The notes beneath the pieces were generated by a model. It ran no database searches. It was given only the letters and a program-made list of their open reading frames with translations, and had not been told where the DNA came from. DNA of 64,000 nucleotides from Longimicrobiales bacterium (lineage in GTDB: Bacteria; Gemmatimonadota; Gemmatimonadetes; Longimicrobiales; Gaopeijiaceae): assembly GCA_965218295.1 (NCBI GenBank), contig CBDCKN010000003.1, positions 192,001 through 256,000 on the forward strand. Direction: 5' to 3'. This document shows positions 1-64,000 of this stretch, piece after piece. Both the position numbers and the translations under genes were made by a program. Position 1 is the stretch's first letter. Every line of letters starts with the position of its first letter.

Positions 1-263
1 CCACCGGGCAGCGTGAACAGGTACACCATCGAAGTGTACAGCCCGTAGATGGCGCCAGACGTACTGTCGCCGAAGCCCAGACCGGGATTGGCGGTGCCGA
101 CCGCCGCGGTCATAAACAGAACCAGGAGCGCACGCATCCCGTAGTACGAGAAGCGCTCCCACATCTCGGTGAAGAAGAGCGTGGCCAGCCCTCTCGGCTG
201 CCCGAAGAACGTCTTTTGGTCGATCACCTGAGCTCCGGCCGAGTACTTGGAAGTCGCGCTCAA
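1..263 (-). CDS. Proton-dependent oligopeptide transporter (POT/PTR family MFS), N-terminal part; runs off the window start
   Basis: Reverse strand reads [34 protein letters not shown] (ExxERFxYY motif). Start uncertain (TTG ~263 or a downstream GTG). Confidence 0.9.
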
Positions 264-523
264 GACCGCTCTAGGTCTGTGGGCGGAACTCTCTATCTCG
301 GGGTTCTTCTTGCTCCTGGCAAGGGCGCGTAGCTTGCTCCATGCCTTCCCGCCTACCAAGCAACGTTTGGGTTCTGTCGCACGAGCCTCCTGCGCGACAT
401 CGCGAGCGAGATGCTCGTCCACCTTCTGCCGCTGTTCCTGGCCAAGGTGCTTGGGGAGACGACCTTCGTCGCGGGCAACGCACTGCTTGCCACTCCTCTC
501 AGCGACCCGCCATCTTCGGGGCC

Positions 524-940
524 ATGTCTCATGAACCCGAGCGGCGGTCGCGACCGCACGAGTTGAAGCTCCACGTGGGCGAGGAGCACATCGACGGTCT
601 CGGTCACGTGAACAACGTGGTGTACCTGTCTTGGATCCAGGACGTGGCCACGGATCACTGGCTGAGTGTCGCGAGTCCGGAGCAGAGTGCGGAGACCGTT
701 TGGGTCGTCTTGCGGCACGAGATCGACTACGAGCGACCGGCCTATCTCGGAGACGAGATCATCGCCCGAACCTGGGTCGGCGACGCCACGCCCACGACCT
801 GGAACCGCCACACCGAGATCCTCCGGGAGGCCGACGGCCAACTGTTGGCTCGAGCGAAGAGCGTCTACTGCCCGTTGAACGCTGGATCCATGCGGCCTCG
901 CCGCCTCGACGCGGCCCTTCGGGAGCCGTTCTACCGCTAG
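524..940 (+). CDS. Acyl-CoA thioesterase (4HBT/YbgC hotdog fold)
   Basis: [18 protein letters not shown] and HEIDYERPA motifs; ATG at 524. Confidence 0.85.
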
Positions 941-1053
941 TGTTCCGTTTTCGAAGTTCGCGAGCCACCAATCATGATTCGTCGCCCGCCCGGTGGCCCC
1001 TCTCCCTTCCAGTAGTCCCTCGGCGATGCCGTCGCCTCTCCGCGGGCCGACCC

Positions 1054-1383
1054 TTGGCGCGTCTGCAGGCGCTTGCGGATCCGTCCCGTCGCGAGGTATT
1101 CGAGCGGTTGAGGCGAGGACCACAGTCGGTGGGGGAGCTGGCCAGGGCGCTTCCCATCAGCCAGCCGGCCGTGTCGCAGCATCTGAAGGTGCTCCGGGAG
1201 GCCCGGCTCGTGGACCTCCGCAGGTACGGCACGCGTCACATCTACCGAATGAGCCAGGAAGGGCTGCGGGAGCTGCGCTGCTATGTGGAATCGTTCTGGG
1301 GCGACGTCCTCGCCGCATTCGAAGCATCGGGCGACACACCCGAGATCAACCTGAAGAGGAGGAGGAAGAGGCATGAACGCTGA
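1054..1383 (+). CDS. ArsR/SmtB family HTH transcriptional regulator
   Basis: ALADPSRREVFERL...SVGELA...ISQPAVSQHLKVLREARLV; start approximate; overlaps the SRPBCC gene. Confidence 0.9.
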   Translation: MARLQALADPSRREVFERLRRGPQSVGELARALPISQPAVSQHLKVLREARLVDLRRYGTRHIYRMSQEGLRELRCYVESFWGDVLAAFEASGDTPEINLKRRRKRHER

Positions 1384-1834
1384 GCAGACCCGGGCCGGGA
1401 TAGAGCCTATCGTCAAGTCGGTCACGGTCTCCTGGTCCCGTGAGACGGCGTTCCGCCGCTTCACGGATGAGATGGGGACCTGGTGGCCTGTCGAGACCCA
1501 CTCCCTGAGTGGTGAGCGAGCACGGACGGTGACGATGGAGGGTCGAGAGGGCGGCCGGCTCTACGAGACGGACGTGGACGGGAAAACGTGCCTCTGGGGC
1601 GCGGTGACAGCGTGGCAGCCGTCCGAGTACGTGGCATTCACGTGGCACTTGGATCGAGACCCTTCCACGGCGCAAAGGGTCGAGGTTCGGTTCACGGCCG
1701 ACGGCGAGGGCACCACGGTGGAGCTCACCCATCGCGATTGGGAGGTCTTCGCCGAGCGGGCCGAGGAGGTGCGGGGCAACTATCTCGGCGGATGGGAAGG
1801 CGTGCTCGGGCGGTACGCGGAGGGCGCGTCGTGA
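1373..1834 (+). CDS. SRPBCC/AHSA1 domain protein
   Basis: AFRRFTDEMGTWWP...VEVRF...GTTVELTHRDWE...GGW; typical ArsR partner. Confidence 0.85.
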   Translation: MNAEQTRAGIEPIVKSVTVSWSRETAFRRFTDEMGTWWPVETHSLSGERARTVTMEGREGGRLYETDVDGKTCLWGAVTAWQPSEYVAFTWHLDRDPSTAQRVEVRFTADGEGTTVELTHRDWEVFAERAEEVRGNYLGGWEGVLGRYAEGAS

Positions 1835-1903
1835 ACCGAAGACGGGCCCTGGTCGGCGGGTGGTTGTATCGCGAGTAGCGCCCCCGGAGATATCTTGCAG
1901 GCC

Positions 1904-2203
1904 ATGTCTAGAGCGTTCGTCAAGGAGGACGGGAATCCGGATCCGGAGCCCCGCTACGGGCTTCCGGATCCGGACTCACCGTACTTCAAGGAAGCGGCGT
2001 CCCGGGCCCTCATCGAGGGTGCCAACCAGGGCAACACGAAGAGCGCCGAGCGTGCCACGGGATACCGGTGGGGACAGCCGGAGCTCGTTCCCGACATCCG
2101 AATGATCCTCGACGAGGCTCGCCAACAGGGTGACGAGCGCCGGGTACAGCTCGCCGAGCGCTACCTCCGGAAGGCAGGGGCGGTCACCGGCCCGGATGGC
2201 TAA
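1904..2203 (+). CDS. Hypothetical protein with MSRAFVKED N-terminus (seen in GreA/GreB-related proteins)
   Basis: ATG at 1904; plausible helical protein; lacks a GreA C-terminal domain. Confidence 0.6.
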   Translation: MSRAFVKEDGNPDPEPRYGLPDPDSPYFKEAASRALIEGANQGNTKSAERATGYRWGQPELVPDIRMILDEARQQGDERRVQLAERYLRKAGAVTGPDG

Positions 2204-2422
2204 AAGCCCGCTGGGGCATCCAACCGTTGGCGTGCCATCAACTCCAGGCGCGGCGGCCCCGTCTACGGGTCTCCCGCGTGAACCCCTTTGTCCTGCGTCG
2301 GAACCGTTGGCCCGGTGTGGCATCTGCGATAGATTCGTATGGGGATTATATACCTATTTACTTTTTTGGCCCGATGCGTTATATTCTATATAAGGTAAAT
2401 GATGATACCGTAAGGGGTTACG

Positions 2423-3376
2423 ATGACACGACGCAAGGGACCGGGCAAGGCGTACCGGGAGGGAATAACCCTCCTCGAACTGGCGGAGATATTCCCGACC
2501 GAGGAGTCGGCCGTCCACTGGTTCGAGCGCGCGGTATGGGGCGAGGAGCGATGCTGCGGACACTGCGGAGGACTAGATACCCGCCAGACCAAGAGCGGAA
2601 AACCACAGCCCTACTTCTGTCGTGACTGTCATCAATACTTCAGCCTCCGCACCGGCACGGTGATGGCACACTCGAAGCTGCCCATCCGCACCTGGGTCTA
2701 CGCGATCTACCTGAACTGCACGAGCCTCAAGAGCGTTTCGTCGATGAAGCTGCATCGCGACCTGGGGATCACACAAAAGACGGCGTGGTTCATGCAGCAG
2801 CGCATCCGCGAGGCGTTCAAGGCCGAGGGACCGATGATCTTTATCGGACCCATCGAGGTGGATGAGAGCTATTTCGGTGGCAAGAAGAATCGCAAGACCT
2901 CGGGCCGTGGCCCGGTGGGTAAGACGGCCGTCGTCGGGGCGAAGGACCGGGCCACGGGACAGGTGACCGCACGGGTGGTCGACCGCACGGATAAAGAGAC
3001 GCTACAGAACTTCGTCGAGACCATCACGCTCAGGGACGGCACGAAGGTCTATACCGACGGCGCGATGGCCTACCGCGGACTGCCCAATCACGAGTGGGTC
3101 GATCACGGCGCCGGTGAGTATGTCGATGGTCAGGTTCACACAAATGGCATCGAGAGCTTCTGGTCGATGCTCAAGCGGGCGTACAAGGGGACGTTCCACA
3201 AGCTGTCCGCTAAGCACCTCCAGAGGTACGTCAACGAGTTTGCAGGCCGGCACAACATCCGCGAGATGGATACGATTCGACAGATGGAAGAGGTCGTCGT
3301 CCGCATGGTCGGTCGGCGGCTCATGTATCGCGACTTGACCGCTGACAACGGCCTGTCGTCAGGAGCGCGTAGCTGA
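2423..3376 (+). CDS. IS1595-family (ISXO2-like) DDE transposase
   Basis: Zn ribbon CGHC...CRDC, HTH, EVDESYFGG, VYTDG, HTNGIESFWSMLKR. Confidence 0.95.
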   Translation: MTRRKGPGKAYREGITLLELAEIFPTEESAVHWFERAVWGEERCCGHCGGLDTRQTKSGKPQPYFCRDCHQYFSLRTGTVMAHSKLPIRTWVYAIYLNCTSLKSVSSMKLHRDLGITQKTAWFMQQRIREAFKAEGPMIFIGPIEVDESYFGGKKNRKTSGRGPVGKTAVVGAKDRATGQVTARVVDRTDKETLQNFVETITLRDGTKVYTDGAMAYRGLPNHEWVDHGAGEYVDGQVHTNGIESFWSMLKRAYKGTFHKLSAKHLQRYVNEFAGRHNIREMDTIRQMEEVVVRMVGRRLMYRDLTADNGLSSGARS

Positions 3377-3598
3377 GTCCTTCACCCAGTGGCTAACCGG
3401 CCCGATGAAGACCGAACCATCAACGGTTAGCCTGTTCCAGGAGAGACAGGGTTGCTGACGTAATTAGGGTATCAGCCTCAGCGTGCCGCTTTTTCCAGCG
3501 GAGCGTGAAGTACCGCTCAACCAATTCCTGAGAGGGTGGGAAGGTATTACTATTCATATGGAAAGCTCATTCATTGTTGTGGGTGGATGTTTTCCATC

Positions 3599-3631
3599 GC
3601 GCCCGATCTGACCTCATATCAGATTGGGCGC
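3599..3631. terminator. 13-bp stem hairpin between the convergent transposase and passenger genes; possible terminator
   Basis: GCGCCCGATCTGA-cctcata-TCAGATTGGGCGC (one G:T pair); no clear U-tract. Confidence 0.45.
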
Positions 3632-3675
3632 AACCTTGTTAGTACACGACCCTCCTCGTCGTTGTTTCAGTAATA

Positions 3676-3858
3676 TCATGAAGATATCTTCACAAGAACG
3701 ATCTCGGCTTCGTGGCAGCCACGGGTCAGCGTGATGGCCTCGACGCAGGCGTCCTTGCTGGGGTAGGCAGGAGGAGGCCCCATGGCGATGACCTGTTCCT
3801 CATGGTACAGATTCCAGTGCCACTTGCCACCTTCATTTTTCTTGATCGCAAAGTGCAT
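3676..3858 (-). CDS. YegP/DUF1508-like small protein (IS1595 passenger)
   Basis: F.I.K...GKWHWNL....VIA....YPSKDACVEAI pattern; GGAGG upstream of the ATG. Confidence 0.7.
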   Translation of the reverse strand: MHFAIKKNEGGKWHWNLYHEEQVIAMGPPPAYPSKDACVEAITLTRGCHEAEIVLVKISS

Positions 3859-4063
3859 ATCTTTAGCCTCCGCAGGTAAGAGCTACCAACAGGACGAGCG
3901 CTCCAGAGATGAGGTAGATCTGGATGATGGGCATCTCGTTTATCGCATGGGCTATCTCCTCACCCTTCTTCTGTGCTCTAGTGTCAAGGAGCTCTATGTC
4001 GATCACCGGCTCCTGTTTTTCTTTCAACTCTGTAGGCTGACCGGCCCCCAATAGTGGTACCAC

Positions 4064-4975
4064 CTACTGTGTTAGTCCAACGGCCTCCTGCAGCCTGGGG
4101 TGAGGGCCGTTAAGCTTGGGCAGATTCAAGAAGAAGGGATCGGGCCGTAGCGCTTCGGGGGCCGGTGGTCGGTAGCGGAGCGAGCTGTGGGGTCGGATGG
4201 TGTTGTACTCCCGCCGCCACTGTTCGATGAGCACTTTCGCCTCCTCCAACGAGTAGAAGATCTCCCGCTTCAGGACTTCTTCGCCCAGCGTCCCGTTGAA
4301 GCTTTCGTTGTAGCCATTCTCCCACGGGCTACCCGGCTCGATATACAGCGTCTTCACCTCGACCCGCTCGAGCCACTCACGAACCACCTTGGCCGTGAAC
4401 TCCGGACCGTTGTCGGACCGGAGATTGGCCGGTGGACCATGCTCGACAAAGAGCTCACTGAGCGTCTGCAACACATCGTCCGCCCTGAGCCTTCGGGCCA
4501 CTACGATCGCCAGACACTCCCGGCTGTATTCATCCAACACCGTCAGCATCTTCAGCGGCCGACCGTCGTGCGTCCGATCCGCCACGAAGTCATACGCCCA
4601 GACGTGATGGCGGTACAAGGGTCGAAGCCGGATGCATGAGCCGTCCGTAAACCAGAGCCGGCCCCGTTTGGGCTGTTTCTTGGGCACTTTCAGGCCCTCC
4701 TCTCTCCAGATCCGCTCCACCCGCTTGTGGTTCACCACCCAGCCCTCCGCCCTCAACATCCCTGTAACCATCCGGTACCCGTAGCGACCGAACCGACCCG
4801 CCACCTTGACCACGTCCGCTCGTAGCGCCGCTTCATCAGCCCCTCTCTTCCGACTCCTCCGTTGTGTCGATCGAGCCTGGCCCAACACCTCGCACGCTCG
4901 CCTCTCGCTCACCCCGAGCCGCTGCTGGACCCGCACCACACAGCGCCTCCGCCGCTCGGGGCTTAGAAGTTTCCC
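4064..4975 (-). CDS. IS3 transposase OrfB (rve integrase core), expressed by -1 frameshift
   Basis: YGYR, NHKRVERIWREEGL, WAYDF, RSDNGPEF, PWENGYNESFN. Confidence 0.93.
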   Translation of the reverse strand, partial: GKLLSPERRRRCVVRVQQRLGVSERRACEVLGQARSTQRRSRKRGADEAALRADVVKVAGRFGRYGYRMVTGMLRAEGWVVNHKRVERIWREEGLKVPKKQPKRGRLWFTDGSCIRLRPLYRHHVWAYDFVADRTHDGRPLKMLTVLDEYSRECLAIVVARRLRADDVLQTLSELFVEHGPPANLRSDNGPEFTAKVVREWLERVEVKTLYIEPGSPWENGYNESFNGTLGEEVLKREIFYSLEEAKVLIEQWRREYNTIRPHSSLRYRPPAPEALRPDPFFLNLPKLNGPHPRLQEAVGLTQ

Positions 4976-5244
4976 TTTGACGCTTCCTTCAGGATCATCT
5001 TGTCCACCGTCAGATCGGCCACCGCCCGCTTCAGTCGATGGTTCTCCTTCTCGAGCTCCTTCAGACGCTTCGCCTGACTCGTCTTCATCCCCCCGTACTC
5101 CCTCCGCCACCGGTAGTACGTCTGCTCGCTCACCCCTAGATCCCGGATCACCTCTTTCAGCGACTTCCCGTTGGCGAGCCCCACTTCCGCCCGCCGTAGC
5201 CCGTTGATGATCTGCGCTGCCGTGTAGTTCTTCCGTGCTGCCAT
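4963..5244 (-). CDS. IS3 transposase OrfA (HTH)
   Basis: LGVSEQTYYRWRREYGGM...LKELEKENHRLKR; G GGA AAC slippery site just before the stop. Confidence 0.92.
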   Translation of the reverse strand: MAARKNYTAAQIINGLRRAEVGLANGKSLKEVIRDLGVSEQTYYRWRREYGGMKTSQAKRLKELEKENHRLKRAVADLTVDKMILKEASKGNF

Positions 5245-5880
5245 CTCGACCTCCTCCCGGTCTCGACCCGCCCAGATTCTAACACTGGACCTGGTCTCGT
5301 TTCAGGGGGCTAGGTCATAGGAACAGGCACCACATAGAATGGGTGTTCTGCCTCGTTGCCGATCTCTGCTTGCACGAAGGTGTTCAATCGGTCGGCGAGC
5401 TCGGTGGCGACCGCACGGGTAAATGGCCAGGGCTCGCCGACGTTAGCTGGCCCATGCCCTGGCACATCGAGTGGAAAATCTATCGTCGTGAAGCCGATGA
5501 CCGTCTCAAGTGACTCATCTACACGGTGAGCGATAAGCCACCAACTCTGGTCATCATCGGGTTTGATCTTCTGCGGAAACCGCAGCAAGTTTCCCATCAC
5601 GCTCGCATGATAAGGACACAGTGGTGCCGGGCCGTTTGCCAGTCACCACATAGGGAACGTGCGGAAAGACTCCTACCTGTTCACCCGCCGGTCGGGAGCT
5701 ACCCTCTCGGATTTTGTGCTTGGGCTCTTGTATTCGGTAGGTAACCCGACGTGAGAGTCCCCTACGTAATAACTGGCAGGCTCAACGTATAACTTGTTGG
5801 ACCCCTTGACAAGGCCGTTTCCAGGGGTTACGCAGACGGGTCGTATAAATTATTTTTAACAGGTGATATTAGCGTAGAGG

Positions 5881-6054
5881 ATGAGGATGTCCGAGAAGAA
5901 AATGAGCAAGAAAGAGAGCGAGCAGCGTCGCGACGACTGGGCAGACGCCCCGTCGCGCAATCCTGACTTCAAGGGGGCGACACCGATCGATGTGGCCCGA
6001 GCGTTGTGGAATCATCGCCCGAAGAAGTCGTCACAGAAGGATCCGAAAAAGTAA
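5881..6054 (+). CDS. 57-aa basic hypothetical protein (IS1595 passenger)
   Basis: MRMSEKKMSKKESEQRRDDWADAPSRNPDFKGATPIDVARALWNHRPKKSSQKDPKK*; GAGG upstream of the ATGs; below the ORF-track length cut-off. Confidence 0.55.
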   Translation: MRMSEKKMSKKESEQRRDDWADAPSRNPDFKGATPIDVARALWNHRPKKSSQKDPKK

Positions 6055-6068
6055 AAATGAGAACTACA

Positions 6069-6154
6069 CGGAAGGCGGGAGAGTCGAACCCCCGGTGCTT
6101 TCGACACCGCCCTGGCTTTTGGGACCAGTTGGACCACCAATCGGGGCACCTTCC
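6069..6154 (-). ncRNA. tRNA-like RNA with long variable arm, CAA anticodon position and non-canonical cloverleaf
   Basis: GGAAGGTG/CGCCTTCC-G acceptor, CTGGT-CCCAAAA-GCCAG anticodon arm, CGGTG-TCGAAAG-CACCG variable arm, GGGG-TTCGACT-CTCC T arm; weak D stem; no CCA. Confidence 0.75.
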
Positions 6155-6247
6155 GTGTAGTCTCTACCCTTGTAGCAAGAGCCCGATTTCAATAGAAAGT
6201 AAATAGGTATATAAATCCCATTCGTATTCCCTCAAAAAGGAATGCAC

Positions 6248-6940
6248 ATGCGATTTCAGATACAGTCGGTGGCGGTTCTCGCCTCGATCATCACAGCCGG
6301 CTGCCAGGCCGGCGGGACGGCGTCTCTGGATACAGACGTTCAGAAGGCGAGCTACGGCATCGGTATTGAGATCGGCACGAACTTCCGTCCGGCGCAGGAC
6401 TACTTCGACCTCGATGCGTTGATTCGAGGCATTGAAGACGCCCTGGCCGAGCGTGAGCTGGCCCTCCCCGCCGATTCGCTCCAGGTGGCGAGGCAGCGCG
6501 TGGGTCAGCAGGTTCAGCAGACCCAGATCACGGCTCAGCAGGAGCTCACGGACAAGAACCTCGCCGAGGGGGAGGCCTTCCTCACCGAGAACGCCACCAA
6601 GGAAGGGATCATCACCACGGACAGTGGGCTACAGTACGAGATCCTGACCCAAGGGGACGGCCCGCGGCCCGATGCCGACTCCCAGGTGAAAGTCCACTAC
6701 CGCGGCACGCTCATCGACGGTACCGAGTTCGATAGCTCGTACGAGCGTGGCGACCCTAGCGAGTTCGGCGTCAACAGGCTGATCCCCGGATTTAGCGAGG
6801 GTCTCCAGCTGATGCCCGTTGGCAGCCACTACCGACTCTTCATCCCTGCCGATATCGGGTATGGGCAGCAGGCCGCCGGAAGCAGCATCGGGCCCAACTC
6901 CACGCTGATCTTCGAGGTCGAGCTCCAGGAGATTCTCTAG
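6248..6940 (+). CDS. fkpA: FKBP-type peptidyl-prolyl cis-trans isomerase (FkpA/Mip-like, lipoprotein signal)
   Basis: SYGIG, TDSGLQYE, VKVHYRGTLIDGTEFDSSY, LFIPADIGYG, NSTLIFEVEL. Confidence 0.92.
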   Translation: MRFQIQSVAVLASIITAGCQAGGTASLDTDVQKASYGIGIEIGTNFRPAQDYFDLDALIRGIEDALAERELALPADSLQVARQRVGQQVQQTQITAQQELTDKNLAEGEAFLTENATKEGIITTDSGLQYEILTQGDGPRPDADSQVKVHYRGTLIDGTEFDSSYERGDPSEFGVNRLIPGFSEGLQLMPVGSHYRLFIPADIGYGQQAAGSSIGPNSTLIFEVELQEIL

Positions 6941-6968
6941 GAGCCTGACGCGGACCGGCGCTGGGGTC

Positions 6969-7499
6969 TCATCGGCCGGCCTTGGCCAGGATCGCTTCGA
7001 TGAATTCCGTCTTGCCCGCCGTGTATGCCTCCAAGTCCACGTCCTCTCGGGCGCCGAGATCACGCTTGAGGGCCGCATAAGCCTCCCGGTCCGCCTCGTC
7101 CTCGCGAAGGTGATCTCGCAGGGCGAGGTGCCGATCCAGCTCCCGGCCTCCCTCTACCGACACGTAGAGATGATGTGGCGCCCAGTCCCTCTTGGGATCG
7201 CGCAGCGGGACATCGGGTCCCCTCCGACGAAAGGCCTCCTGGCCCATGACCCCACGGTCTCCCTCGTAGATGTAGCCCAGGTGGGCGAGCTGCATGATCG
7301 TCCGACCCAGGTGAGAGTCCTCTGCGATCACCACATGGATGTCGATGATCGGCTTCGCTGCCAGCTCCGGAACGGCGGTGCTTCCCACATGCTCCACCTC
7401 CACGACGCCGCTCTCTTCGGGCAGCTCTTCGAGAAGGCAAGCCCTGACCTCATCGAATCGGGCCGGCCAGGCCGGGTTGTAGTCTGAAATGGTGATCAT
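6969..7499 (-). CDS. GrpB/UPF0157 family nucleotidyltransferase-fold protein
   Basis: YNPAWPARF, EHVGSTAVPELAAKPIIDI, HLALRDHLR, YTAGKTEFI. Confidence 0.9.
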   Translation of the reverse strand: MITISDYNPAWPARFDEVRACLLEELPEESGVVEVEHVGSTAVPELAAKPIIDIHVVIAEDSHLGRTIMQLAHLGYIYEGDRGVMGQEAFRRRGPDVPLRDPKRDWAPHHLYVSVEGGRELDRHLALRDHLREDEADREAYAALKRDLGAREDVDLEAYTAGKTEFIEAILAKAGR

Positions 7500-7574
7500 G
7501 GCACTACTGCCTCCGCCTCGCACCCAGTCCCGCGAGGACGCTCGCCGCCCCCGCCACGAAAGCTCGCCGCTTCA

Positions 7575-8420
7575 TCAGGTGCCCAACCCGCTCAGATAGA
7601 CGTAGCTGGCCGCTACCGACGTGAACCCCTCTGCGGGTTGGTCGTGCTCGACGAAGTAGTGACGCATCCCAGCCAGGGCCCGGGCACCGAAGATGGTCGG
7701 CCAGTCGATATCGCCGGCACCCACCTCCGTCATGACTCCCTCCTCGGTGCGGTCCTTCACATGCACCATGGGCACCCGCCCCGGCCAACGCTCGAAGAAG
7801 GCCATGGGGTCGCCGCCTCCGTGGATGATCCAGAAGAGATCGAGCTCGATCAGCACCAGCGCCGGATCGGTCTGCTCGCAGAGGAGGTCGAAGGGTATCT
7901 GACCGTCGATGGGCACGAACTCGAAGTCGTGATTGTGGTAGGCGAACTGGATCCCGGCGCGCCGAGCCTCATCGGCAGCACGGTTGAAGATGTCGGCGAG
8001 GGCACGCCAGTGATCGAGGGTGACGCGCATCTCGTTCGGGACGAAGGCCAGGACCAGGTACTGATGACCGATGGTGGTCGCGAGGTCCAACGTGTTCGGC
8101 CAGTCGGCGATCACGGCGTTGATGTCCACGTGAGCCGCGGGCGAGCTCAATCCGGCCGCCGCGAGGCCGCTCCTGATCTCGGCCGGGCTACGACCGAAGT
8201 ATCCACCGAATTCCACCTCGCTGTAGCCGATCTCGGCGACCCTAGCCAGCGTCGCGTCCACACCCTTTGCCATCTCTCGCCGGAGGGTGTAGAGCTGCAC
8301 GCCGAGCGGGCCCAGAGGTCCAGTCACAACCTCCGTCTGCCCGCACGCCAGCTCACCGATGCCCACAGTGCCCGCCGCCAGGAGCCCCAGTCTTCGCAAC
8401 GCCTCACGGCGCGTCACCAT
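7575..8420 (-). CDS. Tat-exported sugar phosphate isomerase/epimerase (xylose isomerase-like TIM barrel)
   Basis: MVTRREALR Tat motif; GVQLYTLR, YHNHDFEF, ELDLFW, HVKD, VEHD. Confidence 0.9.
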   Translation of the reverse strand: MVTRREALRRLGLLAAGTVGIGELACGQTEVVTGPLGPLGVQLYTLRREMAKGVDATLARVAEIGYSEVEFGGYFGRSPAEIRSGLAAAGLSSPAAHVDINAVIADWPNTLDLATTIGHQYLVLAFVPNEMRVTLDHWRALADIFNRAADEARRAGIQFAYHNHDFEFVPIDGQIPFDLLCEQTDPALVLIELDLFWIIHGGGDPMAFFERWPGRVPMVHVKDRTEEGVMTEVGAGDIDWPTIFGARALAGMRHYFVEHDQPAEGFTSVAASYVYLSGLGT

Positions 8421-8843
8421 CACAGCTCTCCCCGGTTCGTCAGGTCGACGGCATGGTCGACGGCCCGTGCGGTGAGGCCATATAGGTGATGCTCGGGTTC
8501 TGGTTCGCGACGAGCTGGCCCGGAGAAAGGCCGGCCGTTGCCGCGGTGACACCGAGAATGCGTAGGAGATGGCGCCGATCCATCCGCGCTCCCTTCAGAT
8601 GAGTGGAGCGGTGAACTTAGTCGCGGGGTGCCCGGAGCCGCTAGAAGCCTGACCGAGTAATGGGGTGCTGCCGCGCGACGGCCCCTCGACCTGCGTGCCA
8701 TGCGGCCTGAACTGGTCCCGCGAGTCGTCCCGCAGCATCCTCGGCGAGTCAGACCCACGCGGCCTCGAGTCCGGCCCGCCGGGCTTCGTCAGACGCCAAA
8801 TCCCGGGAGCGATTCGTGTCCTACGTTTCGGACGGGGTGGGAC

Positions 8844-9536
8844 TTACGGTTGAGGCGTCTCGGACGTGCTCGAAAAGGTCACGTCGGTGGAGACCGTCTG
8901 ACCCTCTCCCACCTCCACTGCCGTCTTGACCTCCCCGAACCACTCGTGCCACGCGGTCAGCTCGTACTGCCCCGGCGGGACATCGGTGATCGAATAGGTG
9001 CCATTGTCGTTGGCCCTCGTGAAGAACCCGTTCTCCAGAACCAGGATGTGCGCGATCATCTGGGAGTGGATGTCACACAGCACCAGGATGCTGTCGGGCC
9101 TCGCGAAAACGCCGGAGAACGTCGAGCCGGGGCGCTGGCCGCGGTTGAAGTTGCGGTTTCGGCGCCTCCCCTTGGCGTACGTATGGATGTTGTGGAGCTC
9201 GTCGTCGCTGTTGTGGAACGACACCTCGTCGCCCGCCAGGACGGGCATCACCCTTGGGACGAACGTATAGTCGATCTGATCCAGAAGAAGTTGCTCTGGC
9301 GCCCGTTCCGTTGCCGGGGTCTCCGTCGTCAGCCCCTCGCCGGACAGATAGATCACGGCGTGCGAGATCTCGAAGAACTCGTCATCGGGTATGGTCTCGA
9401 AGATCACCCGTCCTTGAACGATCCCTGTGGCCGGCTGGTCAACTGCCGAGCCGGGGCCGAGGGCCGGCCATAGGAGTGGGGCGATCAGGCCCGCGGTGAG
9501 CGCCAACGTTCCGGGACGAGTCAGGGTGGTGGTCAT
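8844..9536 (-). CDS. Secreted cupredoxin-like plus carboxypeptidase-regulatory-domain protein
   Basis: FVPRV...NSDDELHNIH...CDIHSQM...GTYSITDVPPGQYELTAWHE. Confidence 0.8.
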   Translation of the reverse strand: MTTTLTRPGTLALTAGLIAPLLWPALGPGSAVDQPATGIVQGRVIFETIPDDEFFEISHAVIYLSGEGLTTETPATERAPEQLLLDQIDYTFVPRVMPVLAGDEVSFHNSDDELHNIHTYAKGRRRNRNFNRGQRPGSTFSGVFARPDSILVLCDIHSQMIAHILVLENGFFTRANDNGTYSITDVPPGQYELTAWHEWFGEVKTAVEVGEGQTVSTDVTFSSTSETPQP

Positions 9537-9852
9537 GGGTACTCTTGAGTGTTGGCCTGCGCGGGGCACGACATTGGCTCCCTCCTACACCGCTGTCCTC
9601 CCCGAGGTCGCTCCACCGTTGGTTACGTCGGCTTCAACCCAGCCACGCGGCAGGATCGGCTGTGGGCAGGCGGCACGGGCGGATACTTCGCGTTCGACGT
9701 CACGGACACGTCCAACCCCGGGGTGGAGAGCCAGTGGCAGCCGCTGCGACTCTTCGAGCCGTGAGTCGGTGCGTCCCCGGCGACCCACTCATGAGGAAGG
9801 CCCGGCTGCGAGCCGATCCGCTACGAGCGATCCGTTGAACCGCCTATTCGAA

Positions 9853-10977
9853 CTACAGGAGGCCCGTGTTGGGATGGAACGTCGCCCAGGCGAACCAGAA
9901 CGCTACATACGCGTCGGGAATCGGCTCGAGCACCGAGCCCACGAGGGAACCCGAGATCGCCTTTCCAGCCATCGTCCACTCGCTCCCGGTCTCCACGTCG
10001 AAGAACTTGTCGTCACGGACTTCAAACGTGAGGTCCTGACCGTTTGCCCTAGGCTCGAACGCCACGGCGGACTCGGCCTCGGTGGACCAGAACACGACGA
10101 CCGATCGAGTGCCCTGTACGTCGTCGTGAACCACGGCCTTGTTGCCCATGGCAGCGAGAACGGTGAACGGGAACGCCATCCCGAAGCCGTTGTCACGTGG
10201 AATACCGAGGAGGCGCTCCTTCGGGGGGCGCCGGCGGTCGATCTCCTCGTTGGGGTACAGAGTCTCGGCGTTGTTGAGGATCTCGTAGTTCCCGTACGGA
10301 TACGACCCGTAATCACGATCGAAGCCGAGCGCGCCCGAGACGATCAGGGTCTCAGGGTGAAGCTCCCTCCAAGCTTTCCACCGCATCTCCGTCGCCGGAT
10401 ACATGGTCAGGGGTGCGCCGTCTAGCGGACCGCAACGAGCTCCGCGCAGCATCTGCGGGAATAACGACTCCTGAGTCCCGTCGGGCGGGCGGTTGAACAT
10501 GATCAGGTTGTTGTTGTAGAGCAGGCCCGAAACGCCGAAATCGGACCCCTCTACCGACCTGCGATCGAAGACCATGCTCGACCCGGTGAGAGGGCAGTAG
10601 GAGACGGCGAGTGGAATTCCGAAATCGTCGAAGTTCACGATCTCGTGGTGCCACCCGATGTTGTGCGGAACCGCGACGAACACGCCCCCTGCCTCGATCC
10701 CGATCACCCGGTCGGTGTTCATCATGTACGCGGCCTCGGGATGATTGGCAGTGACTAGATGCGGGTTCCGCAGAGCCGGAATTGCGCCCCTGCCTAGTCC
10801 GGTCGAGAAGATCTCGCCTTCGGGGATGCTGCAGACCTGGCCCAGAGGCGGGTCGCCGTTTTGCGGAGACGTCCCGTCACCACCGCCACACGCCGACACG
10901 GCGACTGCGAACGCCAAGATGGCGGTCAGGCTGAATAGCCGCTGGTGGGCGTCACGCACGAACTCGGAAGTGGCCAC
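9853..10977 (-). CDS. DUF3179 domain lipoprotein
   Basis: IPAL, WHHEIVN, SYCPLTGS, FGVSGLLYNNNLIM, ETGSEW, FWFAWATFHP. Confidence 0.88.
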   Translation of the reverse strand: MATSEFVRDAHQRLFSLTAILAFAVAVSACGGGDGTSPQNGDPPLGQVCSIPEGEIFSTGLGRGAIPALRNPHLVTANHPEAAYMMNTDRVIGIEAGGVFVAVPHNIGWHHEIVNFDDFGIPLAVSYCPLTGSSMVFDRRSVEGSDFGVSGLLYNNNLIMFNRPPDGTQESLFPQMLRGARCGPLDGAPLTMYPATEMRWKAWRELHPETLIVSGALGFDRDYGSYPYGNYEILNNAETLYPNEEIDRRRPPKERLLGIPRDNGFGMAFPFTVLAAMGNKAVVHDDVQGTRSVVVFWSTEAESAVAFEPRANGQDLTFEVRDDKFFDVETGSEWTMAGKAISGSLVGSVLEPIPDAYVAFWFAWATFHPNTGLL

Positions 10978-11115
10978 TAGTCTCCGCCTTGAAGAGGAGT
11001 CCGGGATACTATGCGTAACTCTCGGGGGTGGAGAGTGGTTCCCGCGCGCGGAGGAACGTGGTGGGAGGGCCAGCGCCCCGGTGGGAGGCGGTACGGCCCT
11101 ACGCTACTGAGCTAT

Positions 11116-11325
11116 CTAGCGCCTGAGCGAGACGATCTCGATGACGCCCCGGGGGAATCCCATGCCGTAGCGAATGGCGGCGCGACCCGGATCAAGATAG
11201 TGAATCTCGTGAATGTCCCGCACCTGATACACGGCGAGGATATCCAGCCCGCCCATGCGCGTGCCGTCCAGATAGACTGTGGGCGTCAACGCCCTTTGTC
11301 GGGCGGGGCCTGTCAAATGAAACAT
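11116..11325 (-). CDS. Small protein or fragment resembling a stand-alone TonB-receptor plug domain
   Basis: PTVYLDG.RMGG...DIHEIHYL...AAIRYG.G...GVIEI; N-terminus uncertain. Confidence 0.5.
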   Translation of the reverse strand: MFHLTGPARQRALTPTVYLDGTRMGGLDILAVYQVRDIHEIHYLDPGRAAIRYGMGFPRGVIEIVSLRR

Positions 11326-11572
11326 CCGAGGAGCCACACAGACCCTTTCCGGCACCGTTACCGCGAGCCCGAGCCCCTTGTGTATCTTGCCTGCCGACCA
11401 CCATTTGTTGTCCCTGCCCCGTGTGCGAGCGACGCTGTTGGGCGGCGTGGCCCGATGTGTACCTCAGGTGTCCCGACACCGAAGGGCAGACGATCAGCGA
11501 CGACATCATGGGGCGCTTCGACTAGTCCGCTACGGGCCATCACACCGGACATTCACACCGTTCGATCAGGAC

Positions 11573-12133
11573 ATGACTGAAGCCACCGACAGTCCGCTGG
11601 GCGGCCCGAGCGAGCTCACGCTCTGGGTCGGTATCTTCACGCTGACGCTCCTCGTGGGCGGGCTTGTGGCCGCCCTGGCCGCATTTCCGCAAGCGCTGCG
11701 ATTGGACGGGCTCGACGTGTCCAGGCTCCCACGCCTGCACGCATTCATGAACGGCACCACCGCGGTGCTCCTTGGGGCCGGCTATCTGGCGATCCGGAGT
11801 GGACGGCGGAAGACGCACCTCCGCCTGATGTCCATGAGCTTTGGGCTGTCGTGTCTCTTCCTGATCTCCTATGTGACTTATCACTCGCAGGCGCCGCAGG
11901 CCCACTTCGGAGGCGTGGGCTGGGTGCGTCCCGTCTACTTCTTCATCTTCATCACGCATATCTCGCTGGCGCCCATCCTGGTTCCGCTCGTCTTGTTCAC
12001 CCTGTCTAGAGCGGTGCGTGGAGAGCTGGCAAAGCACCGTCGGCTGGCCCGGTGGACGCTGCCCGTCTGGATGTACGTTGCCGTCACGGGCGTCCTGGTC
12101 TACGTCATGATGGCGCCCTACTACGACTTCTGA
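11573..12133 (+). CDS. DUF420 membrane protein
   Basis: HAFMNG, HLRLM, FLISYVTYH, THISLA, HRRLARWTLPVWMYVAVTGVLVY. Confidence 0.9.
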   Translation: MTEATDSPLGGPSELTLWVGIFTLTLLVGGLVAALAAFPQALRLDGLDVSRLPRLHAFMNGTTAVLLGAGYLAIRSGRRKTHLRLMSMSFGLSCLFLISYVTYHSQAPQAHFGGVGWVRPVYFFIFITHISLAPILVPLVLFTLSRAVRGELAKHRRLARWTLPVWMYVAVTGVLVYVMMAPYYDF

Positions 12134-12193
12134 CGGAGCCCCTGCTGCCCGGGTTTGCCCGGCCAGGGCTCGTTCCTCAAGCCCTACCCGGCC

Positions 12194-13786
12194 TCACGGC
12201 AGCCCGAAGACGAACATGGCGCCACCGGCTGCCATCACGACCCGTTGCCCGCCATCCACTTCGAACGACATGGGGTTCGACCGTGCCGCGGCCCCGGCGT
12301 GGAAATCCCACAACGACTCCCCGGTCTCGGCGTCCAGGGCGTAGAAGTTGTTCTCGCTGGTTCCACCGAACACCAGGCCGCCCGCCGTGGACATGACGCC
12401 GGCCCACGGAGGTGACAGCAGCCCGAACCGCCATCGGACCTTACCTGTTCGAACGTCGAGTGCTTTGACCGAGCCGGAGGCATCGTCACCGCTCAGAGCC
12501 TGCTCCCCACCGCCCATGAAGGGTTTGCCGGGCTCGTACTCGGCTTCACCCTTGTAGTAGACGGATCCCATCTCCCGTACGGCGACGTACACCATATCGG
12601 TGGCGGGACTGTAGCTCGGGCTGAACCAGTTGGTGGCCCCCTGAAGGCTCGGCCACACCAAGTTGCCCTCCTCTGTGGGCGTCGTGTTGGGGAGGACGAT
12701 CGGTCGACCGTTCTCGTCGAGACCGGCCGCCCACGTCTGCTTCGAGTACTCCCTGCCAGTGATGAACTCGCCGGTCTCGCGGTCCAGCACGTAGTAGAAC
12801 GCGTTGCGGTTGGCCATGGTCACCAGGCGGCGCATGCGCCCGTCGATCTCGAGGTCTACCAGGATGGGAATCTCGTTCGCGTCCCAATCGTGCACGTCGT
12901 GTGGCGTGAACTGGAAGTACCAGCGCATCTCTCCGGTGTCGGCGTCGATGGCCAGGAGGGAGCACGTGTAGAGGTTGTCTCCTGGTCGTTCGTCGCCGTT
13001 CCAGTCCGGAGCCGGATTCCCGATGCCCCAGTACAGGAGTTTGAGCTGCGGGTCGTAGGAGCCTGTCAGCCAGGTGGAGCCTCCACCGGTCCTCCAGCTG
13101 TCTCCCCCCCAGGTCTCACTCCCCGGCTCGCCGGGCGCCGGCACCGTGTAGAGGCGCCAGACACGCTCTCCGGTGGCGGCGTCATACGCGTCCACGAAGC
13201 CGCGGATGCCGGCCTCCGCCCCGCTCACGCCGATGACGACCTTCCCGTCGATGGCCAGAGGCGCCGCCGTGATGGCGAAGCCCACCGAGTTGTCGGCGAC
13301 CTCCACGTCCCACCGCACCGTCCCCGAGCCGGCGTCCAATGCAACCAGATGCGCGTTCAGCGTTCCCACGTAGACCGTCTCATCGAGAACGGCCACGCCG
13401 CGGTTCACCCTGGGGAAGCCGATGGCCAGGACCCCCGGAGGCAGAGACGGGGACCAGGTCCAGATGCGGCGTCCTGTGTGCACGTCGAGGGCGGTCACCG
13501 TGCTCGGCGGCTCGGTCAGGTACATGACATCGCCCACCACGAGCGGAGTCGTCTCCACGAGGCCGGGGTTCCGCATCTGGTACACCCACTTCACCTGGAG
13601 GTCGGAGACGGTATTCCGGTTGATCTCCTTTAGGGGTGAGTATCGCTCCGACGAGTAAGAGCCGGAGTAGGTGAGCCAGTTGTGCGGCTCCTCGGACGCT
13701 CGCACAAGCCTCTCATAGGACACTTGACCCGGGAGCGCGCCGGGCGCAGTGGTCACCATCGATGCGATCAGCACGATCCTCCTCAT
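12194..13786 (-). CDS. PQQ-dependent dehydrogenase (methanol/ethanol family beta-propeller)
   Basis: NWLTYSGSY...RYSPL, ETTPLV, VNRG, GIRGFVDAYD, WYFQFTPHDVHDWD, NRNAFYYVLDR. Confidence 0.93.
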   Translation of the reverse strand: MRRIVLIASMVTTAPGALPGQVSYERLVRASEEPHNWLTYSGSYSSERYSPLKEINRNTVSDLQVKWVYQMRNPGLVETTPLVVGDVMYLTEPPSTVTALDVHTGRRIWTWSPSLPPGVLAIGFPRVNRGVAVLDETVYVGTLNAHLVALDAGSGTVRWDVEVADNSVGFAITAAPLAIDGKVVIGVSGAEAGIRGFVDAYDAATGERVWRLYTVPAPGEPGSETWGGDSWRTGGGSTWLTGSYDPQLKLLYWGIGNPAPDWNGDERPGDNLYTCSLLAIDADTGEMRWYFQFTPHDVHDWDANEIPILVDLEIDGRMRRLVTMANRNAFYYVLDRETGEFITGREYSKQTWAAGLDENGRPIVLPNTTPTEEGNLVWPSLQGATNWFSPSYSPATDMVYVAVREMGSVYYKGEAEYEPGKPFMGGGEQALSGDDASGSVKALDVRTGKVRWRFGLLSPPWAGVMSTAGGLVFGGTSENNFYALDAETGESLWDFHAGAAARSNPMSFEVDGGQRVVMAAGGAMFVFGLP

Positions 13787-14628
13787 GACTGCCCCCTCAG
13801 GCTTGCGAGATAGGCCACCAGGTCGTCCATCTCGGCGTCGGAGAACGTGCCTCGGTAGTTCGGCATAAGGCTCTTGTCGAACTGCTTTTCGAGAGCCTCC
13901 AATTCCAGCTTCCGGAGCGAATGGACCTTCCCGTCCTCATCCCGAAGCTGGATCGTGTAAGAGTCCTCGTTGACGCGCATGCCCGTCATCTCGACCCCGG
14001 CCCGGGTCACGATCCGCACGGGAAGGAAGTCCGCAAAACCCACGGGCAGGACCGTGAGCCCCTCGGGGAGCGCTGCTCCGGGATCGATGAGAGATTCGTA
14101 CAGATAGCCGGCACCCCTGCGAGCCCCCACCGCCGAGAGATCGGGGCCGAGATTGGTCCCGAAGCCGCCCACCGTGTGGCACGTGCTGCATCCCCCCTTG
14201 CTCTCGAACAGCTCCCTTCCCCGCTCGGGACTTCCCGTGAGAGGTTCATTCGGCGTACGCCCCAGGAATCTGACATAGGAAACGAGTTGTTCGATCTCCG
14301 CGGCCGAGAGGAGCCACGTGCGTGGCATGCCGGTGCCCGGGATGCCGTTCGTGATGAGGGACGCCAAGCCGGTGTCGTCCCGCACCCGGGTGAGGAACGG
14401 GCGTGCCAGGCTCGGGCCTTCGCCCCCGGCTCCGTCCATTCCATGGCAGCGCGCACAGTGCGTTCGGAACTGCCGCTCCCCGGGTACGAGGGTCGTCGCG
14501 TCCTCCTGGGCGAGAATCGGCGGGGCCAGGAGAGCTGTGACCAAGAGGAGGGCGGCGAGAACCGGCTTGGCTATGGGTCGTGAGACCCCAGAGAGCACAG
14601 CGGCGGGCAATGGCCAGAAGCGCAGCAT
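13783..14628 (-). CDS. Diheme c-type cytochrome, partner of the PQQ dehydrogenase
   Basis: CARCH and CSTCH motifs, GPDLS, SLMP; 4-bp overlap with the dehydrogenase. Confidence 0.9.
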   Translation of the reverse strand: MLRFWPLPAAVLSGVSRPIAKPVLAALLLVTALLAPPILAQEDATTLVPGERQFRTHCARCHGMDGAGGEGPSLARPFLTRVRDDTGLASLITNGIPGTGMPRTWLLSAAEIEQLVSYVRFLGRTPNEPLTGSPERGRELFESKGGCSTCHTVGGFGTNLGPDLSAVGARRGAGYLYESLIDPGAALPEGLTVLPVGFADFLPVRIVTRAGVEMTGMRVNEDSYTIQLRDEDGKVHSLRKLELEALEKQFDKSLMPNYRGTFSDAEMDDLVAYLASLRGQS

Positions 14629-14859
14629 GGTGGCCTCCGTCGATCGGCGGCAATGGCGGTGACGACCCAACGAGCGTTTGGGTGATCCGCCAAACTATAG
14701 CGGGGAGAGCCGGGAAGACACCTTGTTGTGGCAGGCGTCCGACGAGGTGCTTCCGGTTGCCCCGTCAGGTCCCTCGTGGGGAGGGTTCGACAACCATGTC
14801 GCCACACCCGATCTTGGTGGGGCTTTCGATCCGGGAAACAACCGCGCAGGGGGATCACC

Positions 14860-16416
14860 ATGCACTCCACCGGAGCCAGTCTGGTCCTCGCCGCAATCAC
14901 CTTCGGCTCGCTGGCCTGTGAGCTTCAGCCCGGGCCCATCGATGTGGTGGAGGCGGCCATCGCCGACATCCAACATGCGATCGTGAGCGGACGGACGACC
15001 TGCAGGCTCGTGGTCCAAGCCTACCTCGATCGGATCGAGGCGTACGACGAGTCCACCGTAAGCGCCACCACCGTGGTGAACCCCAACGCCCTCTCCCGTG
15101 CGGACGACCTCGACGCATTGTTGGCCGCAGGCCTGGAGCCCCCACCCCTCTTCTGCGCACCCATGCTCGTCAAGGACAACTTCGACACCCACGACCTGCC
15201 GACCACTGGAGGCTCCATCGCCCTCATGGAGAGTCTCCCTCCCGACGACGCCTTCATGGTGCGTCGTATCCGCGAGGCCGGCGCGGTAGTCATCGCAAAA
15301 ACGAACATGGCGGAGTGGGCCTTCAGCGCCCGCCAGACGGTGAGTTCGTCCTACGACACGACCTCGAACGCCTATGCCTTCGACCGAGTACCGGCAGGAT
15401 CCAGCGGGGGGACTGCCTCGGGCGTCGCGGCCAGCTTCGGGGTGGCAGGGCTGGGCAGCGATACGGGGAATTCCATCCGAGGCCCCTCTTCACACCTCGC
15501 TCTCGTGGGGATCCGCTCCACCATCGGCCTCACGAGCCGGGACGGTGTGATCCCCCTCTTCTTCGACCGGGACATCGCTGGGCCCATGGCCCGCAGCGTC
15601 GAAGACGCGGCCAGGATCTTCAACGTGGTCGCCGGATACGACCCGGCCGATCCGTACACCGAGGCCGGGCGCGGCCGTAAGGAGATCGACTACACGGCCG
15701 GCCTGGACGCGAACGGCCTGGAGGGAGCACGTCTCGCGGTGCTCCGCCAATTGGTGGACGCCGAGGACGCCGACACGGCGGTCATCCGGGTGTTCGAGGA
15801 AGCCGTCGCCGACCTCGCCCGTCTCGGCGCCGAGATCGTGGACCCCCTCGACTTCGACCTCCAGGCACAACTCGATCGGGAGGGCATGTTCTGCAGGCGC
15901 TTCCGCTACGACATGTACCAATACCTGTCGTCCCTGGGCGAGAGCGCGCCCATCCGCGACGTTCTCGAGGTGCTGGAGACGGGCCAGTACGCCGACTACG
16001 CCGAGCAGTCGCTCCGTCGCTATGAAGAGATCCCCATGGACGTGCACCCCCGCGACTGGGAGACGCCCTGCCCCGACTACCTGGAGCACCAGGGGAGGCA
16101 GGCGTATCTATCCGACCTGGTTGCGGCCATGGACGCCGCCGAGGTGGACGCCGTCATCTACCCCACGTGGCGGAATCCCCCGGCGCACCTGGATCGGGCC
16201 CGAGAAGAGTACCTTGGGGACAACAGCCAGCTCGTGGCGCCGGCAACCGGCATGCCCGCCATCACGGTCCCCATGGGGTTCACGTACGCTACGCTTCCAG
16301 CGGGCCTCCAGATCCTGGCGCGCCCCTACGCCGAGCTCCTGCTCTTCCGGCTGGCCTACGCGTATGAGCAGGGGACGCACCACAGACGGCCCCCGGCCGG
16401 TTTCCCCGCGCTGTGA
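14860..16416 (+). CDS. Amidase signature family protein (lipoprotein-type signal)
   Basis: VKDNFDT, KTNMAEW, GSSGG, GSDTGNSIRGP. Confidence 0.93.
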   Translation: MHSTGASLVLAAITFGSLACELQPGPIDVVEAAIADIQHAIVSGRTTCRLVVQAYLDRIEAYDESTVSATTVVNPNALSRADDLDALLAAGLEPPPLFCAPMLVKDNFDTHDLPTTGGSIALMESLPPDDAFMVRRIREAGAVVIAKTNMAEWAFSARQTVSSSYDTTSNAYAFDRVPAGSSGGTASGVAASFGVAGLGSDTGNSIRGPSSHLALVGIRSTIGLTSRDGVIPLFFDRDIAGPMARSVEDAARIFNVVAGYDPADPYTEAGRGRKEIDYTAGLDANGLEGARLAVLRQLVDAEDADTAVIRVFEEAVADLARLGAEIVDPLDFDLQAQLDREGMFCRRFRYDMYQYLSSLGESAPIRDVLEVLETGQYADYAEQSLRRYEEIPMDVHPRDWETPCPDYLEHQGRQAYLSDLVAAMDAAEVDAVIYPTWRNPPAHLDRAREEYLGDNSQLVAPATGMPAITVPMGFTYATLPAGLQILARPYAELLLFRLAYAYEQGTHHRRPPAGFPAL

Positions 16417-16535
16417 GAGCGCGAAGCCGTTGCCGAGTGAGACTTCCTGCACCGCCCGGGCCCTCGTTGCCGGTGTATAGAGCCCGGTCTAACGTGGACG
16501 GGCGCCCCCCCGTGGCTCCTTCCGCGGAGACCGAA

Positions 16536-17978
16536 ATGCGTCTTGCCATACTTCTCCTGATGGCAGTCCTCACGAGCACATCTCTGTCCGCCCAACAGTT
16601 GGAAATCTGCCACATCGACGTGGATCAGGGGGACGCGACCCTCGTCGTCTCGCCCACGGGCGAGAGCTTGCTCATCGACTCAGGGGACAACGGCCAGGGC
16701 CAAAGAATCCGTCAGGTGCTTCACAACGCGGGCGTCGACAGAATCGACCACTTCGTGACCACGCACTACCACGCGGACCACTACGGAGGGATCGACGAGC
16801 TCACGGTCAGCCCAGCCATCCCGATCATCAACGTTTACGACCGTGGTGACAAGGCATTCCTACCTGCTAGCAAGCGCACGGGAGCGCGTTATGTCGAATA
16901 CGACGCCGCCCTGGGACATCGCGCCCAGCACCTACAACGCGGCGAATCGTTCATGCTGGGGGCAGTCACGGTGACCTGCATCGCTTCCGGCGGCGGCGTC
17001 ATGGGCGAGCAGGATCCCGAGCCCGGCCACGATGAGAACGACATGAGCGTTGCCCTCCTCATAGAGTGGCAAGGCTTCAGACTCTTCGTCGGGGGCGACA
17101 TCGAGTCGTTCACCGAAGAGAAAATCGCCGCTCTCGACGCAGCAACGGACGTGGATGTCTATCAGGCCAACCACCACGGCTCCCACTCGAGCACCTCGGC
17201 GGCCTTCATCCGGGACCTCTCACCCAGCGTCGTGATTATCTCCAACGGAGACCGGGCCGACTATCGCCACCCCCGGCAAGTCACCTTGGAGGCCTTGGCC
17301 GCCCTTCCGGAGCCACCCGCAGTGTTCCAGACGAACCGCTACACGAAGGGCGGACTGGGGGGCAACGTCGCCGACGACTTCATCGCCGATCAGGATCCGA
17401 GCGGGCCGGAGGGTACGATACGGGTCACGGTGGATGGGTCCGGCGGCCAGTACAGCGTCCGCTACAGCACCAATCAGCATATATTCGACTTCAAGAACCG
17501 GACGCCTCCCGAGGCCAGCATCGTGATCGAGAGCCTGCTTCCCAACCCCGTCGGTCCCGACCGGGAGCTAGAGGAGGTTACGGTCCGGAACGAGGGCCCG
17601 GGCACGGTCGACCTGAAGGAATGGTACCTGCAGGACCTGGCGCTACGCCGGTGGCCCCTTGCGGATCTCGGCACCCTCACCGCCGGAAGCAGCGGCACGA
17701 CCCTGCGGCGCGGCCTGCCGCTGAACCTGAACAACGGCGGAGACACCATCGTCCTCGTGGATCCCACGGGACAGGTCCGGGATCGGTTCGGTTATACCAC
17801 GACCGCGGGAGGGGATCCGCATCGTGACGGGCCACTGAGGGGTGGCCGCGTTCAACTACGAGCGGTATCAGGGCGACACCCGCAGCTTCCCGGCCGATCC
17901 CGAGATTTGGGAGGGAGCCATCGCCATGCCGTCCTGCCGCTCCCGAGATCGGTAGCGGCGGGTGGCGGGAGCCGGTGA
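16536..17978 (+). CDS. Secreted MBL-fold (ComEC/Rec2-like) hydrolase with C-terminal lamin-tail domain
   Basis: IDVDQGDA, THYHADHYGG, GGD, NHHGS; LTD pattern IESLLPNP...LNNGGDTIVL. The true stop may be 17838 (see findings). Confidence 0.85.
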   Translation: MRLAILLLMAVLTSTSLSAQQLEICHIDVDQGDATLVVSPTGESLLIDSGDNGQGQRIRQVLHNAGVDRIDHFVTTHYHADHYGGIDELTVSPAIPIINVYDRGDKAFLPASKRTGARYVEYDAALGHRAQHLQRGESFMLGAVTVTCIASGGGVMGEQDPEPGHDENDMSVALLIEWQGFRLFVGGDIESFTEEKIAALDAATDVDVYQANHHGSHSSTSAAFIRDLSPSVVIISNGDRADYRHPRQVTLEALAALPEPPAVFQTNRYTKGGLGGNVADDFIADQDPSGPEGTIRVTVDGSGGQYSVRYSTNQHIFDFKNRTPPEASIVIESLLPNPVGPDRELEEVTVRNEGPGTVDLKEWYLQDLALRRWPLADLGTLTAGSSGTTLRRGLPLNLNNGGDTIVLVDPTGQVRDRFGYTTTAGGDPHRDGPLRGGRVQLRAVSGRHPQLPGRSRDLGGSHRHAVLPLPRSVAAGGGSR

Positions 17979-17980
17979 AG

Positions 17981-18430
17981 TCAGCTGTGGGGAAGTCGGG
18001 GCCGTAGAAACCCGTATGCCCAGGCACCCGCCATCGCCGCCAGCAGCCCCACTACCATCACCCAGACGCCGGCACCGATGAGGGCGTAGATCGGACCGGG
18101 ACAGGCGCCCAGCAGGCCCCACCCGAGACCGAAGATCGTGCCACCGATCCAGTGCTGTGGCCCAGGTCGGGTGTCCTCGGGGGTCGGGAAGACGATGGGC
18201 CGTCCCGTCACGGTGCGGGCACCGGTCCGCTTGATCAGGAAGACACCCAGGGCCCCCACCGCTACCGCCCCACCGATGATCCCATACATATGGAAAGCGT
18301 GAAAGCGGAACATCTCCTGGATCCTGAACCAGGAGACCGCCTCGGTCTTGAGAAAGACCACTCCCAGGTAGACGCCCAGAAGGAGGTACGGCCACCCGGG
18401 CTCCTGTCGGTTCAGCGTCTGCCCGGTCAT
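17981..18430 (-). CDS. YeeE/YedE sulfur-compound transporter family, second subunit
   Basis: WFRIQEMFRF, IFGLGWGLLGACPGP. Confidence 0.88.
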   Translation of the reverse strand: MTGQTLNRQEPGWPYLLLGVYLGVVFLKTEAVSWFRIQEMFRFHAFHMYGIIGGAVAVGALGVFLIKRTGARTVTGRPIVFPTPEDTRPGPQHWIGGTIFGLGWGLLGACPGPIYALIGAGVWVMVVGLLAAMAGAWAYGFLRPRLPHS

Positions 18431-18433
18431 CGG

Positions 18434-18988
18434 TCAGAGGATCAGCGGAAGAAGAAAATGTGTGACGATGAGACCGCCCACGAAGAATCCGACCACAGCC
18501 GCCAGAGACGAGAGCTGGAGGTTCGAAAGTCCCGAGATCGCGTGGCCGGAGGTGCAGCCGTTCGCGTAGCGGGCGCCGAAGCCAACCAGGAATCCTCCGA
18601 CAACGATAAGGAGGAATCCCGCTCCGCTGGTCAGGCCGCTCCACGAGAAGAGCGACAGAGGCACCAAGCCCTCCCGGTTCTGAAGCCCCAGCTCCGAGAG
18701 TGCGGCCCAGGTACGCTCCGAGATGGGCAGGACGGGATCGGGGGACGCGAGAAAGGCGCTGGCAATCGCTGCGCCGAGTACAATGCCCAGGGCCATGAGG
18801 AGCTGCCAAGCCCCCCGGGACCTCCAGTCGTAGCGGAAGTACTCAAGTCCGGCGGGAACGGTGGCAGCACACAAATGGCGGAGGGTCGACGAGACGCCCC
18901 ACTTCCTCCCTCCGTACAGGTAGACCACCGGGACCACCAGCCCGATCAGTGGACCACCGACCCACCACGGCCAAGTCTCTCGGATCAC
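18434..18988 (-). CDS. YeeE/YedE sulfur-compound transporter family, first subunit
   Basis: WPWWVGGPLIGL, GVSS, GFGARYANGCTSGHAI; GTG start at 18988. Confidence 0.88.
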   Translation of the reverse strand: MIRETWPWWVGGPLIGLVVPVVYLYGGRKWGVSSTLRHLCAATVPAGLEYFRYDWRSRGAWQLLMALGIVLGAAIASAFLASPDPVLPISERTWAALSELGLQNREGLVPLSLFSWSGLTSGAGFLLIVVGGFLVGFGARYANGCTSGHAISGLSNLQLSSLAAVVGFFVGGLIVTHFLLPLIL

Positions 18989-19191
18989 TTTCCGACCGGA
19001 TCGGGAGGAGCGATGACGGCGAATCTGGACACGACTCCCACGGATATTAACCTCGTAACGTCCTCGTCGGACGAGGCCCACGCGATCGTCCGACCGACAA
19101 GAATGTTGCCCTGTGCTCAGAAGGGACCGCCCCGAGCCGCCGGTAAATAGAGGGCCGGCATTGAGAAACACAATCCCGGCCCACCGAAGGC

Positions 19192-21177
19192 CTACTCCAG
19201 CGCGCCCATCTCCTCCTCGGTCCTCTCCCACTCGGCTATGAGATCGGCCACCTCACCCTGCAGGCGGGACCGCTCGTTTTCCAGCGCCCTGACGTCGTCG
19301 GGCGGAGTCTGCTCGTAGTAGTCGGGCCGGCAGAAGAGCTCGTCGATTTCCTGGACACGGGCTTCGGCTGTCCCGATGCGAGCCATCAGGGCGTCGAGAC
19401 TCTTCTGGATCCGGCTCTTCTCCACCTTCGAATCGCCGCGCCGGGCCTTTCCCGTCCCACGGCCGTCGCGAGTCTTCGACTTCCGGCCACCGCTCCCGTT
19501 GATCGACGCGTCGGCCGCATCCGCCTCTGCCATCTTCCGCTTCTCACGCTTGGCCTTGAGAATCACCCGGTCGGCGTCCAGATGGTCGTCGCCGCAGAAG
19601 TGCACATACTCCTCGTACGTGCCCAGATAGTCGACGATGTCGTCGGACTTGATCTCCACGACGCGGGTGGCCAGCTGGCTCACGAACCAACGATCGTGCG
19701 AGACCAGCAGGAGCGTTCCCGGGAAGGCGCGGAGTCCCTCGACGAGCGCTTCGATGGACTCGAGATCCAGGTGATTGGTCGGCTCGTCCAGCACCAGGAC
19801 GTTCGGCCGCTCGATGGCCAACTTGCTGAAAACCAGGCGCGCGGCCTCCCCACCGGAGAGCGCACTCAGCCGCTTTTTCCCGTCGTCGCCCGAGAAGAGC
19901 ATCAGCCCCATCCTGCCCCGTACATAGCCGATATCCTTGTCCGGGCAGAAATCCCAGACCCACTCCTCTGCCGTGCGCGTCGGGGACTCGAACTGCTCGT
20001 GGTGGTCCTGGGCGAAGTAGCCCGGATGGGTCTCGTACCCCCATACCACCTCTCCGTCATCGGGCGCCAGCTCATCCATGACGATCTTGAGGAGGGTGGA
20101 TTTGCCGATGCCGTTGGGCCCCATGATGGCCAGCCGGTCGCCCCGGCTCACGAGGAGGTCCACGCCGTGGAGCACCGCGTTGTCCCCGAACGCCTTCTGG
20201 ATGTTCTTGATCTTGAGGACTTCCTTTCCGCTGTCGCGCATCTGCTCGAATCGGAAGGTGGGGTAGCGCCGCGAGCTCGGCGGCAGCTCCTCGAGGGCCT
20301 CCGCTTTCTTCTCAATCATGCGGACCTTGCTCTGTGCCTGCCGAGCCTTGCTCGCCTTCGCCCGAAACCGGTCCACGAACTTCTGGTGATGAGCGATCTC
20401 CCGCTCCCGGGCCACGATGTCCTTCTCCCTGCGCTCCCGCTCCGACTGCTTCGCCTCCAGAAAGACGCTGTAGTTCCCGTGATAGAGAAGCACGGTCTCG
20501 TAATCGACATCCAGGATGTGCGTGGTGACGTTGTCGAGGAAGCGGTGATCGTGAGAGATGACGACCACGGGCCCGGCGAAGTCGCGCAGGAACGTCTCGA
20601 GCCAGCGAATGGAGATGATGTCGAGGTGGTTGGTCGGCTCGTCAAGAAGAAGGACGTCGGGGGAGCTTGCCAGTACCTGAGCGAGGAGGACCCGAAGCTT
20701 GAACCCGCCGGACAGCGTGGAAAGGTGGGCGCGATGGACGTTCGCCGGGAGGCCCAGGCCCTCCAGAATCGTGGCGGCCCGCGCCTCGGCAGTGTATCCG
20801 TCGTGCCTTTGCACGGTCTCCTCCAACTCGGAGAACCGGTCCGCGTCGAAGTGCTCCTCGGCCTTGGCCAACAAGGCCTCCCTCTCTATCATGGCATCCC
20901 ACAGCTCCGGGTTGCCCATGAGGGTGACCTCTAGAATCTCCTCATCCTCGTAGAGGAACTGGTCCTGGCGGAGGACCCCCATTCGCAGGCGCTTGGGGAT
21001 CGAGACCGTGCCGTCACTAGCCTCCAGGTCGCCGCTCAGGATGTTGAGGAGCGTGGTCTTACCGGAGCCGTTGGCGCCCACGAGCCCATGACGCTCCCCC
21101 GGGTTGAGCTGAAAGGACGCACCGGTGAACAGCGTCCGGTCGCCGAATGACTTGTCGAGGTTGGAGACGGAGATCAT
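19192..21177 (-). CDS. ABC-F family ribosome-associated ATPase (YbiT-like)
   Basis: Two NBDs (GANGSGKT, GPNGIGKS), LSGG, two DEPTNHLD; no TM segments. Confidence 0.93.
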   Translation of the reverse strand: MISVSNLDKSFGDRTLFTGASFQLNPGERHGLVGANGSGKTTLLNILSGDLEASDGTVSIPKRLRMGVLRQDQFLYEDEEILEVTLMGNPELWDAMIEREALLAKAEEHFDADRFSELEETVQRHDGYTAEARAATILEGLGLPANVHRAHLSTLSGGFKLRVLLAQVLASSPDVLLLDEPTNHLDIISIRWLETFLRDFAGPVVVISHDHRFLDNVTTHILDVDYETVLLYHGNYSVFLEAKQSERERREKDIVAREREIAHHQKFVDRFRAKASKARQAQSKVRMIEKKAEALEELPPSSRRYPTFRFEQMRDSGKEVLKIKNIQKAFGDNAVLHGVDLLVSRGDRLAIMGPNGIGKSTLLKIVMDELAPDDGEVVWGYETHPGYFAQDHHEQFESPTRTAEEWVWDFCPDKDIGYVRGRMGLMLFSGDDGKKRLSALSGGEAARLVFSKLAIERPNVLVLDEPTNHLDLESIEALVEGLRAFPGTLLLVSHDRWFVSQLATRVVEIKSDDIVDYLGTYEEYVHFCGDDHLDADRVILKAKREKRKMAEADAADASINGSGGRKSKTRDGRGTGKARRGDSKVEKSRIQKSLDALMARIGTAEARVQEIDELFCRPDYYEQTPPDDVRALENERSRLQGEVADLIAEWERTEEEMGALE

Positions 21178-21258
21178 GGGGGAGGAATCTAAACGTTAAA
21201 CCCCGACCGGCCTGTCACGACCGCCGGGGCTCCGGCGCGCACGGCCTCTAGATCGTTC

Positions 21259-22491
21259 CTAGGTCTCACGCTCGTCCACCACCCGGCCGCCGCCGCCGCC
21301 GATGGTGCCGGGTTCTACGATTTCCACATCCAGCCTGAGCTTCGCGGCTTCCTCCAGGGAACTCCTCAAGGCATCCACGTCGAGGGCGGTCGCGTCTTCG
21401 GACTCGATGTGCACTGTGAGCTCGTCCTGGTGCCCCTGGGCCGTGACGACGGCTTGCCAGCCCGCCACGCCCGGATGGGCCGCCAACGCACCGGCGATCT
21501 GCCTGGGGTGGACGAACATCCCTTTCACCTTCACGCCTTCCCCGACCCGACCGAGAAAACCCTTCAGCCGGGCGCTGGTCCGCCCGCATGGGCACGCCCC
21601 CTCGAGGAAAGCGGACAGGTCACCGGTGCCGAACCGGACCAGGGGATACGTCTCGTTGGGGCTGGTCACCACTACTTCGCCCGTCTCGCCGCGCGCCAGT
21701 GGCTCCCCCGTGGCCGGATCCGTGATCTCGATGGCCACACCGGGCGCCACGTGCCAGCCGGACCTCTCGGCGCACTCGTAACCGAGGGTGCCGGCGTCCG
21801 CCGTGCTGTACGACTCGAAGGCGTCGATGCCGTGCACGGTCTGGACCGCCTCACGCAGGGAGGGCGGGAACGGACCCCCGGTCACGAGGCCGCGCCGTAG
21901 CTCAAGTGGGGTGCCCATCTCGACGGCCTTCTCCAGGAGCACGAACAGGAACTGGGGAGTACCCACGTAGCCGGTGGCGCCCGCCGCCCGGGACACCTCG
22001 ACCTGAGCGGCCGAGTTACCTACTCCTCCCGGGACCACCACGCAGCCCACCGCCCGGAGCCCGGCGTCCAGCATCAGACCGCCGGGTGTCAGATGATAGG
22101 AAAAGGTGTTGAGGACCACCTGGTCCGGACCGAACCCGGCGGCTCGGAGTGCCGGAGCCACGCGCCAGAAGTCCGCGTCCGGACCCTCCGGATCGAGGAT
22201 CGGACCCGGAGAGGTGTAGATCCGCTTCAGGTCATCCACGGGAACGGCCAGCATGCCTCCGAACGGAGGAGACGCGGCCTGGAGATCGGGGAGGCTGTCT
22301 TTGGAGAGCACCGGCACCGACGCCAGGTCCGACAGGCCCCGTATGCTGTGGGCTTCCACACCTGCACCGGCCAGGCGCCCGGCGACCTCGGCCGACTTCT
22401 CGGAGGCATACTTCACGGCCCGCCGCACCAGGTCGTCCTGGTAGGCATCCCAGTCCGGTAGGAAGTCGGCCTCCGCGCTCACGACAGCCAC
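21259..22491 (-). CDS. Phenylacetate-CoA ligase family (PaaK-like) protein
   Basis: SPGPILDPEG, NTFSYHLTPGG, GTP, LVRFGTGDLS, KVKGMFVHP. Confidence 0.88.
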   Translation of the reverse strand: MAVVSAEADFLPDWDAYQDDLVRRAVKYASEKSAEVAGRLAGAGVEAHSIRGLSDLASVPVLSKDSLPDLQAASPPFGGMLAVPVDDLKRIYTSPGPILDPEGPDADFWRVAPALRAAGFGPDQVVLNTFSYHLTPGGLMLDAGLRAVGCVVVPGGVGNSAAQVEVSRAAGATGYVGTPQFLFVLLEKAVEMGTPLELRRGLVTGGPFPPSLREAVQTVHGIDAFESYSTADAGTLGYECAERSGWHVAPGVAIEITDPATGEPLARGETGEVVVTSPNETYPLVRFGTGDLSAFLEGACPCGRTSARLKGFLGRVGEGVKVKGMFVHPRQIAGALAAHPGVAGWQAVVTAQGHQDELTVHIESEDATALDVDALRSSLEEAAKLRLDVEIVEPGTIGGGGGRVVDERET

Positions 22492-23273
22492 CGCTTTCTC
22501 CGCCGGTAGTGCTTCACGTCGCGATAGGAGCGGCGCTGGCCCACTTCCGTCAGGCCCAGGTAGAACTCCTTCACGTCGGCGTTCTCCCGAAGGCTGTCGG
22601 CCGTGCCCTCGAGGACGACCCGCCCCCCCTCCATCACGTACCCGAAGTCCGCGATGGAAAGCGCGATCCTAGCGTTCTGCTCCACGACCAGGATGGTGGT
22701 GCCCTCTTCGCGATTGATGCGCTCGAGGCCGTCGAAGATCGTGCGCACCAGCAAAGGCGCCAGGCCCAAAGACGGCTCATCCAGAAGCATGAGCTTCGGA
22801 CGAGCCATGAGCGCCCGGCCCACCGCCAGCATCTGCTGCTCACCACCCGAGAGGTATCCGGCGTGCTGCTTCGCCCGCTCACCCAGTCGGGGGAAGTACT
22901 CGAAGACCCGTTCGATGTCCGGCCGCACCTTTCCACGATCCCTCCGCGTGTAGGCCCCGGCCAGCAGGTTCTCCTCCACATTGAGGTGCTCGAAGACCCG
23001 CCGTCCCTCCATCACCTGGAAGATGCCCTGGCGTACGATCTCGGAGGCGTCGAGCCTGTGGATCTCCTGCTCCCGGAACACGATGGCGCCGTCCGACACG
23101 CGGCCGTTGTCCGGCTCCAGAAGACCCGAGATGGCCTTGAGGGTGGTGGTCTTTCCGGCGCCGTTGGGTCCGAGCAGGGTCGTGATCTTGCCTTCCGGGA
23201 CCGAAAGGGAAAGGCCCTTCAGGACGAGGATCACCTCGTCGTAGCGAACCTCGACGTTGGTCAGCTCGAGCAC
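22479..23273 (-). CDS. Branched-chain amino acid-type ABC ATPase (LivF-like)
   Basis: GPNGAGKTT, LSGGEQQMLA, LLDEPSLGLAP. Confidence 0.93.
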   Translation of the reverse strand: MLELTNVEVRYDEVILVLKGLSLSVPEGKITTLLGPNGAGKTTTLKAISGLLEPDNGRVSDGAIVFREQEIHRLDASEIVRQGIFQVMEGRRVFEHLNVEENLLAGAYTRRDRGKVRPDIERVFEYFPRLGERAKQHAGYLSGGEQQMLAVGRALMARPKLMLLDEPSLGLAPLLVRTIFDGLERINREEGTTILVVEQNARIALSIADFGYVMEGGRVVLEGTADSLRENADVKEFYLGLTEVGQRRSYRDVKHYRRRKRWLS

Positions 23274-23274
23274 G

Positions 23275-24474
23275 TCATTGCGCCCCGGAATTCTCGGCGG
23301 GTCGCCGGAAGTCGGTGATGGGTTGCCAGACCCCGTCCTCCACCCGGAACAGACGCACGCCCTTGGCACCCCGGTGCTCCTCAGCGCTGAACGAGATGGG
23401 TACGGTCACCCCACCGGTGTCCATCTCCGACACGCCTTCCAGGGCCGCCTTGATGTTCTCTCCCGTAACCTCCTGTCCCGCCTCGATCACCCGCTTGATG
23501 CCCTCGGCCATGACCGCCATCGTCCACCAGCCCTGGGTCAGGGCGTTGCTCTTTTCCTCGATCGCCTCACCCTCGGCTTCCAGGAAGCTCCGGATCTCGG
23601 CGGTGCCGGCCACGTCGGTGGCCACCGGCGCGAACGGCATGGAGCCCACCACGCCTTCGGACGCTTCGGGGGCCAGACTGATCAAGAGCCGGTTCGCACA
23701 CCAGTTCAGACATACGAACGTGACGTCCATGCCCAGGCTCCGGGCGTTACGGACGGCCAGCGCCACCGGACCCGAGGTGTTCTGGAAAACTACGTACTGC
23801 GCGCCGGCCTGCCGGATTCGGGTCAGCTCGGCGGTAAGGTCGGTCGCGCCACGGGGCATCTCGTAGGCCTGAGCGCCTAGACCGATCTGGGCCGCATAAG
23901 CCTCTCCACCCTGTTGCCAGGGCGACAAGCCGAACGGGCTGGCGTTGTGCATGAGGGCGACGGTAGGCGGGCCGGTCTCACCCCGCGCGGCGAAGTCCTC
24001 CTTGATCCAGTCCAGGACGATGAAGAACTGGTCGCTGTAGGTGGCCGCCACCAAAAAGTTGTAGGGAGCCTCCTCCGGATTCCCCAGCCGGTGGGAGAGG
24101 GAGGCGGATGTGAACGGGAGCTGGTCCTCGACGATGCGCCGCTGCAGGGCTTCGGTATCTCCCGTGCCCCATCCCATGAATGCCACGACGCCTTCCTGTA
24201 CGAACTGGCTGTAGAGCTGCTCCGCACGACTCACGTCGTACGCATAGTCCTGGAAGATCAGATCGATGGGCCTGCCTGCGATCCCGCCCTGGGCGTTGAG
24301 CCACGCGACGTAGCCCTGGATCCCCTCCGCGTAGTCCGTGCCGACGTCCGCCGTGGGCCCGCTGAGGTCGAAGATGGCGCCGATCTTGATCTCGTTGGAG
24401 TCGCTGGAGTCCCCGCCACCACCACAGGAGAGGGCCAACGGAAGCAAGATCAGGCACGTCGCGAGTCTTCTCAT
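23275..24474 (-). CDS. ABC substrate-binding lipoprotein (LivK/PBP1 type)
   Basis: Lipobox LALSC; IKIGAIFDLSGPT; GWGTGDTEAL. Confidence 0.9.
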   Translation of the reverse strand: MRRLATCLILLPLALSCGGGGDSSDSNEIKIGAIFDLSGPTADVGTDYAEGIQGYVAWLNAQGGIAGRPIDLIFQDYAYDVSRAEQLYSQFVQEGVVAFMGWGTGDTEALQRRIVEDQLPFTSASLSHRLGNPEEAPYNFLVAATYSDQFFIVLDWIKEDFAARGETGPPTVALMHNASPFGLSPWQQGGEAYAAQIGLGAQAYEMPRGATDLTAELTRIRQAGAQYVVFQNTSGPVALAVRNARSLGMDVTFVCLNWCANRLLISLAPEASEGVVGSMPFAPVATDVAGTAEIRSFLEAEGEAIEEKSNALTQGWWTMAVMAEGIKRVIEAGQEVTGENIKAALEGVSEMDTGGVTVPISFSAEEHRGAKGVRLFRVEDGVWQPITDFRRPAENSGAQ

Positions 24475-24524
24475 GGATCGCTCCTCCGCCAGAGCTGTTC
24501 GTTCCACATCGTGGCCCGTCCCCT

Positions 24525-25588
24525 TCACGATCGATACGCAAACGGCCACACGTGGAAGTAATCCTTCACGTTTCTCCACAACTTCGCGAGTCCTTCGGGC
24601 TCGAAGACCAGGAACAGGATGATCACCGTGCCGAACGCGGCCTGCTGCACGTAGGGCAACACACCGGCCACGACGGGGGCCGTGTCCTGGAGCGCCCGCC
24701 CCACCGTGCCTATGCCCGCCGGCAAGAGCGTGATCAGCAGCGCGCCGAAGAACGAGCCGGATATACTGCCCAGGCCGCCGACGATGATCATGGCCAGGTA
24801 GATGATGCTGGTCTCCAGAGTAAAGCGCTCCCAGGTAACGATGGTGCGGTAGTACGCGATGAGCGCTCCCGCCAGACCCACGAAGAATGACGAGGTGGCG
24901 AAGGCCAGCAGTTTGTAGCGGAAGACGCTGACGCCCATGGCGCTGGCTGCGATGTCCTGGTCCCGGATCGCCACGAAGGCCCGGCCGACCCGGGAGCGGA
25001 ACAGGTTTGCGGCGAAGAGGGCCGTGCCGGCAGCCACGGCTACGCCCAGCCAGTAGAACCGGAAGTCCGTGTTCATCCGGACACCCATCAACATGGGCGA
25101 GGGAAGCACCAGCGCTTCCGTGCCGCCCGTTCCGTGCCGCCCGTGACGGCGGTCCAGTGGGTCACCACCCACTCGACGATCTCCTGGGCCGCCAGGGTGG
25201 CCACCGCCAGGTAGAGTCCCTTGAGCCGCAACGAGGGAAGGCCGAAGAAGACGCTCACCGCGGCCGTGAGCAGAGCTGCCAGAACCATGCTCACCCCCCA
25301 GGGCAGTCCCAGCCGAAGCGTCATCAGGCCCGCGCTGTAGGCGCCCACCGCCATGAAGGCCCCCTGCCCCAACGAGATCTGCCCCGTGTACCCCACCAGG
25401 ATGTTCAGCCCGATGGCACCCACCGTGGCGATGGCGACCTGGTTGGCCAGGGTCAGCCCGTATGGCGACGCCACGAACGGAAACACCAGGACGGCCACGG
25501 CGAAGAGCCACAGGCGGATGCGCTCGGCGGGCTTCCGCCGGAGCGCCATGTCAGCCCGGTAGTCCGTGAAGTAGACGCCGCACTCCAT
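24525..25588 (-). pseudogene. LivM-like ABC permease, frameshifted by a 14-bp tandem duplication
   Basis: N-half (GLNILVGYTGQISLGQ) and C-half (GRAFVAIRDQ) lie in different frames; TTCCGTGCCGCCCG occurs twice at 25116-25143. Confidence 0.88.
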
Positions 25589-25622
25589 GGCTAGTGTTCC
25601 GTCCCAGAAGTTAGACAGGGCA

Positions 25623-26495
25623 TCAGACCCGCTCGATGATGGGGCGGCCGAAGAGGCCGTACGGACGGACCATGAGAATCACGATGAGCACGACGAACGG
25701 GATGACCAGGTTCAGACCGTGCCCCACGTATCCGCCCGTGTACGCCTCCAGCAGCCCGATAGCCGCGCCGCCGATCACGGCCCCGGCGATGGAATCGAGG
25801 CCGCCCAGGATCACCACCGGGAAGACCCGAAGGCCGATGGCGCTGATGTTCTGGCTGACGCCGACGATGTTCCCCAGCATGATGCCGCCGATGGCGGCCG
25901 ACACACAGGCCAGCGCCCACGAGATGCCGATGACCCGTTTGATGCTGATCCCCATGCTGAGAGCCGCCTGCTGGTCGTCGGCAATTGCGCGCATGGCGAT
26001 GCCGTCCCGCGTGTGGCGGAAGAACAGACCGAGTAGGATCAGCACCACGGCCGCCGTAGGGATCACGATGAGCCGGTCCATGCCCAGGACGGCCGAGCCA
26101 ACCGCGATCTCGCCCCGGGGGAGAAAAGCGGGGAACGTGCGGGGCCGGGCGCCCCAGATCGCGTTCACAACCGCCCGGAGCACGCTGGACAGGCCCACCG
26201 TGACCATGATCATCGAGATGACGGGCTCCCCGATGAGAGGACGTAACGCGATACGCTCGATGAGCAGCCCCAGCACAACGGCCAACACCAGAGTCAGGAG
26301 GATGCCCGCGCTCCAAGGGAGTCCGATCTGGGCGATGGCGAAGAAAGAGAGATAGGCTCCGAACAAGAGCAGCTCGCCCTGCGCGAAGTTGATGACGTCG
26401 CTCGACTTGTAGATCACCACGAACCCCACAGCCGCCAGGGCGTAGACCATGCCGTTCGAGAGGCCGGAGACGGTGAGCTGGAGAAAGACGTCCAC
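25623..26495 (-). CDS. LivH-like ABC permease
   Basis: YALAAVGF.VIYK...INFAQGE; GIAMRA; ILGGLDS. Confidence 0.92.
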   Translation of the reverse strand: MDVFLQLTVSGLSNGMVYALAAVGFVVIYKSSDVINFAQGELLLFGAYLSFFAIAQIGLPWSAGILLTLVLAVVLGLLIERIALRPLIGEPVISMIMVTVGLSSVLRAVVNAIWGARPRTFPAFLPRGEIAVGSAVLGMDRLIVIPTAAVVLILLGLFFRHTRDGIAMRAIADDQQAALSMGISIKRVIGISWALACVSAAIGGIMLGNIVGVSQNISAIGLRVFPVVILGGLDSIAGAVIGGAAIGLLEAYTGGYVGHGLNLVIPFVVLIVILMVRPYGLFGRPIIERV

Positions 26496-26497
26496 GG

Positions 26498-28507
26498 CTA
26501 CGGGGCCTCCGGGGTCTCGGTCCGCCCCGGCGTCTCAGTTTGCCCCGGCGTCCCGGTCTGCCCCGGCGTCTCGGTCCGCCCCAGCGCCTCGGTCCGCTTC
26601 ACCGTCTCGATCCGCAGATCGTGCCGCACGATGGCCGTCCGCCCGTCCTGGTACGTGATCTCATTCTCCACGGTGATCCGGTCACCGTCGCGGTAGAGGG
26701 CCTCGACCAACTCCGCGTAGCGCTCCGCGATGAAGCGCCGGCGCACCTTCCGGGTTCGGGTCAGCTCGGCGTCGTCGGCGTCCAGTTGCTTGTGCAGCAG
26801 CAGGAAGCGGCGGATGCGTGCGGCCTCGAGCAGCGTGGCGTTCACCTCGGCGACCTGGTCTCTGACGAGGGCGTAGATCTCGGGCTTCTGCGCCAGGTCG
26901 GTGAAGGTGGTGTAGGCCAGCTGATCGCGTTCGGCCCACTTGCCCGCGTTCTCGTAGTCGATGGCCACCAGGGCGGTCACGTACGGCCAGTCGCCACCAA
27001 AGACCACGGCTTCCCGCACGTAGGGGCTGAACTTCAGCTGGTTCTCGATGAACTGGGGACTGAAGGTGGTGCCGTCGGCCAGGATCATGACGTCCTTGGC
27101 CCGGTCGATGACGACCAGGTGCCCCTGGTCGTCCATGTAACCGGCGTCGCCCGAATGCAGCCACCCATCTTCCAACGCCCCCACCGTCGCCTCCTCGTCA
27201 CCGTAATAGCCCTTGAAGACCGCGGGGCTCCGGGTCAGGATCTCACCGTCGTCGGCGATTCTCACCTCGGTGGCGGGAAGGGGCGTGCCCACGGTTTGGA
27301 AGCGGATGTCCCCGTCCCGGTGAACTGCGCTGATCCCGCCGACCTCCGTCTGGCCGTAGAGCTGTTTGAGGTTCACTCCCATGGCGTGAAAGAAACGGAA
27401 GACATCGGGTCCCAGAGCCGCACCCCCTGTGTACGCCCGGCGGACCCGGCGAAGGCCCAGCTGATCCTTTAGGGGCAGCAGGGTGAGCGCCGCGGCCAGC
27501 CGGTACTTCCACGCCAGCGCCGCGCTCGGCCTGCGGCCTTCGAAGCGGGCGTCCGCCATGGCCTTGCCCACCGCCATGGACCAGGCGTACACGCGGCGCT
27601 TCAATGCGGTGGAGTCCTCCATCTTGACCTGCACTTCGGACACCAGGCTCTCCCAGATGCGAGGCGGCGAGACCAGGGCCCTGGGCCCGATCTCCCGGAG
27701 ATCCCGGCGCACCGTGCCCGATTCCTCCGGAAAGTTGGTCGTGAAGCCGACGGTCAGGGCCCATGACAACGTGACCATCTGCTCGCCGATCCAGGCCAGC
27801 GGCAGAACGGACACCACGTCGTCTTCCGCGACCATGGGATCGACGCGCTGCATCTGCTCGGCCATGCTGATCAGGTTGGTGTGGCTGAGCATGGCCAGCT
27901 TGGGCCTGCTGGTGGTCCCCGACGTGGTGCAGAGCAGGGCCACGCTCTCCGGGTCGAGAGCGCCGACCATCTCGTCGAACGCCGTAGGGTTCTCCCGGCT
28001 CAGCGCTTTGCCCATCTCCTCCACATCTGGGAAGAAGACGAGATGCTCGCGGTCGTACCCGCTCAGCCCCTTGGCGTCGTGATAGACGACTCGCTCGAAG
28101 CGCGGCAGTGAGCCCTGGATGTCCAGGACCTTGTCCACCTGTTCCTGATCCTCGGCCACCACGATGCGGGCGCCGGACGCCTCGAGGACATGCCGGAGCT
28201 CATCGAGGACCGAATCCTGGTAGATCCCCACCGGCAGGGCTCCCAGGGACTGGGCCGCAAGCTCCGTGATCACCCACTCGGGGCGGTTGTCCCCGATGAT
28301 CGCCAGCGTGTCGCCGGGGGCCACGCCCAGGGCCCTCAGGCCCAGCGAGAACCGGCGGACGCGGTCCAGATATCCGGTCCAGGTTATCTCCTGCCAGACG
28401 CCGAACTCCTTCTCCCGGAGCGCGACGGCGTCGGGCGTGGTCCGGGCACGGTCGACGAGGAGTCCGGGAAGGGTCGGTTGGGCGGCTGCATCGGCCGGAT
28501 CGATCAC
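26498..28507 (-). CDS. Long-chain acyl-CoA synthetase (AMP-binding)
   Basis: TSGTTSRPK, LYGQTE, WLHSGDAG, IDRAKD, LTRTRKVRR. Confidence 0.93.
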   Translation of the reverse strand: MIDPADAAAQPTLPGLLVDRARTTPDAVALREKEFGVWQEITWTGYLDRVRRFSLGLRALGVAPGDTLAIIGDNRPEWVITELAAQSLGALPVGIYQDSVLDELRHVLEASGARIVVAEDQEQVDKVLDIQGSLPRFERVVYHDAKGLSGYDREHLVFFPDVEEMGKALSRENPTAFDEMVGALDPESVALLCTTSGTTSRPKLAMLSHTNLISMAEQMQRVDPMVAEDDVVSVLPLAWIGEQMVTLSWALTVGFTTNFPEESGTVRRDLREIGPRALVSPPRIWESLVSEVQVKMEDSTALKRRVYAWSMAVGKAMADARFEGRRPSAALAWKYRLAAALTLLPLKDQLGLRRVRRAYTGGAALGPDVFRFFHAMGVNLKQLYGQTEVGGISAVHRDGDIRFQTVGTPLPATEVRIADDGEILTRSPAVFKGYYGDEEATVGALEDGWLHSGDAGYMDDQGHLVVIDRAKDVMILADGTTFSPQFIENQLKFSPYVREAVVFGGDWPYVTALVAIDYENAGKWAERDQLAYTTFTDLAQKPEIYALVRDQVAEVNATLLEAARIRRFLLLHKQLDADDAELTRTRKVRRRFIAERYAELVEALYRDGDRITVENEITYQDGRTAIVRHDLRIETVKRTEALGRTETPGQTGTPGQTETPGRTETPEAP
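26511..26597. repeat. ~5 copies of an 18-bp tandem repeat encoding the (GRTETP)n C-terminal tail
   Basis: GGCGTCTCGGTCCGCCCC-like units start at 26511, 26529, 26547, 26565 and 26583. Confidence 0.85.
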
Positions 28508-29313
28508 GGCTGCTCGTCTCCCAAGTACGCCTCGACCACAGCCCGGTCCGTCCGGATCTGGTCCGGCGCTCCCTCAGCGATCTTCCTCCCGAAATCAAGC
28601 ACCGTCACATGGTCGGAGATGTCCATGACCACGTCCATGTCGTGGTCGATGACGACCGGGGTCACGCCCCACTCCTCGTGGACGTCGAGGATGTAGCGGG
28701 CAAGCGCCTCCTTCTCTTCCGAGTTCATGCCGGCCATGGGCTCGTCCAGGAGCAGGAACTCCGGCTCGAACGAAAGCGCGCGGCCCAACTCCACGAGCTT
28801 CTGCTGCCCGTAGGCGAGGTTGCCCACACGGCTCCGCCTCATGGACTGGAGCTCCAGAAAGTCGACGATCCGCTCCACCTCCTCCCGATGCTCGATCTCC
28901 CGCACCTGCTGGCGTCCCCAGTAGAGACCACAGCTCAGAACGCCGCCTCCCATGTGGACGTGCCGGCCGAGCATCAGGTTGTCCAGCACCGTCATGTGCT
29001 TGAACAGCTCGATGTTTTGGAACGTACGGGCGATCCCCAGCCTGGCGATGCGGTGCGGTGCGAGGCGGTCGATACGATGCGCCCGGCCCTGACCGTCCGT
29101 GAGCGTGATCGTGCCCTCCTGGGGCCGGTACAGCCCGCACAGACAGTTGAGCAGGCTCGTCTTGCCCGCACCGTTGGGACCGATCAGCGCCTGAAGGGGG
29201 CCACGACGAAGCGTCAGGGTGACGTCGTCGAGAGCCGTCACTCCCCCGAAGCGGAGCGTGAGCCCGTCGACGCGAATCTCGGGCGATCCGGGAGTCTGAT
29301 CGTCGGTGAGGAT
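28504..29313 (-). CDS. LivG-like ABC ATPase
   Basis: IRVDGLTLRFGGV, GPNGAGKTS, RTFQN, LLDEPMAGM. Start probably ATC at 29313; first standard start is GTG 29241. Confidence 0.9.
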   Translation of the reverse strand: MLTDDQTPGSPEIRVDGLTLRFGGVTALDDVTLTLRRGPLQALIGPNGAGKTSLLNCLCGLYRPQEGTITLTDGQGRAHRIDRLAPHRIARLGIARTFQNIELFKHMTVLDNLMLGRHVHMGGGVLSCGLYWGRQQVREIEHREEVERIVDFLELQSMRRSRVGNLAYGQQKLVELGRALSFEPEFLLLDEPMAGMNSEEKEALARYILDVHEEWGVTPVVIDHDMDVVMDISDHVTVLDFGRKIAEGAPDQIRTDRAVVEAYLGDEQP

Positions 29314-29381
29314 GAGCCGTCTCCGGATGGGGGGCGCAACTGGTCAGGACGACGTCAGGGGGGTTAGACCCAACCCCTCCT

Positions 29382-30506
29382 TCAGAACATCCGAAGAGTC
29401 TCGGCGAACCGGCCCAACTCTTCGGGCATGGCCGAGAGCGAGAGTCGGTTGTACGAGAGCATCGGCGGGAACGGTCGTCCTACCAGAATCCCGTGGTCCT
29501 TCATGCGACGGATGTAGAGGGTCTGGTCGCCGCGGATCTCGTGGAACAAAAAAGCCGTGTGGCTCTGAAAGTAATGAAGCCCGAGCTCGTCAAGGCACGT
29601 GGTCACCACTTCTTCGCACTGCTCCCACGTTCTCAGGCTCTTCTCCTGCCAACCTCGCTCCTCGAGGGCGGCAAGAGCACCGGCCATGGCCAGAGTATTG
29701 GGATTGAAGTGGGTGGCATAGAGATTCAGTCGGCGGGCGGTCTCGGCCTCGCAGAGGCCGTAGCCGATGCGGAGCCCGGCCATCCCGTAGAGCTTGGAGA
29801 AGGTCCGGGTGACCAGCACGTTCGACCGCTCCCCAGCCCACTTCTCCGCGGACCAGTACGTCGCGTCGTCGACGAAAGGGAAATAAGCTTCGTCAACAAT
29901 GAAAAAGACATTGTCGGAAGCCGATGAGATCCAGTCGTCCACTTCGGCGCTGGGGGTGAGCGTTCCGGTCGGATTGTTGGGATCGCAGATGTAAACCACA
30001 GTGGGTTCTCGCCACCCCTCGGCCTGACGTCTCATGCGTTCGACATCGTGGGCGAACTCACTCGTGAGAGGCACCTGCTCGATCCGGTAGGGAAGGGGCT
30101 CTCCGTACTGGATGGCATCCTCGTAGGTCGGATACGCCTGAAGGATGCGACTCTGGGGAGAGGCGTGAGCCTGGATAGCCGTCCGAATGACTTCCGTGGA
30201 ACCGGACCCGAGAACCACCTGGTCCGCGGGCACGTCATGGAGCTCGGCGAGTCGAGCTATGAGCGTCTCTCGCCGGGGGCCGGGGTAGTGCGGCACATCC
30301 GCCATCGCTTCGAGAATCGCCGCGCGCGCTCTCGGTGGTGCGCCCAGCGGGTTGGCGTTGTGATTCAGCCGCAGCGTGGTGTGCTGAACCGGCAGAGCCA
30401 TCGAAAACGGTCCTCGCCTATCGATGCCGGCAAAGGCGGCGCTCGGGAATGCCGCTAGCCCCACCGAGGCTTTGGTCCCATTGGCAATGAATATCCGGCG
30501 GTCCAT
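29382..30506 (-). CDS. HisC-like class I/II PLP aminotransferase with Tat-like leader
   Basis: MDRRIFI leader; NANPLG, DPNNPTG, DEAY, RTFSKLYGMAGLRIGY. Confidence 0.88.
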   Translation of the reverse strand: MDRRIFIANGTKASVGLAAFPSAAFAGIDRRGPFSMALPVQHTTLRLNHNANPLGAPPRARAAILEAMADVPHYPGPRRETLIARLAELHDVPADQVVLGSGSTEVIRTAIQAHASPQSRILQAYPTYEDAIQYGEPLPYRIEQVPLTSEFAHDVERMRRQAEGWREPTVVYICDPNNPTGTLTPSAEVDDWISSASDNVFFIVDEAYFPFVDDATYWSAEKWAGERSNVLVTRTFSKLYGMAGLRIGYGLCEAETARRLNLYATHFNPNTLAMAGALAALEERGWQEKSLRTWEQCEEVVTTCLDELGLHYFQSHTAFLFHEIRGDQTLYIRRMKDHGILVGRPFPPMLSYNRLSLSAMPEELGRFAETLRMF

Positions 30507-30728
30507 TCTCACCTCCTGGGGTAACGGCTAAGGCGCTGCCGCGAGAATGTGAGTGGCTGGGGATCCCTCGTAGCCGACACGTGGCCGGGGTGCCCCAGGG
30601 AGCCCATAGATCCCCAGCCATTCTAGAGGACATTGGGTTTCGTGGCGAGTCAGCGGCGCCAAACGGACCCCGGCCAGTCTCGTGAAACCAGCCGACGTGG
30701 GTGGGGTGCCTCGGCCTTACCTCCATCC

Positions 30729-32231
30729 TTACTTTCGGGGCCGTACGGCCCGTACGTTGCTCGGGCCCTGGGCGTGCTGCCGCTTCCACGCATCGGGGTG
30801 GAAGAGCAACAACACCGTATAGATCTCCAGGCGCCCCACCAGCATGAGGAAGGTGATCACGACCAGCCCCGGGTCGGTGATCCACCCGTAGTTGTCCGTC
30901 GCGCCCACGGCCCCGAGTCCGGGGCCGATGTTTCCGACCGATGCGGCACTGGCGCCTACCGCGGTGAGGATATCCATGCCGAAGAAGGTCAGAAGCATGC
31001 CGCCTAAGAGCACCAGGATCACGTAGAGGCTCACGAACCCGAGGATGTTCAGCAGGACGTCCTCTCGTACAGCGCGTTTCCCGATGCGGGCCATCAGGAT
31101 CGCCCTCGGGTGCAAATGCTTTCGGATCTCATTGGCCGTGTGCCTGAGTAGCACGAGCACCCGGACCGCCTTGATCCCACCACCCGTCGACCCGGCCATG
31201 CCGCCCACGAACATGAGCGTGACCAGCAGCCCCTGAGCCACCGGGGCCCACATCTCGAAGTCGGCGGAGACGAAGCCGGTCGTGGTCGTTATCGCCACCG
31301 ATTGGAACATGCCGTGACGGAAAGCGCGCTCTACCCCGCCCATGGTGAGCTCGTAGGTACCGGCCATCAGGTTGCTGACCATGAGGAAGAGGCCGGCCCC
31401 CACGATCACCATGGTGAAGAACCGCCACTCCTGATCCCTGAAGTACTCGAGGCGTCCTGCGGCGGCCCGGAAGTGAAGCGCGAAGTTCACCCCGGCGACA
31501 TACATGAAGATGATCGTGACGTAGTGGATGTACGCCGAATCGAAACCGGCGATCGAGGCGCTCTTGGTCGAGAAGCCCCCGGTCGCGAGGGTCGCGAACG
31601 CGTGGTTCACGGCGTCGAACAGTGACATCCCGCCGAGCAGATACAGCACGATCTGCACGCCCGTGAGCCCCACGTACACACCCCAGAGCAGCTTTGCGGT
31701 TTGCGTGATGCGTGGTCGTAGACGCTCGGGGGTGGGTCCGGGCACCTCGGCCCGAAAGAGCTGCATACCACCCACGCCTATATACGGCAGTATCGCGATG
31801 GCCAGCACGATGATCCCCATGCCGCCCAGCCAGTGCGTGACCGAGCGCCACAAGAGGATACCCTCCGGAAGCGCCTCCACTTCGGCGAACACGGTGGCAC
31901 CGGTCGTCGTGAAACCGGACATCGCTTCGAAGATCGCGGGCACGATGCCGTCAACGGTGCCGGAGATCAGGTAGGGCAGAGCGCCGGACACCGCCATCGC
32001 AGTCCACGCGAAGGTGACGATCGCGTAGCCCTCACGGGCCGTGAGATCGCCCTCGAACTTCGTAAACCTGTAGGCGATGGAGCCGATCAGGAGCGTGATG
32101 CCTGCCGAGGCGAAGAGCGCGAAGGCGGCTCCGTCCTCGTAGAACAAGGCACCCAGCCCGGTGACCACCATCGATATCGAAACGAAGACGAGGAGTAGAC
32201 CGACGACGTTGACGAGGTGCCTGATGGACAT
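30729..32231 (-). CDS. trkH: Trk potassium uptake membrane protein TrkH
   Basis: [46 protein letters not shown]. Confidence 0.95.
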
Positions 32232-33577
32232 CAGGCAAACAGCTTGTCGATGTCCCGAATGCAGGTCGGCAGCGCGAGCACGATCGCGATGTCGCCAGCA
32301 CGGAATTCGGTGTCTCCCTGGGGCACGATCACCTCGTCGCCACGGACCAGCATGCCGACGATACTGCCATGCGGAAAGTGGACGTCACGCAACTGTGTAC
32401 CGGCGATCTTCGATCCCGCCGCTACAGTGAACTCGATCGCTTCGGCGTCGATGCCTTTCAACGTCGCGACGCTGGTGATGCGCTCCCCGCGCACGTCGCG
32501 AAGGATCGCATTAACGGTGGATAGACGCGGTGACACCGATGCGTCGATGTCCAGGCGCGGAATCAGCTGCAGGTAGGAAAAGTCGTCGATGAGCGTCACC
32601 ACCTTGCGGGCGCCAACGGTCTTGGCGAGCAGGCTGGTCAGCAGATTCGTCTCATCGTTGCCCGTGCTCGCAACGAAGGCATCCATGCCCGCCACACCCT
32701 CCATCTCCAGGAGCTCCAGGTCGGTGGCGTCGCCGTTCAGAACGAGCGCCTTGGGCAGTGCCTCGGCGAGCTCGAGACAACGCTTGCGGTCGCGTTCGAT
32801 GATCGTCGCCTCGACGCCGTTCTGCGCGAGCGACTCCGCGATGTGAAGGCCCTCCTGACTGCCTCCGGCGATCATCACTCGCTGGAGCTTGAACGGCTCA
32901 TAGCCGGCCAGCCTAGGGATGTCCTCGAGCTCCCCCTCGGGGGAGAGCAGGTAGATGTGGTCTCCCACCTCGATCGTATCATCGGCGCCCGGGATGATAG
33001 TCTGGTTGCCCCGCTGAATCGCGGCAGTGACGTAGTGATGGTCAGCGAGCTCGGCGCCGAGCTGCTTCAACGACTTGCCCGCGACCTTCGCACCCTCTCT
33101 GACCTTGAGACCGATCAAGCGCACGCGTCCGCCCGCAAAGGAGGCGACGTCGGTCGCGACCTCGCTGCTGATCAGCTCGACTGTCTCCCGGGCGCACTCG
33201 CGCTCGGGGTTGATCATGAGGTCGATGCCGAGCGCGTCGCCGGAGAGCACACTGCTGCGTTGATAGTACTCCGGGCTCGAGATACGTGCGGCGATGTACT
33301 CGACGCCGAGCCGCCGCGCGGCGAGGCTCGCGATGAGGTTCACCTCGTCGACGCTCGTAACAGCGAGGAGCATCTTGGCCTTGCCTATCCCCGCCTCTTC
33401 GAGAACGGACAGGGACGCCCCGTTGCCGACGACCGTCATGATATCGAGCCGATTCCCGACGTCCTCGGCGCGTTCGGCACTGGAGTCGATCAGCACGACG
33501 TCCTGAGTCTCTTCCGACAGGCGTTCGGCGAGGTGGAAACCGACCTCACCGCCGCCCACTACGATCACCAAACGCAT
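32231..33577 (-). CDS. trkA: Trk potassium uptake regulatory protein TrkA
   Basis: VGGGEVG Rossmann motif, DEVNL, INPE, second RCK domain (GDAT, DETNLL). Confidence 0.95.
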   Translation of the reverse strand: MRLVIVVGGGEVGFHLAERLSEETQDVVLIDSSAERAEDVGNRLDIMTVVGNGASLSVLEEAGIGKAKMLLAVTSVDEVNLIASLAARRLGVEYIAARISSPEYYQRSSVLSGDALGIDLMINPERECARETVELISSEVATDVASFAGGRVRLIGLKVREGAKVAGKSLKQLGAELADHHYVTAAIQRGNQTIIPGADDTIEVGDHIYLLSPEGELEDIPRLAGYEPFKLQRVMIAGGSQEGLHIAESLAQNGVEATIIERDRKRCLELAEALPKALVLNGDATDLELLEMEGVAGMDAFVASTGNDETNLLTSLLAKTVGARKVVTLIDDFSYLQLIPRLDIDASVSPRLSTVNAILRDVRGERITSVATLKGIDAEAIEFTVAAGSKIAGTQLRDVHFPHGSIVGMLVRGDEVIVPQGDTEFRAGDIAIVLALPTCIRDIDKLFA

Positions 33578-34015
33578 GGGTTCTCCGTATTCGCGAGCCT
33601 GTTCAGAGCGATCGGAAGCTACGAACGCCGAAGGTGGGGGGGCCAGAGGTGGGGGGCCCATCCTCGGAACGGAGAGGGGGCCAATCGGCTGTCAGAACCC
33701 ACCCACCCCCCATCCGTCGAACGGTTGGATGGGCTCAATCGAACACAGATGAGAGGACGACGGATGAGGCGGTGTGGTGTGTGGGGGTGGAGGGTGACCC
33801 CCTCGGGCTCCTGACCGAGGTGCTGCGCTTCCTGGATGGAGCCGACCTCGGGACGGCCGAGCTGAAGATGGATCCGATTTTGGGCTGCCTTCGGGTTCAA
33901 GGAGGCTGCCGCTAGTTGAGCGTCACCCTGTCGTACTGGTCATAGACCTCGTTCGCCAAGAGAGTTGTGTAGGCACCGCCGTGCGCTCCTGCAACGCGCA
34001 GAAGACGTCTGCCGG

Positions 34016-35006
34016 TCACCCACCCTCCGGACCGTCGCCGGTGATGGTCAGCAGGAGCGCCGTGTCCTCGAGGGCCCGGATGTCCTGGGCGTGGCCCGGT
34101 CCGAAGAAGAGGACGTCCCCCTGGCCGATCTCGAACTCCTCGTCGCCCACACGGTAGTGGAGGCGCCCCTGGAGAGCCTGAAGGGTCAGGGGCGAGGCGG
34201 CGTGATGGGTGCCCACCTCGACGCCCTCGGCGATCAGCGTGAGGGTGAGCCTGAGCGGCCCCGCCTTGACCAGGGTCCGGCCGACCCGGCCGCTCCGGAC
34301 GTAGCGCTCGTCCCGGCGGAGCTCGGCGATCTGCTCGTCCAGGTCGAAGGTGAGGTTCTGAAGCTGTCCCAACCGTAGTTGAAGGTTCCTGATAGGGGAG
34401 AAAGAAAAGTGGTGGCTCCGGGGGTCCCGGGCCGATAGGCTCGGGTAGGCAAAAACCCCAACACGGAGCCACCACGGTGCTGGGTCATCTGCCGAAGGAT
34501 CAGCATCCTCAGGTGAAGGCGGCGTTCCGGGCGGCGATGAAGCTGGACGCGAAGCAGGGCGAGCAGAAGCTCGAGCAGCTCGCCCGATGGCTCGAGCGCG
34601 ACCACCCCTCGGCCTCGGCCAGCCTACGCGAAGGCCTCAGCGAGATGTTCACGATCAACCGGCTCGGCCTCCCGCCGCGGCTGAGGAAGTGCCTGGGCTC
34701 GACCAACCTGATCGACAGCACCCACTCGGGTGTAAGACAGAAGACCCGCAGGGTGACCAACTGGAAGAACGGAGCGATGGCCTTGCGCTGGGCTGCGGCC
34801 TCGTTCGTGGAGACCGAGAAGAGCTACCGGAGGATCATCGGCTACGACCAGCTCTGGATGCTCAGGGCCCACCTCGACGACCATGAACCGGTTGCCGAAA
34901 TGAGAAAGGCAGGCTGACAAGGAGACTCTCCGGAGCCACCACCTTCAACTGTCAGCGGGACACCATCGAGGTTCTCTCCGGTGAGAGCACGGGTGATGGA
35001 CGACAG
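34016..35006 (-). pseudogene. Cupin-domain gene (~124 aa) interrupted by an IS256 derivative
   Basis: LSSITRALTGENL (34968-35006) joins TFDLDEQIAEL...GRTLVKAG...HHA in frame after removing the element and one TSD copy. Confidence 0.8.
34360..34967 (+). mobile_element. Internally deleted IS256-family element (608 bp)
   Basis: IRs GAAGCTGTCCC..AGTTGAAGGT and GATGGTGTCCC..AGTTGAAGGT; 8-bp TSD GAGGTTCT (34352-34359, 34968-34975). Only the C-terminal transposase part remains (34477-34917, STNLIDS..RRVTNW). Confidence 0.88.
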
Positions 35007-35387
35007 CGAGACCTCCGGGCCGGAGAAGCGATGAGGCAGTAGTGTGAACGATAGCCTGTCGGCTCGCTGGGCGTCAAAACTCGGCCGAGCGGGGCAGCTC
35101 TGTTCCTCGAAGTGGGCCTGGGAAGACTTGAACCCGTACTTGCCTTCAGGGGATGCCGGAATCTGCCGGGATAAAAAGGCACAATAACGGGCCCAATGGG
35201 CACACGAACGGACACAGACCGGGCTCTTCGGGTACGTCGTGCTTGCGCACCCCCTAGGGCGTGTAGGATCTTGACCTCCGTCTGATCCGCGGGTGTCGAC
35301 CATCGAGTCGGTTGCGGAGAAGCGGGGTCGTTCGGGGCCCCTCGTGTTCGTGGCCGTGGGCCATCGGATCTCCAGCAGGGAATAGCG

Positions 35388-37748
35388 ATGAGTCGCCGCA
35401 GATCCCAAGTGGGCTTGATCACCGTCGTGGCCCTGTTCACGGCAGTCGCGATACCCACACGCGCCCAAGTGCTGGCTGCGCAGTCGCCGGGTTCCACGGG
35501 GACCGACGGAGTCCGGGTCGATGGCCCCCCCCCGCCCACGGCGCCCGAAGTCATCAGCCGCGACGATCGAGGCAACGCCACGGTCCGGGCGGTCCGGTTG
35601 ACTGAGCCGATCCAACTCGACGGCGAACTGGACGAGCCCCTCTACCGGACGACCCCCTCCATATCAGGCTTCATCCAGAGCGTGCCGAATGAGGGAGGGG
35701 CGACGACCGAGCGGACGGAGGCTTGGATCGCGTTCGACGACAACAACGTCTATGTATCCGGGCGCGTGTGGGAGTCCGCGCCCGAGAGCGAGTGGGTGGC
35801 GAACGAAATGCGGCGCGACGGCAATCAGCTCCGTCTGAACGACAGCTTCGGCGTCATGTTCGATACGTATTACGATCGTCGCAACGGGGTAGGGTTCTAC
35901 ACGAATCCCCTCGGCGCACGCGCCGAGTTCGCGATGACGAACGAGGGCAACCCGAACCCGGACTGGAACCCCGTCTGGGACGTGCGAACCGGTCGCTTCG
36001 ACGGTGGTTGGACGGTTGAGATGCGGATCCCCTTCAAGTCCCTCCGGTACCGACCCGGCTCCGAGCAAGTCTGGGGCCTCCAGATGAGGCGCGGCATCCG
36101 TCGGAGGAACGAGTGGAGTTATCTCACGTTGGTCCCCATAGCGATGGCCGGAACAAGGGGCAGGGGGGCGTTGCGGATCTCGCGGTTCGGGACGCTGGTC
36201 GGGCTGGAGGCACCGCCGGCGAGCAGGGTGGTCGACGTCAAGCCGTACGGCATTTCGGGCCTCGAGACCGACCTGACCACCGATCCCCAAGTCCGCAATC
36301 ACCTCGACGCCGACGCGGGGTTGGACCTCAAGATCGGGATCACCGACAACCTGACGGCCGATCTCACGTACAACACCGACTTCGCCCAGGTCGAGGTGGA
36401 CGAACAGCAGGTGAACCTCACGCGGTTCAGCCTTTTCTTCCCCGAAAAGAGGGAGTTCTTTCTGGAAGGGCGAGGCATCTTCGTTTTCGGGACCGGCGGC
36501 GTGGGCGGCGGGGGCCGGGGCAGGGGCCGGGGCAGGGGGGGCTTCGGCGGCGGCGGCGTGAGCGTGCCCACGCTGTTCTTCAGCCGGCGCATCGGCCTCC
36601 AGAGCGGAGAGCCGGTGCCGATCCTCGGCGGTGGTCGAGTGACCGGGAAGGTCGGATCCTTCGATGTCGGCGTCCTGAGCGTCCAGACCGACGACCTCCA
36701 GAGCGCAGGCGCCGAGTCGACGAGCTTCACCGTGCTACGGCTCCGTCGGGACATCTTCCGGCGGAGCAGCATCGGAGTCCTGTTCGAGAACCGATCGAAG
36801 TCCACTGTCGCGCCGGGATCCAACCAGGCATACGGAGTGGACGCGACGTTCTCGTTCTTCGACAACCTGAACTTCCTCAGCTACTACGCCAAAACGGAGA
36901 CCGAGGGGCTCACGGGTACGGACGAGAGCTACCGGGGCCGGTTCAGCTACGACGGAGATCTATGGGGGCTTCAGGTCGATCATCTCCTGGTGGGGGAGGA
37001 CTTCAACCCGGAGCTCGGGTTCGTGCAGCGGAACGGATTCCGACAGACTTTCCTCTCGGGCAAGTACAGCCCGCGGCCGGCGTCCATCGAGTCGATCCGG
37101 CAGGTGACGCTCGAGGCGCGGCTCAACTACCTGGAGAACGCCGAAGCGGGGTTCGTCGAGACCCGGGAGCGACAGGGGAATTTCCAGATCGAGCTCGACA
37201 ACGGCGACTCGTTCAGCGCGGACTTGACCGACACCTACGAGAACCTGGTCGACCCGTTCCCCATCGCCCCCGACGTGACAATCCCGGTCGGCCGATACAC
37301 CTTCCGCGACGTGCAGCTGAGGTACAGCTTCGGTCCCCAGCGCCCGTACTCGGGGAATCTGTCGGTGCAGAGGGGCAGCTTCTTCGGTGGCGACCGTACA
37401 TCCGTGGGGTTTCAGCGGGCCAGGATCGAGGTGCTGCCCCAATTCTCCATCGAACCGAGCGTCTCGTTCAACTGGGTCGATCTGCCCCAGGGCGACTTCA
37501 CCCAGCACGTGGCCTCGACGCGCGTCAGCTACAGCTTCTCGCCCCGCATGTTCCTGAGCGGACTGGTCCAGTACAGTACCAATAGCGATACCTTCAGCAC
37601 GAATCTTCGACTGCGCTGGGAGTATGCCCCCGGAAGCGAGATCTTCATCGTGTACACGGAAGAGCGCGATACGGACGTGTTCGACCGGTTCTCCGAGCTG
37701 TCGAACCGGGGCCTCGTGATCAAGGTGAACCGGCTTTTCCGACTCTGA
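35388..37748 (+). CDS. CBM9-like/DUF5916 outer-membrane beta-barrel protein
   Basis: LDGELDE, FDTYYDRRNG, GWTVEMRIPFKSLRY, NTDFAQVEVD, FFPEKREFFLEG; Gly/Arg-rich insert. Confidence 0.88.
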   Translation: MSRRRSQVGLITVVALFTAVAIPTRAQVLAAQSPGSTGTDGVRVDGPPPPTAPEVISRDDRGNATVRAVRLTEPIQLDGELDEPLYRTTPSISGFIQSVPNEGGATTERTEAWIAFDDNNVYVSGRVWESAPESEWVANEMRRDGNQLRLNDSFGVMFDTYYDRRNGVGFYTNPLGARAEFAMTNEGNPNPDWNPVWDVRTGRFDGGWTVEMRIPFKSLRYRPGSEQVWGLQMRRGIRRRNEWSYLTLVPIAMAGTRGRGALRISRFGTLVGLEAPPASRVVDVKPYGISGLETDLTTDPQVRNHLDADAGLDLKIGITDNLTADLTYNTDFAQVEVDEQQVNLTRFSLFFPEKREFFLEGRGIFVFGTGGVGGGGRGRGRGRGGFGGGGVSVPTLFFSRRIGLQSGEPVPILGGGRVTGKVGSFDVGVLSVQTDDLQSAGAESTSFTVLRLRRDIFRRSSIGVLFENRSKSTVAPGSNQAYGVDATFSFFDNLNFLSYYAKTETEGLTGTDESYRGRFSYDGDLWGLQVDHLLVGEDFNPELGFVQRNGFRQTFLSGKYSPRPASIESIRQVTLEARLNYLENAEAGFVETRERQGNFQIELDNGDSFSADLTDTYENLVDPFPIAPDVTIPVGRYTFRDVQLRYSFGPQRPYSGNLSVQRGSFFGGDRTSVGFQRARIEVLPQFSIEPSVSFNWVDLPQGDFTQHVASTRVSYSFSPRMFLSGLVQYSTNSDTFSTNLRLRWEYAPGSEIFIVYTEERDTDVFDRFSELSNRGLVIKVNRLFRL

Positions 37749-37774
37749 CGAAGTGAGCGCCGGGTCCTGGTGTC

Positions 37775-37800
37775 TGAATGGACACAGTGAATGGACACAG
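37775..37800. repeat. Perfect 13-bp direct repeat at the left edge of the accessory island
   Basis: TGAATGGACACAG x2. Confidence 0.8.
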
Positions 37801-38247
37801 TTGGTCAGGCGCCTGAGTAGGGGTCGGAATCACGGCAGGATGCCGGAAAACTCAGACGGATCACGCGATTTGCCGCTTTCGTGATTCTCCGATGTCGTGA
37901 TCTACCGGTTTCGAGAACCGGCCATGGATCGCCGACCCCTAGATCGACGAAGTTGGACCGACTAGATGCCCCCCCCCGGCGACCCCCTGAACCCCATTCG
38001 TCCACAGGATGGGCCGAATCCCGGCAAGAATCATGATGGCTCTGATAAGTTACTGTGGTACCACGATATACATATGCTATCTCTTTGGTTGTCCCCTTTT
38101 CATACCCATTTTTAGGAACTGGATTCCAAACGACCCTAGCGGACCTTGGCGATCGTAACTGTTCGGCCAAGCCGTGGGGAGCGTCGTGTTGTCGGATCGT
38201 GTGGTGGGGTCTGGTAACGTGATCCGGAATGTAGTATCGTCGAGGGC

Positions 38248-40518
38248 ATGGCGATGCGGGACGGCAACGGACATGCGAACGTGGCGCTGGCCGAGGGGCT
38301 GGAGGAGCTTTGGCCGGTGCCCGGTTCCGTGGAGTCGGAGCTTGGGGACTGGCGGTCGCTGTACGAGCGGGAGCGCGAGCGAGCGGAGGCGGCGGTGGCC
38401 CGCGCGGAGGAGTTGCGGTGGGCGGAGGTGCGGGCGCGCTGCGAAGCGGGATCGTGGAAGTGGCGGTGGGAGGCGTCGCGCCGGAAGCTGAGGGCGGTGA
38501 TCGCGGAGACGCGGGAGGCCCGCCGCGCGGCGTGGGACGCCCTGGCGTTGCAGCGCGAGGTGGGGCGTCTGCACGGGCTGCTGCGGGAGGCCGGGGTGGA
38601 CGCGGGGAAGCGCGGCACGGAGATGGCGCTTCGGATGGAGGTGGCACGGCTTCGCGAGGAGGGTTGGGCGCTGGAGAAGGCGCTCGATGCCCGCGCGGCC
38701 GAGGTGCAGAACCTTCACAAGGCCCGCATCGAAGCGGACGCGGACATCCTGGCGCTGCGGCGGCAGTTGCGCGAGATGCTCGAGATCCACGGCGAACTGT
38801 CGAAGCTGGGGGACCAGCGGGACCGGGTCGAGTCGCTGTCGGAGGAGGTCGGGGCGCTTCGCTGGGCGCTGAAGGTCTCGGAGGCGTCGAAGGGCCGCCT
38901 GACGGCGCGGCTGCGGCGTGCGGTCGAGGCGGGGCGGGCGCGGTCGCCGTCGGCCGCCGACGCGGAGTTGCGCAAGGCCTTGCGCAGATCGCGGCGCCAG
39001 AGGGCGACGATCGGCTCGCTGACGCGGGAGAAGACCCGGCTCGGCAGGAGGATGCGGGCGTCGCGGCGGCGGATCGAGCGCCTCGAGGGCCAACTGGCGA
39101 AGCTTCGCGCGTCGCGCACGGTGCTGCCGAAGGGGCAGTCCGGCGGCGCGTGCGAGAGGCAGGAGCGACCGCGTTCGGGGCGGCGGCGGGGCCAGCAGCC
39201 CGGCACGCCGGTCCACGGCCGCACCCCGCGCCCGGGGCTTGAGGAACGCACCGAGGAGCACAACCCGCCCGCCGATGCGCGGGTGTGCCGGGGTTGCGGG
39301 AGCCCGTACGCGGCCAACGGCGCCGAGGAGTCGGCCCTCGTCGAGATCGAGGTCCGGGCGCACCGGCGGGTGATCCGCCGCCCGCGCTGGCGGCGGACGT
39401 GCGGGTGCGCGTCGTCGCCCGCCGAAGTGACGGCGCCCCCCGTGCCTCGGCTGTTCGCCCGCACGCCGTACGGGACGAGCGTCTGGTCGCGCTTCCTGTT
39501 CGAGCGCTACGCGTGCCTGCGCCCGCTGCACCGGGTCTGCGGGTGGCTGTCCGACCAGGGTCTGCCGGTCTCGCCGGGCACGCTGGCGGACAGCGTGCAC
39601 CGCTTGGCGCCGTTGTTCGAGCCGGTGGGCGCGGCGATCCTCGCGCACCAGAACGGCTCGGCGCTGCGCCATGCCGACGAGACCAGCTGGCGGGTGCGGG
39701 CGCTGCGCGACAGCGACGGATCGGGGTACGCGTGGCTGTGGATCTCGGTCGGCCGCGGCGCGGCCTACTTCCATGTGGATCCGTCACGCAGCGCCGAGGC
39801 GGCCCGGAAGCTGTTCGACGGGGCGCTGTGCCCGACGGTCCTCGTCTGCGACCGCTACAGCGGCTACAAGAAGCTGGCGCGTCTCCTCGGGGGCAGGGTC
39901 ACGCTGTCGTTCTGCTGGGCGCACATGCGCAGGGACTTCATCCGGTGCGCGGCCGGGCACGTCCATCTGACCGGCTGGTGCCGGGAGTGGCTCGGGCGGA
40001 TCGCCACGGTCTACCGCCTGCACAAGGCGCGGCTGGAGCTCCACGACCCCGGCCTCGAGCGCCAGAGCCCGGCGTTCGACGCGGCGCACGACGCGCTGAG
40101 CGAGGCGCTCGGCGGCATGTTCGCGGCCTCCGAACGCCAACTCGCCCGCCTGTCGCCAAAGGCGAGGGAGGGAGGGCCGCTGCGCTCGCTCCTCAACCAC
40201 CGCGAGGGGCTGAGCGTCTTCCTCGACCGGCCCCGCGTGCCGCTCGACAACAACCTCGCCGAGCGGCTGCTGCGCGGCCCGGCCATCGGGCGGCGCCTGT
40301 CGTTCGGCTCCGACAGCGAGTCCGGCGCCCGGTTCACCGCGCTCATGTACTCGGTGACCGGCACCCTGAGGCTGAACGGCCTCGACGTGCCGCGCTGGCT
40401 CGCCGACTGGTTGGCGGCGTGCGCGCGCGGCGGCGGTCGCCCGCCGGGCGACCTGTCGCCCTGGCTGCCGTGGTCGATGGACGCCGGACGCAGGCGCGAA
40501 ATGACGGCGTCCGCATGA
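38248..40518 (+). CDS. IS66 transposase with long N-terminal coiled coil
   Basis: GQQPG..HGR, CRGC/CGC Zn finger, HADETSW, LVCDRYSGY, CWAHMRRDF, DNNLAERLLR. Confidence 0.93.
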   Translation: MAMRDGNGHANVALAEGLEELWPVPGSVESELGDWRSLYERERERAEAAVARAEELRWAEVRARCEAGSWKWRWEASRRKLRAVIAETREARRAAWDALALQREVGRLHGLLREAGVDAGKRGTEMALRMEVARLREEGWALEKALDARAAEVQNLHKARIEADADILALRRQLREMLEIHGELSKLGDQRDRVESLSEEVGALRWALKVSEASKGRLTARLRRAVEAGRARSPSAADAELRKALRRSRRQRATIGSLTREKTRLGRRMRASRRRIERLEGQLAKLRASRTVLPKGQSGGACERQERPRSGRRRGQQPGTPVHGRTPRPGLEERTEEHNPPADARVCRGCGSPYAANGAEESALVEIEVRAHRRVIRRPRWRRTCGCASSPAEVTAPPVPRLFARTPYGTSVWSRFLFERYACLRPLHRVCGWLSDQGLPVSPGTLADSVHRLAPLFEPVGAAILAHQNGSALRHADETSWRVRALRDSDGSGYAWLWISVGRGAAYFHVDPSRSAEAARKLFDGALCPTVLVCDRYSGYKKLARLLGGRVTLSFCWAHMRRDFIRCAAGHVHLTGWCREWLGRIATVYRLHKARLELHDPGLERQSPAFDAAHDALSEALGGMFAASERQLARLSPKAREGGPLRSLLNHREGLSVFLDRPRVPLDNNLAERLLRGPAIGRRLSFGSDSESGARFTALMYSVTGTLRLNGLDVPRWLADWLAACARGGGRPPGDLSPWLPWSMDAGRRREMTASA

Positions 40519-41396
40519 GCGAGCGCATCGAATGCCGCTACCACGGGCGCGACTTCACCGCCGCGGAAATGGCGCTGCTGCGCCGACTGATCGCCGGACC
40601 GCCCGCGCTCAACCGCCACGCCCTGTCGAAGGAGTTCTGCCGGCGCATCGGCTGGTTCAAGCCCGACGGCGGGCTCAAGGACATGATGGCGCGCGTCACC
40701 ATGCTCGCCATGCACAGCGACGGCCTCATCGTCCTGCCGCCCCCGAAGTGGAGGCAGAAACGACCCGGCCCCATCGTCTTCGGACAGGACACCGAACCGC
40801 CCCTCTTCCCCCCGCCCACGATCCTCGACGAGGTCCGCCCCCTCGAACTCCGCACCGTCGTCGGCGGCACCCGACAGGGCAGGCTGTGGAACGAGTTCGT
40901 CGCGCGCCACCACTATCTCGGCTACAAGACCCTCGTCGGCGCCCAGATGCGCTACGCCGTCCACGACCGCAACGGCTGGCCGCTCGCCATACTCGGCTTC
41001 AGCACCGCCGCCTGGTCCCTCGCTCCACGCGACCGCTTCATCGGATGGACCCCGACCCTGCGAAAGAAGAACCTGCCGCTCGTCATCGACAACCCCAGGT
41101 TCCTCATCCTGCCCTGGATCCGCATCCCCAACCTCGGATCCCACATCCTCGCCCTCGTCCGCCGCCGCCTGCCCCGCGACTGGACCCGCCGCTACAACAC
41201 CACCCCCGTCCTCATCGAGACCTTCGTCGAGGTCCCCCGCTTCACCGGCGGCGTCTACAGGGCCTCCGGTTGGATCCGCGTCGGTACCACACGGGGACGA
41301 GGGCGCTACGACACCGCCAAGCAGTACGGCAAGCCCACCAAGGATGTCTGGCTCCGCCCGCTCGCCAAGCACTGGAAGCGCATCCTCAACCGCTGA
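40515..41396 (+). CDS. DUF4338 (Druantia DruA-like) protein, 293 aa
   Basis: LWNEFVARHHYLGY, AAWSLAPRDRFIGW, NPRFLILPW, NLGSHIL, ETFV, YRASGW...GRGRYD; ATGA overlap with the transposase stop. Confidence 0.88.
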   Translation: MSERIECRYHGRDFTAAEMALLRRLIAGPPALNRHALSKEFCRRIGWFKPDGGLKDMMARVTMLAMHSDGLIVLPPPKWRQKRPGPIVFGQDTEPPLFPPPTILDEVRPLELRTVVGGTRQGRLWNEFVARHHYLGYKTLVGAQMRYAVHDRNGWPLAILGFSTAAWSLAPRDRFIGWTPTLRKKNLPLVIDNPRFLILPWIRIPNLGSHILALVRRRLPRDWTRRYNTTPVLIETFVEVPRFTGGVYRASGWIRVGTTRGRGRYDTAKQYGKPTKDVWLRPLAKHWKRILNR

Positions 41397-41456
41397 GCAC
41401 CCCCACACACACGATCCGACAACACGACGCTCCCCACGGCTTGGCCGAACAGTTAC

Positions 41457-41685
41457 TGGCGATCACGTCATAAAGCGCGTCCCGGTCGGAGATGTCGACA
41501 TTGGGTGGCTCGTCCCCGGTCACGGTCTCCAACCGCAACCGGAAGGCCGGTTTCCTGCTACCCGCGTCCGTCAGTCGTGCACGCAGCGCGTCCTCGACGA
41601 ATCTCGTGAGCGTGATCCCGTCCCGTGCCGCCCGCCCCTTGGCCGAGCGCAGAACCTGATCGTTCAGATTGAGCGTGGTTTTCAT
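41457..41685 (-). pseudogene. VapB/CopG-like RHH antitoxin, C-terminus cut by the IS66 element
   Basis: MKTTLNLNDQVLRSAK..A...G.TLT..VEDALR...DRDALYD; the original end KVR* lies across the IS at 38136-38146. Confidence 0.75.
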
Positions 41686-41850
41686 GCGCAAAGCCCGCTA
41701 ACACCGTTGCGTATGGCTCAACCATATCACTAGGGAACATGCATGGAAAGCCGTTCACGCCGTCATGCGCCGCGCGCGGCGCTATCTTCGTGTCCGATAT
41801 TTGCCATTAACGGACAACTTTAGAAACTAGGGAGAAGGGAGACGACCCTG

Positions 41851-42110
41851 ATGGGCAAGGCGCTAGTTGTCGGGACACGGAGCGGGAGCGGGGAGGCCCT
41901 CGCCGCCACCAAGCAGACAGCCGCCGCCGCGCTCTCGCTCGCTCAGGAGAACATCGTCCGGGACGCCATCGAGGCCAGCCACGCGCCGCGTCTACGCATC
42001 CGCATGGGGTCGCTTCGCCGCTTGGTGCGAGGCCCAATACAAGGCCACCGCAGCCTTCCGGCCGCGCCCGAAACCGTAGCCGCCTACCTGGCCGAACGCG
42101 CCCATAAGCG
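41851..42110 (+). pseudogene. N-terminal fragment of a Cre-like tyrosine recombinase
   Basis: Across frameshifts: ATRRVYASAWGRFAAWCEAQ / GHRSLPAAPETVAAYLAERA; no catalytic domain follows. Confidence 0.7.
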
Positions 42111-44323
42111 GGCTAGCGCCCGCGTCGATCCGACTGATTCGCCCGGCCCGCGTCGAAGCCGCCGCGCGCGTCTTCGGGCTCGCTTGTGGCCGAAGCATCG
42201 CCGGCCGATGGGAGTCCGCACGGATGCCCGCTCTCTACGCACGGGGTGAGCTAGCCGCCCGTGGCGCCGTGGCTCAGTAACTACGGTTGAGTGCACCCCC
42301 GCCCGTCCCATTTCCCCCCCTGGCCGGGGGTGCCCCGCGTCCGCAGACCCTCCGGAGGGAGGCCCTGGCGACCGCCGCGGCGGCCGTCGATGGCTGATGA
42401 CGTCGGTCATGCTTTGAACGCTACAGCGCGGCCGCGCCGGGCGTCAGTGACACTTTCGCCAGTGTCGGAACCGCCAGGTGTGTCCGGTTTTTTACGTCTC
42501 GAGGAGGCTCCGGTTTCTCTGGTCCGAGCTCGAGCTTGCGGCGCACGATGTCGATCTTGGCGCGCACGGAGCTCGCGGACGATGGCGCCCCGGATCTCGG
42601 ACGCCGAGTAGGTGTGCGTCTCCTCGGCAACCTTGAGCTCCTGCCTGAGCTCCCTCACCGTGAGCGTCCGGGTCCTGCTTCGGCTCCTCGGGAGGCACCT
42701 CCGGATCCGTGTCCAAATCGGTGTCCAAAGTGTACAAATGGATTCCCCTGCGCTCGAGCCAGTTGTGCACCTTGCCGCCGATGATTTTTGCGTCCCACCA
42801 CCGTCTCCGCCACCACGGCGCCGTCAGGTATCGCAGAGCACTCTCCGCTGCATCGAGGCGCGCCGCAAGTGGAGTATCTTATGGGTGTTATAGAGTTCGG
42901 GGATCGCCATCACGTCGCCCCTCGTGGTGAGCTTCGCCTTGTACTTGCGACCCCTCGCCGCCTCGCTTTCGGTCTCCTGCGCCAGACGCCTTTTGTCCAC
43001 GTCAAAACGCCCGTCCATGTACGCCTCTTGTGCACCCGGCGTGTGCACGAGGAGGAGGCGCTCGGGCATCACGAACGAGGACCTCCGCGACGTCGCCCGG
43101 GACCGCTTCACTCCCTGGGCCTGGTGACGTGGCGCGACACGACGACCCGTGGGATGCGCTAGGACCTACCGGGCGCCCCGGTACGGCCGTCGCCACAGTG
43201 GACCCGGCCAGCCAGGCGCGCCGGCCGATCCGTGGGACGAGCTCTTCGGAGCTCCCGTCTACTCGCCAACCCCCGCAGCTCCGGAAGCTCCCAGGGATGG
43301 GCCTCGGGGAACGCCTGGCCCGTCCGTTCCGTGCGTTCGGGGCCGGTCTCGAGCGAGGAGCGACCGCGACCGTCCCCGAGCTCGGGGGGAACCGCTAGCA
43401 CCGCTGACAGCCGGATGGTGCGGTGACAGCTCATTCGGATTCCTGAATGGCTGCTCGCGGGGAGCGAGCGGGTGGACGCCGGGGGGGTGCTACTCCTTCT
43501 CGGGTCTCGGGAAGCTCAGGCGATGGACTATCCCGGTCGCCTTGTCGAAATCGAACACCCCGTTGGTCTCGAAGTCCTCGTCCTGTTCAGATGCCTCGTG
43601 GACGGGTAGCCGCCGGGCGGCAGCGTCTTCCTCTCGGGTTGTTTGTCTTTGGGCATTCGAGCCTTCCTCGACGAGGCGTGGCGGCTGGCCGAACTCGACG
43701 CCCCTGGTCCAGCCACGTGAATCTACTGACGCCCCAGAGTGTGTTTTCAACTCCTCGAAAGCCGTCTGCGGGTTGGTCCCCATGACGTCGAGCGTATAGA
43801 TGGGGTCGACGAACCTGCCCGAGCCGAGGAACCGCGAGACGGTGCGGCCGGCCGCGAGCATCGGCGCCAGGTCGACCAGGTACAGGTCCGTGACGTAGCC
43901 GGCCCGCATCGAGCACGTCGAGGAGGTCCTGCACGGGGCCCGTTGAAGCTGCCGACCCAGGGGGGAACGACGACGTTGTCGCTGTTGGCCGGGATGGTCC
44001 GACCGTCGGGTGTGCTTTGGGAGGCCATCATGAAAAGGGGGGGCATGCGCCGTTCAAAGGGCTGGGCGGAAGAACTGCTGTTGACAGAGAGAGGGAGTGG
44101 CGGCGGCTGGCGGCCCCGGAGCCCGTTACGGGCGATTCTACGACCTCGAGGGCGGGGGGGGGTCGCCCGGTCCCCTCCCCGGCCCCTGGAGGAGGCTCCC
44201 CGGCCGGCGGACCCTACCGCGACGGAAGGCGTCAGGCGCGTTCTACGGGGCCTCTTGCTACCATCTCCGCAGAGGGTCGCTCCCGCCCCGCCCAAGTCCC
44301 TGCGGGAAGCTAGGCCCTCGTCG

Positions 44324-44551
44324 TCACAGTCTTTCCTCGAATGCCGAACGAGGCACTCCGGACTGGCGGATGATCGCCATCAGCGTGCCGGTGCGCAGCT
44401 CTCGATGATCCGGCACCGGAACGGTGACCGTGCCGTCGGCATCCGTCTTCTGCATCGCGATGTGGCTGCCGCGCCGCCTGACTTCGACGAAACCGTTGGT
44501 AGCGAGGATGCGGCAGACCTCGCGACCGGACAGCACGCGCAGTCTAGCCAA
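44324..44551 (-). CDS. hicA: HicA family toxin
   Basis: LSGREVCRIL...GF.EVRRRGSH...VPVPDH.EL..GTL.AIIRQSG. Confidence 0.92.
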   Translation of the reverse strand: MARLRVLSGREVCRILATNGFVEVRRRGSHIAMQKTDADGTVTVPVPDHRELRTGTLMAIIRQSGVPRSAFEERL

Positions 44552-44765
44552 CTACGACCTCAATCTGGGTCACATAGACTTCGCCGCGCAGCCGCCTGTT
44601 AGCTTCGTCGGCGGGTGCGGTTTCGAAAAACAGGGCGAGGGCTTCGGCCAAGTTGTCGCGCGCCTCGGCCACGGTCTCGCCCTGGCTAGCGACATCCACC
44701 TCCGGGCAGAGCGCCACATAGCCGTCGCCCTCGCGTTCGACGATCGCGGTCAAGCGTCTGTTCAT
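44544..44765 (-). CDS. hicB: Short HicB family antitoxin (hicBA order)
   Basis: TAIVEREGDGYVALCPE..VASQGETVAEARDNLAEAL. Confidence 0.92.
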   Translation of the reverse strand: MNRRLTAIVEREGDGYVALCPEVDVASQGETVAEARDNLAEALALFFETAPADEANRRLRGEVYVTQIEVVVG

Positions 44766-45294
44766 AATACACGTCTCCCGTGCCAAAGCTGTCCGGCTCC
44801 GGCATTCCCGTGGCAACAGGCGATGAATCGCTGTGTAAGGATTTTTTGCCGGGCACCGTCCCGGCTTCACGAGTATAATGTCACGACCCGGACTTTGGGG
44901 CTGATCTAGTCGGCTCCGGAATGTTCAACGTGCCCCGCCTCGAAGCGGGCGGCCAGGTATTCGGCACGGTCCCGTCGGACCCCGGAATCACGAAGCCCTT
45001 CTGGCGGAGATCCTTCAGCGCCGTAAGGTGGCCCATTCTGCCCCTCCTCGATCACGATGGGCGGCTGGCCCTGCTCCACGTCTTGATCCAGCCTCTTGAA
45101 TCTACTAACAACCCCCAGGATTCTGTGCCCCGAAAGTGAGGGGGGTGGTGAACACCCGTACACACGCCCGTGTACACGTCCGTAAGATTTCCGACCATCC
45201 CGTGTGCGTCCCAAGTCGTCCTCCACATTGGAGATACGAGGTCACGCACGATCCCCCCCCGCGTGTCAACGGCCATCGAAAGCTGCACAGGTCT

Positions 45295-45945
45295 TGGAGT
45301 GAACCCCTAAAAGTAGACACAGAGAGGGCGATGGATTGACCTTCCGTAATCACCCAGGGAGAATCAATGACGGTTCGACGCCACAGGAGGTACAGCACAG
45401 AGTTCAAGATCCAGCTCGTCCAAGCCTATCTGGACGGAGAAGGCAGCGCGAGGTCGATTGCGACACGACACGAGGTCCCCCGCTCCCTGCTGATGATCTG
45501 GATCAAGAAGTACGAAGCAGGGGATCTCACAAGGGAGATCCACCTCCAGGAGCAGGTTGTCGAGTACGGGGCAAAGATTGCGGCGCTTAAGCGCAAGGTC
45601 GGTCAGCTGACGATGGAGCTTGACGTCATGAAAAAAAGGGCGTTGATACGACCGTCGCAGCAAGGCGCGCGGCCGTCGATCATCTCCGGTCCAGGGGCGT
45701 CCCCATCCGACGGGGATGTAGCCTCATGAACATGGCGAGGAGCACCTTCTACAAGCGACCGCATGCGGGCCACCGGGCAGCCCAGGGAGAAGGCCGATGC
45801 AGACCTGCGCGTTCGGATCGAAGACATCCTGGCCGAGTTCCCCGCCTACGGATACCGACGGGTCACGCACGAGCTCCGGAGACGTGGCCTGGTGATTAAT
45901 CACAAGCGAGTGGCGCGTGTCATGCGTGAGCACGCGCTCACGCCC
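45295..45945 (+). mobile_element. Truncated IS3-family element (OrfA 45367-45729, start of OrfB)
   Basis: Putative IRL TGGAGTGAACCCCTAAAAGTAGACA; RRYSTEFK HTH; A7 run; YGYRRVT...NHKRVARVMRE, then a break. Confidence 0.8.
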
Positions 45946-45949
45946 CACC

Positions 45950-46187
45950 CCTCTGGCAGCTCCTCCACGCTCATCCCGTCGATGCCCGGACTGCCCTTAT
46001 TCTGCCGCACGCGTTTCAACGCTCCTACGAGGTTGGCACGCCCGACCACCTCCTCCATCAGGAGATGCTCGCTTCCTGAGCGCTCGTCTCCATGGGCCAC
46101 CGTTCCGGCTTCGCCACTCCCCTCTACCTTCGGGGCTTCACCCCTATCCTCCAGCGGGAGCTCCAGTTGCCTGGACTCCTGGCGCAT
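45950..46187 (-). pseudogene. Group II intron reverse transcriptase/maturase, N-terminal fragment
   Basis: LMEEVVGRANL..ALKRVRQNKGSPGIDGMSVEEL (RT0 region), then truncated. Confidence 0.88.
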
Positions 46188-46631
46188 GGCCTTCTCGAGA
46201 TCCACGGTCGTCACACTCTCCTCTCCGTTCGGCCCTTCGTCCGACAAAGCTGGGTCCAAGCGCATCATGCACTTCGTCGGCCTACTATGGCCTCTGCTGA
46301 CTTCTCGCTCCGCCGGCAGGCCCAACAGCGCAATGCCGGCGTCGCCCTTTCAGGCGTCAGGCGAGACCTCCCCGGGTAAGAACGATGACCTTCCCCGCAC
46401 AATCGCCGGATCTACGCCGCTTCCCCTTGGTCGCAGGAGCTTCGCGGTCAGTGGTCCGCTCGCCCCGGTCCGCAGCGCCTCGTATCCGGTTCCTGTTCGT
46501 CGACTCACGGGTTCGTTTCACGCTTCGTTCAGCGTACGCCTCACGACGAACGCCTTGCGCTTCCCTTCGGTCCCTGCGACCAGGTTCCGGGAGGACTTTC
46601 ACCTCCAAGTCATTGCCCATGCCGGGCCCAC
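45950..46631 (-). mobile_element. 5' part of a class IIC group II intron (ribozyme DI-DIV and start of the RT ORF)
   Basis: Starts GTGGGCCCGGCATGG; GGTGAAAGTCC; GAGAAGTCAGCAGAGGCCATAGTAG...GAAGGGCCGAAC; directly follows a terminator hairpin. Confidence 0.88.
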
Positions 46632-46671
46632 CACAAAAGAGAAGGGCCCGGACCTTGCGGTCCGGACCCTC
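46632..46671 (-). terminator. Rho-independent terminator of the surface-protein gene; IIC intron target
   Basis: GAGGGTCCGGACC-GCAA-GGTCCGGGCCCTTC-TCTTTTGTG on the minus strand. Confidence 0.85.
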
Positions 46672-46717
46672 CCCTCACCTTCCTTCGAGTCCGGAGACTC
46701 GAAGTGATTATAAAACC

Positions 46718-49048
46718 CTACCGCTTGTCGACGGTGAGATCTGCGCTTACGGCAGCCACGGCCACAGAGCCCTTCTTTGCTGTGCTCACTCCGAAGGCGA
46801 CAACATTACCCGTCGTGTAGGCGTCCTCATCGACAACAGCGAGGAAGGCAACCGCATCAACCTCTGCGGAACCTGTCAACGCCAGTGAGACACTCTTGGA
46901 AATCAATTAGAGAGCAATCTCCTGTGTAGTGAGGGATGGGGTGGGAGGATTGATCCAGACGGCCTCCGGGAGTGGTTTAGGCTTCGGCTCACCGGAGACG
47001 AAGCGCTCGGGATGAGCGGCCCATGCCTCACGGAGCACGGCCTTCCTGCAGGCGATGATCCGATCGGCGTGACCGAAGTGGACCTGTTCGGGGGTCAGCA
47101 TCGAGATGCCGCCATGGCGGTGCTCGGCATTATACCAACGGAAGAACGAGCGACAGAAGGTCTTGGCTTGCCCCTGATCCCCGAACCGGCCGGGAAACGA
47201 GGGATGGTACTTCAAGGTCTTGAACTGAGCCTCGGAGAACGGATTGTCATCCGAGACCTGGGGTCGGCCCAACGAGCGGGTCACGCCGAGATCGGCGAGT
47301 AGTTGAGCCGTGCATTGGCTCGTCATCGGAGCCCCTCGATCGGAATGCAGGGTCAGGAGGTGGGGCTGGACGCCATGCTTCAAGCAACTCTGCTGGATCA
47401 GCCGGCTGGCCAGGGCAGAGTTCTCCCGATCCGCCACCATCCATCCCACGACGTAGCGGCTGAAGATGTCCAGGATCACGTAGAGGTAGAAGTAACTCCA
47501 CTTCTTCGGCCCCAGCAGCCGGGTGATATCCCAGGACCAGACCTGGTTCGGGCCCCTCGCCATCAACTCGGGCTTCTGGTATTTGGGATGACTCCGCTGC
47601 GCTCGACGCTCCTGAACCGGCACCTGGGAAGCCAGAACGCGATACATCGTACGCTCGCTGCACAGGTAGACGTCCTCGTCGAGCAGCGTCGCCACCACCT
47701 CGGCTGGGGACCGGTCCACGAACCGCTCCGAACACAGCGTGTCGAAGACCTTGTCTCGTTCCTTCTCGCTTAAGGCCCGGGCGGGGGTCGGGCGGGGCTG
47801 CTGATGCCCGGTCGATGCACTCCGACGACGGTAGAACGTGGCTCGCGGCACCCTGAGCGCATCGCACGCGGGCTTCACCCCTACGTGCTTGGCTAGCTCC
47901 TGGGTCGCCTTCATGAGTTCGTCCCGTCCTCGAGGCTCAATCCCAGCAGCCCTGCAACTTTTCCCTGGACGTCGATGATCAAGTGCGCCTTCTGGAGCTC
48001 CTTCTCGAGGCGAGTGTTCTCGCGCTCCAGCTTGCGCACCTTCTCCTCCAGCGGATTGCGCTCGCGCTTACGGCCTCGTTTCTTCGACAGCGCTTTCAGG
48101 GACCCGCTATGCGCCGCCTTGCGCCATGTCGTCAGGTGCGACGAGTACAAGCCCTCCCGCCGTAGGAGTCGGCCAACCTCTCCGGGCTCCGTGCACCGGT
48201 CCGCTTCTTCGACGATCCGCAGCTTGTACGACGGAGCGAACCGCCGGCGCAGCGGCCTATCTACCACCTCCGAGTCCGCAGGAGCTGCCGCGCTTCGCTT
48301 ACCGTCCCAGGTTGGTGGGGCTATTCCATTCTCTTTCATTCTCTCTCGGTGTCTCAGCATCCTCGGTTTCTCTGCCTTCGCCCTACTCTAATTCCTTAGC
48401 TGCTCCGTGTCTCACGTAAGTTGGCAGAGAGGGCTGCCGCATAGGTCCAATCGCGACCATCGGGGTTATCTACAGTTTTCACAGTAGCGCTGTTACCAGC
48501 CACCGATTCGATAAACCGGAGTTCGTTAACAGGTGGCGTCCCCTACCGTGACCGCGACGTGTACATAAAAGTCTACGCGCGAGAACGGGAAGTCAGTGCT
48601 CGCATCCGACAGGCCCGCCTTGGCCTCGATCTCGATCGTAGCATCGCCATCTTCGATGGTCGTGTTGTCGGCGCCATCGGTGGCTGTGGCCGCGAATGTC
48701 CCGCCGCTCCTGAACTCTACCTGGGGGATATTATCACCTTCTGGGGTACCGATGTCCCCCGCCCCTGATGATACACCGTCGGCAGTCCCCACCTGATCGG
48801 ATACGTATGCCTTGATGGTCGCTATGGCTTCAAGCTGGGTGTCGTCAGCACCATTCTGCACTGCGAGGAATGGGAGTACGACCGGAGGCTCCCGCTCGAG
48901 CAGATCGTCTTGTCAGAGAGGATGCGTCGTATACATCGACGTCAACGCTCTCCAGCTTGATTTCAGCATTGGTCACCTGATCGCCACCGGTTCCCACGGT
49001 TCCTACCGGTACGTTTATGGCGTAGCTCGCAATCGACAGATTATCCGA
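46718..49048 (-). pseudogene. C-terminal remnant of a beta-rich surface (S-layer/Ig-like) protein, split by IS3 and frameshifts
   Basis: Colinear Thr/Ala/Asp/Val-rich fragments: SDNLSIASY..VDVYDASSLT / LPFLAVQ..PFSRVDFY / ELRFIESV..RDWTY / EVDAVAFL..LTVDKR*. Confidence 0.6.
46865..48441 (-). mobile_element. IS3-family element (OrfA 47911-48339, OrfB 46907-47914)
   Basis: Ends TGCGG..TG(T/C)CAAC....GTGAGACAC on both sides; OrfB has WSWDIT, HSDRG, DDNPFSEAQFKTLKY; no TSD seen; termini approximate. Confidence 0.88.
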
Positions 49049-50426
49049 GAGCTAGGATCAAAGGGTGTGTAAAAAGAGAGGCGACGTACCTTTCCGCTGA
49101 GTAATAACCAGCGAACTCCGGGTGACAGCCCGGGGGAAAGGAACGACGCCTCGTGAGGAAGAATACGGTGGGACCCGAGGGTGAGTCCAGGACGCCCGTG
49201 TGGGAAGTTCTGGAAGAAGTGGTTCGGGAGAAGGCGCAGGAGTTCATTCAACAGATCTTGGAGGAGGAAGTCACGGAGTTGCTAGGGCGAGAGAAGTCAG
49301 AGCGCAGGAGGGTGGTGGACGCGACCGAGGGCTACCGCAACGGATACGGCAAGCCGAGGCGGCTGGCGATGAGCTCGGGCACGATCACACTCCGACGCCC
49401 TCGAGTTCGAGGCCTTGAGGAGCGGTTCGAGAGCCGCGTGCTGCCGTTGTTCGCGAGGCGGACGAAGGAGCTGGGCGCTCTGCTTCCGGAGCTGTATCTG
49501 CACGGACTGGCGGAGGGAGACTTCGAGTTGGCGATGCGGGGCCTGCTGGGCGAGGGGGCACCGCTGTCGAAGTCTTCGATTCGGCGGCTGCGGGCGGGAT
49601 GGACGGCGGAGTTCGAGGAATGGAGCCAGCGTCGCCTGGAGGGTCGTGAGGTCGTCTACGTGTGGGCGGACGGGATCTATGTGAAGGCAGGGCTGGAGCG
49701 GGACAAAGCGGCGCTGCTGGTGGTGCTGGGTGCCATGCGAGACGGGACGAAAGAGGTGTTGGCCCTGAGAGCGGGCTACCGAGAGTCGGTCGAGTCCTGG
49801 TCCGAGGTGTTGCGGGACCTGAAGGCACGCGGCATCGAGGCGCCCCGGCTTCTGATGGCGGACGGTAACGCTGCGATCTGGGGCGCAGTACGGCAGGTAT
49901 GGCCTGAGGCGGGTGAGCAACGGTGCTGGAACCACAAGATGAGGAACGTGCTGGACCGACTACCTCAGCGGGAGCAGGGCGAGGCGAAGGATCTTCTCCG
50001 GGCCGTGGTCTACGCACCGAGCCGGGCCGAGGCCCTGAAGGCCCGCGAGGTGTTCGCCCGACGCTATAGGCCGTGGTATCCGAAAGCAGTGGACGTACTC
50101 GAGGACGACTGGGAGCGGATGGTAGCGTTCTACGACTTCCCCGAGGACCACTGGAAGCATCTACGCACGACGAACGTGGTCGAGAGCCCGTTCGCCGCGG
50201 TACGGCTCAGGACGACAGCAGCGAAGCGGTTCAAGCGGGTCGAGAGCGCTACGGCGCTAATCTGGAAGTTGCTCTTGGTGGCTGAGAAGCGGTTCCGAAG
50301 GCTCGACGCTCCTCACCTCCTCAAGGACGTATTTGAAGGAAGAAAGTTCGAAGACGGAAAGCCCGTCTCACACCAACAGCGGAAGAACGCCGCCTAATAC
50401 GTTTACACACCTATTGACCCAACCTC
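49049..50426 (+). mobile_element. IS256-family element, complete (transposase 49153-50397)
   Basis: IRs GAGCTAGGATCAAAGGGTGTGTAAA and GAGGTTGGGTCAATAGGTGTGTAAA; YRNG, WADGIY, ADG, QRCWNHK, RTTNVVES; no TSD. Confidence 0.93.
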
Positions 50427-50681
50427 TACGGAACCCTCTGGATCCGCTGGCCGTCGCAGCTGGCGTCTGGCCGCGGAGTCGGTAGCCGCGATGTGTCCGC
50501 TCATATGCTGTACGAGATTACGCAACGACTGGTTATGGGCTTGACAGTGGGGACCATACTGGCCTAGCCTATAACCTTTGGCCTGCCGCGAGCAGCCCCT
50601 TGACATCAGTTGCCCGTGCCCCCGTCCTTAGCATCCGTGGGGTCCGATCGCCGCGATTAGATTGCCACAGGAGGGTTTCTC

Positions 50682-51878
50682 GTGAATTCTGTCGTTTTCT
50701 CATCGGTCACCGGCGACGTCACGCCAAAGATGCCCACCGCGTACGTCGAAGGCTACGAAAAGGCCCGTCTCTACGATCAGGCCTTGGCCGATAACTACCT
50801 CAAGCACGTCACCATCGGTGACCCCGAGCTCGACCCGCTCATGGAGGAGCTCTCGGCGGAGTTGTCTCCAGGCGACCTGCACCGGTTCATCGGGGCCGGC
50901 ATAGAGCAGAACGAGGAAGCTCTGCGTCTCGCGCCGCGTGCCTTGCGCGATTTCTTCAAGAACTTCCGGGAGCCTCCGTGGCTCTACTACGAAGGTTTTC
51001 GTCCCGGGGTCCGTGCCTTCCACGAAAACGTGGACCGGATGCTCGCCGCGTTCGTCACGGGAGTGCTGGTGGAAGGCTTTTCGACTCTCATCGCCAAGTC
51101 CTTCAGCATTACCGGGCGAGTGGCGAGCACCAGAAGGCGTCTGCAGCAAAACAACCGCCACATGCTGGAGATCTTCTTTCCTGCCGGCCTGCAGAGAAGC
51201 AGCGAGGGGTGGAAGCTGTCCACGCGCATTCGGTTCGTTCATACCCGTATACGGGGCCTGCTGGCGAAGTCGGATGAATGGAATCACGAAGCCTGGGGGA
51301 CGCCGTTGAGCGCGGCGCACCTGGGTTTCGCAATCTCCGTCTTTTCGAAGCGGCTGCTGGAGTACTCGATGTTGCTGGGCGCCAAATTCAGCAAGGATGA
51401 AAGGAAGAGCGTTCTCGCCGTCTGGCGCTACGCCGGCTACCTCATGGGGATACCAGAAACCATCCTCTATACGAACGCCGAGGAAGCGGAAAAGATGTAC
51501 AAGATCGGCTACCTGTGCGAGCCGCCCCCGGATGCCGATTCTGTAGCCGTCGCCAACTTGTTGATCCAGTCCATTCCAAAGGTTGCGGGCATACAGGACC
51601 CGGCTGAACGGGAGAGATTGGTGGGCTTGGCCTACCGTCTGTCGCGGGGCCTCATCGGCACCGAGCTCGCCGACAGCTTCGACTTTCCACGGGACCCCAA
51701 ATTCGCGACCCTGTTCAAGTACCGGATGCAGCAGCGCTTTCTGCGATTGTTGCGGACCAACAAGATGGTCAGATCGGATAATTTCACCCAGCTTCTCCAG
51801 ATATCGGTGTTCGACGGCGAGGGGCTGAGCTACAAGATGCCCGACCACGTCCACACGTCGCAATCAAACCCGTGGTGA
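50682..51878 (+). CDS. MpaB/rubber oxygenase (Lcp-like, DUF2236) heme protein
   Basis: GDPELD, RIRFVHTRIR, AWGTPLS, VWRYAGYLMGI; start may be ATG 50730. Confidence 0.8.
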   Translation: MNSVVFSSVTGDVTPKMPTAYVEGYEKARLYDQALADNYLKHVTIGDPELDPLMEELSAELSPGDLHRFIGAGIEQNEEALRLAPRALRDFFKNFREPPWLYYEGFRPGVRAFHENVDRMLAAFVTGVLVEGFSTLIAKSFSITGRVASTRRRLQQNNRHMLEIFFPAGLQRSSEGWKLSTRIRFVHTRIRGLLAKSDEWNHEAWGTPLSAAHLGFAISVFSKRLLEYSMLLGAKFSKDERKSVLAVWRYAGYLMGIPETILYTNAEEAEKMYKIGYLCEPPPDADSVAVANLLIQSIPKVAGIQDPAERERLVGLAYRLSRGLIGTELADSFDFPRDPKFATLFKYRMQQRFLRLLRTNKMVRSDNFTQLLQISVFDGEGLSYKMPDHVHTSQSNPW

Positions 51879-52221
51879 CGATCGACTAGCTCCTCGCTCC
51901 CGATCCGAGATAGTCGAAGCGACGACTCTTTCCCTGCTGGACCGCTACGTCGTCGCCACCGTGCGCCACTACTGGATGGTTGCTGCGTTCACTGCCTCGC
52001 TCATGACGGCCCGTGACGACCTGCGCCCTCTTCATCGTCGTTACGAGCGATTGCCTCGTCCTCTTCAGGCACGACAATCCGCAACTCCTCGCGTTCCAGG
52101 CCCTGGAGAATACCTACTCCGCCACCGCGACCGCGCGGTGATTGCCGTTGCACCCTCCGAGAGGGATCGGTGTTGACCGACGCCGTGTGGGTGGCACTCT
52201 ATTCCACCCGGGTTGACTCCC

Positions 52222-52461
52222 TCACCAACTATTGCCATACCGAGGCGCCCCTCCGCGTTCTACGGCACCGATAGCCGGGATCTTCCGGGTTGCACGCTCT
52301 CTCGGGCTGGGCTTGTCGTCGTCACGGCGGGTTCCTTTGCGGGGGTTCCCACCGATGCAGGTTTCATCCGTCTTGCCGATTCCTTGGAGCAAGTGCAGGT
52401 CGTTGCTGGCCGTCGCCGCCCGAATATGTTGCCGCATGTACAAGGACGTCTGCTGCGTCAT
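52222..52461 (-). pseudogene. Degenerate IS1595 transposase fragment
   Basis: QQTSLYMRQHIR...DETCIGGNPRK...IGAVERGG. Confidence 0.75.
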
Positions 52462-52559
52462 ATGCAGTTCATGGGCTACACATCATGGATTGACCTGCCC
52501 TGCCTCGAGTACCGTGGGTTACGCTCGAGGTCAGAGCCACCTTTGAAGCGATTGGCTAT

Positions 52560-52855
52560 GGGCGGTCTCGTCTGATCGGCAAGCTGAGCCCACGCGGGGA
52601 GGTGTTGAGCTTCTGCCACGAAGCCAGCACGTGCGGCTACGGGGTGTACCGGGAGATCATCGCGACCGGGCACCACTGCGCGATGGTGGCGCCGAGCCTG
52701 ATCCCGCGCAAGCCGGGGGGATAGGATGAAGACGGACCGGCGCGACGCGCTGAGTCTGGCGCGTCTTCACCGCGCCGGGGAGTTGAGCGCGGTGTGGGTG
52801 CCGGGACCGGAACAGGAGGTGCTACGCGATCTGACCCGGGCACGCGAAGACATGA
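52560..52855 (+). pseudogene. IS110-family transposase fragment (DEDD domain part)
   Basis: FCHEASTCGYGVYR...[11 protein letters not shown] / [37 protein letters not shown], with a frameshift. Confidence 0.8.
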
Positions 52856-52947
52856 CATCGACCGAAGTCGTATGCACACTGACTTCTCCTCGCCTAGCAT
52901 CTCCGTCGAGCGAAGGCAACTACTGCGCATGCTCAACGTGATCCCCG

Positions 52948-53289
52948 TTAGGACGCGACGGAGAGGGCTGCTTTGCGAGACTCCTTGATGAGAATGATCT
53001 GGCCGAAGCCGCTGACCTGGAAGACTTCCTCGATGTGGTCCTTCATGGAGCAGAGAACGAGCGTTCCGTCCGCCACCCTCAGCGCCTTGGCGGCGATGAG
53101 GAGCACCCGCAAGCCCGAGCTGCTGATGAAGTCGAGGCGACTGAAGTCGACGATCAGGCGCCGCTCTCCGCTGCTGACGCGATCCATGACGATGGATTCG
53201 AACGAGCTGGCGTTTCCGCTGTCCAGTCGTCCAATAGGCACCAGCACCAACACCTCGCCACTGCGTTCCTCGCCGACTTCGATATCCAT
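52948..53289 (-). CDS. STAS anti-anti-sigma factor (RsbV/SpoIIAA-like)
   Basis: GRLDS, DFSRLDFISSSGLRVLL, EVFQVSGF. Confidence 0.92.
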   Translation of the reverse strand: MDIEVGEERSGEVLVLVPIGRLDSGNASSFESIVMDRVSSGERRLIVDFSRLDFISSSGLRVLLIAAKALRVADGTLVLCSMKDHIEEVFQVSGFGQIILIKESRKAALSVAS

Positions 53290-53321
53290 TCGATGCACCC
53301 CTCGTTGCTACGCTGGCCTCG

Positions 53322-53750
53322 TCACGCAGCCTGTGGCGCGAGATCGTGTTCCAGCGTCAGCCGGTTCTTGCCCTCCACGTACTCGTATTTCATGCGGTCG
53401 GCAAACGTCTTGATCAGATGCAGCCCTAAGCCGCCGATCAGCCGATCGTCCACCGCCGATGACAGGTCGGGACTCGTGTCTTGCGTCGGATCAAACTGTT
53501 GGCCGTTGTCCGCCACGGTCAGCACCAGGACGGTACCGTTGACCTGCACGGTGATCTCGATCTTTGGTTGGGCCACGCCTCGAAGGCCGTAGCTCACCGT
53601 ATTGGTGATCAATTCCTCGAGGGCCAGGTTGATCATGTAGATCTTCTGATCCGGCAGATCGTTGGCGTCCCCGAATTCCTCTACCATCTGCGCCAGGCCG
53701 CGTACTGCGGGCAGGCTGGGTGCCAACGAGACGCGCAGTTCATTCATCAT
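53322..53750 (-). CDS. Anti-sigma Ser kinase (RsbW-like HATPase)
   Basis: LALEELITNTVSYG, DNGQQFDP, GGLGLHLI. Confidence 0.92.
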   Translation of the reverse strand: MMNELRVSLAPSLPAVRGLAQMVEEFGDANDLPDQKIYMINLALEELITNTVSYGLRGVAQPKIEITVQVNGTVLVLTVADNGQQFDPTQDTSPDLSSAVDDRLIGGLGLHLIKTFADRMKYEYVEGKNRLTLEHDLAPQAA

Positions 53751-53819
53751 TGCGAACGATCCCTTCCCGTGCAGGCAACCACGCAACTCTAGTCACTGCC
53801 TGGTCGCGGGACAAGGCCC

Positions 53820-54076
53820 GGCCCCTTGACGGCGGACTCGTAGGAAATGCGCTCCGCGAGGCCCTCCACTACGTGCAACCCCGAACCACTGAGGGACCGT
53901 CCCTCCAGCGATGACGTGGCGTCAGGATTCATGTCTCTGCGGCGGATCCAACGGCTGACCGGTGTCCTCCTTCATCAGGGTCGGCGTGCCGCAGTCGCTC
54001 CGCATCGTGATCTGGATCTCGGTTCGGCTTCACCCTCAGGGGCCGTGGCTCACCCCATGGGTGATCAGAGCCTCAA
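53820..54076 (-). pseudogene. Degenerate second RsbW-like HATPase domain
   Basis: LEALITHGVSHG..EIQITM..EDTGQPLDP..SSLEGRSLSGSGLHVVEGLAERISYE, with stops and frameshifts, aligns by eye with the adjacent RsbW. Confidence 0.7.
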
Positions 54077-54098
54077 GTGCGACTCGGGCGGGGCGGCG

Positions 54099-56639
54099 TT
54101 ACCGGCGGCGCAGAACTAGACAGGTCATGTCGTCGGCGGCGGGAGCTCCCGCGGAATAGGCTTCGATCTCCCTCCAGACGTGGCCCACGATCTCTTCGGG
54201 CGAGCGCGCGGATGCGCCGTCGAGCGTCTCCTCTAGCCGCTCCTTACCGAAGAGCTCGCCGCTCATGTTCACCGCGTCCGTGAGTCCGTCCGTGTAGAGG
54301 AAGAGCGAGTCACCGGGGCGCAACTCTTCCTGGCGGCTCTCGTACTCGAAGTCGTCTAACACGCCCATCGGCAGCCCGCGAGTCAGCGGGAGAACTCGCC
54401 GGGAGTCGTCGGGGCCCACCAGGAAAGCAGGCTCATGCCCAGCGCAGACGTATTCCATGACGGCCCGCTCGAGGTCGACGATGGCGAGCATGCCGGTCAC
54501 AAAGAGCCCCATCGGGTTCTCGCTGCAGAGCAGACGGTTCGCTTCGGTGGCGATTACGCCGACGCCGCCGTTCTGGCTCTTGGTGGCCGCAGCGTTGATC
54601 GTGCCCTGCGACACTGCCATGAACAGGGCCGCTGCCACCCCCTTGCCAGAGACGTCGCAAACGCTGAAGAACAGCTGGCCCTCGGACGACTCGAACACGT
54701 CGACGAAGTCGCCGCCCACCTGCTGCGCCGGGGTCATCCGCGCGTAGGCCGCGAAGCCGGCCAAATCCACGTTGCCTTCACGCACTAGTGCGGATTGCAC
54801 CACCCTCGCCATCTCCAGGTCCTGCTCCAGTGCCCGCTGGGCACGGCGCAGGTTGCGGTTGCTCTGCTGGAGCTCCTCGGTCCGCGCCGAGACCATCGTC
54901 TCGAGCTGCTCCTCCCGGTCGAAGACCTGGATCGTCATGGCGTCAAACACCCGTGCTAGGCTCCCCAGCTCGTCGGTCCGTTCCATCACTGGCTCAATCA
55001 AGCCATCGTCCGGCTGCCTGCCCGCTTCCACCTGGCGGGCTGCCGTGGCGATGGCCTCGATGGGCTGCGTCAGCCACCGCGTTCCCCAAAGCGCAGCGGC
55101 GCCGGTAAGAGCGAAGAGGACGAAAGCGATCAGGGTCGTGTTCCGTGCTTCGCCCCGAACCGTGCCGGCGATGTCGTCTAGGCTGACCGCGAGCGCGAGC
55201 CCTCCGATCGGGATCCCTCCTGTATTGATGATCGGTGAGGCGACCCAAATGCCACGGTCGGCGGGCGCCAGCAGGCTCAGGCTAGCCTCGCTCACCACCT
55301 GACCCTGGTCCATGGCCTGCTCCACGACCGATTCAGCCCGGCGCGAGAAGACGCTGGCTGTGCCCACCGTCTGGGTGCCCGACTGTCCGGCCCGCGGCGC
55401 GGACGCAGCCAAGTCGCGGTCAAGATTGACGACCCAGAGCGCCTCCAAATTACGCGATCGGACGAGCAGGTCCGCCTCCCGCTGGTACACGGCATAGAGC
55501 AGGTTGCCCGAGCTACCCTCGATGGGTACGCCAACTTGCACGACCCGCGGCGAGCCGGCGCCGGCAGCCGCCACGTACTTGTAGACCTCGCCGTCCGAGG
55601 CGCGCGGGGCCGTCGCAAATTCCACGCTGCCCTCGGAACCCTCCAGGAGCGGCGTGATCTCCTCCACACGAGGTACGGGTACGTCTGCCCCGCCTTCTAG
55701 CGGCGGAAGCAGACTGGAGTAGGCAACCGAGCCGTCCAGGTCGAGGACCCGGATTTCACCGATGACCGTCGCTCCGGCGATACGTCGCAGTCGGCTGTTG
55801 ATCTCCTCCGCCGTCCAGCCGGCCTCCTCAGCCGCAACGATGAAGTGGCCCGCTATGGTCGCCTGCGCCAGCATGTGCTGACCGACGATCCCCTCGACCA
55901 CGGCCGAAACGTCCGCCCGCTCCGTGGCGTAGACGTTCGTCAAAATCTCCTGCTCACCAAAGTCGAGTGCATTGCCGATCTGCACGATCCGCTCCTGATC
56001 GACTCCGCCGACTCCGACGTACTTGTAGACTTCTTGATCGATCTCCCGGACTTGCGCTGGCTGTGTGATGAAATCGTCGTCGTCGATATCCGATTCGAGG
56101 AGCACGTAGAACTTCGACGCCTGTGGCTGCACCGCCGGATCAGCCTCGAATCGGAAGGGCACGAGCTCCCCGTTCTCATCGCGGACGTTAGTGAGATAGG
56201 AAAAGCCCACATTGTCCGTGATCCAGAACTCGTCCAGCACCGTGCTCGCCAAGATCGCGTCTAGGGTCTCGATGATGCGCCCGGGATCTTGCCCTGCTTC
56301 CTCGGCCGCCGCCACGAGGTGTGCCGCGATGCGGGCCTGTGCGATCATCTGGTCGTCGAGCGTTGCATCGAGCGTACGGGCAACATTGGCCAGCGAGATC
56401 TCACCCATGTCGGCGAAGCTTGCCGCCAGAAGTTCCGCTAGGTGCGTGGCGGCCCCCTCCGCCCCGTCACGAAGCGCGGTGGCGGAGTTGTAGAGCATGG
56501 TGGCAGAGGTCGCGGTGATCGTGACGGTGAGCAGCGTGGCAAGCGCGAGGAAGCCTCGCGCCGCAAGACGCAGTCCCCTCTTTGTCGACCGGATCTCTGT
56601 GGTCGGCGCGTCCTGTGCGTCCGTCGCGTTCTGGTTCAC
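54099..56639 (-). CDS. Membrane sensor PP2C/SpoIIE phosphatase (TM, duplicated sensor domains, TM, HAMP, PP2C)
   Basis: VGGDFVD, DVSGKGVAAAL, AGHEP, LYTDGLTD, DDMT; HAMP (RTDELGSLARVF). Confidence 0.92.
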   Translation of the reverse strand: MNQNATDAQDAPTTEIRSTKRGLRLAARGFLALATLLTVTITATSATMLYNSATALRDGAEGAATHLAELLAASFADMGEISLANVARTLDATLDDQMIAQARIAAHLVAAAEEAGQDPGRIIETLDAILASTVLDEFWITDNVGFSYLTNVRDENGELVPFRFEADPAVQPQASKFYVLLESDIDDDDFITQPAQVREIDQEVYKYVGVGGVDQERIVQIGNALDFGEQEILTNVYATERADVSAVVEGIVGQHMLAQATIAGHFIVAAEEAGWTAEEINSRLRRIAGATVIGEIRVLDLDGSVAYSSLLPPLEGGADVPVPRVEEITPLLEGSEGSVEFATAPRASDGEVYKYVAAAGAGSPRVVQVGVPIEGSSGNLLYAVYQREADLLVRSRNLEALWVVNLDRDLAASAPRAGQSGTQTVGTASVFSRRAESVVEQAMDQGQVVSEASLSLLAPADRGIWVASPIINTGGIPIGGLALAVSLDDIAGTVRGEARNTTLIAFVLFALTGAAALWGTRWLTQPIEAIATAARQVEAGRQPDDGLIEPVMERTDELGSLARVFDAMTIQVFDREEQLETMVSARTEELQQSNRNLRRAQRALEQDLEMARVVQSALVREGNVDLAGFAAYARMTPAQQVGGDFVDVFESSEGQLFFSVCDVSGKGVAAALFMAVSQGTINAAATKSQNGGVGVIATEANRLLCSENPMGLFVTGMLAIVDLERAVMEYVCAGHEPAFLVGPDDSRRVLPLTRGLPMGVLDDFEYESRQEELRPGDSLFLYTDGLTDAVNMSGELFGKERLEETLDGASARSPEEIVGHVWREIEAYSAGAPAADDMTCLVLRRR

Positions 56640-56669
56640 CTCACTCTCCTGTGCGGCAGCGCCCAGACA

Positions 56670-57464
56670 TTACAGACGCCACATCACCCACAACTGTGGG
56701 ACGTTGTCGTCGTTGTTCTCACCCAGCTTGTTCCACCAGTACTGGTACTCGACGCCGACAAAGAGCTGATTGGCACTGTCCGTCAGTGCCTTTCCAATAT
56801 CCCAACCAAGCTGCGGCTGCGCGAGGATCCACCCCTCTACGGCATCACCGAGTTCGTTGGTCGTCCCACCAATGTACTCCGCGTGGCCAGTGAACCAGAA
56901 CGACTGGCTACCGAGATCGAAGGCGGCGCCCCAGCTTACATCGAACATGAAGCTGTCATTCGTCCTCGGCGCACTTCCCTGGTCCACACCGCTGCTGGCA
57001 TCGATGAAGGCAGTTACGTCGGTGTTGAAGAAGATGAAGCCAGGGATGTCCCAGGAGAGTCGCGCACCGGGCAACCACTTGAAGACGTCGGCGTCGCTGT
57101 CGAAGTTAATGCCCCCGATCAGCGCGATATCCCTCACCGGTCCTGCGCCCACCGTCCGGTCCGCGAGCCTACCCAGGCTCAGGGTGGGATACCATTCGCC
57201 GTAGACCTCTATGTCGTTGAATCCGTCCGTGACGCCGTCGTCGAGCAAGTCGATGAAGAAGAAGCTGTCGCCGAGCGACCAGCTCGATGCCTGCTGGAAG
57301 GTCAGGATGTGCGTGTAGTGCTGCGCTCCGTCAAAGGGGTTGGTGAGCTTGCCGTACTGATAGTGAAACTCCGTCTGTGCGGCCGTCCCGACCGGTGCAG
57401 CCGCAAGAACCGCCACAGCGACAAGCCAGCCCCGGAGCGAACCAGTCTGGGTAAGATTCTTCAT
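56670..57464 (-). CDS. Tsx-like nucleoside-specific outer-membrane protein
   Basis: Signal peptide; ILTFQQASSWSLGDSFFFID, YGEW, FTGHAEY, LAQPQL, GVEYQYWWNKLG. Confidence 0.8.
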   Translation of the reverse strand: MKNLTQTGSLRGWLVAVAVLAAAPVGTAAQTEFHYQYGKLTNPFDGAQHYTHILTFQQASSWSLGDSFFFIDLLDDGVTDGFNDIEVYGEWYPTLSLGRLADRTVGAGPVRDIALIGGINFDSDADVFKWLPGARLSWDIPGFIFFNTDVTAFIDASSGVDQGSAPRTNDSFMFDVSWGAAFDLGSQSFWFTGHAEYIGGTTNELGDAVEGWILAQPQLGWDIGKALTDSANQLFVGVEYQYWWNKLGENNDDNVPQLWVMWRL

Positions 57465-57748
57465 GACGAAATGTTACCTACACGAGTTGTCGTGCTTGAC
57501 GGGCTGAAGGTGACTATGCCTTCCTTGTAGGTTAAACTTGCCACATGGCCGCCCGCGACCGCCGGATTTCGAAATTTGCTTGGCCGGGGCTGTGCCGATC
57601 CTATCCGTCCGCGAGAGAATGCACAATGAAACCACCGCTTTACCTGAAGGGGCCCACTAGGGCACACGATCCGTTGTAGCACTAGTGGTTCCTTCTCGAT
57701 GGTCTGGCAGCGTACTGATGCCGGAGCGCGACTAGGAAAACTTACAGA

Positions 57749-58408
57749 ATGCCGAACACGAGAGCATCGGCGGCGGGCGAGAACCCCGCAGAACCCGATG
57801 GGCCGCCCAGCGGAAAAAACATCTGCGTCTACCTGGGCGGCAACCTAGGACGCGAGCAGCGCTATATCGACGAGGCCGAGGCCCTAGGGCGACTGATGGC
57901 GGCCGAGGGCATCGGGCTGGTTTACGGTGGCGGTAGCGTCGGACTGATGGGTGTGCTGGCAAATGCTGTGCTGGAGGGCGGCGGCTTCGTGACCGGTGTG
58001 GTTCCCCGGCAGCTGTCGTACCAGGAACTCGCCCACGAGGGACTCAGCCGTCTCCTCGAAGTCGCCACGATGCACGAGCGCAAACACCTGATGCAGCGGT
58101 TGGCGCAGGGCTGCATCGCTCTACCCGGCGGGTTCGGCACGCTGGAGGAGATCTTCGAAGTCCTGTGCTGGTCACAACGACCGCTGGAGCTGCACGAAAA
58201 GCCGTGCTGCTTCGCCAACATTGACGGCTACTACGACCACCTGTTCGCCTTCCTCGATCGTGCGACCGCACAGGGTCTCTTGCTGCCGCAGAACCGCGCG
58301 CTCGCCAGCCAGGTGCCGAACGCCCCGGCGGCGCTGCGGACGATTCAGACCGCGTGGGACGACGCGGAACAGGCCATGCTCGACGTGATCAAGACATATG
58401 AACGGTAA
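57749..58408 (+). CDS. LOG family nucleotide 5'-monophosphate phosphoribohydrolase (TIGR00730)
   Basis: LVYGGGSVGLMG, MHERK, LPGGFGTLEE. Confidence 0.92.
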   Translation: MPNTRASAAGENPAEPDGPPSGKNICVYLGGNLGREQRYIDEAEALGRLMAAEGIGLVYGGGSVGLMGVLANAVLEGGGFVTGVVPRQLSYQELAHEGLSRLLEVATMHERKHLMQRLAQGCIALPGGFGTLEEIFEVLCWSQRPLELHEKPCCFANIDGYYDHLFAFLDRATAQGLLLPQNRALASQVPNAPAALRTIQTAWDDAEQAMLDVIKTYER

Positions 58409-58656
58409 ACTATTGCCGTCGGCAGCACGGGTCCGCTGGCGTGGGACGCGGGTCTGATTCGCTCGTGCGGTCGAACATCTCTTGGTTCCTCTGTGGCGTC
58501 AGTCTTTCGTTCCGTCCTCCCGGAACTGGCTGCCCTGCCGACATCGATGTCATGCACCGCGGTATAGCCCGTCGCCGCGACCCGTCGGCCGACCTCCGCC
58601 TCACTTAGAAGCACCCTCCGAGGCGGCATCCGGTCGTGCTCGGCCGCGCGCCGCAG

Positions 58657-59730
58657 GAGGTTGGGTCAATAGGTGTGTAAACGTATTAGGCGGCGTTCTT
58701 CCGCTGTTGGTGTGAGACGGGCTTTCCGTCTTCGAACTTTCTTCCTTCAAATACGTCCTTGAGGAGGTGAGGAGCGTCGAGCCTTCGGAACCGCTTCTCA
58801 GCCACCAAGAGCAACTTCCAGATTAGCGCCGTAGCGCTCTCGACCCGCTTGAACCGCTTCGCTGCTGTCGTCCTGAGCCGTACCGCGGCGAACGGGCTCT
58901 CGACCACGTTCGTCGTGCGTAGATGCTTCCAGTGGTCCTCGGGGAAGTCGTAGAACGCTACCATCCGCTCCCAGTCGTCCTCGAGTACGTCCACTGCTTT
59001 CGGATACCACGGCCTATAGCGTCGGGCGAACACCTCGCGGGCCTTCAGGGCCTCGGCCCGGCTCGGTGCGTAGACCACGGCCCGGAGAAGATCCTTCGCC
59101 TCGCCCTGCTCCCGCTGAGGTAGTCGGTCCAGCACGTTCCTCATCTTGTGGTTCCAGCACCGTTGCTCACCCGCCTCAGGCCATACCTGCCGTACTGCGC
59201 CCCAGATCGCAGCGTTACCGTCCGCCATCAGAAGCCGGGGCGCCTCGATGCCGCGTGCCTTCAGGTCCCGCAACACCTCGGACCAGGACTCGACCGACTC
59301 TCGGTAGCCCGCTCTCAGGGCCAACACCTCTTTCGTCCCGTCTCGCATGGCACCCAGCACCACCAGCAGCGCCGCTTTGTCCCGCTCCAGCCCTGCCTTC
59401 ACATAGATCCCGTCCGCCCACACGTAGACGACCTCACGACCCTCCAGGCGACGCTGGCTCCATTCCTCGAACTCCGCCGTCCATCCCGCCCGCAGCCGCC
59501 GAATCGAAGACTTCGACAGCGGTGCCCCCTCGCCCAGCAGGCCCCGCATCGCCAACTCGAAGTCTCCCTCCGCCAGTCCGTGCAGATACAGCTCCGGAAG
59601 CAGAGCGCCCAGCTCCTTCGTCCGCCTCGCGAACAACGGCAGCACGCGGCTCTCGAACCGCTCCTCAAGGCCTCGAACTCGAGGGCGTCGGAGTGTGATC
59701 GTGCCCGAGCTCATCGCCAGCCGCCTCGGC
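58657..59730 (-). mobile_element. Second copy of the IS256 element, inverted and 5'-truncated
   Basis: Translation identical to 49153-50397 from PRRLAMSSG onward; same IRR; IRL and N-terminus missing. Confidence 0.93.
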
Positions 59731-59990
59731 AGAGTACAGATGATGTCATTCACGGCAAGAAATCGTCTAAGTCAACCAGGACTAGCGGTGACAACCGTAA
59801 CCTTTGGTTAGACAATGGTTTATCGTTCATCACAGTGTTCCGTGGATCACTTCAGATATGCAAATATGAGCGGGAATTCGTCGGACCGAATGGGATGGCT
59901 GCGGACGAAGTTCTGGGCGAGGAAGGAAGAGAGACAAGTCGAAACCGGGCGATCTCCCGCCCCCCCAGGAGCGTTTCTTCGGCACAACCT

Positions 59991-63136
<3,146 letters not shown>

Positions 63137-63140
<4 letters not shown>

Positions 63141-64000
63141 GTCACGGACTCCAATGCCATCTCGGCATCGCCTACGCGGATCTCACCCGAAATGAGCTTG
63201 GGGAGCAGCGTGTCGCGGAGGGCGGCGAGAGTAGCAGCTTCGGACCGGTTCTTCAGGATCCGCGCCAACGTACCACCGATCACTTCGCCAAACGTTGTGA
63301 AGGCTCTCGGCGACCCAGTCAAAACCTCACGTGCCTTCAACGCCTTCGGTGGGACGCGCTGATGGCTGTTGGAAGTTCCAGTCACCAAGGACCTGAGCAG
63401 GGCGCGGAAGCGCTGATCCCCAAACAGCGTAAAGAGGAGATTCCTGTTCGCAGGCGATCGCGGCGTGAACACGAGAAACTCCGTTGAGCATATCTGCGGT
63501 CTTGCCGTGGAGTCGGCTGGCACCCAGACACGTGCGATTCTTGGATTAAGCTTGGATAAGAGGACCGCATCCTTCAGTACAACAGTCTTGTTGCTCCTGA
63601 TGGCCGCACCTAGTTCGATAGCAGGGCGTTGGCCTGCGTCATATGCCGGGATGCTGAAGTGCTCATACTCCAATCCGGAGAAACGCGAAGGCGAGGTGGT
63701 TTTCGTGTGGTGATTGGCTAGCTGATCCAAGCGGAAGACCTCCCACCCCTCCGGTATCTTGCCCATCTCGGAGTTCACCAGTCGTTCGGGGAACAGTTCG
63801 GCGATTTCTTGCGGCAATCCCGTATGACGGCCTTCCATCTTCGCCCGGACGGGATCGAAATCGACGAACCAAGACTTGAACAACGCCCGCGCCATCGCCT
63901 CCAGCGTCTCGTTCATCCGACGGTTCAGCTCGATCTTGTCGTCCAGCGTGCCGAGGATGTGGGCGATGGCGAGTTGTTCAGAGAGAGGTGGGAGTGGTAT
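63137..64000 (-). CDS. hsdS: Type I R-M specificity subunit S, 3' part; runs off the window end
   Basis: [66 protein letters not shown]. Confidence 0.95.

Follow-up and report, generated by a model that had tools for sequence, protein, structure and literature searches.

What is a tRNA-like RNA doing inside a transposon? The stretch of DNA analyzed here (the window, 64,000 nucleotides from a Longimicrobiales bacterium) contains an IS1595 element that encodes, near its right end, an RNA with the outline of a tRNA, a leucine anticodon, and several serine-type features. We asked what kind of RNA this is and where it came from, whether related transposons carry comparable RNAs, and what such a cargo might do. 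The features are collected in Table 1; positions are those of the window unless another genome or locus is named.

Table 1. Features of the IS1595 element and of the RNA gene that it carries
Feature	Position	Strand	Basis or remark
Left TSD copy, 8 bp, ATTCGTAT	2333..2340	.	Present once where G001 and G002 have the site empty
Left IR	2341..2364	+	Starts GGGGATTAT; 22/24 match to right IR
DDE transposase, 317 aa, intact frame	2423..3376	+	PF12762, E 6.6e-35; PF12760 below cut-off
Passenger ORF, 60 aa, DUF1508	3676..3858	-	PF07411, 23.1 bits against a cut-off of 22
Nested IS3-family element (orfA/orfB)	about 4038..5317	-	PF01527, PF13276, PF00665
Structured RNA-like element, upstream of passenger ORF	5618..5762	-	In 14/64 elements; no Rfam family
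Basic 57-aa ORF, motif [YF]KGA[TS]P..VA.AL, convergent with the tRNA	5881..6054	+	Common IS1595 passenger
3' trailer pairing with the leader, then a T-rich tract, putatively terminator-like	6045..6068	-	Sequence, fold
(8/4) allo-tRNA, Ser-type body, anticodon CAA at 6119-6121, G73 at 6069	6069..6154	-	Model R1, 60 bits; family alignment
5' leader extending the acceptor helix, 8 contiguous pairs + 4	6155..6164	-	Fold, sequence
Weak extended -10-like site, putative start near 6164	6169..6177	-	Sequence, by eye
Right IR	6196..6219	-	22/24 match to left IR
Right TSD copy, 8 bp, ATTCGTAT	6220..6227	.	Identical to left copy

Structure, family, and origin of the RNA

The body of the RNA is 86 nt long, and the unit including its flanks is 107 nt. 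A first-pass annotation had described a cloverleaf with an 8-bp acceptor, G73, a 4-bp T stem, a variable (V) arm, and a CCCAAAA anticodon loop, and the sequence confirms each of these parts. All pairs of the acceptor (GGAAGGTG/CGCCTTCC) form; the T stem closes a TTCGACT loop and brings the acceptor-plus-T branch to 12 bp; and the V stem of 5 bp, in the register of the family described below, belongs to an arm that passes straight into the T stem. The anticodon stem has 5 bp, and the CAA in its loop reads the leucine codon UUG. Throughout the acceptor, T, V, and anticodon stems, every position is paired. A perfect acceptor and T-arm match arose in 1 of 1,000 shuffles of positions 5318-6219 (902 bases). 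G73, the long V arm, and the pairs G1:C72, G2:C71, and A3:U70 are serine-type features. The gene does not encode CCA, and this is not damage: such absence is normal in this host, since only 1 of its 48 tRNA genes encodes CCA and a PF01743 nucleotidyltransferase is present.

The D region is 18 nt long, the same as in viral relatives, and its D stem is poor, as first described. Two family pairs that 40 of the 42 sequences in the alignment retain are replaced by C.C mismatches in the window RNA. An alternative D hairpin of 4 bp, capped by a UGGU tetraloop and set behind a 6-nt linker, has a computed probability of 0.04. The flanks had been said to extend the acceptor helix by about 7 pairs; the extension is real, but it consists of 8 contiguous pairs including C-1:G73, then a bulge, then 4 more. 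Extension of the acceptor by more than 2 flanking pairs occurs in none of the 48 host tRNAs. The 107-nt unit folds with a z score of -5.24 (0 of 200 shuffles were equally good), and the 86-nt body without flanks folds more weakly (z = -1.99). By computation, the minimum-energy fold is not the cloverleaf, which lies 6.4 kcal/mol above it; both the D arm and the anticodon arm are mispaired in the computed fold, and the anticodon stem reaches a pairing probability of 0.05 against a family median of 0.66, with 9 of 50 family members also below 0.1. The broken D stem and the 8-pair lock between leader and trailer may represent damage.

Standard tRNA scans miss this gene. As the first-pass annotation anticipated, calls are low scoring or pseudo: ARAGORN reports nothing at default settings and, when relaxed, a pseudo call of 94 points (a threshold of 80 gives pure noise), and the best Rfam match, tRNA-Sec at 32.7 bits (E = 0.0013), falls short of the gathering score of 47. 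The likeness to tRNA-Sec (RF01852) consists of the UGGU-capped D hairpin, the long V arm, and G73. However, the window RNA is 8/4 rather than 8/5, and we rejected a tRNA-Sec identity on the lack of a UCA anticodon, the lack of a 13-bp branch, and the low Rfam score. The host's own tRNA-Sec is present on C1.

A viral pattern search for 8/4 tRNAs matched at least 121 loci, and the matches listed, together with two further loci, comprise 104 distinct RNAs. Among these listed relatives, 98 of 104 have serine anticodons by automatic call (the non-Ser call of L304 is doubtful), the best identity to the window RNA is 75%, and 11 have C33. The loop CCCGAAA, with the serine anticodon CGA and C33, is found in L338, L302, L261, and L247 and is one base away from the CCCAAAA of the window. 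On sequence grounds, C33 of the window RNA is not damage.

In an alignment of 41 viral relatives and the window RNA (42 sequences), 98.9% of cells are paired as the 8/4 structure requires. For the window sequence alone, the 8/4 and 7/5 registers lie within 0.3 kcal/mol of each other, and the first-pass annotation had allowed for 7/5; the family disfavors it. Adjoining the T stem, the V-stem pair of columns 48-66 is kept in 42 of 42 sequences with 17 double changes, and the extra pair of the 7/5 register (columns 66-82) fails in 31 of 42. Family covariation thus argues for 8/4; the eighth acceptor pair, imposed by the search pattern, is no evidence for the register. Model R1, built from 50 phage 8/4 tRNA-Ser sequences with the window sequence left out, scores the window RNA at 60 bits and the best host tRNA at 46.8. 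Applied to 100 IS loci, R1 gave 11 matches, the best at 29.4 bits and none near the score of the window RNA. The family and the R1 model support the proposed allo-tRNA-type fold and serine identity elements.

An exact-pattern search found no close homologs of the window RNA in viral or metagenome contigs; searches of plasmids found none, those of phage gave one weak match, and those of 60 relatives gave only two short matches of 20-25 nt. No diverged homolog of the exact RNA was found in these searches. A decayed host tRNA is excluded, as the nearest relatives among the matches listed are phage 8/4 tRNA-Ser. Near-identity to a host tRNA-Leu or tRNA-Ser, which would have pointed to a captured pseudogene, is likewise absent: BLAST found no host tRNA match in its own genome, and the host Leu and Ser genes are 7/5 and of different sequence. 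By fold and family, we identify the window RNA as an (8/4) allo-tRNA(CAA) that a single change in the anticodon likely produced from a tRNA-Ser(CGA) of phage type.

The (8/4) allo-tRNAs, including phage tRNA-Ser, are already published as a class (Mukai et al. 2017, PMC5389517; review, PMC7609411), and the features held in common with the window RNA are the 12-bp branch, the long V arm, G73, and a non-Ser anticodon. Compared by eye with the supplement of PMC5389517, the window acceptor is identical to that of an (8/4) tRNA-Ser (row 668), C33 loops appear in rows 291, 640, and 661, and rows 727-731 are five (8/4) CAA G73 allo-tRNAs. Relative to the (8/4) allo-tRNAs of that work, the window RNA differs in having a D hairpin of just 4 bp behind its linker and a leader and trailer that lock the acceptor end. 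The host has two near-identical tRNA-Leu(CAA) genes (G000, C13 36379-36463 and C14 51086-51170), cognate competitors of the cargo RNA, and a 17-gene tRNA array (G000, C9 278187-280522) that is seen too in the relative G071 (L351).

The IS1595 element and its other passengers

The allo-tRNA gene lies inside an IS1595 element of 3,879 bp (positions 2341-6219), which shares with its family a PF12762 transposase, terminal IRs of about 24 bp, an 8-bp TSD, and small passenger ORFs; its tRNA-gene cargo sets it apart from known IS1595 elements. The matching IRs, the TSD, and a site that is empty in both congeners (G001 and G002) establish the gene as true cargo of a TSD-bounded element, as first proposed, and 41 bp separate the 5' end of the tRNA from the inner edge of the right IR (previously put at about 40 bp). 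Its convergence with the 57-aa ORF also held. The nearest named relatives of the transposase are mostly from Gemmatimonadota and other metagenome-assembled genomes, which makes a Gemmatimonadota host likely. The element presumably belongs to the ISNwi1-type passenger-carrying IS1595 group. We take its left IR to be ISNwi1-type by consensus (ISfinder; Siguier et al. 2009).

The nested IS3 element likely splits one passenger ORF (3863-4032 and 5318-5600); in a contig of run X1, position 4032 is joined to 5318 and the nested IS3 is absent. The RNA region is near-unchanged in DNA runs X1, X3, and X4, which may include the source sample and so are not independent. A low-depth X1 contig (2.15) leads from 6181 back to 6063 via 19 other letters, a junction hinting that a related element may have the RNA unit repeated in tandem. 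Positions 6038-6201 are covered in 0 of 4 RNA runs, whose contigs are all at very low depth. A promoter scan of the window returned 0 sites, and a terminator scan did not flag the trailer and T-rich tract at 6045-6068. Of 11 upstream regions scored for promoters, only that of L362 gave a good match.

The 57-aa ORF has a family of 271 cluster representatives at E ≤ 0.001. No Pfam family was found for the window protein or for the motif in 16 relatives, and a search for its function gave no atlas match and no names among 13 listed cluster members. Members of the family are present in 29 of 64 IS1595 elements, often ending at the right IR. We rejected a fixed link between the tRNA and this ORF, since 23 of the 29 ORF-containing elements are tRNA free; conversely, 5 of 11 tRNA carriers lack the ORF, and in 5 of 11 the two genes are convergent. 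The element at 5618-5762 represents a multi-stem family found upstream of a passenger ORF in all three elements of this genome, with relatives in L059, L060, L118, L123, L126, L129, L137, L010, and L164. Compensatory changes occur in 7 of its 27 consensus pairs (10 sequences), and an Rfam search of the element and its relatives gave no match. It is possibly an undescribed RNA family.

Irregular tRNAs in IS1595 and IS1-family elements

From 178 transposase matches, 80 were delimited by IRs and an 8/8 TSD and resolved into 64 distinct elements; the 98 undelimited matches were left out of the count. tRNA-like genes occur in 11 of the 64 elements, three of which are in this genome, or in 9 of 62 without the query element and L362, which was found through its RNA. 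The predicted recurrence in related IS1595 elements with varied anticodons is therefore borne out, but a fixed position at the right IR is not: in most carriers the RNA lies elsewhere, often just after the transposase. By inspection, none of the 11 carriers' tRNAs is plain canonical. For comparison, 446 kb of flanks contained 7 canonical tRNAs at ARAGORN scores of at least 100, plus 2 of a neighboring element. In one element dropped from the set (L168), an odd tRNA follows the transposase at a distance of 100 bp. On a quick tree of 59 rows, the 10 carriers are dispersed, with 7 changes, and L129, the closest relative of the C15 element described next, has no tRNA.

The cargo is diverse. This genome contains two further IS1595-borne genes, both derived from tRNA-Cys and with enlarged anticodon loops of 8 and 9 nt (G000 C13 71136-71210, or L059:1338-1410, and G000 C15 473929-474002, or L060:2031-2103); ARAGORN labels the C15 gene an ordinary tRNA-Gly. 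The two are possible frameshift suppressors. The congener G002 has one IS1595-borne tRNA-Cys body with an 8-nt loop, and across the carriers such 8- or 9-nt loops are found in L059, L060, L118, and L123. L119 and L120 (two copies with different duplications) and L201 each pair a Ser body with anticodon UUA and a long-arm G73 RNA with UAA; L122 and L123 have Arg-like bodies with odd loops; and L362 has an 8/4 allo-tRNA(UAU) and a Leu-type body with GGA. Small G3.U70 RNAs whose D arm is reduced or odd, with anticodon UUA, CUA, or UGC, occur at L121:5939-6007 (oriented copy), L123:6222-6290, and L211:2828-2910. Those of L121 and L123 are 69 nt long, with anticodons UUA and CUA, and an Rfam search of the two gave no match; that of L211 has an irregular D region. 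The leader in L118 contains, some 50 bases upstream of 4084, the anticodon arm of its own cargo tRNA for a second time. The median leader/trailer duplex energy is -13.6 kcal/mol for 15 cargo RNAs against -10.2 kcal/mol for 48 host tRNAs, in samples that are not independent.

Sister copies permit a comparison of rates. A comparison of L119 with L201 gives 6 differences in 175 tRNA sites, 71 in 298 third codon positions, and 87 in 697 sites of the other cargo, which, as far as substitution counts can tell, shows purifying selection on these cargo tRNAs. For the Cys-type copies of C13 and G002, the count is 17 differences in 73 sites against 44 in 313 third positions; despite this faster change, both copies keep their stems and 8-nt loop. 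Compensatory changes are seen in sister cargo tRNAs by inspection.

Searching from the RNA side, we found the 8/4 pattern in 4 of 401 genomes of the host's own phylum (control, 0) and in 4 of 301 genomes around G564 (control, 1). Anticodon and body are mismatched in 7 of the 8 pattern matches from these 702 genome scans, and 4 of those 7 lie inside bounded elements, namely, the window IS1595 element and IS1-family elements in G154, G686, and G673 (the last with a TSD of 7/8). The mismatched allo-tRNA of G370 lies at a contig end, directly beside an IS1-family transposase, and those of G201 and G762 have no bounding element, with an IS1595 transposase about 4.5 kb away in G762. G668 has a cognate Ser copy within a tRNA array. 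Two further allo-type RNAs came from 41 genomes (G573, also CAA, and G594); in the DNA examined, no IS1595 or IS1-family transposase is near the allo-tRNAs of G201, G573, or G594. Among the viral matches listed, a transposase match lies in the surrounding DNA examined for 2 of 6 non-Ser RNAs and 2 of 98 Ser RNAs, 27 of the RNAs having short flanks only; in the two Ser cases, it is more than 2 kb away and undelimited. Altogether, IS1595 and IS1-family elements repeatedly carry irregular tRNAs, mostly with mismatched body and anticodon.

Further irregular tRNAs, among them an Arg-like body with anticodon GCU and a tRNA-like RNA with an Asp anticodon, flank IS1-family transposases in L343 (14079-14241 and 12915-13011) and L042 (3904-3990).

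The authors of PMC5389517 suspected a transposable-element link from one pseudogene. The accessible part of that paper describes only this pseudogene, which overlaps a transposon-related ORF, and proximity to toxin-antitoxin genes, whereas the window RNA resides in a delimited and recently inserted IS1595 element. A literature search in which subscription journals were barely covered found no report of tRNA cargo in IS1595 or IS1 elements. The three different cargo tRNAs in one genome and the IS1-family carriers are new, and so are the likely one-base origin from a phage 8/4 tRNA-Ser and a carriage count with a denominator. The biological role of allo-tRNAs has been a question since 2017, and this locus and its relatives make deletion and reporter tests possible: the elements are bounded and recently moved, with known ends, empty sites, and sister copies with and without the RNA, and one genome offers three different irregular tRNAs. 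They also suggest a route by which codon-reassigning tRNAs could spread. These prospects are tempered by the prior publication of the RNA class and by a real chance that the window copy is inactive.

Possible roles of the cargo tRNA

SerRS recognizes G73 and the long arm of its substrates and ignores the anticodon. The reading that we favor, tentatively and with somewhat less than even confidence, is that the allo-tRNA is IS1595 cargo with a mistranslating payload that would insert serine at UUG and limit growth and that is likely muted in this copy. A transcript started at the right end would be a precursor of about 107-120 nt, in which pairing of leader and trailer from C-1:G73 outward would slow trimming by RNase P and 3' nucleases. 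The nucleotidyltransferase (PF01743) encoded by the host would add CCA, SerRS would charge the tRNA with serine by way of G73 and the long arm, and the charged tRNA is predicted to place serine at UUG leucine codons. The element would gain a conditional toxin of the addiction or abortive-infection type, and muting of the window copy would result from the broken D stem and locked acceptor end. There is precedent for such activity in PMC5389517: Ser-identity allo-tRNAs with Leu anticodons inserted serine at Leu codons and killed E. coli on induction. Against a payload, six species of allo-tRNA(UAU) in the same paper were inactive as amber suppressors, two of which nevertheless killed cells; an antidote gene is not evident; of the 64 elements, 53 are mobile although no tRNA was detected in them; and UUG makes up 7.6% of host Leu codons (long ORFs), for which two host tRNA-Leu(CAA) genes compete. 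Moreover, the 8- and 9-nt loops of L059, L060, L118, and L123 fit plain mistranslation poorly.

A much wider role can be imagined, although we regard it as doubtful. IS1595 and IS1-family transposons could be main vehicles of allo-tRNAs, recruiting phage or host tRNA genes and switching the anticodon or enlarging the loop. A locked precursor, freed under stress or infection, would then scramble translation, making an RNA-only toxin or defense module by which missense, nonsense, and frameshift suppressors would pass from one bacterium to another.

Alternatively, the window RNA may be a relic, in which a once-active mistranslating allo-tRNA was picked up and silenced and this copy is inert, cells surviving only with broken or locked copies. 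The lost D-stem pairs, the unfavorable energy of the cloverleaf, and a contiguous lock unmatched among the host tRNAs all agree with inertness, as do the invasion of the element by IS3 and the patchy carriage on the quick tree, with L129 devoid of a tRNA. However, the other four stems are intact, the UGGU hairpin would be a D arm typical of allo- and Sec-type RNAs, and the sister cargo tRNAs are under purifying selection with compensatory changes. We consider this possible but, on balance, rather unlikely.

Less probable still is a non-decoding decoy or structural RNA, one of the roles listed at first pass. Its tRNA shape would engage or divert synthetases, anticodon nucleases, or enzymes of RNA processing, or it would serve as a processing or termination signal between convergent transcripts, leaving the anticodon free to vary. 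In favor of this reading, bodies are intact while anticodon arms vary, enlarged loops included, and the diverged C13 and G002 copies keep their stems and loop; the stronger leader/trailer duplexes of the cargo, though from nonindependent samples, fit as well, and some irregular tRNAs are charged without translating, according to PMC5389517. Yet several cargo tRNAs look like clean suppressors, with ARAGORN scores of 129.7 for the Ser body with UUA and 121.2 for the Leu-type body with GGA, and one would expect a decoy to mimic the anticodon loops of the host rather than stop-codon or mismatched ones.

The first-pass annotation also named an integrase landing site and an antisense partner of the 57-aa ORF, both of which we judge very improbable. 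tRNA genes are common integration sites, and the convergence of tRNA and ORF in nearly half of the carriers would suit either role, but the tRNA lies clear of the coding sequence, and the frequent occurrence of each gene without the other leaves the antisense proposal weak. In the loci inspected, though only incidentally, no integration of an element into a cargo tRNA was noticed.

Hardly credible, finally, is a private code in which the element's own genes would be read correctly through its tRNA (TTG as serine or, in sister elements, stop read-through): several sisters do carry UUA or CUA anticodons, but no in-frame TAA or TAG occurs in the transposase genes of L119, L201, and L121, all of which carry UUA, no conserved-Ser column of the transposase uses TTG, and recoding of the window transposase was rejected because its sole TTG falls in a column that is leucine in 54 of 58 relatives.
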